From the NCBI GenBank assembly GCA_964016885.1, contig OZ024746.1, positions 31,000,001 to 31,064,000 of the forward strand: a DNA stretch of 64,000 nucleotides. The letters are read 5' to 3'. This DNA is from Eledone cirrhosa. Lineage: Eukaryota. Shown here one piece after another: positions 1 through 64,000 of the stretch (its first letter is position 1; every line of letters starts with the position of its first letter). The position numbers and the translations under genes were made by a program. The notes under the pieces are model-generated. The model was given only the letters and a program-made list of their open reading frames with translations. It was not told the DNA's origin and did not search any database.

Positions 1-79
1 TAGAAGAAAAGATTTAGATGAAAGCTGTTACCATGTTAAAATATATTAATTATGAAATATACCACACAAACACACAGCT

Positions 80-220
<141 letters not shown>

Positions 221-221
221 C

Positions 222-362
<141 letters not shown>

Positions 363-420
363 AAGATAGAGAGAAAGAGATAGTGGTTGTGAGAGAGTAG
401 ATTGAAAGAGAGAGAGGAGA

Positions 421-467
<47 letters not shown>

Positions 468-516
468 TATATATACATATGTGTGTGTGTGTGGGTGTGG
501 GTGTGTGTGTGGGTGT

Positions 517-616
<100 letters not shown>

Positions 617-1029
617 GTTCCCAGTCAGTGTATATTTATTTTTCAAATTGTATTCAATGTTTGAAAGCTGTTACATTTTACATATACATATACGTATGTG
701 TATAAGTATGTATGTACATATATATAAAATATATATGTGTATATATATATGTGTGTGTGCGTGTTTGTGTCATTTATAAATGTAATTATGTTTATCGATT
801 TCAAAATATATTTCTTCATTATAAAATATGCAAATATTACAGTAATTATGACATATCTTTTACGATTCAAAAGGTTTTTCATATATTGTATATATTATAT
901 TGTAGAATATATGCTGAATATATCATATATCAATATATCTATCTATCTATCTATATATATATATATATATATATATATAGATATATAGATATAAACATAT
1001 GCATATACATATATCTATATATCTATATA

Positions 1030-1076
<47 letters not shown>

Positions 1077-1079
1077 ATT

Positions 1080-1110
<31 letters not shown>

Positions 1111-1122
1111 ATTTATATATAA

Positions 1123-1191
<69 letters not shown>

Positions 1192-1223
1192 GATATAAAC
1201 ATATGCATATACATATATGTATA

Positions 1224-1356
<133 letters not shown>

Positions 1357-1403
1357 ATATATATTTATAGATATAAACATATGCATATACATATATCTAT
1401 ATA

Positions 1404-1479
<76 letters not shown>

Positions 1480-1609
1480 ATATATATATATTTATATATA
1501 TAAACATATGCATATACATATATATATAAATTTTATTCTCTCCAACGTCGCCGCGAGCGGCACATCATCTGCATGATGTGGAAAATATTCCATCAGCATT
1601 GCCCAAATA

Positions 1610-1795
1610 ATTGTTTCTACTTTTGGCACAAGGCCAGCAATTACCCAGTGCATTACTGGTACTTTATTTTATCGACCCCGTAAGGATGAAAGGCAAAGTC
1701 AACCTCGGCGGGATTTGAACTCAGATCGTAAAGGGACGTAACTATGCTGGAAAGCATGGCGTCCGACCCTCTACCGATACTGCCAACCCACCGCC
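1610..1795 (-). mobile_element. tRNA-derived SINE (young family), TSD GCCCAAATAAT
   Basis: A box TGGCAGTATCGG, B box GTTCAAATCC, central GCCTTTCATCCTTACGGGGTCGATAAAAT domain, ATT tail; TSD at 1601-1611 and 1793-1803. Confidence 0.9.
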
Positions 1796-2078
1796 CAAAT
1801 AATGTTGGCATTATATAAGGCTTGGGCCCCGTGCTATCCACCCACAACAAAAATCACACTCGCATCTCATAAGAACAGTACCGCACAATTATTTCACTTC
1901 AATTGCCTCCGCTCTCTTTAAGATTACACCAAAAAACATTAAAACAGAAACAGAACCCTTAAAGTTGAAGAAATCCCGGATAAACCTCCTACACCCGGAT
2001 ATGTCTTGAAAGACTTCGCCAGGTGGTACTATTAAGTTAGACATGGCCTGGGCCAATACTGGCTTAAAGCTATCAAAG

Positions 2079-2256
<178 letters not shown>

Positions 2257-2377
2257 CTTTGATAGCTATATATATAACTTTGATATATATAACTTTGATC
2301 ATATTTTTTTAAATTGTAATGTAATGCTCAGAAATATTTTCTTAGAGCTTAAGAATTGTATTTGACTTCTAAATTGA

Positions 2378-2555
<178 letters not shown>

Positions 2556-2921
2556 TCAATTTAGAAGTCAAATACAATTCTTAAGCTCTAAGAAAATATT
2601 TCTGAGCATTACATTACAATTTAAAAAAATATGATCAACACTAGTGTGTTTTTTTGTCAAAATGACAATAATTTTTTAGCCAGATAGAAATACCTTAATT
2701 CAAGTACATATAGACCGCCTGTATCGATCTAGAAAATATTAAATATTAAGTCTATACTTACAGGCGTAAAATGGCAAGTATAGACTTAATATTTAATATT
2801 TTCTAGATCGATACAGGCGGACTATATGTACTTGAATTAAGATATTTCTATCTGGCTAAAAAATTATTGTCATTTTGCAAAAAAACACATTAGTGTTGAT
2901 CATATTTTTTTAAATGTAATG

Positions 2922-2956
<35 letters not shown>

Positions 2957-3012
2957 TGGTAACACAACAGTTAGTTCACCATACCGAATATATATATATA
3001 TATATAATATTT

Positions 3013-3203
3013 AATTGTTCCTTCTTTTTGGCACAAGGCCACGAATTAACCAGTGTATTACTGGTACTTTATTTTATCGACCCCGTAAGGATGAAAGGCA
3101 AAGTTAACCTCGACGGGATTTGAACTCAGAATGGCAAGGGCCGTAACTCTATGCGTCAAAGCATGGCGTCCGACCCTCTACCGATACTGCCAATTCACCG
3201 CCC
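3013..3203 (-). mobile_element. Same SINE family, diverged copy
   Basis: Alignable by eye to 1610-1795. Confidence 0.85.
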
Positions 3204-3927
3204 TTATATTATATATATATATAATATATAATATATTGTAGAATATATATTTATGCATATGTACAGTATATGTTATATAAGAGAATATATACAGAATATA
3301 TTTATACATGTATACAGTATATGTTAAATAAAAGAATATATACGGTATGTATTATATATATCTCTATATATACAGTATATGTTATATAAAAGAATATATG
3401 CAGAATATTTTATATATTATTATATATACAGTATATATTATGTAAGAGAATATATACAAAATATTTTTTATATATGTATATATACAGTATATGCTCTATA
3501 AGAGAATATAGACGGTTTAAATACATAAGTCTTCGATATACGAATGGCTAGATGTCAGCAGAAGGGCACCCAGGAGTCATGAACTGGATGCGACCCGGCG
3601 CCCTTAGAGTGTAAGAAGTTAAAGGCCGAAACACTCGCTTGAGGCGGGATTTCTTCTCTGAAGACCTTCTGCTGAACACCTCTCCTGAGAATTTCTAATC
3701 ATTATATATATACAGAATCTGTTATATAAGAGAATATATCGAGAATATTTTATATAAACGTCGGTGTAAAACAATGTTATTATATACGTCAACTCGAAAC
3801 CTCAATCTATCCAACCTATCAGCAGAAGGGCCGAAATACTTGTTGCTTGAGATAGATAGATAGAGGGAGAGAGAGATGTGCTCTTAATATATCGATATAT
3901 ATATCTATCTAACTATCTCTCTCTCCC

Positions 3928-4036
<109 letters not shown>

Positions 4037-5332
4037 GAAACAAAATGGCGTAGGACAGAACAAAGGAGAGGCACAGAAACAAAGAAAGAAATCCCCAGTC
4101 ACTGAAGAGGTCACAGAGTGTGTGACGAAAGAACTATGACAATATATAAACAACTATCTGGTTGTGGAACCAACCAACCAACCAGAAATTTATAAATTTA
4201 TAAATTTATTATAAATTTATTATAATAAATTGAAGTGAAACAACTGGTGCGTGTGTTTCTTATTGGCAACATGACCCTCCAAAGTATAACAATATATATA
4301 TGGTGTATAAAGATATTAAGAACCCACACACATCCCTATATAGACAAACTTGTCTATTTAACACAATCCATTTCCTCTTTTCATCTGTCGCCGTCGAGAT
4401 CTCAGGCGTCCTTAGTACAGCTGACCTGCTCCGTAAAATCGGAATGAAAGCAGCCCGTCCGAGGAAGGAGCCCCGCAAGGTGGGGTGGCTGTTGTGGCGG
4501 GTGTCGCTGGCCATTTTCCGCGGCAATCCCTTTGCCGTTTTATCCACAGGGCGCAGCCGAAACACCACTCTGACTTAGGTGTAGTCTATCACTCTCAACC
4601 CTTCTTCCTTTCTTTCGTTACTTAACACTCCTAGTTCTTACCCTCCCTTTCCTCTCATTTAACTATGAAATTGTAAGAGAGGGACACATTTTTAAGATTA
4701 TACGAATATAAATACTTTTTTTCTTTAACTTTCTTTAACTTTTTTTTATTCAACACATGAAGGCATTTAGAGAGAAACACTTCGATGTAAATAAATGTTT
4801 AAAAAAGCATTCATAAGTTCTTGTCATCACTGATAGTTCACCTTACTGAGGTGTCAGGTGATGCTCGTGGGGGTGTCTGGTTATTTCACCCGTTGTAATG
4901 CTGCAAGCATGTTTGCTTGCCTAAAAGTGTTTAGCTAACCCCTAAGATGTGAGGTGCGACCGATTATCGCACTTGGTGGTGAATTTCCCCCATCCCCACT
5001 TTTTTCTTTCCTTTATCATTATTGTTCAATGACTTACACAGATGCTATTCATTAATATAATTAGAGTTCAGATATCATTAAAGTTTACCATTCATTGGCT
5101 AGTTCGTGCTGTTACCGTTGGCCACAACACACACCCATACATACATTAATACATAGATTTTCCTGCTCTACACGTAAATCATTAGACTAGCAAAATAACA
5201 AAGAATCTAATTTATGCGAAGCTGGAAACATTGTAGAAACTCTGGTTGAATTGAAAAGTTGGTTAGTACTTTTTGTTCTATATTCTCTGTTTGTCACAGC
5301 TGCGAACAGGCTTGCCAGATTGGGATACTAAT

Positions 5333-5479
<147 letters not shown>

Positions 5480-5480
5480 T

Positions 5481-5512
<32 letters not shown>

Positions 5513-5594
5513 GTTATTCCGGGTTGAATCGGAGGTAACCACAGTAAGTAAGGTACTCAATACATTGCAGAGTATAAAAGTTTTAATATAGATG

Positions 5595-5645
5595 AGATTC
5601 TACAGGACTAGAACTGTTTCATTCTTTAGAAATCATCAGGAATCT
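5595..5645 (-). ncRNA. Type I hammerhead ribozyme, family A
   Basis: AGAUUC-CUGAUGA-U UUC uaaa GAA U-GAAA-CAG uucuaguc CUG-UA^GAAUCU: 6-bp stem I, complete core, GUA cleavage triplet. Confidence 0.8.
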
Positions 5646-5790
5646 GGGTATCAAAAAATAAGTATGGTATTTATAGGTCTCTACAAGTGGTATGAGAGGG
5701 TGGGGAGTGGGATGGGTGTAGGTCATTGGTTGATAGAAAAGGGAATTCATTAAAAGCTAATTCTACAAAGCTATAGTTTATTTTTATTTA

Positions 5791-5861
<71 letters not shown>

Positions 5862-6054
5862 GGTATGGGTTTAACAGAACAAGTTTATTAGGAACTTTCA
5901 ATGTTTATTTTTTAGGTTTCGCCGTCTGAAGAGCTATCTAAACTGATAGTTCTCAGTAAAATATGTATAACGGAGTTTTAAATAAACCTGAACTAACTGA
6001 ATATGGCCTCCGATCTTGAAAGGGCCGGAGCTCATCCGTCGGGTTCCTCAATCT

Positions 6055-6184
<130 letters not shown>

Positions 6185-6324
6185 GTCAGGACCCCGAACA
6201 GTTCGGATCTAGCTGTCGAAACGGCCGGAGCTCAGCCGTTTTTATATTACCCACTCTACTACCCTAAGTATCGAGTACTCTGGTGCGTTATGGTTCAGCT
6301 GGTAACTTATCACACATTCTTTGT

Positions 6325-6364
<40 letters not shown>

Positions 6365-6442
6365 ACAAAGAACTATCCAGCGAATTTCAACCGTTGGGGT
6401 TGTCTTTTTTCCGGGTCAATATTTATTTCTAAAACAAATCTG

Positions 6443-6510
6443 TATTTTATCTGATGAAAGCGTACCATATTTTTTACCTTGGTCGCCCTTGAAATATATA
6501 TAATAAAATA
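6443..6510 (+). ncRNA. Type I hammerhead ribozyme, family B
   Basis: TATTTTAT-CTGATGA-AAG...CTT-GAAA-T ATAT A-TA^ATAAAATA: 8-bp stem I, palindromic minimal stem III. Confidence 0.72.
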
Positions 6511-6662
6511 ATTATGGTTTTATAAATATAGTTTCCATTTATTGATGTATTGTATATTTACTCCACTAAATTGTTGAGTGGTTTATATCAGTTATAAAAA
6601 TGTTTAAGCTTGTTGAATCCCAACAAATTAAATATAACCTCTGCATATATATATATATATAT

Positions 6663-6868
6663 AACAAAGGAAATGTGGTAAGGAACCAGATGGACCATAA
6701 CGCACCAGAGTACTCAATACTTAGAGTAGTAGAGTGGGAAATAGGAAAAAGTATGACCCCGACGGCAGAGCTCAAGCCGTTTCGACGGCTATTTCTGGAC
6801 TAAATTCAATTTAGTCCAAAAATAGCCGTCGAAACGGCTTGAGCTCTGCCGTCGGTGTCATACTTTTT

Positions 6869-6916
<48 letters not shown>

Positions 6917-7105
6917 AAAAGGTATGACTCCGACGGCAGAGCTCAAGCCGTTTCGACGGCTATTTAAGTCCAGAAATAGCCGTCGAAACGGCTTGAGCTC
7001 TGCCGTCGGGGTCATACCTTTTCCTATTACCTACTCTACTACCCTAAGTATTGAGTACTCTGGTGCGTTATGGTCCATCTGGTTCCTTACCACAATTCCT
7101 TAGTT
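6663..7105. mobile_element. Short (TA)n-flanked repeat family G as two inverted pairs; other copies near 6215-6320, 27961-28053, 29791-29930, 30221-30305, 31286-31600, 37081-37273
   Basis: Recurrent GAAACGGCTTGAGCTCTGCCGTCGGGGTCATAC...CTTACCACATTTCCTTCG followed by (TA)n. Confidence 0.8.
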
Positions 7106-7486
7106 ATATATATATATATACGTATATAAATATGTGTTGGGGTAGAGGTGTATAGGCAACAGATACTAAACTCCGTGGTCATCAGCCGTAGAAATGTCTA
7201 GACAGTTTCGAACCTTACTTGTACGACTTAAATATAGTCCATTTAATTCTATACCCGTAAGTTTTATTTTGTCAGATACTGTGACCCTAGATGGACCAAC
7301 ACTACCCGCGGTAGAAGTCGATATATAGTTATAGAGGTATTTATTTACGCTTTAATTTATATTTTTAATTATCGTGTCTATAGTCTGCCTTTCATAGGTT
7401 ATAGATTCCATACACTGGTGGTTTTTACCTGTTTTATTAATAGCGCACTGTATCTCTCTCTAGTGTGTTACCTTTTCAACATATTG

Positions 7487-7583
<97 letters not shown>

Positions 7584-7661
7584 AAACGTAAACAACAAAG
7601 CAAATAACACAGTACAGAGAAGAAATATATTAGTTTAACGCTTGATATAATAGGAAGTGAT

Positions 7662-7697
7662 TCTTTACGTTTCGGACATTAGTCATTCATCAGAAGA
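7662..7697 (-). ncRNA. Minimal hammerhead ribozyme, family E
   Basis: TCTT-CTGATGA-AT GAC taat GTC C-GAAA-CG-TA^AAGA; stem III reduced to palindromic ACGU. Confidence 0.6.
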
Positions 7698-7968
7698 TAG
7701 AATGTAATATAAAAGATGAAATAGAAAGATAGACATGGAGAAGAAGAAGGAACGAAAAACTAATTCTTTTTAGAAAAAGCACGAGTGCATTCAGTCATAT
7801 TTTATTGATTTATGAACTTTAAAAAAACAATTACTTAATTTTTAAATGCATCAATTTGATCTAGATTGCAGGGTGAGAACCTGGTGAAATATAATCCCTA
7901 ACCGGGAACAGTAATCGGCAAATGTTTGGAAAATACTGGATTTGTAAATAACCTAAAGTGATCTTATA

Positions 7969-8147
7969 ATTGTTTCTACGTTAGGCACAAGGCCAGCAAA
8001 TTACCCAGTGCATTACTGGTACTTTATTTTATCGACCCCGTAAGGATGAAAGGCAAAGTCAACCTCGGCGGGATTTGAACTCAGATCGTAAAGGGACGTA
8101 ACTATGCTGGAAAGCATGGCGTCCGACCCTCTACCGATACTGCCAAT
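7969..8147 (-). mobile_element. Same SINE family
   Basis: Near-identical to 1610-1795. Confidence 0.9.
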
Positions 8148-8670
8148 AATCTGACTAAAATATCTCGATTATTTTCAAGGACATCTGGTTTCAATCATAG
8201 TTTTAAGAAAAGAAAAACACTTTATGTAATATTGTCATAGATATAGTATGTCTGTCTTCGAACCTAAGTTAGCTGTATCAACTGAGATCTGGATCAAAAT
8301 AAGTTATTTTGGTCAACGTGAGTCTATAGATCAACATAAATCTGTTAGATCGCTATAAGTTCGTTGTGGTAATGGTAGTAGTAATAGTGGTAGTTCTGGT
8401 AGTAGTGGTAGTGGGGGTAGTAATTTTAGTGGTGGTGGTGGTGGTGGTGATGGTGGTGCTGGTGCTGGTGTTGGTACTGGTGGTGGTGGTGGTGGTGGTC
8501 AAAGATATAGTTCTAAACCTATAGTGGAGATGAGATATGAGTGTGAAATATGAAGTTATCACTACTAGACTTAATGACAGTAATTAGTGATAGAGAGAGG
8601 GGGCAGAGGGGTGGAGAGAGAGTGAGAGGAGAAGACAGAGAGATGGATAAGCAGTGAGGCAGAGACAAAG

Positions 8671-8709
<39 letters not shown>

Positions 8710-9009
8710 AATATACATATATAAATATAGATAGATAGATAGAGACGGGGGGGGGCAGAGAGAGAGGGGGAATTTAATGAGAAAGAAGTGGAGGAGATAA
8801 TGGTAAATTAAAGTATGATAGTGATTACTGCCAGGATATTAGGTTAAACAATAGATGGGATTTTTTAATTAACCACTCCTACACCACATAATACTGATTA
8901 ATGACGAGAGACAGTATATGAAATATAAACAAATAAAAGAAAACTAGCACAGGGATGCTAAAATATTCTGGTTAATAGTAATAACCAGAATATAGCAATC
9001 AGCATCAGG

Positions 9010-9666
9010 AAAACTTGAAGTGGACACCTTTAAATAGCTAGAGCCCACTATGACCAAAGGTGGCAGATCTCAAAAGGAGATACTGATAAGATTTGCTCTG
9101 GCCACTTCTGTCATGGTAAAGCTGAATATCATATGGAAAAGCAACTCCATCAGTTTCCCAATGAAGCTAAAACTATACAAGTCCTTGGTGACTTCAATAC
9201 TTTTCTATGGGTGTGAGAGCTGAACTCTCACAGCTGACATGGAACAAATAAGCCAGTCATTCAAGCACAAGTGCTACAGAAGGTTGATACACGTCCCATA
9301 CACGGAACACAAAACAAACATCTTTGTCAGGCAGCAAGTTAACAAATATGCTGGCAGACATGAACTACTTGCATGAACTACTTGGTGAAAAGACGGATGC
9401 TTGCCTGGTATGGCCTTATATCCCGCCACGACCCCTTGTCTAAAATCATCCATCCTTCAGGGCAGTCGAGGAAGAGCGAAGAAGAAGCAGACAAAGAAAG
9501 TCCTAGCCCGACAACATCAAAGTCTGGACAGGTCACAACACTGAGACCCTTCTAGACATGAAGGAGAATAGAAACAAATGGCAACGACTAACTGAAAAGG
9601 TGTCTGGAGTGGCACCCCAACGAATGGCTGTACCAGTTGCGGGAACATGATGATGATGATGATGAT
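9010..9666 (+). mobile_element. Degraded 3' end of an RTE-like LINE with (TGA)n tail
   Basis: Remnant peptides FK*LEPT, KLKLYKSLVTSILFYGCES*TL, LAWYGLISR. The same family occurs at 62440-62960. Confidence 0.7.
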
Positions 9667-9688
9667 ATATATATATATATATAGTAAT

Positions 9689-9877
9689 AATTGTTTCTAC
9701 TTTAGGCACAAGGCCAGAAATTACCCAGTGCATTACTGGTACTTTATTTTATCGACCCCGTAAGGATGAAAGGCAAAGTCAACCTCGGCGGGATTTGAAC
9801 TCAGATCGTAAAGGGACGTAACTATGCTGGAAAGCATGGCGTCCGACCCTCTACCGATACTGCCAATCCACCGCCCC
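9689..9877 (-). mobile_element. Same SINE family, TSD TATATATATAGTAATAAT
   Basis: Near-identical copy with a direct flanking repeat. Confidence 0.9.
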
Positions 9878-10124
9878 TATATATATAGTAATAATATATA
9901 GTAATAATAATAAATACAAAGACCAAAATCCAGGGAGGACTCGATAAGGGTTGTATATATATATATAAATATATATATATACCCGTATAACAAATATTTA
10001 TAATTAGCACAGATTAAATGTTTAAGTAAACAATTTCTGCTGTCACCCTAAACGGAATCATGTATGATGAACTCCTATACTTAAGGGGAAAGTAGAAATT
10101 GTTTGCAGAAACTTTTAATTCGTG

Positions 10125-10213
<89 letters not shown>

Positions 10214-10293
10214 TATGTTAGGTTATATTGCAGTTTACCAATATATGTCCTGGTAAAATTATGTTATATGTCTAAATTGGTTATTCACTCTTA

Positions 10294-10336
<43 letters not shown>

Positions 10337-10383
10337 TGAGATTCTACAGGACTAGAACTGTTTCATTCATTAGAAATCATCAG

Positions 10384-10432
10384 GATTCCTGATGATTTCT
10401 AATGAATGAAACAGTTCTAGTCCTGTAGAATC
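10384..10432 (+). ncRNA. Type I hammerhead ribozyme, family A (inverted partner at 10340-10388)
   Basis: GATTC CTGATGA TTTC TAAT GAAT GAAA CAG..CTG TA GAATC. Confidence 0.78.
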
Positions 10433-10526
10433 TCATCTATATTAAAACTTTTATACTCTGCTATGTATTGAGTACCTTACTTACTGTGGTTACCTCCGAT
10501 TCAACCCGGAATAACGTATATATATA

Positions 10527-10604
<78 letters not shown>

Positions 10605-10611
10605 TTTTCTC

Positions 10612-10642
<31 letters not shown>

Positions 10643-10648
<6 letters not shown>

Positions 10649-10850
10649 ATACTTTGGGAGGGTCATGTTGCCAATAAGAAACACACGCACCAGTTGCTTT
10701 CACTTCAATTTATTATAATAAATTGAAGTGAAAGCAACAGGTGTGTGTGTTTCTTATTGGCAACATGACCCTCCCAAAGTATAACAATATCGGTTTCAAT
10801 ACACGTTTTCAGATAAAGAATCTTGCTAAACAAATTCAGAAACGAAATAT
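10643..10850. mobile_element. Short (TA)n-flanked repeat family H, inverted pair; other copies 4168-4295, 24341-24545, 26388-26473, 27706-27753
   Basis: Recurrent TTGAAGTGAAAGCAACTGGTGCGTGTGTTTCTTATTGGCAACATGACCCTCCCAAAGTATAACAATA. Confidence 0.8.
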
Positions 10851-11311
10851 ATATATATATATTGGTAAAAGGAAAAGAAAATGCTGACAAATTGTTCCCA
10901 GTGAAAAATAGTTTAATTAGGAAAAGGTAAAAATTAGTAATAAGTATTCGTTAGTATTCAGTTTTAGTTTTAAATTTAAACTTAAAACTAAAACTGAATA
11001 CTAACCAATACTTATTACTAATTTTTATTTATTCCTAATTAAACTATTTTTCACTGGGAACAATTTGTCAGCATTTTCTTTTCCTTTTACTAATATATCA
11101 CAACTCGTGTGTTACACCTCTATTCTTTTAAATATATATATATACATATATATATACATATATATATATATATACACACACATATATATATTTATATATA
11201 TATATATATATACTTGATATATTTTTTGTTAGTTAGTTCTCAATGAAGTACACATGTAGGTCTGTGTACTCCCGAATATTAGTTTAACAATAAAGTTGAA
11301 CTTTCGAATTA

Positions 11312-11443
11312 CAGGTATAACTTATTGCCAGCTGGACTGGAGCAAGTTTCTTGCTCAAGGACACAACGCACCGCCTGGAATCGGACTCACGACCTTACGG
11401 CCGAGAGCCGAATACCCTAACCACAAAGCCACGCTCATTCACA
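11312..11443 (-). mobile_element. Second tRNA-derived SINE family with CORE-like GTGTCCTTGAGCAAG segment (relatives about 45285-45420, 47990-48540, 59990-60280)
   Basis: A/B-box-like head on the - strand followed by TGTGTCCTTGAGCAAG...TGCTCCAGTC. Confidence 0.6.
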
Positions 11444-12174
11444 CTATATAATATATAATAAAAAGCTAAATATAAATGAGAATCAGGGTTGGAAATAAGA
11501 TAAAGGTTGAAGATAAAATGAAGACCAATAAATAAATAAATTATACATGAAGAAAATACATGAAAAGAAATAAAAATAGAAAAATAAAAATAAAATAGGG
11601 AAAATGTTGATGATAAAATATAAGAAGAGAGGATAAAGAGATGTAAAATATAAAATAAAGGGTGAGAAATATGAATAGTACTAAGATACGATTATGTCAA
11701 CACCTAATATATATCACGAAATTGATGATCGTACAGATGAATGTCGATCCACGAGGAAGTAGAGGCCCAGGAAGACCAAAAAGGACTTAGATGGAGGATG
11801 TCTGTCGGGATCAAGCTAGGCTTGACCTGGCCCAAGTGAGACCAGTGGACACAAATACTAAGGAGTGATATGGGACAGGAACCACCCTACTTAAGGATTA
11901 ATTATGTCCAGTATAATCAAAAACTGGATGATGACAGAGATATTAAATAAATATGTTAAAATAAATGTAGCACAGAATAAACTCACAAAAAGGGGGAGAA
12001 GAAAGGAATTCCCAGTATTTCCAAGTATCAATATAAGGTAGTAAGAAAGAAGAAGAATATATATATATATATATATGTGTGTGTAGGAGGTGAGTTTTAT
12101 TGTAGTACAATAAAGCAATGAATTTAAAACTGCACTATTCACAAGTGTGTTTTAACCTTCATATCATGTCTCCC

Positions 12175-12245
12175 TATTTTATCTGACGAAAACGCAAATG
12201 TTATTGCATGATGATATTTGTTTTTGAAATGCGCATGATAAAATA
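12175..12245 (+). ncRNA. Hammerhead family C copy with an AUG (probably non-cleavable) triplet
   Basis: CTGACGA core, same stems as the 27612 copy, G at the cleavage position. Confidence 0.6.
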
Positions 12246-12279
12246 CATGGAACTCTTTTAACCATCTTTTGATCTTATA

Positions 12280-12368
<89 letters not shown>

Positions 12369-12692
12369 CTGTTCTCTTATGTGTGTGTGAATATATATAT
12401 ATTAGAAAGTGAGGGTTTTTTTACATGAAAAAGAAAAAAAAAACGAGGTGTCCTACAGGAGTGAAAGTATAAGGAAAAAGGATGAAATCGAAAATGCAAC
12501 TAGAGTCTTTTTTTATAAAAATATATTTATTTGGTTCCTTTATCGATTTCGCAGTTCTTCTGCTTTTCAAAAGTAGAATTGAGATGGAGGGTTTGTGGTT
12601 TTTCTCACATCTGGTTGGTCTTTGATTGTTACTTTTGTTTTATATGGAACAAAGTGGCTCGAAATGCTAGGTTTTTAGAGAAGTGATTTGGT

Positions 12693-12843
<151 letters not shown>

Positions 12844-13052
12844 ATGTATTGAGTACCTTACTTACTGTGGTTACCTCCGATTCAACCCGGAATAACGTGT
12901 ATATATATATATATATATATAAGCAAAGAGATATTTAATTTGTTGGTAATTCCACAAATATATTTATAACAGATTCGAAGCACTCTACAAGTTTTCTGGA
13001 GTATAATATCAATGATATTAATAAATGGAAACTATATTTATAAAACCATATT

Positions 13053-13113
13053 TATTCTATTATATATATTTCAAGGGTACCAAAACTTTGGTACGCTCTC
13101 ATCAGATAAAATA
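13053..13113 (-). ncRNA. Type I hammerhead ribozyme, family B (inverted partner 13217-13277 has GAAA>GTAA)
   Basis: TATTTTAT-CTGATGA-GAG C GTACCAAA gt TTTGGTAC C CTT-GAAA-TATATA-TA^ATAGAATA. Confidence 0.75.
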
Positions 13114-13497
13114 CAAAATTTGTTTTATAAATAGTGACATACCCAGGAATCAGACTTTAACAGTTCTGGTTAAGGTCTGATTCCTGGGTATGTCACTATT
13201 TATAAAACAAATTTTGTATTTTATCTGATGAGAGCGTACCAAAGTTTTGGTACCCTTGTAATATATATAATAGAATAAATATGGTTTTATAAATATAGTT
13301 TCCATTTATTAATATCATTAATATTATACTCCAGAAAATCTGTCGAGTGCTTCGAATTTGTTATAAATATATTTGTGGAATTACCAACAAATTAAATATC
13401 TCTTTGCTTATATATATATGTGTGTGTGTGTGTTATATATGTATATATATATATATATATATATTATATATTGTATATATATATTATATATATATAT

Positions 13498-13579
<82 letters not shown>

Positions 13580-13625
13580 GTATATATATATATATATATT
13601 ATATATATATATATTATATATATAT

Positions 13626-13628
<3 letters not shown>

Positions 13629-13683
<55 letters not shown>

Positions 13684-13684
13684 G

Positions 13685-13780
<96 letters not shown>
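13629..13780. repeat. (GATA)n microsatellite, about 38 units
   Basis: Direct reading; one GATG variant unit. Confidence 0.97.
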
Positions 13781-14044
13781 TATTTCTTTTATTTGCCACT
13801 AGGGCATCAAAAGTGGGACAAGTACAAAGGGGGGAGTTTACACAAAAAGGCGTCCTCAATAAGGAGGAGGCAATAACAAAATATAAAAATAAAATAAGAT
13901 ATAACAAAAAATAACATTTTTAACAAAATCCTCAATAGAGAGGAGGCGCCTTGGGGGGTCGCACACACCCCCGAAAAAAGTGTGCAACCCTTCTCCTCAG
14001 GAGCACAGAGAAGGGGTGCTCCCTTGGTCTTTCATCTTCCTCAC

Positions 14045-17000
14045 CTATAGTCTGATGTAGAGTGAAGGCCCATTCACACGGGCCATTCTCGCCACTTTCA
14101 CCCATCTTTCATAGAAACGGCTGGGGTGCAGCACCTCTCTCTCCATCCTGATCCTTCTTCCGAAATGATATCGGAAGAAACGGACCAGTTGTTGGCCAGA
14201 GAGAAAGGTGCCCGACCTCAGTCCTTTCAGACGCGTCCACCATACAACCTCTTTCGCCATGGCTATTACGCACAGAAACACCGCCTCTGCTTCATCTTTG
14301 AAGGGGGGAGGCGGCTTGATCATTACAATAGACTCGGTGGTCAACCGGATCGGTCCCACCCTTGACAGCAGTTGTTCGACATAGCCCCACAGATCGGCTA
14401 CGCCCGAGCAGTGTACTAATGCGTGTGCAACGGTTTCCTCGTCGCACACGCATCTGGGACAGATCTTTTTGGCGGGGTCCCTACCCGGGCGCCCGTGTCT
14501 GTAGAGCCTTTCTCGAACGGGTAAAGCCCCTCGGTAGCACTGCCAGGCCAGGGACTTCTGGAAGTTGTCCATAGGTCCCGGGCTGAATGTCCTACCGAAA
14601 AGGCTGGCCAGTTCGTCCTCCTCCATGTCTAGGGCTTCTCCGAGGGCGTCGTCGCACCTGCTGCGTACCAGCCCTCTATAGAATGTTGCGGTGGAGTCTC
14701 CACTGATAACCGGATCCGCCTGCCAGAGGGCGGTGAGCGCCTGGGCACACTCAGTGTGCCAGGCGCCCAGTTTTCTCGGTCTTTGCTTGACCCAGGATTG
14801 CAGCTCGGTGAGTGAGACGAGTCTGGGAAAGGTTCGTCTCACAAACGAGGCCCACACCGGTTGTCCGGTGAGGAATACGTAGAGGTGCCGTAGCCTTAAT
14901 GCGTGTTTACGCATCATTAGCCACGGCATCCCCAGCCCTCCTTTCGAAGGGTGTTGACAGCAGATGGATCTCCTCACCATAGGAGCCCGCCTCTTCCAAA
15001 GGAATTGGAAGAGCGCGCGCTCCATCTTGGTGAGGGTTTCCCTTGGGCAGGGCACTACGGTCAGGCGGTAGTAGATGACGGACGCTATGTAGGTGTTCGC
15101 CACCTCCGCCCGACCTTTCAGGGATAGTTTGCAACTGGCCCACTTCTGGGTCAGTGCAAACACTCTGTTCGTAACCTCCGCCCAGTTTTTCTCCACCTGG
15201 AGGTCCGGTCCGAACCAGACCCCGAGCAACTTCACCGGGCCCTCCGTCCAGCGTCCGACGACGCTATCGGAGGGCATCGGTCTGCCCCTCCACGTGCCGA
15301 GTTGCAAACCGATCGACTTGTCCCGGTTCAGCTTAGCCCCTGTGAACTTTTCGTACTCCTCCAGTAAGGTGCCGACCGCCTCGATTTCGGAGGCCGTCGA
15401 CACCATTACTGTCACGTCATCGGCGTAGGCCGACACCGCTTTCCGCAATCCCGGTTCCAAAGGGATGCCCTGCAACAACTCCAACTTCCGCAGTAGTGGC
15501 TCGAGAGTCAATACATACAGAAGGGAGGAGAGAGGGCACCCTTGTCGGATGGACCGCGCGATTTTGAACGGCTCCGAGAGGTAGCCGTTCACCTTGACCC
15601 TAGAGCAGATGCGGCTGCTGTGCATAGCAGTGATCCAGCCCCTGAAAACGGCTCCGAAGCCTGCCGCCGCTAGCACCGCATCCAGGTAACCATGGTCGAC
15701 CCTATCGAACGCCTTAGATTGATCCAAGTTGATCAGAGCCCCACCAAAGCCGGGTTCGTTCCCAACCCTCTCTATGATGTATCGCATGAGGTGGAGGTTG
15801 TCATGGATGGACCTGGACGGGATAGCGCATGTCTGCGCATCTCCCACCAGGTTGCCCACGACAAGCGCCAACCTCTTTGCTAGCACCTTGGCCAAAATCT
15901 GTAACTCTGTATTTAGCAGTGTTATGGGCCTGAAGTTACTTATTTCGTCCCCCTTGTTCTCGTCCTTCCTCACTAGCGTGACTACGCCCTTGGTCACAGT
16001 ACAGGGAATTCTCCCGTTCTGTTGCCAGTTGCAGTAGACCGCCTCGAGGAGATCGGGGAACAAGTCCGGCATAGCTAGATATAATTCGTAAGGAAGACCA
16101 TCGAGACCCGGGGATTTGCGTTTGCCGCATTGGCTCAGCACGTCCTCTATCTCAGCGGCCGAAATCGGCTCCTCGCAGGACTTCGCCTCCCTGTCCGAGA
16201 GGCGCGGCAGGCCGTCGAGGTATGGACCGAAGTCCACGTTCCCAACCGGCTCCCCGCCCCTCCCGAACAGTCGGGCAAAGTGCCTTTGAAAGGCCTCACA
16301 CATCTGCTTAGGCTCAAGAATCGCCCGTCCATCCAGGTCTCGCAAAGACCGGATGGTGGATTTAGTTCCACTGTTGGCCTCTGTCACGCGGGCCCAGCTA
16401 ACAGCTTTGGTCCCCTCGTTCCCTAGAGCACGTATTTTACTTCGGACAACGCAGCCTTCGTGCTTCGCGTCGAAAAACTGGCTCAAAGCCGTTCTCGACG
16501 CTAGCACTCTGGCCACGTCGCCGCTTCTAATTGCCTCTTCTACTCTATCTATTAGCTCCCTTTCCTTCCTATTCCTATCCGCAGCTAGAACCTTACTAAA
16601 TTCTATCGAGACTACTCTAATCTCTCTCTTTAGAGATACCCACCACCTGCTGTTGACGATCGCTCCAGTCAACCGTTCCTTAACTAACGTACTAATCCGA
16701 TTCCTGTAGGCTCTACTTGCCGGCAAGGACAAGTTGAGCTTCCAGTAACCGGGGCCCTGTCTATGAGTTCTGTCAAGGTTGACCATGCAGGTCACTAATT
16801 TGTGGTCTGAATAGCCAACAATGCGCATTTTTGGACAACTTAAAAAGTCCTTATCCTTAATTCTAACTAAGAACCTATCTAGGTACGACCTAGATGATCC
16901 GCTACGATTTGCCCAAGTCCAGGTTGGCGCAGTCGGAAAATCTAGTCGATATCTATCGGCCAGGTCAAATCGACCGATTAACCCTTTGAGGCTATTACAC

Positions 17001-17482
17001 CCCTCTCTATCGGGGCAGGCCCCTACGTAGTCCCAGCGTGCATCTAGGATACCATTCCAGTCCCCCACTAATAGCAAGGAGCGGGACGTCCCTAGAAAAG
17101 TTTCCAGACGATGGAAGAAGTCCGGCCGCATTGACCCGAAAGGGCCGTAGGCGGCTACCAACCTAAACGCTCCGCCTTTACCACTGCCAAGGTCCAGAAC
17201 CACTAGTCGACCCTCCGGGTCCAAATGTACCATCTGTGTTGCGAGACCCAGATGTTTTTGCAGCAGAACGACAACTCCACCCCCACCTCCAGGCTGACAG
17301 AGAGATGCGTGCATCTCAAAGTCATCAAAGGTGGGGGCCAGCTGTCGCACGCTGCTGATCCGGGCCTCGCAAATAACCATCACATCTATACGTTGTGACC
17401 TGAGGTCATTTAGAAGCATTGCTTGCTTCCAAGTTGAGCCCAGGCCACGCGCATTTAAACAGCCTACTCTTAGCATAGCCAT
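14045..17482 (-). CDS. ORF2 polyprotein: APE endonuclease, reverse transcriptase, C-terminal CCHC zinc finger
   Basis: EN motifs LNARGL, GDWN, YLDRFLV, YSDHKLV. RT motifs KSPGLDG, NFRPITLLN, LDQSKAFDRV, RQGCPLS, YADD. Finger CPRC..ETVAHALVHC. Uninterrupted frame; first ATG at 17482 (frame open from 17506). Confidence 0.95.
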   Translation of the reverse strand: MAMLRVGCLNARGLGSTWKQAMLLNDLRSQRIDVMVICEARISSVRQLAPTFDDFEMHASLCQPGGGGGVVVLLQKHLGLATQMVHLDPEGRLVVLDLGSGKGGAFRLVAAYGPFGSMRPDFFHRLETFLGTSRSLLLVGDWNGILDARWDYVGACPDREGCNSLKGLIGRFDLADRYRLDFPTAPTWTWANRSGSSRSYLDRFLVRIKDKDFLSCPKMRIVGYSDHKLVTCMVNLDRTHRQGPGYWKLNLSLPASRAYRNRISTLVKERLTGAIVNSRWWVSLKREIRVVSIEFSKVLAADRNRKERELIDRVEEAIRSGDVARVLASRTALSQFFDAKHEGCVVRSKIRALGNEGTKAVSWARVTEANSGTKSTIRSLRDLDGRAILEPKQMCEAFQRHFARLFGRGGEPVGNVDFGPYLDGLPRLSDREAKSCEEPISAAEIEDVLSQCGKRKSPGLDGLPYELYLAMPDLFPDLLEAVYCNWQQNGRIPCTVTKGVVTLVRKDENKGDEISNFRPITLLNTELQILAKVLAKRLALVVGNLVGDAQTCAIPSRSIHDNLHLMRYIIERVGNEPGFGGALINLDQSKAFDRVDHGYLDAVLAAAGFGAVFRGWITAMHSSRICSRVKVNGYLSEPFKIARSIRQGCPLSSLLYVLTLEPLLRKLELLQGIPLEPGLRKAVSAYADDVTVMVSTASEIEAVGTLLEEYEKFTGAKLNRDKSIGLQLGTWRGRPMPSDSVVGRWTEGPVKLLGVWFGPDLQVEKNWAEVTNRVFALTQKWASCKLSLKGRAEVANTYIASVIYYRLTVVPCPRETLTKMERALFQFLWKRRAPMVRRSICCQHPSKGGLGMPWLMMRKHALRLRHLYVFLTGQPVWASFVRRTFPRLVSLTELQSWVKQRPRKLGAWHTECAQALTALWQADPVISGDSTATFYRGLVRSRCDDALGEALDMEEDELASLFGRTFSPGPMDNFQKSLAWQCYRGALPVRERLYRHGRPGRDPAKKICPRCVCDEETVAHALVHCSGVADLWGYVEQLLSRVGPIRLTTESIVMIKPPPPFKDEAEAVFLCVIAMAKEVVWWTRLKGLRSGTFLSGQQLVRFFRYHFGRRIRMEREVLHPSRFYERWVKVARMARVNGPSLYIRL

Positions 17483-17506
17483 GTTGGTGGTGAAGAGAAA
17501 AGGCAC

Positions 17507-19288
17507 TTACCTCTCTGCGTCCCGGGTATCGGGCTGCACAATTTCCATTAGGGTGGGGGATGGGTTGTTGGGTGGGGTGGTGGTTTGTGGAAGTGTGGGG
17601 GCATCAGTGTGTTGTGTGGTTGGGGAGCTTGGAGTTGTGAGGGTGTTTGGGGAGGGGGTGGGATAGTTTTTTAGGAGGACTCGGTTAATGGGCCCGACGC
17701 AGGGGGGACCCACGTCCTCTTTAAAATTGTTTTTTAAAGTTTTATAGGTGTCCTGTGGGGCCTTAATCATTTTGAGGTGGGGGAAATCCCCTGCCTGGGT
17801 GAAGTTAGGCCCTTGTGTTTTTATTAGATTGTTGTTGTACACAATGTTTAACAGTTTTTTGTTTCTTGTATTTATGTATGTGTATGCATGTTTTTGTTTT
17901 TGTGTGGTGTTTTTTGTTTGCTGTTGTGAGCTCTTTTGTGTTGGTGTCAGTGTTATGTTTTGGGGAGGGGTTTTTTTCATTTGTGTGTCTGAGGTGTGTT
18001 TTCTTTTTTTTCTTTTGATTGTGTGGAAGTGCTCCTCCTCGTCTGACGACGAACTAGGGTCATCTTCCGCGTTGGAGGGGAGGGGTATATTTTCGGGTTG
18101 TGTTTGCGGTACGGGTGTTTTGGAAATTGTTTTTGTTTTTTGAGTGGAGGGGATGGGTTGGACATTGTTTTGTTTTGGTTTGAGCTGTGGTGGTTGTTTT
18201 TGTAGTGGTTGTTGTGGTGATTGTGTTGGTTGTGCAGTTGTTGGTGGTGTAGGCAGGATTGGGGTTTTCTTATTAAGTTGGGGACAGACAGCCCTCAGGT
18301 GACCTCTGGTTCCGCAGAGGTAACACGAGGGCCGTCTACCCTCAACGGTAATGTTGATGAAGGTTAGATCATCCAGTATGACGCGTTCAGGGATCTGGGC
18401 GATCCTTTCGGGCCTCATTTGAACTACAAGTTCGAGGCTCGTTCCACTGAACGCGTCACCCGATGCCTTTCCCATGGACACCAGCATGTCATCCTCCAGG
18501 TCCAGAAAACCTGTCAAAACCCACCATATGTCCATAATCGGCAGGATGGTGTGGATTTTTATTTTTTGTGTTCTTCTACCCATGTACGTAGGGTAGAAGG
18601 TGTATGCGGTGGATGTGATTGGTTTGATGGACAGTTTCACTGCTGTGTCCCTGTCCTTCATGAGAATGGATAGACTCCCGTAGAGTCTATCCTTCTGAAT
18701 GAAGGTGATGTCCTTCATGACGTCTTTTAAAACCAGCTCTATCTCGCTCTGTGATGGTTGAGCTGGTTTTTTACTTTTGTTCGAGATTGTCCTAAACATG
18801 ACCGTGTTTAGGAGTCTCTGGCTTTTTAGTTCCGGGGGGGAATGGATTGTGAATGAACCATTTTCCCCGTACACTATATATTTTTTCGCATCCGCCAGTA
18901 GCTCCTTCGCTTTTGTTATATCTACTGGCAGATAGTCGAGGGTTTTCCTTGTCGTCTCGGCGAAGGAGAAATTTTGTTTGTTTGTGTTGTTGTTGTCGTT
19001 GGTGGTGTTGTTGTTATCATTGTTGTTGTTGTCACCGTTATTGGTCTTGTTGTTGTTATTGTTATTGTTATTGGTGTTGTTTTCTACCGTCGCATTGTTG
19101 TTGTTGTTGCTGTTGGTTCTTTGGGTTGTTGCCATGGTAACGTCAAGTTGTCGGTTAACAGGTGGAAAGAATTCTTCCTCTGGCTGACCTATCTTCTTGA
19201 CCTCTGCTACTGTGACAGTGGCAGGGGGAAGCTGTAAGTTCATCTTCCCCTTTCCTCCTTCGAATTTTGGTGAAGAAGCTTCGGCCAT
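17507..19288 (-). CDS. ORF1 gag-like nucleic acid-binding protein (593 aa)
   Basis: CX2CX4HX4C knuckle CYLCGTRGHLRAVC, poly-Asn tract, basic KRKKRK stretch; lies directly upstream of ORF2. Confidence 0.9.
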   Translation of the reverse strand: MAEASSPKFEGGKGKMNLQLPPATVTVAEVKKIGQPEEEFFPPVNRQLDVTMATTQRTNSNNNNNATVENNTNNNNNNNNKTNNGDNNNNDNNNTTNDNNNTNKQNFSFAETTRKTLDYLPVDITKAKELLADAKKYIVYGENGSFTIHSPPELKSQRLLNTVMFRTISNKSKKPAQPSQSEIELVLKDVMKDITFIQKDRLYGSLSILMKDRDTAVKLSIKPITSTAYTFYPTYMGRRTQKIKIHTILPIMDIWWVLTGFLDLEDDMLVSMGKASGDAFSGTSLELVVQMRPERIAQIPERVILDDLTFINITVEGRRPSCYLCGTRGHLRAVCPQLNKKTPILPTPPTTAQPTQSPQQPLQKQPPQLKPKQNNVQPIPSTQKTKTISKTPVPQTQPENIPLPSNAEDDPSSSSDEEEHFHTIKRKKRKHTSDTQMKKTPPQNITLTPTQKSSQQQTKNTTQKQKHAYTYINTRNKKLLNIVYNNNLIKTQGPNFTQAGDFPHLKMIKAPQDTYKTLKNNFKEDVGPPCVGPINRVLLKNYPTPSPNTLTTPSSPTTQHTDAPTLPQTTTPPNNPSPTLMEIVQPDTRDAER

Positions 19289-19501
19289 TTAAAAAAATAT
19301 TGACTTTTCAACAAGAAAAAACTTTTTTTTTAACTATTTCGCCTAAAGGCGTAGAATATTTTGAGAGACTGACCAGATCAAAGTTTGACCTGGCAGTCCC
19401 TCTACAAAATGGTACAAAATTTAAAGTTATCAGACAAGAATTTCTATAGAAATTTAAACAGAACTTACTCAGCAAGTTATACGCGTGTGTCCATCCCAGA
19501 T

Positions 19502-19537
<36 letters not shown>

Positions 19538-19920
19538 TATTTCTTTTATTTGCCACTAGGGCATCAAAAGTGGGACAAGTACAAAGGGGGGAGTTTACAC
19601 AAAAAGGCGTCCTCAATAAGGAGGAGGCAATAACAAAATATAAAAATAAAATAAGATATAACAAAAAATAAAATTTTTAACAAAATCCTCAATAGAGAGG
19701 AGGCGCCTTGGGGGGTCGCACACACCCCCGAAAAAAGTGTGCAACCCTTCTCCTCAGGAGCACAGAGAAGGGGTGCTCCCTTGGTCTTTCATCTTCCTCA
19801 CCTATAGTCTGATGTAGAGTGAAGGCCCATTCACACGGGCCATTCTCGCCACTTTCACCCATCTTTCATAGAAACGGCTGGGGTGCAGCACCTCTCTCTC
19901 CATCCTGATCCTTCTTCCGA
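19538..19920 (-). mobile_element. 5'-truncated second copy (3' 383 bp) of the same retrotransposon
   Basis: Matches 13781-14163 with one substitution that I could see. Same 3' end into (TATC)n; GATA repeats again at 19921-19944. Confidence 0.95.
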
Positions 19921-20383
19921 GATAGATAGATAGATAGATAGATATATTGTAGGTGTGGAAAAGGAAAAAGGAGAACAGTGCTCAATCGGGAAGAGAGCAG
20001 AAATATTATATTATTTATTTATGTTCATACACAGAACAAAAGAGTTAGTCAAGGTATTTACCATACCTCCAGAATACAAGAGGCGTCAAATGTGTAGCCT
20101 AGGTGCTTATACACTGGTTTAAGCGCCTGAAGAAAGACCATAAATTTGATGCCTCTTGTACTCTGGAGGTATGGTAAATATTGGGCCTTGAAAGTTTGGG
20201 TAGCACTTTTGTTCTGCGTATAATATAATATAATATCGAGCTGATGATCCGTTACGGTGAAACAAATTTTCCTGGGAAATAGTTAACTAACTGATGTAGG
20301 ACTACTTATCTATCTATCTATATATATTAAAATAACAGATTAAAGTTTAAGCAAAGAATCGCTGCTTTCAAATTTATTATTAT

Positions 20384-20428
<45 letters not shown>

Positions 20429-20556
20429 AGTTATTCCGAGTTGAATCGGAGGTAACCACAGTAGGTAAGGTACTCAATACATTGCAGAGCATAAAAGTTT
20501 TAATATAGATGAGATTCTACAGGACTAGAATTGTTTCATTCTTTAGAAATCATCAG

Positions 20557-20605
20557 GATTCCTGATGATTTCTAAAGAATGAAACAGTTCTAGTCCTGTA
20601 GAATC
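20557..20605 (+). ncRNA. Type I hammerhead ribozyme, family A (inverted partner upstream)
   Basis: Same core and stems as the 5595-5645 copy. Confidence 0.78.
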
Positions 20606-20619
20606 TCATCTATATTAAA

Positions 20620-20738
<119 letters not shown>

Positions 20739-20753
20739 GGGTTCACTATATAT

Positions 20754-20835
<82 letters not shown>

Positions 20836-21161
20836 GCGTGTGTGTGTGTGTGTATATATGTGTGTGTGTGTATGTATATATGTCAAGATTTGTCACTGAG
20901 AGATAGTATCTGTAATGGAATGACCAATGGAAACATTGTTTCTTGATCCGATCTGTTGATCAACCCTTTCCTTCTGCTTGAAGTTGTCACTGACAGATAA
21001 TATTACCAATAGAAAGACTAATGGAAACATTGTTTACTCGGTCCGATCTGAGGATCAGTTATTTTCTTCTACCAAGAGTTGCAACCAACAGATAATATCA
21101 ATAATAATAAGTCAAATGGAAACATTGTTTCCTCAGTTCGATCTTAACTAATGTATATTAT

Positions 21162-21349
21162 CGGTGGATTGGCAGTATCGGTAGAGAGTCGGACGCCATG
21201 CTTTCCAGCATAGTTACGTCCCTTTACGATCTGAGTTCAAATCCCGCCGAGGTTGACTTTGCCTTTCATCCTTACGGGGTCGATAAAATAAAGTACCAGT
21301 AATGCACTGGGTAATTGCTGGCCTTGTGCCTAAAGTAGAAACAATTATT
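21162..21349 (+). mobile_element. Same SINE family
   Basis: Near-identical, + strand. Confidence 0.9.
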
Positions 21350-21677
21350 GATCCGTGAATAGATGACAGCTAAATCTGACCTAGATGTGATTTTATTCAG
21401 GGTATAACAGGTAAGGTAGAAACAAAATACTACACAGCATTCTCTCCCTACCTCACTGCCCCCGGCTCTGTCAAGCCACAGGAGCCCTCTCCATCCCTTC
21501 GCCACAGAAGCTCACCACCAAGCCCACCCCAAGCTCCGTACATTAAATAACGTGTTCACTGATTGAGTTACATCCAGATGGTAATCATGAGATCGTGATT
21601 TCAATCCTGTATAAAGACACGATGTATTAATAATTTATTTTGTATAATAATACGCCTTTTTCCAAACTGAAATGACT

Positions 21678-21736
<59 letters not shown>

Positions 21737-22360
21737 ATACACACACGCACACTCATATATATATATACGCATAGACACATATACATAAACATACACACAC
21801 ATACATATACATACACACATATACACACACATACACACACACACACACATACATACACATATACATATACATACACATATATACACACATATATACATAC
21901 ACACATACATACACACATACATACACACACACATGCACATACATACATACACACAGACACACATATATATACACATACACGCATGTATGTATATATATAA
22001 ATATGCGTTTATATCTTTGTATGTATCTATGTATACATGCATATATGAGTGTCTATGTGTGTGGGGGGAGGGGGGTGTATACATGCATATATGAGTGTGT
22101 ATGCGTGTGTGTGTATATGTATGTATTTATATTTTGTTAAACGGGGCTAATTGTTCATGTCTCGTAACTTAGGAGTTTGACAAATAGAGATCGATAAAAT
22201 ATGTATCAGACTTCAAAATGAATACTGAGGTTGATATAATTGACTAAACACTCGTATGTGGAACCCCAGCATGGCCACAGTCTAATGTGAAACCAGGAAA
22301 ATTATACAAGAGAGAGAGAGTGTGTGTTTGCGCGTGTGTTTGAAAGATAGAGAGAGAAAA

Positions 22361-22408
<48 letters not shown>

Positions 22409-22432
22409 TGAGAGAGATACTAGATCAAATAT

Positions 22433-22621
22433 TTGTTTCTAATTTTGGCACAAGTCCAGCAATTATCCTGGTGTATTACTGGTACTTTATTTTATGGACC
22501 CCGTAAGGGTGAAAGGCAAAGTTAACCTCGGCGGGATTTGGACTCAGACCATAAAGGGCCGTAACTCTTTGCTGAAAAGCATGGCGTTCGACGCTCTACC
22601 GATACTGACAATCCACCGCCC
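22433..22621 (-). mobile_element. Same SINE family, diverged copy
   Basis: Alignable by eye. Confidence 0.85.
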
Positions 22622-22711
22622 TAGGTCTACACAGTATAGAATACTGCTGTGATTTCCATATTGACCAATGTCAGCGTCTAAATCAGAGGTGACATATATA
22701 TACATATATAC

Positions 22712-22768
<57 letters not shown>

Positions 22769-22930
22769 TACGTTATTCCGGGTTGAATCGGAGGTAACCA
22801 CAGTAAGTAAGGTACTCAATACATTGCAGAGTATAAAAGTTTTAATATAGATGAGATTCTACAGGACTAGAACTGTTTCATTCTTTAAGAATGAAACAGT
22901 TCTAGTCCTGTAGAATCTCATCTATATTAA

Positions 22931-22973
<43 letters not shown>

Positions 22974-23460
22974 CGTAGGTCCCGGGTTGAGTCGGGGATA
23001 ACCACAGTAAGTAAGGTACTCAATACATGGCAGAGTAAAATTTTTTTATTTTATAGAAGGAGCTTTTACAGGACTAGTACTATATATATATATATATATA
23101 TATATTATGTCATAGGTTCACGCCCCTTTATGATCTGAGTTCCAATCCTGCAGAGGTTAACTTTGCTTTCATCCTTACGGGGTCGATAGAATGAAGTACC
23201 AGTAATGCACTCGAATAGATTTAATCGACTTTCCCCTGTCCAAAAATTGTTGACCTTATACCTAAATCAAAAACCAAATATATATTGTGGTTTACAATAG
23301 TAAGGTACCAATATTAGCACTCTATGCTATAAAAGGGTCTATACATTAAGAAGAAGAAAACGAGATTTCTCATTGAGGTTTTTATTGCAATAAAATTAAT
23401 AAGTTGAGGAAATCACAATACCACGTGGTGCTAACATGAGTTATTTAATTACAGAATATA

Positions 23461-23638
23461 TTTGTTTCTACTTTAAGCACAAGGCCAGCAAATTATTCAG
23501 TTCATTACTGGTACTTTATTTTATCGACCCCGTAAGGATGAAAGGCAAAGTCAACCTCGGCGGGATTTGAACTCAGATCGTAAAGGGACGTAACTATGCT
23601 GGAAAGCATGGCGTCCGACCCTCTACCGATACTGCCAA
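23461..23638 (-). mobile_element. Same SINE family, TSD ACAGAATATATT
   Basis: TSD at 23451-23462 and 23638-23649. Confidence 0.9.
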
Positions 23639-23897
23639 CAGAATATATTACGAGAGAATTCAGTAATGGGATGGCAAAAATTGAACAAAATTATCAGGGC
23701 AATCAAAGATAGTTCAATATGATCAAAGACTTAACAATCATCAAATCATCCAATATCGACATCAAAGTTATTGGTATATCCCACAAATTAATCACGGTCA
23801 TCAATCAAAATTAATACAGCTAACATTAAAGAATTGATAATTCGATAGTTAGTAAAAAGACTAAAAAAAAAAGGCCATATATATATATATATATATA

Positions 23898-24062
23898 CAG
23901 GTAAAATTCGTTATAACGAATACCATTATAACGAATTTTTCAGTATAACGAAATTTCTTTTCAATCCCCGGCCACAGGCTCGATGTGTTAGGTCGATTTC
24001 GTTATAAAGAATTTTTCGTTACAACGAATTTTTTTATACCTCGTAAATTTCGTTATGACTGA

Positions 24063-24066
<4 letters not shown>
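23898..24066. mobile_element. MITE-like element in (TA)n with repeated TTCGTTATAACGAA motifs
   Basis: Imperfect terminal inverted repeats CAGGTAAAATTCGTTATAACGAA / TTCGTTATGACTGAATTTA and internal subrepeats. Confidence 0.55.
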
Positions 24067-24149
<83 letters not shown>

Positions 24150-24311
24150 ATTAGAAAGTGAACAACAGAAAATATAATTACTCCATTACCAAAGGTTTCT
24201 GGAACCCAGACAATATTAATATACGTCTGGATCGGTCGTCAGCAGACAGAGATGTTATTATATATATTATAAACAGAAGATCCCGTTAAGGGTGAAAGCA
24301 GCGATTCTTTG

Positions 24312-24346
<35 letters not shown>

Positions 24347-24543
24347 ATACTTTGGGAGGGTCATGTTGTCAATAAGAAACACACGCACCAGTTGCTTTCA
24401 CTTCAATTTATTATAATAAATTTATAATAAATTTATAAATTCATAAATTTCTGGTTGGTTGGTTGGTATAACAAAGTATAACAATATCGGTTTCAACACA
24501 CGATTTCAGATAAAGAATCTTGCTAAACAAATTCAGAAACGAA

Positions 24544-24575
<32 letters not shown>

Positions 24576-24693
24576 TAAAATAACAGATTAAAGTTTAAGC
24601 AAAGAATTTAATAAATATTTGCTCTTCGGTCCTTATATATCTGATATATATTTTCCTTATCGAGCCCTCTTTGGATTTTAGTCTTCAATTTTA

Positions 24694-24772
<79 letters not shown>

Positions 24773-25042
24773 GAAAGTTTAATACAAATCAAAGGTTATA
24801 GAAAAAATGGAAGAATGGAAACAGCACAGTATATTTAAAGAATCTTTTTTCTTCTTTAAATCCAATAAAGTGTTATTTTTGAAAAAAGGAGAAAACATTT
24901 TTTTTTTTAAAGGGGTTTTATAAAATATATAAAATATTACCGGTTGCGATGTAATTCATCTTATCAAATATTACTATTGCTTTTTAAATTTAATTTTCAA
25001 TATTTAATATTTGTTAAGATGAATTGCATCGAAACCGGTAAT

Positions 25043-25376
<334 letters not shown>

Positions 25377-25381
25377 ATATA

Positions 25382-25492
<111 letters not shown>

Positions 25493-25860
25493 GTGTGTAG
25501 GTTTCCGATTGATATCGGGAGGTGACTACAGTTAAAAAAGGTATTCAATATATTACTAAAATAAAATATAGACATCTTTGTTTTATATAGAAATTACTTC
25601 TATTCTGATTCGTTCGTACGAAATAATCAGGAAAGTCCTGAAACGGTATATTGCAGGTGTGGGATCGCGTCCCAATGGCGGTGCTGTGCAAATGTGTACC
25701 ATCTGGGATTTATATGCCAAACTGAGACTATTTTTCATAGTCAAACAACGTTGATGCTTCTAACTTTCAAATTTTATATATGTGATAAGAAATTCTCAGG
25801 AGAGTTGGGACAGCAGAATTCTCCAGAGAAGAAACGCCCTACAAGTGAGTGTTTCGGCGA

Positions 25861-25947
<87 letters not shown>

Positions 25948-26093
25948 TTAGTCATGGGCCAATATCTATTGGCCGAAACCTATCAAAGTTATCAAACATA
26001 TCAAAGTTATATATATATATATATATATAAGTTTTAATATAGATAAGATTCTACAGGACTAGAACTGTTTCATTCTTTAGAAATCATCAGGAT

Positions 26094-26142
26094 GATTCCT
26101 GATGATTTCTAAAGAATGAAACAGTTCTAGTCCTGTAGAATC
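26094..26142 (+). ncRNA. Type I hammerhead ribozyme, family A (inverted partner upstream)
   Basis: Same core and stems as the 5595-5645 copy. Confidence 0.78.
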
Positions 26143-26225
26143 TCATCTATATTAAAACTTTTATACTCTGCAATGTATTGAGTACCTTACTTACTGTGGT
26201 TACCTCCGATTCAACCCGGAATAAC

Positions 26226-26278
<53 letters not shown>

Positions 26279-26585
26279 TATGCTTAGAAAGTCTTAGGAA
26301 AGTATCGCTGGACAGATTTTTCGGGCAAAACCAACCGACAAAAGACACGGTAGGTAGACCTCTAGCAAGATGGTTGGATAACATTCATAAATTTAATTTA
26401 TAATAAATTGAAGTGAAAGCAACTGGTACGTGTGTTTCTTATTGGCAACATGACCCTCCCAAAGTATAACAATATATATATATATATATATATATAATCA
26501 TATGCACACATACGTACACAGAGATGCATACATGCATACATACATTCATGCATAGATGGATACATACATAGATACACACACATAC

Positions 26586-26658
<73 letters not shown>

Positions 26659-27040
26659 CATTAATCCAGGCGTGCATACATAGATTCAAAGATACATATT
26701 ACACACACGTACACACATTCACACAGGTACGCATTCATACACCTCTTTGCCCAGCCCTAACACACACATACACACAGAATACTTTCTTGTGTGGTTAAGC
26801 GTCATATTTTAAGTGTGTTCGCCCTTTTTCAGAGGATACCGCTTAAAGTGAGAAACTGAAAGCCGCCGACCGCAAGAGTATACAAGAAGAAGAAGAAGAA
26901 GAAGAAGAAGAAGAAGAAGAAGAAGAAGAAGAAGAAGAATACGGGTGTATGAATTATTTATGATAGAAATAATCTCTAGAGGACGATGCGAACCTTTTCA
27001 TCTATGGGCTCTCTCTTTCCACTCTCATTGGGAAAACCAT

Positions 27041-27071
<31 letters not shown>

Positions 27072-27611
27072 ATGTGTTTCTTTGTGGGTCTGTATGTGTC
27101 TGTGTGTGCGCGTGTGTATGTATGTCTGCGTATGTATTTGTGGCTTTGCATGTATGTGTGTGTGGGGAGGCGGTATGTGCGTGTATGTATCTTAAATAAA
27201 ATCTAACGTTCAGTATATGCTGAAAATTCTATTAATAAATATATATATATTAAAACTGAGATTGTGGTTTGTAAGTCTACGGTCACGCTTGGCGATTTAG
27301 CCGTTCACCTGAATGATCAGCAAGCGTGAAACTTGATTGGAAACTAAAAAATCAGTTTATATATATATATATATATAATTATATATATATGTGTGTGTAG
27401 GAGGTGAGTTTTATTGTAGTACAATAAAGCAATGCAGATATCGGATAAGAAGCACTCTACAATTTGTAGGACTGGAATATACATAATATATAAGAACAAA
27501 AGATGGTTAAAAGAGTTCCATGTATTTTATTATGCGCATTTCAAAAACAAATATGTTGATTTAAAACTGCACTATCCACAAGTGTTTTTTAACCTTTATA
27601 TCATGTCTTCC

Positions 27612-27682
27612 TATTTTATCTGATGAAAACACAAATATTATTGCATGATGATATTTGTTTTTGAAATGCGCATAATAAAATA
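27612..27682 (+). ncRNA. Type I hammerhead ribozyme, family C
   Basis: TATTTTAT-CTGATGA-AAACACAAATATTATT..GATGATATTTGTTTTT-GAAA-T GCGC A-TA^ATAAAATA. Confidence 0.75.
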
Positions 27683-27751
27683 CATATATATATATTTCGT
27701 TTCTGATGCGTGTGTTTCTTATTGGCAACATGACCCTCCCAAAGTATAACA

Positions 27752-27842
<91 letters not shown>

Positions 27843-27850
27843 TATGTATG

Positions 27851-27882
<32 letters not shown>

Positions 27883-27905
27883 CATGTATATGTATGTATG
27901 TATAT

Positions 27906-27964
<59 letters not shown>

Positions 27965-28263
27965 AACGTTCCTATTACCCATTCTACTACCCTAAGTATT
28001 GAGTACTTTGGTGCGTTATGGTCCACCTGGTTCCTTACCACATTTCCTCCGTTATATATATATATATATATAATATATATATATATATTTTAATTTTAGT
28101 TATATCTCATATAAAATAATACAACTGGCTTTCCACAAAATACATATAGTTAGCACCCCAAACATAAAATTGGGATTATACTAAGGTATATCCTAATGTT
28201 TGTTGAGTGAGATGGTAGCCAGTCAGAGTATAGCTTAATGCTTTCTCTGTTAATGTATTGAAT

Positions 28264-28343
<80 letters not shown>

Positions 28344-28599
28344 GTAACAATATTTTCGAAACAGCGAGTGGGTTTGAAATTATTAGAAATGTAAGCTATC
28401 GCCGTATTTGGACTAAAGAAATTAAAGAAATTATTTAGCCTGATAGTGGGGTTAAGAACCCTCGGAGAAATGGAAAAAGATGAGTATTGACGTACATGTA
28501 CGTCAATATTCATCTTTTTCCATTTCTCCGAGGGTTCTTAACCCCACTATCAGGCTAAATAATTTCTTTAGTCCAAATACGGCGATAGCTTACATTTCT

Positions 28600-28668
<69 letters not shown>

Positions 28669-28921
28669 CGTATATGTATGTATGTATATATACATATATA
28701 TATATATATGTATATATATATGTATATATATATGTATATGTATATGTATATATATATGTATGTATGTATGTATATTTATATATATATATATATATTTATA
28801 TATAGATTACACAAGTATCATATATATGTGTGTGTGCACCGTTTCCTCTCACTCCCTTTTTGCTATATGTTTCTCCACCACTCCCCTACACACCCTTTGA
28901 ACTCTCTTCCCACACACTTTT

Positions 28922-28955
28922 CACCTGAAGACGGGCTTATGCCCGAAACGTCGTT
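28922..28955 (+). ncRNA. Minimal hammerhead-like motif
   Basis: CTGAAGA-C GGGC ttat GCCC-GAAA-CG-TC^; stem I only 2 bp. Confidence 0.5.
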
Positions 28956-29039
28956 CCCCACCACCACCCCACTCTCAAGAGCGTGAAACTAATAAACCTT
29001 TGTTCGTACTGCCTCTCTGTTTTGTTCCCGTTCAATTTT

Positions 29040-29084
<45 letters not shown>

Positions 29085-29086
29085 TC

Positions 29087-29130
<44 letters not shown>

Positions 29131-29143
29131 GTGTGTGTTTGTG

Positions 29144-29182
<39 letters not shown>

Positions 29183-29186
29183 TCGT

Positions 29187-29222
<36 letters not shown>

Positions 29223-29235
29223 GTGTGTGTTTGTG

Positions 29236-29278
<43 letters not shown>

Positions 29279-29532
29279 ATGAGATGGAGGATTTGTGGTT
29301 TTCCTCCCAAGAAACCCTCCATCTCAATTCTACTTTTGAAAAGCACGAGAACTGTGAAACCGGTAAAGGAAACAAGTAAAAATTCTGAAAAAGACTCCAG
29401 TCGCATTTTTGATTTCTTTTCCTAATACTTTCACTCGTGTAGGACATCTTGTTTTTATATTAAAAAAAAGTCATTTTCTTATATATATATATATATATAT
29501 AAAGAGAGAGAGGAGATAGATAGAGAGAGAGA

Positions 29533-29579
<47 letters not shown>

Positions 29580-29643
29580 AGATAGATAGATAGATAGATA
29601 CATACATATATATATATATACATAATATAATATAATATATATA

Positions 29644-29717
<74 letters not shown>

Positions 29718-29742
29718 TTCATTCTTAGTATTATCCTGAAAT

Positions 29743-29793
<51 letters not shown>

Positions 29794-29962
29794 ACGAAGG
29801 AGTTGTGGTAAGGAACCAGATGGACCATAACGCACCAGAGTACTCAATACTTAGGGTAGTATAGTGGGTAATAGGAAAAGGTATGACCCCGACGGCAGAG
29901 CTCAAGCCGTTTCGACTGCTATTTCTGGACTATATATATATATATATCGTATATATATGTAT

Positions 29963-30026
<64 letters not shown>

Positions 30027-30034
30027 ACATACTG

Positions 30035-30136
<102 letters not shown>

Positions 30137-30182
30137 CGCACGTGTGTATACATATATACATATATAAATATATATATATGTA

Positions 30183-30223
<41 letters not shown>

Positions 30224-30304
30224 CGAAGGAAGTGTGGTAAGGAACCAGGTGAACCATAACGCACCAGAAATGTCCAGAAATAGCCGTTGAAACGGCTATT
30301 TTCC

Positions 30305-30348
<44 letters not shown>

Positions 30349-30545
30349 CGTGTATATATATATATGTATCTATCTATCTAGGGCTGGTAAAATTCCCGAG
30401 ATTCATGGACGAGTTCTCTCCAGCGGTCTCTGTCCCTCATTATCGCTGCCATATCCTGCATCTCCAACAGACCAGTGTCTGTCCTTAGGGCATCAACATA
30501 TGTTAACCTTGGTCTTCCCCTTCTAGTGTGTCCATGTAGGGGCTC

Positions 30546-30722
<177 letters not shown>

Positions 30723-31032
30723 TTATTTATTTATATATATATATATATGAGTTTCAGAAGATCCCGTTAAGGGTGAAAGCAGCGATTCTTTGCTTAAATT
30801 TTAATCTGTTATTTTAATAAATATATATATATATATATATGCTCGTGTACTCACACACACTCACACACACGCATACACGCATATATATATATATATATAT
30901 TTTTATATATACATACATATATATATAAATATATATATATTTATTAAAATAACAGATTAAAATTTAAGCAAAGAATCGCTGCTTTCACCCTTAACGGGAT
31001 CTTCTGAAACTCATAAATATATATATATAAAT

Positions 31033-31086
<54 letters not shown>

Positions 31087-31122
31087 CTATGACCTTTTCT
31101 GTTTCCAACGGAAATTTTAATA

Positions 31123-31219
<97 letters not shown>

Positions 31220-31597
31220 TGCTCGTGTACACACACACACACTCACACACACGCACACACGCGTATATATATATATATATATATAGGAACAAGTATGACC
31301 CCGACGGCAGAGCTCAAGCCGTTTCGACGGCTAATTCTTGGGTGTGGTACCAGTCAAGTACTGGGGTCGAGTCTTCCTATATATCTCTTTCTTACTTCTA
31401 TTCCCCCACTATCTCTATTCTTCTAAGGTTTGCTTTGCCTTTCATCCTTATGGAGTCAATAAAATAGAATTAGCCGTCTAAACGGCTTGAGCTCAGCCGT
31501 CGGGGTCATACTTGTTCCTATTACCCACTCTACTACCCTAAGTATTGAGTACTTTGGTGCGTTATGGTCCATCTGGTTCCTTACCACATTTCCTTCG

Positions 31598-31730
<133 letters not shown>

Positions 31731-32127
31731 CACGGGTGTGTATGATTGTGTATAAAAGGAATTCCAACTTTGTCTGATTTACTCGTTTTATTTACAATCC
31801 TTTCAAATTTATAATGGTATTAGAATGAAATAGTATGGTAGAATATTAAATGTTAAGTGTTAATTGAACAAGTACTTTCATGCTTTCGCAATGTTCGGGT
31901 TCATAATATGTGGTGACAGTCAAGTTTGCAATTTTCAACTGTTGAAAATTGCAAACTTGACTGTCACCACACATTATGAACCTGAAGATTGCGAAAGCAT
32001 GAAAGTACTTGTTCAATTAACACTTAACATTTAATATTCTACCATACTATTTCATTCTAATACCATTATAAATTTTAAAGGATTGTAAATAAAACGAGTA
32101 AATCAGACAAAGTTGGAATTCCTTTTA

Positions 32128-32163
<36 letters not shown>

Positions 32164-32197
32164 TGGTTACACAACAGTTAGTTCACCATACTGATTA

Positions 32198-32235
32198 CGA
32201 GCTGAGGATCCGCTAAGGTGAAACAATTGTTCTCG
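32198..32235 (+). ncRNA. Minimal hammerhead ribozyme, family F (degenerate relative at 20237-20275)
   Basis: CGAG-CTGAGGA-T CC gctaa GG T-GAAA-C AATT G-TT^CTCG, nested within a 31-bp inverted repeat (32161-32191 / 32236-32266). Confidence 0.7.
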
Positions 32236-32327
32236 GTATGGTGAACTAACTGTTGTGGAACCACTTCTACATAACTCGTCCCATGGACTGAGTGCTCTAC
32301 CACTACGGATATTACCTTCCAGTGTTC

Positions 32328-32434
<107 letters not shown>

Positions 32435-32608
32435 ATATATATATATATATGAATAAAATTAGTCCTTCATCAGTGGTCTTCCAACCTTCATTGGTATTTC
32501 ATCGCTTTAAAGATCATATACGTCTGGTTGGTGCGAGCGACGGCTAAAGAAAGTCGTTGGGACACGTAAAATAGGGGGAACAAGCGAGACATGTAAACAA
32601 ACAAAGAT

Positions 32609-32656
<48 letters not shown>

Positions 32657-32797
32657 TGTGTGTTTGTGTGTGTAAGTCTGTGTGTGTGAGTGCGTGTGTA
32701 TAACTTTGCCATGTCTAACATAATAGCACCACCTGATGAAGTCTTTGCGAAACATCACATCTCAGTCATATTTTGGACACCATGACCCACTCAAATA

Positions 32798-32997
32798 NNN
32801 NNNNNNNNNNNNNNNNNNNNNNNNNNNNNNNNNNNNNNNNNNNNNNNNNNNNNNNNNNNNNNNNNNNNNNNNNNNNNNNNNNNNNNNNNNNNNNNNNNNN
32901 NNNNNNNNNNNNNNNNNNNNNNNNNNNNNNNNNNNNNNNNNNNNNNNNNNNNNNNNNNNNNNNNNNNNNNNNNNNNNNNNNNNNNNNNNNNNNNNNN
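32798..32997. other. Assembly gap (200 N)
   Basis: Run of N. Confidence 1.
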
Positions 32998-33289
32998 TAT
33001 TTTAAAAGCAAAATTAACTTGGTTAGATAATATTATTATTTTTAATAATTGGTTTAGACAGTTTTTAACTGTTCCTTACACACTTTTAGAATTATCAAAG
33101 AAATCTAAAAACGAAATATTGAAGGGGTATAGATACAAAAATATTCAAACCTCACCCCACAGAAACGAGTATCAATGTTAGGCAATAATTGCGATTTAAA
33201 TAAATTTATTAGCAATTACAATTTAAGATTTTATTTAAAAACACGTAACAGTTCAGTCGGTGTGAAAAAATGACCTTGTTTCTTATTTA

Positions 33290-34650
33290 TCAATCTATTA
33301 AGTCTGGGCTCGATAAAAGTGCAACACGTAATGATGTTCGAATGTCCAAATAGTTTCTGCATTTATTTTTTATAACACTCATTGTTGAGAAAGTCGTCTC
33401 ACATAAATATATAGACGAAAAGGCAAGAAATGCTTTGAGAGGAATTTCAGCCAGTTCAGGAAACTCGGCTCTAATTTCAATCCAGAAACACTCCAATGAT
33501 ACTACAGAGTCAAAAATTATTTTCAGGCTACCGTTAGCAGTAAGATCCAGCAATTGATTTTCCAATATCACAGTCATATTGTGCTTTGACATCAAGAAAG
33601 GATTTCTGATTGATTCATTAACATTTCTTGGATCTTCCTATGATGGAAAATATAATTCGAAGCCTTCTGAGAAATCCATCAAGAGTTAACAGATAATGCG
33701 TTTTAAGATGGACGTCTCAAAATTCGAGTTGATATCGTGTGAGCCCCGCGAGTTGGAGTGGCTTTTCCAGCGCGTCTCCCTTGCCGTCATCCGGGGAAAC
33801 ATTTTCCCCATTCTGTCCGCCGGGACTGTGGGTGGGCCCCATCACGTATCAGGCCGATAATTAAAGTACCGACATTGGTGTCGATTCTCCACCCACCTTT
33901 TCTCTCTATCCACCTAATATATATCTTCCATATACGTAATTAGTTATATTATAGACAAGTTGTGAAATATAACAAAACAACTTTTTGACACGTTGCTCTG
34001 TCACATTTTCAGTTTCCGTTTCACGCGATCAATCTTATCTGCCATTGTGAAACATGATGCCTGTCTACCTTGGGTGGAGATGTTAGGCGTATTCAATATT
34101 TCAAATATATCTGCTACATACGACATCTTTACTATCCATTCAGAGGTCCTAAGCAGTTTTGATTAATGTAACTTTTGTCTTGAAGAAAATGAGAGTGTTC
34201 AATCTGCGAAATGAACTCACCCAGGAGAGAGCTTTACCCCTCGATAACCAGCGTACATCAGCATGTGGTATAAGCTGAGTATACTCAGCACTAGTGTCAA
34301 ATCACAGTGCCTTAAATAATCTTGAATTTAATCCCTTGTTCTTCACACGATTAACATTTTTTACAACTTCACTAAGCACTGAATTCAATTCAATGGACAT
34401 ATGTAACTCAATGTTCCCGGTGAATGACACAATTTGTTGATTTACATTCCGGTATTAACGTTTTAATTTAGGTTATCACACCAGAATAGCAGCCTATCAT
34501 TGCTGCAGCCCCATCGGTACTGATTCCGACACAGTTTTGAAAACCTAAACCGTATTTTCAATCACTTAAAGCCTAGTTGTATTTGTAAGTAATACAGATG
34601 AAAAAAAAGTATTCTTCCTTCAAATTGTCTTCGTATTCAAAACGTACAAA
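33290..34650 (-). mobile_element. hAT (Buster/Charlie-like) transposase pseudogene
   Basis: Dimerization-domain peptide FWIEIRAEFPELAEIPLKAFLAFSSIYLCETTFSTM; upstream remnants ISTDGAAAM and VRWLSRGKAL. Confidence 0.8.
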
Positions 34651-35069
34651 TCGTCTTGAGGATATTTGATATTTATAAATTTATCCTTGGAGCCGCGTTT
34701 AGCCATCTCGAATAAACTCTTAATAAATTGTAATTATTATTTAAAAACAAAGAAAACAATAAAAATGAAACCTACTTAAAATAAGTTATAGCAAAATTTA
34801 AAATGTTGCAATTATTAATAAACAAATTATCTTAATTATGCAAATACCATTCCACGAAAGGGTACCGATCTGACTGACCGGTTTTGAGAAACACTGATAT
34901 ATGCGACTTCTGTTTTATTCCAAAATAGCTGAAAATATATACCCCAAATCATATATGCGAGTTTGGCGTTTACACCTACCTCCCTTCTTTTAATTACCGA
35001 ATGCTGAAGTTGACGCATTACTGTACCAGCTCCTGCAATTCTTGCAGCCTCTGGTCACAACAGCATTTT

Positions 35070-35785
35070 CTGATGCACACGAGGTGCATCTGTTAGAGGT
35101 TGAGGTCACAAGAGCAATTAAAGAGCTCAAATGTGGTAAAGCCGCTGGAGTAAATGAAATTCTGTCCTAGATGTTAAAAGCCTTAAATAGAGAAGTTATT
35201 CTTTGGCTGATTGACAGTGAGTTTTTCGCACCGGACGCAGCACAATCGACCGAATATTCACACTGCACCAGGTCTTTGAGAAATCGTGGGAGTACTGCCA
35301 AGAGATGAATGATTGCTTCGTAGACCTCGAAAAGGCATACGACCACGTTCTACAGGGTAGCTGTAGAAGGTTGTGCAGGAGTATGCGGTCGATGGTCAGC
35401 TTCTTGTTGCCCTGATATCTCTATACGAATGCCCAAGTATTTGTGTTCGGATAATTGGTGCTAAATCGAAACCGTTCAATGTGGAAGTCGGACTCCGACA
35501 AGGATGCATGCTGGTGCCTCTCATGCTCATAATCTTTATGAACAGGATTGACACAAGCCACCGGCTTGGAAGTGGTATCACGACTGGTGGGTGTAGGATC
35601 AGTCAGCTGCAATTTGCAGGCGACATGATATTACTTAAAACGCCAGAAGGTGATCTACGACATGCATTTGATAGGTTTGATACCGAGTGCTGCACAGCTG
35701 GAATGAAAATCACCTGAGACACATGTTCTCTCAAGGAAGCCCACTCTACAAGTGGGTGGAGTTCCACTGAAGCAGGTGGAGATGA
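35070..35785 (+). mobile_element. Degraded RTE-like RT fragment
   Basis: GKAAGVNEI, FVDLEKAYDHV, GLRQGCML, LQFAGDM, with stops and frameshifts. Confidence 0.8.
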
Positions 35786-35856
35786 TAGTTAATGTGTTTT
35801 GTAATTGATAAAATCCCAATCCTACATTGAATTAAAATTTTAAAAAATCAGTTTCA

Positions 35857-35938
35857 CGACGAGGATGAGATTCGAACTCACGCGGGAAACTCCCAATGGA
35901 TTAGCAGTCCATCGCCTTAACCACTCGGCCACCTCGTC
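35857..35938 (-). tRNA. tRNA-Ser(GCT)
   Basis: Same cloverleaf on the - strand, differing only in the variable arm; followed by T6. Confidence 0.95.
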
Positions 35939-36181
35939 ACATGTTAATTCTATGAACATATTAGTAATTTACTGCTTAATTCATGACAGTAGGCTTTGAG
36001 GAAATTACTATGTGTGTGTTGTTGTTGCTGCTTTATTTATATATATATAGAGAGAGTTATAGCATTATTCAGTTTCCGTTGGACTAATCAATTAATTTGA
36101 TTATGTAACAAGAATCAGTGCTATGCAATAAATGTTATTCCCACTCTTCTGGATTGTGATGTTTTACATAATAATTTGGTA

Positions 36182-36186
<5 letters not shown>

Positions 36187-36274
<88 letters not shown>

Positions 36275-36335
36275 CATATATATATATGTATATATATATA
36301 TGTATATATATATATATACATATATATACATATAC

Positions 36336-36376
<41 letters not shown>

Positions 36377-36395
36377 CACATATATATATATATAC

Positions 36396-36428
<33 letters not shown>

Positions 36429-36443
36429 TATAATATACATATA

Positions 36444-36481
<38 letters not shown>

Positions 36482-36518
36482 TATACATATATATGTATAT
36501 ATATATATATATATATAC

Positions 36519-36605
<87 letters not shown>

Positions 36606-36646
36606 TATATATACATATACATATATATATAGGTATATATATATAC

Positions 36647-36732
<86 letters not shown>

Positions 36733-36754
36733 AGATAGATATATATATAGATAT

Positions 36755-36850
<96 letters not shown>

Positions 36851-36887
36851 GTATATATATATATATATATATACATATATATGTATA

Positions 36888-36925
<38 letters not shown>

Positions 36926-36972
36926 TATATGTATATTATATGTATATATATATATATACATATATATATATG

Positions 36973-37030
<58 letters not shown>
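36187..37030. repeat. Long compound (TA)n microsatellite, representative of dozens of (TA)n/(CA)n/(GA)n tracts
   Basis: Direct reading. Confidence 0.95.
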
Positions 37031-37032
<2 letters not shown>

Positions 37033-37464
37033 AGTGAGAAATGAAATTTCATTTTTTCCATTTATATATATAAATATATAACAAAGGAAGTGTGGTAAGG
37101 AACCAGATGGACCGTAACACACTAGAGCACTCAATACTTAGGGTAGTAGAGTAGGAAATAGGAAAAAGTATGACCCCGACGGTAGAGCTCAAGCCGTTTC
37201 GACGGCTATTTCTGAGTCCAGAAATAGCCGTCGAAACGGCTTGAGCTCTGCCGTCGGGGTCATACTTTTTCCTATATATATATATATAAATTTCTTTTAC
37301 CATTTGGTACGTATGACCCCTTTTAAGATCCCCGAAGACTGGTGGGGGAAGTGAGAAAGGGGGAGCGGGAGGAAAGTATCCCCAAACTGTAAATTGTAAA
37401 GCTCTAGCCGATGGCGCTAATGATCACCAATTGTGATACAGAGCAACTAAAAGCTAAATTAAAG

Positions 37465-37651
37465 ACAATAAGATGTTGTAGTAGTATATCTACAATAAGA
37501 TGTTGTAGTTGTATATCTACAATAAGATGTTGTAGTAGTATATCTACAATAAGATGTTGTAGTTGTATATCTACAATAAGATGTTGTAGTTGTATATCTA
37601 CAATAAGATGTTGTAGTTGTATATCTACAATAAGATGTTGTTGTAGTTGTA
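37465..37651. repeat. 27-bp tandem repeat, about 7 units
   Basis: ACAATAAGATGTTGTAGTTGTATATCT. Confidence 0.92.
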
Positions 37652-37740
37652 TTCTAGCTGACTATCCAAGTATTACAAGATCAAATCACATTGGGAGTGG
37701 TTATTTATTCAATTAAAACGTCTGCGTAGAGCTGAAAAAC

Positions 37741-38578
37741 CATGACTGGCTGGGAGAGGTATCTAATACCCTTCATATATAGCTGGTATGACATGTCAGA
37801 CTAACAGAAGTATCTATTACCACTTATATATAGCTGGTAAGCCATGAAAGAGGAGAGGTATATAAACCTTATATATAAAGCTGGTATGACTGGATGAGAT
37901 ATCTAAATATCCCTTATATATAGCTAGTATGCCATGACAGGCTGTGGAAGGTATTTAATATCTCTTATATATAAATCATAACAGACTGAGAGAGGTATTT
38001 AATACGCGTTATAAATAACTGGTATGTCATGACAGACTGAGAGAGTTATCCAATACCCTATATATAACTGGTATGTCACGGCTAACCGGGAGCGGTATCT
38101 AATACCCCTTATATATAACTGGTATATCACGACTAACCGGGAGCAGTATCTAATACCCCATGTCACGACTAACCGGGAGCGGTGTCTAATACCCCTTATA
38201 CATAACTGGTATGTCACGGCTAACCGGGAGCGGTATCTAATACCCCTTATATATAACTGGTATGTCACGACTAACCGGGAGCAGTATCTAATACCCCTTA
38301 TATATAACTAGTATGTGACGACTAACCGGGAGCGGTGTCTAATACCCCTTATATATAACTAGTATGTCACGACTAACCGGGAGCGGTATCTAATACCCCT
38401 TATATATAACTGGTATGTCACGACTAACCGGGAGCAGTATCTAATACCCCTTATATATAACTAGTATGTCACGACTAACCGGGAGCGGTGTCTAATACCC
38501 CTTATATATAACTGGTATGTCACGACTAACCGGGAGCGGTATCTAATACCCCTTATATATAACTGGTATGTCATGACA
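37741..38578. repeat. 51-bp minisatellite, homogeneous on the right and degenerate on the left
   Basis: ATGTCACGACTAACCGGGAGCGGTATCTAATACCCCTTATATATAACTGGT. Confidence 0.92.
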
Positions 38579-38879
38579 ACGGTTGGCAGAAGAAAGGAGC
38601 AACATGAAATAAAGTATTTTGTTGAAGAAGCCAACGATTTGTGTTCCGGGACCAGGAACCGACCACACGACCTCATGTTCCAGACTACAACAGACCAATC
38701 ATTAAAAAAAAAAATACAATTTCAATCAATTCATTAAATCATCAATGTCGAAAACAACAACAATAAAAACAAAACTATAGCAATAATTATAAATAAATCT
38801 GTGTTTGGACTATTCGTTATCTAATTACTACTCTGATCAATATAGTGAAATCTGCTAATATAGTATGCAAAATCTAAGT

Positions 38880-38961
38880 GACGAGGTGGCCGAGTGGTTA
38901 AGGCGATGGACTGCTAATCCATTGGGGTCTCCCCGCGTGAGTTCGAATCTCATCCTCGTCG
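38880..38961 (+). tRNA. tRNA-Ser(GCT)
   Basis: GACGAGG/CCTCGTC acceptor stem, A box TGGCCGAGTGG, anticodon arm ATGGA-CTGCTAA-TCCAT, long variable arm, GTTCGAATC, T-run terminator; 82 nt. Confidence 0.95.
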
Positions 38962-39042
38962 GTATATATTTTATTTTTAATTTAATGTGGGGTGTGGGTG
39001 GGTAGTAAAGTTTCATATAATAATAATTCCATATCAATATAT

Positions 39043-39220
39043 TGGTGGCAGTATCGGTAGAGGGTCGGACGCCATGCTTTCCAGCATAGTTACGTCCCTT
39101 TACGATCTGAGTTCAAATCCCGCCGAGGTTGACTTTGCCTTTCATCCTTACGGGGTCGATAAAATAAAGTACCAGTAATGAACTGGGTAATTGCTGGCCT
39201 TGTGCCTAAAGTAGAAACAA
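39043..39220 (+). mobile_element. Same SINE family, TSD AATATATTGGT
   Basis: Near-identical copy about 80 bp downstream of tRNA-Ser. Confidence 0.9.
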
Positions 39221-39228
39221 ATATATTG

Positions 39229-39530
39229 GTTGGGAGAGGTTTAGCTGCATTGGGAGAGTTTTAGCTTTGTTGGGAGAGGTTTAGTTACGTTGGGAGAGAT
39301 TTGGATATGTTGGGGAAGATATAAATATGTTGGGAGAGATTTAGATGTGTTGGGAAAGGTTTAGATATGTTTGGAGAGGTTTGAATGTGTTGGGAGAGAT
39401 TTAGATGTGTTGGGAGAAGTTTAGATATGCTTGGATGTGTTGGAAAAGGTTTAGCTGTCTTGGGCGATATTTAGATGTGCTGTGGGAAATTTAGTTGTTT
39501 TGTGGGAGTTTTAGATGTGTTGAGAGTTTT
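39229..39530. repeat. Degenerate 20-bp tandem repeat
   Basis: GTTGGGAGAGATTTAGATGT. Confidence 0.85.
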
Positions 39531-39672
39531 TAATATGCCAGCAGTTGTGACAGATAGACAGTATCAGTAATAGAAAAACTAGTTTCCTTGATGCGATCTG
39601 ACGATCAACTTTTTCTTCTGCCAGTAGTTGTAACTGACAGACAGTATCAGTAATAGAAGGATGATGAAAATA

Positions 39673-39733
39673 TTGTGACCAAGTGGTTAAGGCGATGGAC
39701 TTTTTCCCACGAGTTCAAATCTCATCCTTGTTG
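39673..39733 (+). pseudogene. Degenerate tRNA-Ser copy with the anticodon region deleted
   Basis: GTGACCAAGTGGTTAAGGCGATGGAC...GAGTTCAAATCTCATCCTTGTTG; its 3' flank is homologous to that of the 38880 tRNA. Confidence 0.8.
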
Positions 39734-40234
39734 ACATAGTTTATTTTTATTTAATGTAGTGGGGAGGGGAGTAAAGTTTCATCTAATAACAATTTCATAT
39801 CAATATATTGGCTGGGAATGTTTTAGCTGTGTTGGGAGTGCTTTAACTTTGTTGGGAAAGGTTTATCTGTGTTTCCTTGGTCTGATCTGATGATCAACTC
39901 TTTTCCTCTACCAGCAGATAGTATCAGCAATGGAAAGACCAATGGAAACTCCTTACCAGACTCTAGGGACGCCCTCTGCAACGGTTCCGGTAGAAATAAA
40001 TATCATCACAACCCTCATAAAACATATGAAGGCATGCAGTCTATTGGTTTGGCTGGGGGACTCATTATCATAAAGTCGTGGGTTTAGTTTCTGACTGAAA
40101 GACACATTGTGTCCTTCAACACGACACTTTATTTCACATTACTCCAGTCTACTCATCTGAAAAAAAACAGGAGTACCAGCAGCAACTGGAAGTTAACACT
40201 GTAGTGAACTGGCAGCACATTTGGCAGTCACCAT

Positions 40235-40860
40235 TGCCACAGTGGTGATTGGTGCTCTTGGCATGGTGACTAAGAATCTTGAAAACTACCTGTTGAAAAT
40301 AGACTTTGCACCAGGGATTGAACCACTTCAGACATCATGTCTACTGGGAACAGCCTGAATATCGAGAAAGGTTCTGGACTATCAACAGCAGTGAAATGAT
40401 GAGGAACAATATGAAAATGGACTTAATCTAAGTTATTAGTTGTAGCACAGTATTCCCTAAAATAGCCAGCCCAAAGGAACATCAAAGCTGATCATAATAA
40501 ATAGTCATAATAATAATAAACTTAGGCAGAAGAATAAATACCAGGAAGTTGAATGTAAATTCAAGATTAAAAATAAGGGTATAAAGGTAGTTTTGGAAGA
40601 ACTTAGACTGCAAGCTAAAGCAACCAAAATTAAGAGGTATGGAGAGAGGATAGATTAATAAAAGATCAATAAAATGTTCCAACATTGAAGTTCAAAGAAT
40701 ATGAAACATGAGAAAGGTTGAGGTCATACCAACATGGTAGGTGCTTGTGGTTGTGTGACCAAGAACTTAGTAAAATCGAAAGAAAATCTTGGGGTACAGG
40801 CAAAGGTATTCCTCCAGAAAATGATTTCTAGGAATTGATAGAATTTTGAGAAGGATGATG
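40235..40860 (+). mobile_element. Two degraded C-terminal fragments of an R4/Dong-like (restriction-like endonuclease) retrotransposon
   Basis: VVIGALGMVTKNL...LQTSCLLGTA*ISRKVL and IEVQRI*NMRKVEVIPT..GACGCVTKNL. Confidence 0.6.
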
Positions 40861-41263
40861 GCAAAATAAACCCCAGGAGAAAATAACCAAGAGTTCTTAG
40901 GTCATTAGTGATTATCCATCTTCTTTGTTTAATAATTGTTTCTACTTTTGGCACAAGGCCAGTGATTATCCCAGTGCATTACTGGTACTTTATTTTATCG
41001 ACGTGGCAAAAGAACAGCCTGAGAAAGAAGAAATAATAACAACAACAATAGTAGCAATAATGGTTTAAGCACAAGGCCAATTATTTGGGGAAAAGGGGGA
41101 GTCGATTAAATCAACCCCAGTGCAGTGCTGGTACTTTATTTTATCGACCCCCCCGTAAGGATGAAAGGTAAAGCTAACCTTGGTGGGATTTGAACTCAAT
41201 AATAGTAATAATGGTTTCTTTATAGGTAAAGATAAAAACAATAATAGTATGATAATAAAGATG

Positions 41264-41269
41264 TTTATT
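41264..41269 (-). terminator. Candidate NKAP polyadenylation signal AATAAA
   Basis: About 45 nt downstream of the stop codon. Confidence 0.5.
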
Positions 41270-41314
41270 GGTGTTTTGTATGATTTAAAGTGATACATTT
41301 CTGACATAACAATT

Positions 41315-51232
<9,918 letters not shown>

Positions 51233-52184
51233 AATCGAAGAATTAACTATACTTTCCAACTAGAATACCACATTGTTTTGCTGCCTGAAAAGTTAGGGAA
51301 AAACATGGAATCATTAATAATGGTGGGATAAGAACAAGAATTATAGAAACAATCATCAATATATGTCCACGTGTTGACATGGGTTGGATGGTATATAAAA
51401 TGCTGTTACACAGCACACCTTGTAAGGTTGTCATACAGGTGCCACGATAAAAAGTACCCAGTTCACCTTATAAAGTGGTTGGCATTTGGAAGGATATCCA
51501 ACCATAGAAAACTATGCCAAAATCAGATTGTAAGAGCAAGATGTGGTAACCTAATCCGTTTGGCTTCACATCACAAGGCCCTTCTAACCCATGCAGCAAT
51601 GGAAAATAGACGTTAAACAATGATCATATATGTGTGTATAGACAAAGCAGTTAACTTAGGAACATTGGGAAATTTTGAAATGTGTGCATCCCAACGCAAA
51701 TGACGATAATAATAGTTGATCATTGTAATAATTGAGAAAATCGGATAAAGATAGAAAACGTTCCTTACTTTTAGCGGTGACAAGAATGAAAGTAAATTTA
51801 TTTTCATAAGTAAGGAACGCCTCTGTTCACTGTGTCTCCAGTATAACTTTACCAGATTTTCTCAACTATCATAAAAACAACAGCTAACCAAATAGTTACA
51901 GCACTACAATACTATAAACATGAAAACATAAAGATTTCATTTGAACTTCCGTCTTAAGAAGAATTTAAAGTATATATAGTTTACTGAATAAATATTGAGA
52001 GAACAAGATATATGTAAAATATGAGAAATATAAGAATTATATTGTGTATATATATATCGATGATGTCAACCGAATGAAACAGTGATAGTCCTGTAGAAAT
52101 CCTTATAAAGTAAATCATGCACCCGACTTAATATGTTGAGTACCTTATTTAACTACGGCCTCTTTCCGTTCCTCTACGGAAAAC

Positions 52185-52240
<56 letters not shown>

Positions 52241-52580
52241 TAACAGAGAGAAAAAAAGGTCTTACCACGAACATTAAGTGAATTCTTGAGCTACTGACAT
52301 TTTCTAAACCGCCCATCCGAAAACCCCCCAAAAATCAAATATCTCTTTATTTTTACGATAATTATTTTGTAAGGTCATTAAGTAATCATTTCTATTTCTG
52401 TTTCGTTTAAACTATTTTTAATTACTCAATATTTAAATTATGTTTTTGTTTTTAGTTTTATACGAAAGTGAGCTTTCAGTATAAATCTGTACCAACCAAA
52501 ACAATTGTAAATTAAGTGGAGAATAACTTCGTAAGAGGTTATTTTTAACATTCGTTTTTCATCGATGTATTAAAGAGGAT

Positions 52581-52744
52581 AATTGTTTCTACTTTTTGGC
52601 ACAAGGCCAGCAATTACCCAGTGCATTACTGGTACTTTATTTTATCGACCCCGTAAGGATGAAAGGCAAAGTCAACCTCAGCGGGATTTGAACTCAGATC
52701 GTTAAGGGACGTAACTATGCTGGAAAGCATGGCATCCGACCCTC
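52581..52744 (-). mobile_element. Same SINE family, 5'-truncated (also 56441-56610 +, 57973-58077 -, 40935-41002 -)
   Basis: Near-identical body. Confidence 0.88.
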
Positions 52745-53278
52745 CCTACTTTAGTGTTCCATTAAAGTGAATGTGAAAGTTCTACACGGAAAAAAAAACA
52801 ATGCAGTGTAAATACAAACAAAGAAACGAAATAACATTTAACATTTTCTCTTTCCCTATTTTAACTACAATTTCCTTAACTAGTATATATATATATATAT
52901 ATATACAGCGTAGTTTAGTTTGGTGAAGAATAGCTAAAGTTAAGAGAGCATTCAATCTGTGGGAAGTCGATATTTATTACACAAACTCTATTGGTATTTA
53001 TGATGCAATTATTTCTTTGGCTCTCTATTTCAGTAATATATTGTTAAAGGGGTTTGTCACGGTTGGCGTGGCTCATCAAGATATTGCTAAACAGGACGGT
53101 CACGGTTAGCGTAGCTTACCAATATATTGTTAAACAAGATGGTCACAGTTTAAAAGGATCGTCACGATTGGCGTGGCTCATCTACACATTGTTAAACACA
53201 ACTGTTCAACTATATCTGCAGCAAAGCTCTGGTAGAGGGCGTGACAGTCGTACAACAACAACAGCAGTAGTAGGAGCA

Positions 53279-53307
53279 GCCACGTGACCTACAAACGATG
53301 GTGACGT
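53279..53307. promoter_or_regulatory. E-box/CLEAR-like GCCACGTGAC and CRE-like TGACGT in a putative bidirectional promoter
   Basis: Motifs lie in a locally CpG-richer stretch between the divergent NKAP and nischarin-like starts. Confidence 0.4.
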
Positions 53308-53594
53308 TAGTGATGTCGGCTGTGGCCGCGTTGCTATCTCGTCTCTATCAGCCTGCATCTTCTAACACAGACCACATCCGTTATTTTCTTATCTTGCCCT
53401 CTCCACAATATACATTCATCTGACGATGCTCCCTCTTATTCTTAAATATAGACCTCTATTATCGTCCACAATAATACACTACTTTTATTAACACCCTAGT
53501 CTCTCTATACGTACACACATATATATGTAACTGTATATGTGTGTGTTTATATATATATAGTTGTCCCAATATTATTAATTCACCATTGCCTACA

Positions 53595-53681
53595 ATGTCC
53601 CAGTTTGGAAGAGATTTGGATAACTTCAGTGCCTGCAGAACTGTCCGCATTATTGGCTCGGAATGTGTGGAAAACTATACG
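53595..53681 (+). CDS. NISCH: First coding exon of a nischarin-like PX-domain gene (remaining exons not found in window)
   Basis: MSQFGRDLDNFSACRTVRIIGSECVENYT followed by phase-0 donor GTAAGG. Resembles the nischarin N-terminus as I recall it (ARVVGSELVDTYT|VYIIQV). Confidence 0.7.
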
Positions 53682-53711
53682 GTAAGGAACGACCAATTCT
53701 ATAATAGAATA

Positions 53712-53763
<52 letters not shown>

Positions 53764-53916
53764 GGGTGTATTAGTGTATATATTATATATACGTTGAAAC
53801 ATTAACTGAATGAGCGAGCACTCAATGCATGTGAGCAAAGTCTAGAATTTATTTTCGGAAGAAAAAGATGTTTGTGACTTCGAAGTTTCAGCTTTTGCTT
53901 TATATACATATCTATC

Positions 53917-53950
<34 letters not shown>

Positions 53951-54859
53951 ATCCCGACCGTGTGAAGATGGATGAGGATGCTGCTAATTAAGAGACTAGT
54001 AAGACCATTATTCAACTTAGTACTCCATACTTTAAAAAATCAATGTATATGTATAGTACATGTAAACTCGACGGTCAAGCTTAAACGGTTTAACTTAAGC
54101 GTTACCGTCGGCCTTACATGTACTAAATTATATATATATATATACATTCATTCACCAATACACACATATATATAGCATTAGTTAATAACCCAACTGGCAA
54201 CACAACCACCTCCCCTTCATTGACATAACACTAACACTTCGCTAATTAAAATCAATGTTAGTAACTAGTATTATCTCCTCCTTTCTCTGGGAGAGGAGAA
54301 TAAATGTATGAATGCCCTAACTTCCACATCACTCTTCATATTGTCACTATTTCATTCGAGTATCTATCCACTTAAAAATATCTGGAGCTCTATGCCTTAT
54401 GTAATGTACATGTATGAATGTTGGCGATCGCGAGAATGTGTACTCAATAGTGAGTCAAGGCAGTCTGATGACTCTGTAAACATATAGAAGCTCTAGTAAC
54501 AGGACACTGACTCGGCCTAAATAAAACTATATATATAGAGAGAAAGAGAGATAGACGTGTGTGTGTATTATTACCATGCCAGAAATAATTTGCTCTATTT
54601 CTCTGTTTTCGTCTGGCTATTTCTGTCTTTCATTGATACAAAATAAAATGAGGGTAGCTGTAATTAACTAGGGATCTATTACTGCATAGCTATTTGTACC
54701 CCCTCCCCCTCACTTCCTCCCTTGTAACATTTGGCTGTCTGCCTAATGTAAGTGGTTGTTGTATTCATATATGTATGTGTATGTCTATTGTATTATGTAT
54801 TTGCGTCACACCATCTCTATAGTTTCACATTTACTTCTCTCTGTGTGTATGCATGTATG

Positions 54860-54892
<33 letters not shown>

Positions 54893-55326
54893 TGTTGTTG
54901 ACGTTTACTACTGTACAGTATTGTTGTGTTTGTTGTTGCAGATAATGTTGCTGTTTTCTACAATATTCTACAGCAGGGCTTCCATAACCCCGCAAAAGAA
55001 ACTAATTTTGTCGCAGAACACCCCGTGTATATGATTTTCCTTATGTTTTACGTATGGTCCTCACTCTACCCTGTTTTTAGTAAGACCCACCCTCATTTTC
55101 AAATTGAAACAAATTGTGTATCAATTAGGGTTTGAATTGGGACTGGGAATTAGGGGTTCGATTGAAAGTTTGGGGATATTTACGTTTGATTCAATTTGAT
55201 ATGCAGGGTAGTAAGGAAGGAGCTCCAAATTTTGTTTTAGAGAATATATATCATACATACATATATACACACACATATATATATATTACATACACACACA
55301 CACACACACACATATATATCATACAT

Positions 55327-55358
<32 letters not shown>

Positions 55359-55544
55359 CATACATACATATACACATATATATACATACATATACACATA
55401 TATATCATATATACATACATGTACACATATATATATATATATATATATCATACATACATGTACACATATATCATACATACATACATGTACACATATATAT
55501 ATATCATACATACATACATGTACACATATATATCATACATACAT

Positions 55545-55595
<51 letters not shown>

Positions 55596-58500
55596 TTGAA
55601 ACTTAGTCGTCCCAACGCAAATGACTGAGTCGATTATTATAAATAATAGTTGAAAAGTCGGGTAAAATACCCCTGGAAATTGGAAAAGTGGGCAGTCCGT
55701 CACCAGAGGGACTTTAGCGACTTTTCAGTTAACATTTACAGTGATCGACTAATATTATAGTCACCTACGTCGGGACCACAAGGTTTTAAATTTCAAATGT
55801 TCCCAATGCTTATTAAGCCAACCGTATGTTATATGTATTACAAATAGATTAATAATTTTGTTTAATTTTATTAAGTCACCCTATCTGTTGGATGACTGAA
55901 GAGTGCAAACACTGACTATTACAGTAATGTAATTTATGTGTTGTTCCCTGTGGCAAATGATACTGTTTAGTGTTATTGGAATGTGACTCAACCCCCCCCC
56001 CCCCCCCTCCTCTCTCCTCTGATATCTGAGAAGCTTTGCTTCAGTTTCATATATCAATCAATGTTTTGCTTATTATCGATGTTGGTTGAGCATTCGATCT
56101 GTCTCTACCACCAACCTCTCACCTCATCTCATTGGAGTCATTATTTAACTCCGCATAACATACCAATATGCACATATACACCAATACGCACATATGGTGG
56201 TGATGGTGGTCGTCGTAATGGTGATGGTGATGATGTAGAAGGCAGTGGTAGTGATGTTGGTGACAGCAGCACTGATGGTGGTGGTGATGATGTTGGCAGT
56301 GGTAGTAGTGGTCCATTTTATTTGAGCCCAACAGAATGAAAGTTAAATAGCTCACAGGTGATGTTTGAACCAAGAATATAAAGGGAGATAACTAAATGTT
56401 GTCATACATTTGATGCTCTACCAATTTTATCATCATTATCAGTAGAGGGTCGGACGCCATGCTTTGCAGCACAGTTACGTCCCTTTACGGACTGAGTTCA
56501 AATCCCGCCGAGGTTAACTTTGCCTTTCATCCTTACGGGGGTCGATAAAATAAAGTACCAGTAATACACTGGGATAATTGCTGGCCTTGTGCCAAAAGTA
56601 GAAACAATTATCATTTAACCTGTTCTTCTGGCTAGCAATCATTGAGTGGGGTTATCACAGACCAAGTCAGGAAACTAGGAAAGAGTCAATCTATTTTTGG
56701 AATGGTTTCTACAGATGGATGCCCTTCCTATCACCAACCACTTTACAGAGTGTACTGGGTGTGTTTTATCATAACGCCAACACTTGCGTGGTTGTTATGA
56801 CTGAAGGGTCCTTCAACACTTTTAAGTATGGTTTCTATAGCAAAATAATAATGATAGTGGTTTCTAATTTAAGCAGACAATTATATTGACCCTAATACAT
56901 AACTGGTACTTTCTTTTACCAACCCCAGAAATGTAAAAGGAAAAGTTGACACTGACTGGAACAAATACTGTAAAGTATTCTATCTGACATTGTAATAATA
57001 ATAATAGGGAGTATTTCTTGCCTCAAATATTGATTTTCCTTCTGATAACTATTGATTTCTGCCATGTAGTTATAGTTGGATGAGTTTAATGGTTACACAG
57101 CCAACAAATAAAACTAACCATCCCAATGCTTACTCACATACATATATGCACACACATACATGCATATACACTCACATACATACACATATGCACACATACC
57201 CACACACACATACACAGTGGATCATCGATATTGATGGTTTACTAGCAAAAACTATTTATAGGAATCATATATATATATGTTTGCACACATGTATATATAT
57301 TGTTTGTACTTATAGTCCTTTAGTATGGGTGTGTGTGTGTATACACTGTAGTTTATATTGAACTGTTCTTGTGTGTGTGGGGGGGGGGGGGGTGTATGCA
57401 ACCCAAACTCCCACCCACTGCTCCCAATTACTGTCCTCTCATTCTGGCCAAGGACACAGCACACTAGTACTCAAACATGGTAGCACTGATGCCATGATAA
57501 AATACAGCCATACTCTGTAAAGTGGTTGTGCTGATGCCTCAATAAAAGCACTCAGCCCACAGGAAAATGGTAGTGTTAGTGCCATAATAAGATACATCCA
57601 ACCCACACGGTAAAGTGGTAGTTTCTAGCCTGTCAGCTGATTGTGGTAGTGCCATGATAAAATGCGCATGGTACATATAGAAACCATGCCAGAATAGGTA
57701 CTATCTATAGAATATAGGCTATTTATAGAACATGGGAATTATTTTTAGGACATTGTGACAATAGATCATAGAGACTATAGAATATAGGTACTATTTATGA
57801 TATAAGGACTATTCATAGATCATCAAGACTATAGAATATAGGGACTATTTATAGAACATGGGGACCATTTATAAAATATAGAATATTCATAGAATGTAGG
57901 GACTGTTTACTGAACAAATGTGCTATTGTTCTTAATTCTCAATTTTTTCCATGTCTCTTTGTAAGTACAATAATTGTTTCTACTTTAGGCACAAGGCCAG
58001 CAATTACCCAGTGCATTACTGGTACTTTATTTTATCGACCCCGTAAGGATGAAAGGCAAAGTCAACCTCGGCGGGATAAGTAAGATATGTAATAAGATAC
58101 ATTGTTTCAATAACACAATGTAAGATATATATGTAATATAAGATATATTGTTTCAATAATACAGTGTAATATATACGTAATAAAAGATACATTATCTACC
58201 AGTAAATGACTAATACAGCTTTAGTATTGTCTCTGATCGAATTGTTTACATTGTGTGTTTGTTCCTGAGTTCAAATCCTGCTGAAGTCAACTTTACCATT
58301 CATCTATCCAGAATTAATAAAAAATAAAGTACCAGTTTAGTACTGGGGTCAATATAATCAACAGATCTCCTTTCCACAAAGTTCTGGCCCTGGGTTTATG
58401 TAGTAAACAATTATTATGGATTGACAGAATTGTTAAAGTATCAGGCAAAATGTAAAATACACCCAGTACATACTGTATAGTGGTTGATGGTCACACACAG

Positions 58501-58939
58501 ACAAAATTGGGTAGAGAGGACCTTTTTGTCTAGTTGAGTACATAACATCTCTAGTACTGGTGCCATGATAAAATACACTAAATACAGTGTGTAAAGTGGT
58601 AGTGTTACTACTATAAGATATACCCAGAACACTCTAAAGTGATAGTACTTGTGCCATGATAAAATACACTCAGTATATACTGTAAACTAGTTGGTATTTG
58701 GAAGGGGTCCAACTTTAGGAACCCTGTCAAAAGAGGAACATACAAGCATGGTTTCTTGACCCATCTAGGAATGTCTGTAACTGATTGTGACTGCAACAAC
58801 CCATCTAACCCATGCCAACTTGGAAAACAGATGTAAAATGATAATTAATACGTAAAAGGTTTACTGGTATTTGATATGTCTGTGTTTTACATCTTACTGT
58901 AGCAAGTCATATCTTGTGGTTTCGTTCTTCCTTTCCTTC

Positions 58940-59371
58940 CATATGAATACAGGATATGAGGGCTGCCTCACCCACATGAATACAGGACATGAGGGCTGCC
59001 TCACCCACATGGGTACAGGACATGAGGGCTGCCTCACCCACATGGGTACAGGACATGAGGGCTGCCTCACCCAACTGGATACAGGACATGAGGGCTGCCT
59101 CACCTGCATGAGTACAGGACATGAAGGCTGCCTCACCCTACTGGATACAGGACACGAGGGCTGCCTCACCTGCATGAGTACAGGGCATGATGGTTGCCTC
59201 ACCCTACTGGATACAGGACACGAGGGCTGCCTCACCTGCATGAGTACAGGACATGATGGTTGCCTCAGCCACATAAGTACAGGACATGAGGGCTACCTCA
59301 CCATCATGGGTACAGGACATGAGGACTTCTTCATCCACATGAGTACATGACATGAGGGCTGCTTCACCCAC
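58940..59371. repeat. 33-bp minisatellite, about 13 units
   Basis: CATGGGTACAGGACATGAGGGCTGCCTCACCCA. Confidence 0.92.
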
Positions 59372-60616
59372 CCACTAGTCTTGGATATCCCATAACTATA
59401 GAGAAGCGCCTCAAAATACAGGTCTGAAATATATCTTGGAAGAAAAATAAATCTCTCTTTGTCTCTCTATCTATCTATAAGAAAGATATCTATCTCTGTG
59501 TCACTTTCTGACATTCTCTTTTCTCTCTCTCTCCCCTCTCTCTCTTTCTTCCCCCTCTTTCTCTCACCCTTCCCCTTCTTTCCCTCCCCCTCTCTCACAT
59601 TACTGAAATATTTAAAGTCTAAAAATCCACACCCAAAACAAACTTAACCAGTTTTATTGTTATTATTGTGGCAAACCTAGAGTTCAAAGATATTTTACCT
59701 GCAATCATTCTACCTTTTTATATATCTAAGCTTACACTGTCCACTGCGCCCTTCCTTTTTTAGACAATAGATTTGGCTGCTGTTTCTAGCCGAATGAGCG
59801 ACCACATAGAATCCTCTTTGTTGACTTGTAATCTTTACTTGGGATCAACACTAACCTACAAGGGAACCTTTAAATGGTCACTAGATCTGCTAAAAATAAT
59901 ATCCAAATCTCTCTCAAATCACATCCTATCATCTTAAATACAGCAATATTGTTGAGTGTTTGACCACGGTCAGCTCCGATGAGAAGTGTCCCAGTTGTTC
60001 GAACAATAGAACAGCCTGCTTGGGAAATTAATGTGCAAGTGGCTGAGCATTCCAAACATGTGCACATTTGATGTAATTCTCAAGGAGATTCAGTACGACA
60101 TACTGTGTGACAAGACTGGCCATTTGAATTACAGGTACAACTCACTTTTGCTAGCTGAGTGGACTGGAGCAATGTGAAATAAAGTGTCTTGCTGAAGGGC
60201 ACAATGTACCACAAGTAATCAAACTTAGGACCCTCTGATTATGAGCTGTACATCTTAACCACTTAGTCATATACCTTCACAAATACGAGAATATATTACA
60301 TAATTTCTACTATAGGCACAAGGCCAGCAATTTTGGGGGAGGGGAAAGTCGATTAAATCAACCCCAGTGCATTACTGGTACTTTATTTTATCAACCTCGT
60401 AAGAAATGAAAGGCAAAGCTAACCTCAGAGGGATTTAAACTCAGACCATAAAGAGCCGTAACTCTGTACTGCAACCATGGTGTCTGACGCTCTACCTATT
60501 CTGCCAATCCACCACTGTGTAGGGCCAGGGGTTCTCAGAAGAGAAGACTTGGACAGAGATAGTAAATATAACTGAACCTCATGAAGGAGATAAGTTGGAA
60601 GGAAGGAATGAAGTAG

Positions 60617-60762
60617 AGACACTGTACTGGGAGAGGATTCGTCTAACTTGAACCACACAAAGATGACTTAGGGAGGACTGAAGTGGAGAGACACTGTTCT
60701 GGGAGAGGATTCGTCTAACTTGAACCACACAAAGATGACTTAGGGAGGACTGAAGTGGAGAG
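60617..60762. repeat. 72-bp tandem duplication
   Basis: GAGACACTGT.CTGGGAGAGGATTCG...GGACTGAAGTGGA twice. Confidence 0.85.
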
Positions 60763-62439
60763 GACTTATCATATGTATGCATGGAAGAATGAACATAATG
60801 ATAATGATGAGTCCTACATATTAATGAAAAGATAGGAGGGTCATCGCTAGAATGTCTTTGATTTGTATATCAACTATATTAGAAAATATAGATTAGTTAT
60901 CTAGTGTGACGAGCAGTAGCTAGCATTAGGTCAAAGTGAGAGAATTGATAAATTTTATCAATTTCAAGATATAATGATCCTATTATATGTGGAGTATGGC
61001 TACAGGTTCCACTCATGTGTAGAGTGTGGCTATAGAGTCTACACATGGATTGTAGCTATAGGTGGAGTGTGGTTATAGGGTCCACTCAAATGGAGTGTGT
61101 CTATAAGGTCTACTCGTGTGAAGTGCAGTTACAGTGTCCACTCATGTGTGGAGTGAGGCTGTACAATCTACTGATAGGAGTGTCGGTGTAGGATCCACTG
61201 ATGGAATTATGATTGGCTGATAATATCTGCATCACATAGCTGTCATCACAGTACATATCTGACCTCCGTTATCACAGTACCTGTCTAACCTCTATCATCA
61301 CTATACTTGGGTAGCCTCGATTCACAGTGGTTGTAGCCAGCTGAAGCCATCCAGGGTGGAGATCAACACAGGTACATATAGCAAGGGATTGAGAGACCTT
61401 CACAATCTGATAATTCATTCATTCTACTGGCTAGTTATACCAATTTAACAAATTAGTAATGCCATTCTATGGACTATACAGATCAGTTATGCCAAGGTGA
61501 CAAGTTAGTAGTATCTCATTCTAGACTAAACTGACCAGTTATAGGTAGGTGACATATTAGTAGTGTCTCATTTTACAGACTAAACTGACCAGTTATACCT
61601 AGGTGACAAGTTAGTAGTGTCTCATTCTAGATTAAACTGACCAAGGTGACAAATTAGTAGTTTTTTTAACAAAATATCAGGCAATATTTTTTCAATCTAG
61701 CTCTGTTTTAAGTTTAAATCCTCCTAAGATCAACTCAGGATTGTTAAAATAAATCACAGAAACTTGGTGAATGTTATAAGTAGTATATGAGGTTATTTCT
61801 ATTTATTATCATTTTATGTTAGTTGCAGTCCAAGACCAGATATGTTAGTCTCACATGGTTTCTATGACTTGATGTTCTTCCAAATGCTAACCACATTGCA
61901 GATTTTACTAAATCTGTTGCACAAGCACAACCTCTTTATAGAGTGGACTAGATGCATTTTATCATGGCACCACTTTATAGGGTGTATTGTGTACATTTTA
62001 TTGTGGCACCAGCACTGGAGAAGTCATATCAGGCCAGACTGAATAGACCTCTTAAACCCTACATTGTCTCAGTTTAATTATCTGGTCTCCCACCACATTT
62101 ACTGTTAGTGTCACAGTGCTTGTATAAACTTATATTTTAAAGTTCATTTAAAGTTTATTGTCACTGTATTCTATCTATTAATCTATAGATAATAGTTATT
62201 TATCTATTGTGGGCTTTTTGTCATCTTTGACTTAGTTGTAGCACTTTTGTTTAATTTTGCTGTGTCAGCACTTATGTATAATGTTGTGAATCAGCATAGT
62301 TATATATTCCAAATCATCCCACACTCCCATCCCATTGGTCATATGTACCTGGGCCTACTTTGGCGTTCCAGTTTACTAAGACAACAAGGATGTCTATTTT
62401 ATGAGCCGTCCTGATTATTCTCCAGGACTTTATAGAACT

Positions 62440-62960
62440 CTTCTCCTATGCTTTTCAACATCTTCCTGGAAAACATCATGCAAAAGACTCAAGACTTCTA
62501 CACCTCAGTTTCCATTGGAGGCTGGCCCATTTCCAGTCTACAATTTGCTGATGACATTCACCTGTTAGGAAACAGTGAAGCAGAACTCCAGGAGCTCACT
62601 GCCTGGTGGGAAAAAGTATCAGGAGCATACAGAATGGAGATCAACTCAGAAAAAAAGCAAGGTTCTATTTAATTGTAATAATCAGAATATAGCAACCAAC
62701 ATCATGCTTAATGGAGGAAAACTTGAAGAAAAGGACACATTCAAGTACCTAGGATCCACTCTAACCAAAGATGGTAAACCTCAAAAGGAGTAATGACAAG
62801 ACTCACCCTGGCCACATCTGTCCTGGTAAATCTGAATGTCATATGGAAAAGCAACTCCATCAGTTTTTTAATGAAGCTCAAACTATACAAGTCCTTGGTG
62901 ACTTCAATCTTTTTGTATGGGTGTGAGAGTTGGACTCACAGCTGACATGGAATGAAGAAT
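62440..62960 (+). mobile_element. Degraded RTE-like RT fragment
   Basis: LFNIFLENIM, LQFADDIHLL, FKYLGSTL. Confidence 0.8.
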
Positions 62961-62964
62961 CTAG

Positions 62965-64000
62965 TCTCCCTTGCACACCACTTGTGATTCCTCTTAAACC
63001 CAGTTTCACCCTCAGTTCATCCAAGCTCTTTCTCTCACATTTACATTTGCACATATATTGAAGCATGGTTGTTTCATTTCTCTCCAGCCTATGAATCTCC
63101 TCTGCAGTCACTGCCCATGTTTCACTACCATACAGCACCATTGCCAGGCTTCTGCTTTTCAGCATCAATGATATTAAATACACCAGTGTCATTTTTAACA
63201 CACTTTTCCCCAATAACATCCCTATTCATACTGCTTTGTAATGCAGAACATTTCATGTCTCTGATGCTCACCTCAGAAGACATTGGCAAACTTTCTTTCT
63301 TCAGCCTCTTTCTGAACTATGTATACTTGTCCTCTAGCTTCTCTCTTAGCTACCTGGTACTGGTTTCTGCTACCCCCATTTTTCCAGTTTTTCCATGCCT
63401 GTCTCTTGAGTTTAATGGCTCTATTCACTGTGCTATTCAACCACCAGGTCACCCTCTGTCTGGTGCTTTGCTCCATTCACATGTCTCATATGTTTATTCT
63501 GATGTCACTAATAAATTTGTGTTGGGCGGCACATTCTTTCCCAGAGAAGGCCTTAGCATTTATTACTGTCTGTCTATCTCATCTTACAAGTAAAAAATCA
63601 ATCTGGTTTATGTATTGGCCTGATTTGTATGTGATCAGAAAACTGGTCGGTTTCCTGAAATTTGTATTGCAAATGGTTAGTTCAGTTGCATCACAGAATT
63701 CCATGAGCCTCACTTTCTCTTCAGCTCTTGATCCATAACCATAGCTTCTGTGAATTTCAGTGAATCCATGCTCGTACTATCCAACATATTCATTGAAGTC
63801 ACTTGCCAAGATGATGTCTCTTTCATCGGTGGCTAAGGTTGACAGTAAAAGTTCCTCATAGAACCAGTCCTTTTGTTCTTTACTCAGTCCTGCCTGTGAT
63901 GCATAGGTAAATGTAATTGTCACCATTCTATTTCCTACAGCTATTCTAAGCTCGATAATTCTGTCATTACCTTAACTACTTCTATTACCTTATCTATTCA
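62965..64000 (-). mobile_element. Degraded LINE fragments (endonuclease, linker, RT C-terminus)
   Basis: AMVLYGSETWA, TWWLNSTVNRAIKLKRQAWK, and TYASQAG / NQIDFL endonuclease remnants. Confidence 0.7.

What the first reader, a model, noticed from the sequence alone, without database searches (positions are those of the whole stretch)
13629..19944. Intact Tx1-like retrotransposon that appears to target (GATA)n, with a tandem second insertion
Seen: the full element and a 383-bp 5'-truncated copy end at the same base, directly into (TATC)n with no poly(A) tail. All three junction zones are GATA tracts, although (TA)n is far more common here. Both ORFs are intact and the copies differ at about one base. 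Established: some Tx1-group elements are microsatellite-specific (Kibi on TC, Koshi on TTC repeats). Inference: a recently active, GATA-specific family that could also regenerate its own target by duplication and so build tandem arrays. I do not know of a described family matching it, but cannot check.
Basis: partly seen in the sequence, partly recalled or inferred. Interest (0 to 1): 0.85.

Follow-up and report, generated by a model that had tools for sequence, protein, structure and literature searches.

The report
Octopod retrotransposon that targets GATA repeats
This is an intact copy of a young jumping-gene family, likely from an octopus-like animal, with about 2,000 copies that mostly sit in one orientation inside GATA microsatellites and often stack head to tail; repeat-targeting elements of this kind are known, but an older sister family in the same genome sits in TTA repeats instead, which would let one test how such elements switch targets.

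Summary
Confirmed. Window 13781-~19500 (minus strand) is a 5.72-kb L1/Tx1-type LINE with both ORFs open. A 383-bp 5'-truncated copy (19538-19920) lies directly upstream, and GATA tracts mark all three junctions.

The genome holds 1,932 exact 3' ends. Of 100 copies taken in positional order, 70 have TATC repeats at the 3' junction and 66 at the 5' junction (48 of 78 truncated copies), against 0.21% background; none has the reverse orientation. About 15% sit in (TA)n, so targeting is strong but not strict. Thirteen copies show 12-21-bp target duplications (shuffled mean 0.7), so the tract is a pre-existing target, not a tail. The two window copies differ at one base that marks separate sublineages, which argues for two insertions.

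New here: the two bases before the repeat are inherited with the element lineage, and a sister family (endonuclease about 60% identical, nearly the same hairpin loop) sits in (TTA)n. Microsatellite-targeting Tx1 elements are known; I found no GATA target in print, but Repbase could not be searched. The scan noted this family before on other DNA.

The parts
13629..13780 (+). (GATA)13-GATG-(GATA)24 tract, read as (TATC)n downstream of the full-length element; runs on into a long (TA)n tract
13781..13782 (-). Terminal dinucleotide TA between AGAAA and the TATC repeat; varies among copies (TA 39, CA 32, CT 24, TC 3, CC 2 of 100) and follows element lineage
13783..14044 (-). 3' UTR (262 nt) ending AATAAA-AGAAA (AATAAA at 13788-13793); no poly(A)
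14045..17482 (-). ORF2, 1145 aa: APE-type endonuclease (23-227), reverse transcriptase (512-755, YADD), C-terminal zinc-binding region (976-1032)
17507..19288 (-). ORF1, 593 aa: Asn-rich N-terminus, two predicted RRM-like domains plus one CCHC knuckle (321-337), Pro/Thr/Gln-rich C-terminus
   Evidence: zf-CCHC E 0.051, weak; pLDDT 95; tandem-RRM proteins, E 5e-5 to 1e-4
19289..19501 (-). 5' UTR (about 210 nt). The first base is uncertain within 19497-19501 because the start (A)TCTGGG overlaps the TATC repeat
19502..19537 (+). (GATA)9 tract between the two copies
19538..19920 (-). Second, 5'-truncated copy (end of ORF2, 3' UTR and TA; 383 bp); one mismatch to the full copy, carrying the common family base
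19921..19944 (+). (GATA)6 tract at the truncated 5' junction of the second copy
19946..20045 (-). Flank: end of an unrelated older repeat whose paralogs run into CA, TA, CATA or CT microsatellites

Best explanation
This is an intact member of a young L1/Tx1-type LINE family whose copies sit mostly inside (TATC)n tracts in one orientation with 12-21-bp duplications, likely because its endonuclease nicks the GATA strand of a pre-existing tract and reverse transcription is primed there. Shown: the anatomy, copy number, both-flank and strand bias, duplications starting at TAT, and an inherited terminal dinucleotide. Inferred from established target-primed reverse transcription: the nick leaves a 3' end ...(G)ATA, and a second nick about 17 bp away makes the duplication. 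Inferred: the RNA runs past AATAAA-AGAAA-NN into at least UAU(C), pairs with the nicked strand and is copied from there, so no poly(A) is inserted. Each insertion leaves TATC on both sides, so later copies can land next to earlier ones. The window's pair most likely arose so, by two separate insertions; their order cannot be told.
For: Copy number and 3' ends: 1,932 exact 3' 30-mers; with a 29-mer, 1,655 continue NN-TATC and 239 NN-TATA. Flanks of the first 100 of those places on contig C1, chosen without regard to flank: 3' flank TATC 70, TA 15, other 15; 5' flank TATC 66, TA 11, other 23; 62 TATC on both sides; 0 GATA on the sense strand; background 0.21% TATC and 5.3% TA; TAT follows NN in 98 of 100. 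Flank classes agree on the two sides in 83 of 100 (shuffled mean 51, maximum 67), and 13 of 100 show non-periodic duplications of 12-21 bp, median 17 (shuffled pairing mean 0.74, maximum 4). In L125 the duplication includes the first bases of the downstream element (…TATCTCTGG), showing insertion next to an existing copy. All 8 neighbour pairs within 7 kb are on the same strand (0.4 pairs expected), all 8 differ in 5' end and 5 in NN. NN follows the tree of 81 copies: 15 changes vs 40.9 shuffled, 0 of 200 as low. The window's full copy carries a base seen in 1 of 71 scorable C1 copies but in 21 other loci, whereas copy 2 carries the common base (69 of 71). Endonuclease and RT catalytic residues align with human L1 ORF2p.
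Against: No empty site was seen: read laying skipped the repeat junctions. 19 of 100 copies have no TATC directly after NN and 12 have only one unit; 23 of 100 5' flanks are neither TATC nor TA. One copy (L132) ends in an A-rich tail inside an AAT repeat. Duplications cannot be measured in pure tracts, including all three in the window. L107/L108 (same truncation point) and the array L050-L052 (same junction, 5,764-bp spacing) look like DNA-level duplications, so the 100 copies are not all independent. The NN tree is weakly resolved (bootstrap not settled; 4 of 76 inner branches well supported). How much specificity comes from the endonuclease and how much from RNA pairing is untested, and no expression data were obtained.
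Confidence: 0.78

Rival explanations
1. Target choice is set mainly by the RNA: the endonuclease nicks loosely at TAT-containing repeats, and read-through TATC at the transcript's 3' end selects GATA tracts by base pairing.
For: The inherited NN means the RNA reaches the repeat boundary. TAT follows in 98 of 100 copies, including (TA)n and non-repeat sites. The (TTA)n sister family has almost the same hairpin loop (WTWTNRIGSSRSYLDR vs WTWANRSGSSRSYLDR). PMC6007223 (passages) proposes a similar role of 3' repeats for RTE elements.
Against: The two endonucleases differ at about 40% of residues elsewhere. Xenopus Tx1L endonuclease alone nicks almost exclusively at its target, and the loop alone does not transfer specificity (PMC1950540, passages). 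How many TATC units the RNA holds is unknown.
Confidence: 0.25
2. TATC is an element-encoded tail (and head) added at insertion, not a target.
For: The RNA end is likely to include some repeat. The full-length 5' end overlaps TATC by a few bases. 32 of 100 target tracts follow a related element's 3' end.
Against: 48 of 78 truncated copies have TATC upstream. Copies in satellites, (TA)n or unique DNA (L069, L073, L075, L099, L107) gain no TATC, and their duplications have the same length as in TATC sites. Most background TATC tracts show no such 3' end beside them (by eye).
Confidence: 0.05
3. The second copy in the window is an assembly artefact or a local DNA duplication of the first copy's end.
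For: The copies are 380/381 identical and have the same NN. DNA-level duplications exist elsewhere (L050-L052, L107/L108). No read spans the junctions.
Against: The one difference is a lineage marker: copy 1 has the rare variant shared with 21 loci elsewhere, copy 2 the common base. Copy 2 has its own truncation junction into TATC. Same-strand neighbours with different 5' ends are common (8 of 8 pairs).
Confidence: 0.06
4. Insertion is near random and copies merely survive or accumulate in microsatellite-rich DNA.
For: (TA)n flanks are enriched 2- to 3-fold (11-15% vs 5.3%).
Against: About 300-fold enrichment for the rarer repeat, 0 of 100 in the reverse orientation, fixed phase, and very young copies.
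Confidence: 0.02

Closest known systems
Kibi (TC)n and Koshi (TTC)n of teleosts; crocodilian Tx1 families on (TTCC)n/(TTTC)n (PMC4494074: passages and section 15; PMC3812793: passages)
   Same: APE-endonuclease LINE inserted inside a microsatellite; its RT joins fish and turtle Tx1-type proteins at SH-aLRT 96; it passes that paper's criterion of more than 20% of flanks.
   Different: Target unit TATC/GATA; likely mollusc host; RT only 34-37% identical to the fish proteins and in a separate branch (support 99) with unnamed proteins, so targeting may have arisen independently (untested); ORF2 1145 aa vs about 1,320 aa in the fish proteins.
Tx1L of Xenopus laevis (PMC1950540: passages)
   Same: Same broad clade; a sequence-specific APE endonuclease is the precedent for the inferred nick.
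   Different: Tx1L targets a DNA transposon (Tx1D), not a simple repeat. No direct sequence comparison was possible.
Waldo (ACAY)n, Mino (AC)n and Dong (TAA)n elements (PMC3812793: passages)
   Same: Non-LTR elements inside microsatellites; Dong uses the same repeat unit as the (TTA)n sister family found here.
   Different: Other clades (R1 and R4, recalled); none is listed with GATA.
L1-Tx1 families counted in the Octopus vulgaris repeat annotation (PMC13282606: passages and a term search of its one supplement)
   Same: 13 recently active L1-Tx1 families (421 insertions) are reported in an octopus; this family or a relative may be among them.
   Different: No target-site analysis in what I saw ('target site' 0 hits; GATA and TATC 0 hits in the supplement); sequences not compared.
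Human L1 ORF2p (PDB 8sxt and others)
   Same: EN-RT layout with aligned catalytic residues (E 1.4e-48, 169 bits).
   Different: Half the score of the Tetraodon protein (335 bits); L1 has a poly(A) tail and a short T-rich consensus.

Membership tests
L1/Tx1-type non-LTR retrotransposon | ORF2 with N-terminal APE endonuclease, RT and C-terminal zinc region | tested here: met
L1/Tx1-type non-LTR retrotransposon | Separate upstream ORF1 with RNA-binding domains (RRM plus CCHC type recalled for Tx1) | tested here: met
   CCHC hit weak
L1/Tx1-type non-LTR retrotransposon | Fixed 3' end, variable 5' truncation, target-site duplications | tested here: met
   78 of 100 copies 5'-truncated; 13 informative duplications of 12-21 bp
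Tx1 clade | RT groups with Tx1 rather than L1 | tested here: inconclusive
   Groups with fish proteins named Tx1 (SH-aLRT 96, quick tree, 54 rows, plant L1 outgroup) and scores 335 vs 169 bits against human L1. No vertebrate L1 or Xenopus Tx1L row was in the tree, and the fish names are automatic annotations. Likely Tx1.
Microsatellite-specific Tx1 (Kibi/Koshi-like) | One repeat type in more than 20% of flanks, on both sides | tested here: met
   62 of 100 copies TATC on both sides; criterion from PMC4494074
Kibi/Koshi lineage | Target (TC)n, (TTC)n, (TTCC)n or (TTTC)n | tested here: not met
   Target is (TATC)n
Kibi/Koshi lineage | RT nested with Kibi/Koshi | tested here: inconclusive
   The query lies outside the fish and turtle branch (support 100). 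That P0307 (Q76IM5, Tetraodon pol-like) is a Kibi or Koshi element is recalled, not shown by any search.
Microsatellite-specific Tx1 (Kibi/Koshi-like) | Endonuclease nicks the repeat specifically | not testable with these tools
   needs an in vitro assay
Described Repbase/Dfam family | Sequence match to a curated consensus | not testable with these tools
   no such library on hand

The most novel reading that the evidence does not exclude
In this octopod lineage the target repeat is programmed and inherited through the element's own read-through RNA end rather than fixed by the endonuclease. A chance landing in another repeat could found a sister family with a new target, as the (TATC)n and (TTA)n families with nearly identical endonuclease hairpin loops and a shared TAT core suggest. 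That would be an RNA-steered target switch in a LINE, arising apart from Kibi and Koshi.
Probability: 0.2. Interest if true: 0.8.

Novelty: new variant of a known kind. Interest (0 to 1): 0.52.

Why it matters
A 2013 review (PMC3812793, passages) calls the mechanism of microsatellite targeting by APE-type elements not well understood. Here one genome holds a young family with intact copies on (TATC)n and a close, older sister on (TTA)n (endonuclease 57-61% identical, RT about 68-74% in the best-preserved copies). That is a natural pair for separating the roles of endonuclease and RNA end. The family also splits and multiplies GATA tracts, which bears on microsatellite turnover and on marker reliability in these animals. 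The basic phenomenon, a Tx1 element living in a microsatellite, is known.

Tried and rejected
Read laying on four runs each: only short-read contigs were offered and the repeat junctions were skipped, so there is no verdict on empty alleles or on the second copy. Sequencing-run search: no RNA holder listed, which says nothing on expression; 12 of 24 listed runs, from 9 coded organisms, held 0.2 or more of the words. Metagenome scan: 80 loci, all distant (24-43% identity), none with TATC tracts listed, so the target of the 40-50% unnamed relatives is unknown. Paralogs of the 5' flank gave no usable empty site. The first junction count for the sister family was discarded because the reference copy had a break. 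In the redo many 'truncated' 5' junctions are alignment breaks inside decayed copies, so the 6 of 26 ATT count there is not a measure of targeting. The endonuclease search of the own genome returned only 99-100% copies. The RNA fold of the 3' end had no control and is not used. The count of 42 of 48 diverged 3' ends followed by TATC is biased, because most were found beside copies of this family. Literature: ten searches; the four that required GATA or TATC (8, 41, 66, 94) returned no paper. The supplement of PMC4494074 could not be read and its tree figure, which lists targets, is not held; either might name a GATA target. Kojima and Fujiwara 2004 was not read.

Full report
Observation. On the minus strand, window 13781 to about 19500 holds a 5.72-kb element: a 5' UTR of about 210 nt, ORF1 (593 aa), a 24-nt spacer, ORF2 (1145 aa) and a 262-nt 3' UTR. 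Pfam finds an APE-type endonuclease, an RT and a C-terminal zinc region in ORF2. A model of ORF1's central 227 residues (pLDDT 95, 47-row alignment) matches tandem-RRM proteins, and a weak CCHC knuckle follows. A second copy at 19538-19920 repeats the last 383 bp with one mismatch. GATA tracts of 37, 9 and 6 units lie at the three junctions; both copies end AATAAA-AGAAA-TA-(TATC)n without poly(A). The nearest named RT is from Argonauta hians (67%), so the host is likely an octopod; this is an inference.

Family size and age. The 3.0-Gb genome has 1,932 exact matches to the last 30 bases and 362 to a 5' 32-mer; both are lower bounds. I fetched the first 100 of the 1,932 places (all on contig C1, positional order). 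Median identity to the window copy is 99.2%, and 61 are at 99% or more. 22 are full-length, 7 of these with both ORFs open by my length cut-offs. Nine other loci match the last 1,886 bp at 100% (these were the best hits, so selected).

Target test. Genome-wide, a 29-mer end continues NN-TATC 1,655 times and NN-TATA 239 times. In the 100 copies the 20-nt 3' flank held two or more TATC units in 70, (TA)4 in 15 and neither in 15; the 5' flank in 66, 11 and 23. Truncated copies gave 48 of 78 and full-length 18 of 22. None had GATA on the sense strand. Background from 20 stretches of 10 kb at round-number positions was 0.21% for TATC and 5.3% for TA, so enrichment is about 300-fold for TATC and 2- to 3-fold for TA. 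Thirty further 5' ends from a separate search gave 27 TATC, 1 TA and 2 other. Targeting is therefore strong, strand-specific and leaky.

Target, not tail. The two flanks agree in class in 83 of 100 copies (shuffled mean 51, maximum 67). Thirteen copies show a duplication that runs out of the repeat into other sequence: 12-21 bp, median 17, counted from the TAT after NN, against 0.74 for shuffled pairings. Two of the 13 (L107, L108) are probably one event, and three or four lie in satellites where a match is easier. Copies in satellites, (TA)n or unique DNA gain no TATC. Against a strict reading: 19 copies have no TATC directly after NN, 12 have one unit, and L132 ends in an A-rich tail inside an AAT repeat.

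The RNA end. The two bases between AGAAA and TAT are TA 39, CA 32, CT 24, TC 3 and CC 2. A pure TATC target would supply TC. On a tree of the last 900 bp of 81 copies (the 19 shorter ones left out, NN excluded), NN needs 15 changes against 40.9 when shuffled (0 of 200 as low). The tree is weakly resolved, but the clustering shows NN is mostly inherited. I infer that the transcript reaches at least the repeat boundary and that priming occurs by pairing of UAU(C) with the nicked ...ATA end, as proposed for other LINEs (PMC6007223, passages).

Tandem arrays. Eight of 99 neighbour gaps are under 7 kb (0.4 expected), all on the same strand. All eight pairs differ in 5' end and five in NN. 32 of 100 copies start within 250 bp of a related 3' end, against 8 of 1,560 background windows. 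In L125 the duplication includes the first bases of the downstream element. For the window, the single difference separates a rare variant (1 of 71 scorable C1 copies, but 21 other loci among the best hits) from the common base in copy 2 (69 of 71). Two insertions are therefore more likely than a duplication. Some arrays elsewhere (L050-L052, L107/L108) do look like DNA-level duplications. No read evidence was obtained.

Relatives in the same genome. A second subfamily shares the RT and 3' half (98-99%) but has another 5' half (ORF1 region 65-78%, endonuclease region about 90%), apparently a recombinant, and is also mostly in TATC. A more distant family turned up in a background stretch (L161). 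It has the same kind of end (GTGGTTAATAAAGAAAG), 1,324 exact 3' ends, 1,133 of them followed by NN-TTAT. In the first 40 places, 37 have (TTA)n at the 3' side and 14 of 14 recognisably full-length copies have it at the 5' side (background 0.33%); truncated 5' junctions could not be called reliably. It is older (90-93% between six copies; no full ORF2 among the 40). Its endonuclease is 57-61% identical, and the hairpin loop implicated in target reading (PMC1950540, passages; located here by alignment to L1) differs at two residues.

Classification. In a quick RT tree of 54 rows rooted on plant L1, the query groups with the Argonauta protein and P0001 (support 100), then with unnamed proteins of about 50% identity (99), and that branch joins fish and turtle Tx1-type proteins at 96. 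The Tetraodon pol-like protein scores 335 bits against 169 for human L1. No vertebrate L1 or Tx1L row was available, so Tx1 membership is likely but not fully tested. The element lies outside the fish branch.

What is known. Microsatellite targets listed in PMC3812793 (passages) are ACAY, AC, TC, TTC and TAA; PMC4494074 (passages, section 15) adds TTCC and TTTC. PMC13282606 (passages, supplement term search) counts 13 recently active L1-Tx1 families in Octopus vulgaris without target analysis. PMC3747384 and PMC8869645 (passages) added nothing on GATA. Four searches requiring GATA or TATC found no paper; Repbase, Dfam and most subscription papers were out of reach. Earlier notes of this scan describe the same family on other DNA; they came after my analysis and are not counted as support.

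Verdict. The observation and the interpretation hold. This is a new variant of a known kind: a GATA-targeting, likely Tx1-clade family, with a TTA-targeting sister that makes the endonuclease-versus-RNA question testable. Interest 0.52.

Noticed in passing
L161 (G000:C2:150000001-150010000, minus strand, about locus 1600-7700); L301-L340: Older sister LINE family with the same style of 3' end that sits in (TTA)n on both sides; at least 1,324 copies; endonuclease about 60% identical to the GATA family.
   Followed up: partly
L066, L085, L091, L114, L126, L144, L099: Recombinant-looking subfamily: RT and 3' half 98-99% identical to the window element, ORF1 region 65-78% and endonuclease region about 90%; three copies have both ORFs open.
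   Followed up: partly
L050-L052 (G000:C3:217897500, 217903264, 217909028): Three full-length 5' ends at exactly 5,764-bp spacing with the same interrupted junction tract; likely DNA-level tandem duplication.
   Followed up: no
L107-L109 (G000:C1:108.72-108.83 Mb), L069, L075, L013: Copies inserted at TAT sites in minisatellite arrays without any TATC tract.
   Followed up: partly
L132: One copy of 100 ends in an A-rich tail right after CA, inside an AAT repeat; it may record a polyadenylated transcript.
   Followed up: no
L079 vs window 19920: An independent copy on C1 is truncated within about 3 bases of the same point as the window's second copy; possible truncation hot spot.
   Followed up: no
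window 12922-13410, about 20040-20180, 20490-20620: Near-perfect long palindromes next to (TA)n tracts, read by eye from the sequence; MITE-like or fold-back repeats.
   Followed up: no
window about 30378; L156, L172: Another repeat beginning TAGGGC… follows (TATC)3-4 in 4 of the 27 TATC tracts listed; possibly a second element with a GATA tail or target.
   Followed up: no
window 12842-12897, 20425-20485, about 22767: Short dispersed repeat flanked by (TA)n in both orientations.
   Followed up: no
window 37465-37641, 38073-38577, 58939-59371: Minisatellites of 27, 51 and 33 bp.
   Followed up: no
window 50240-51232 (-): 330-aa Ser/Arg-rich open frame, likely an exon of a host gene in which or near which the element lies.
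   Followed up: no
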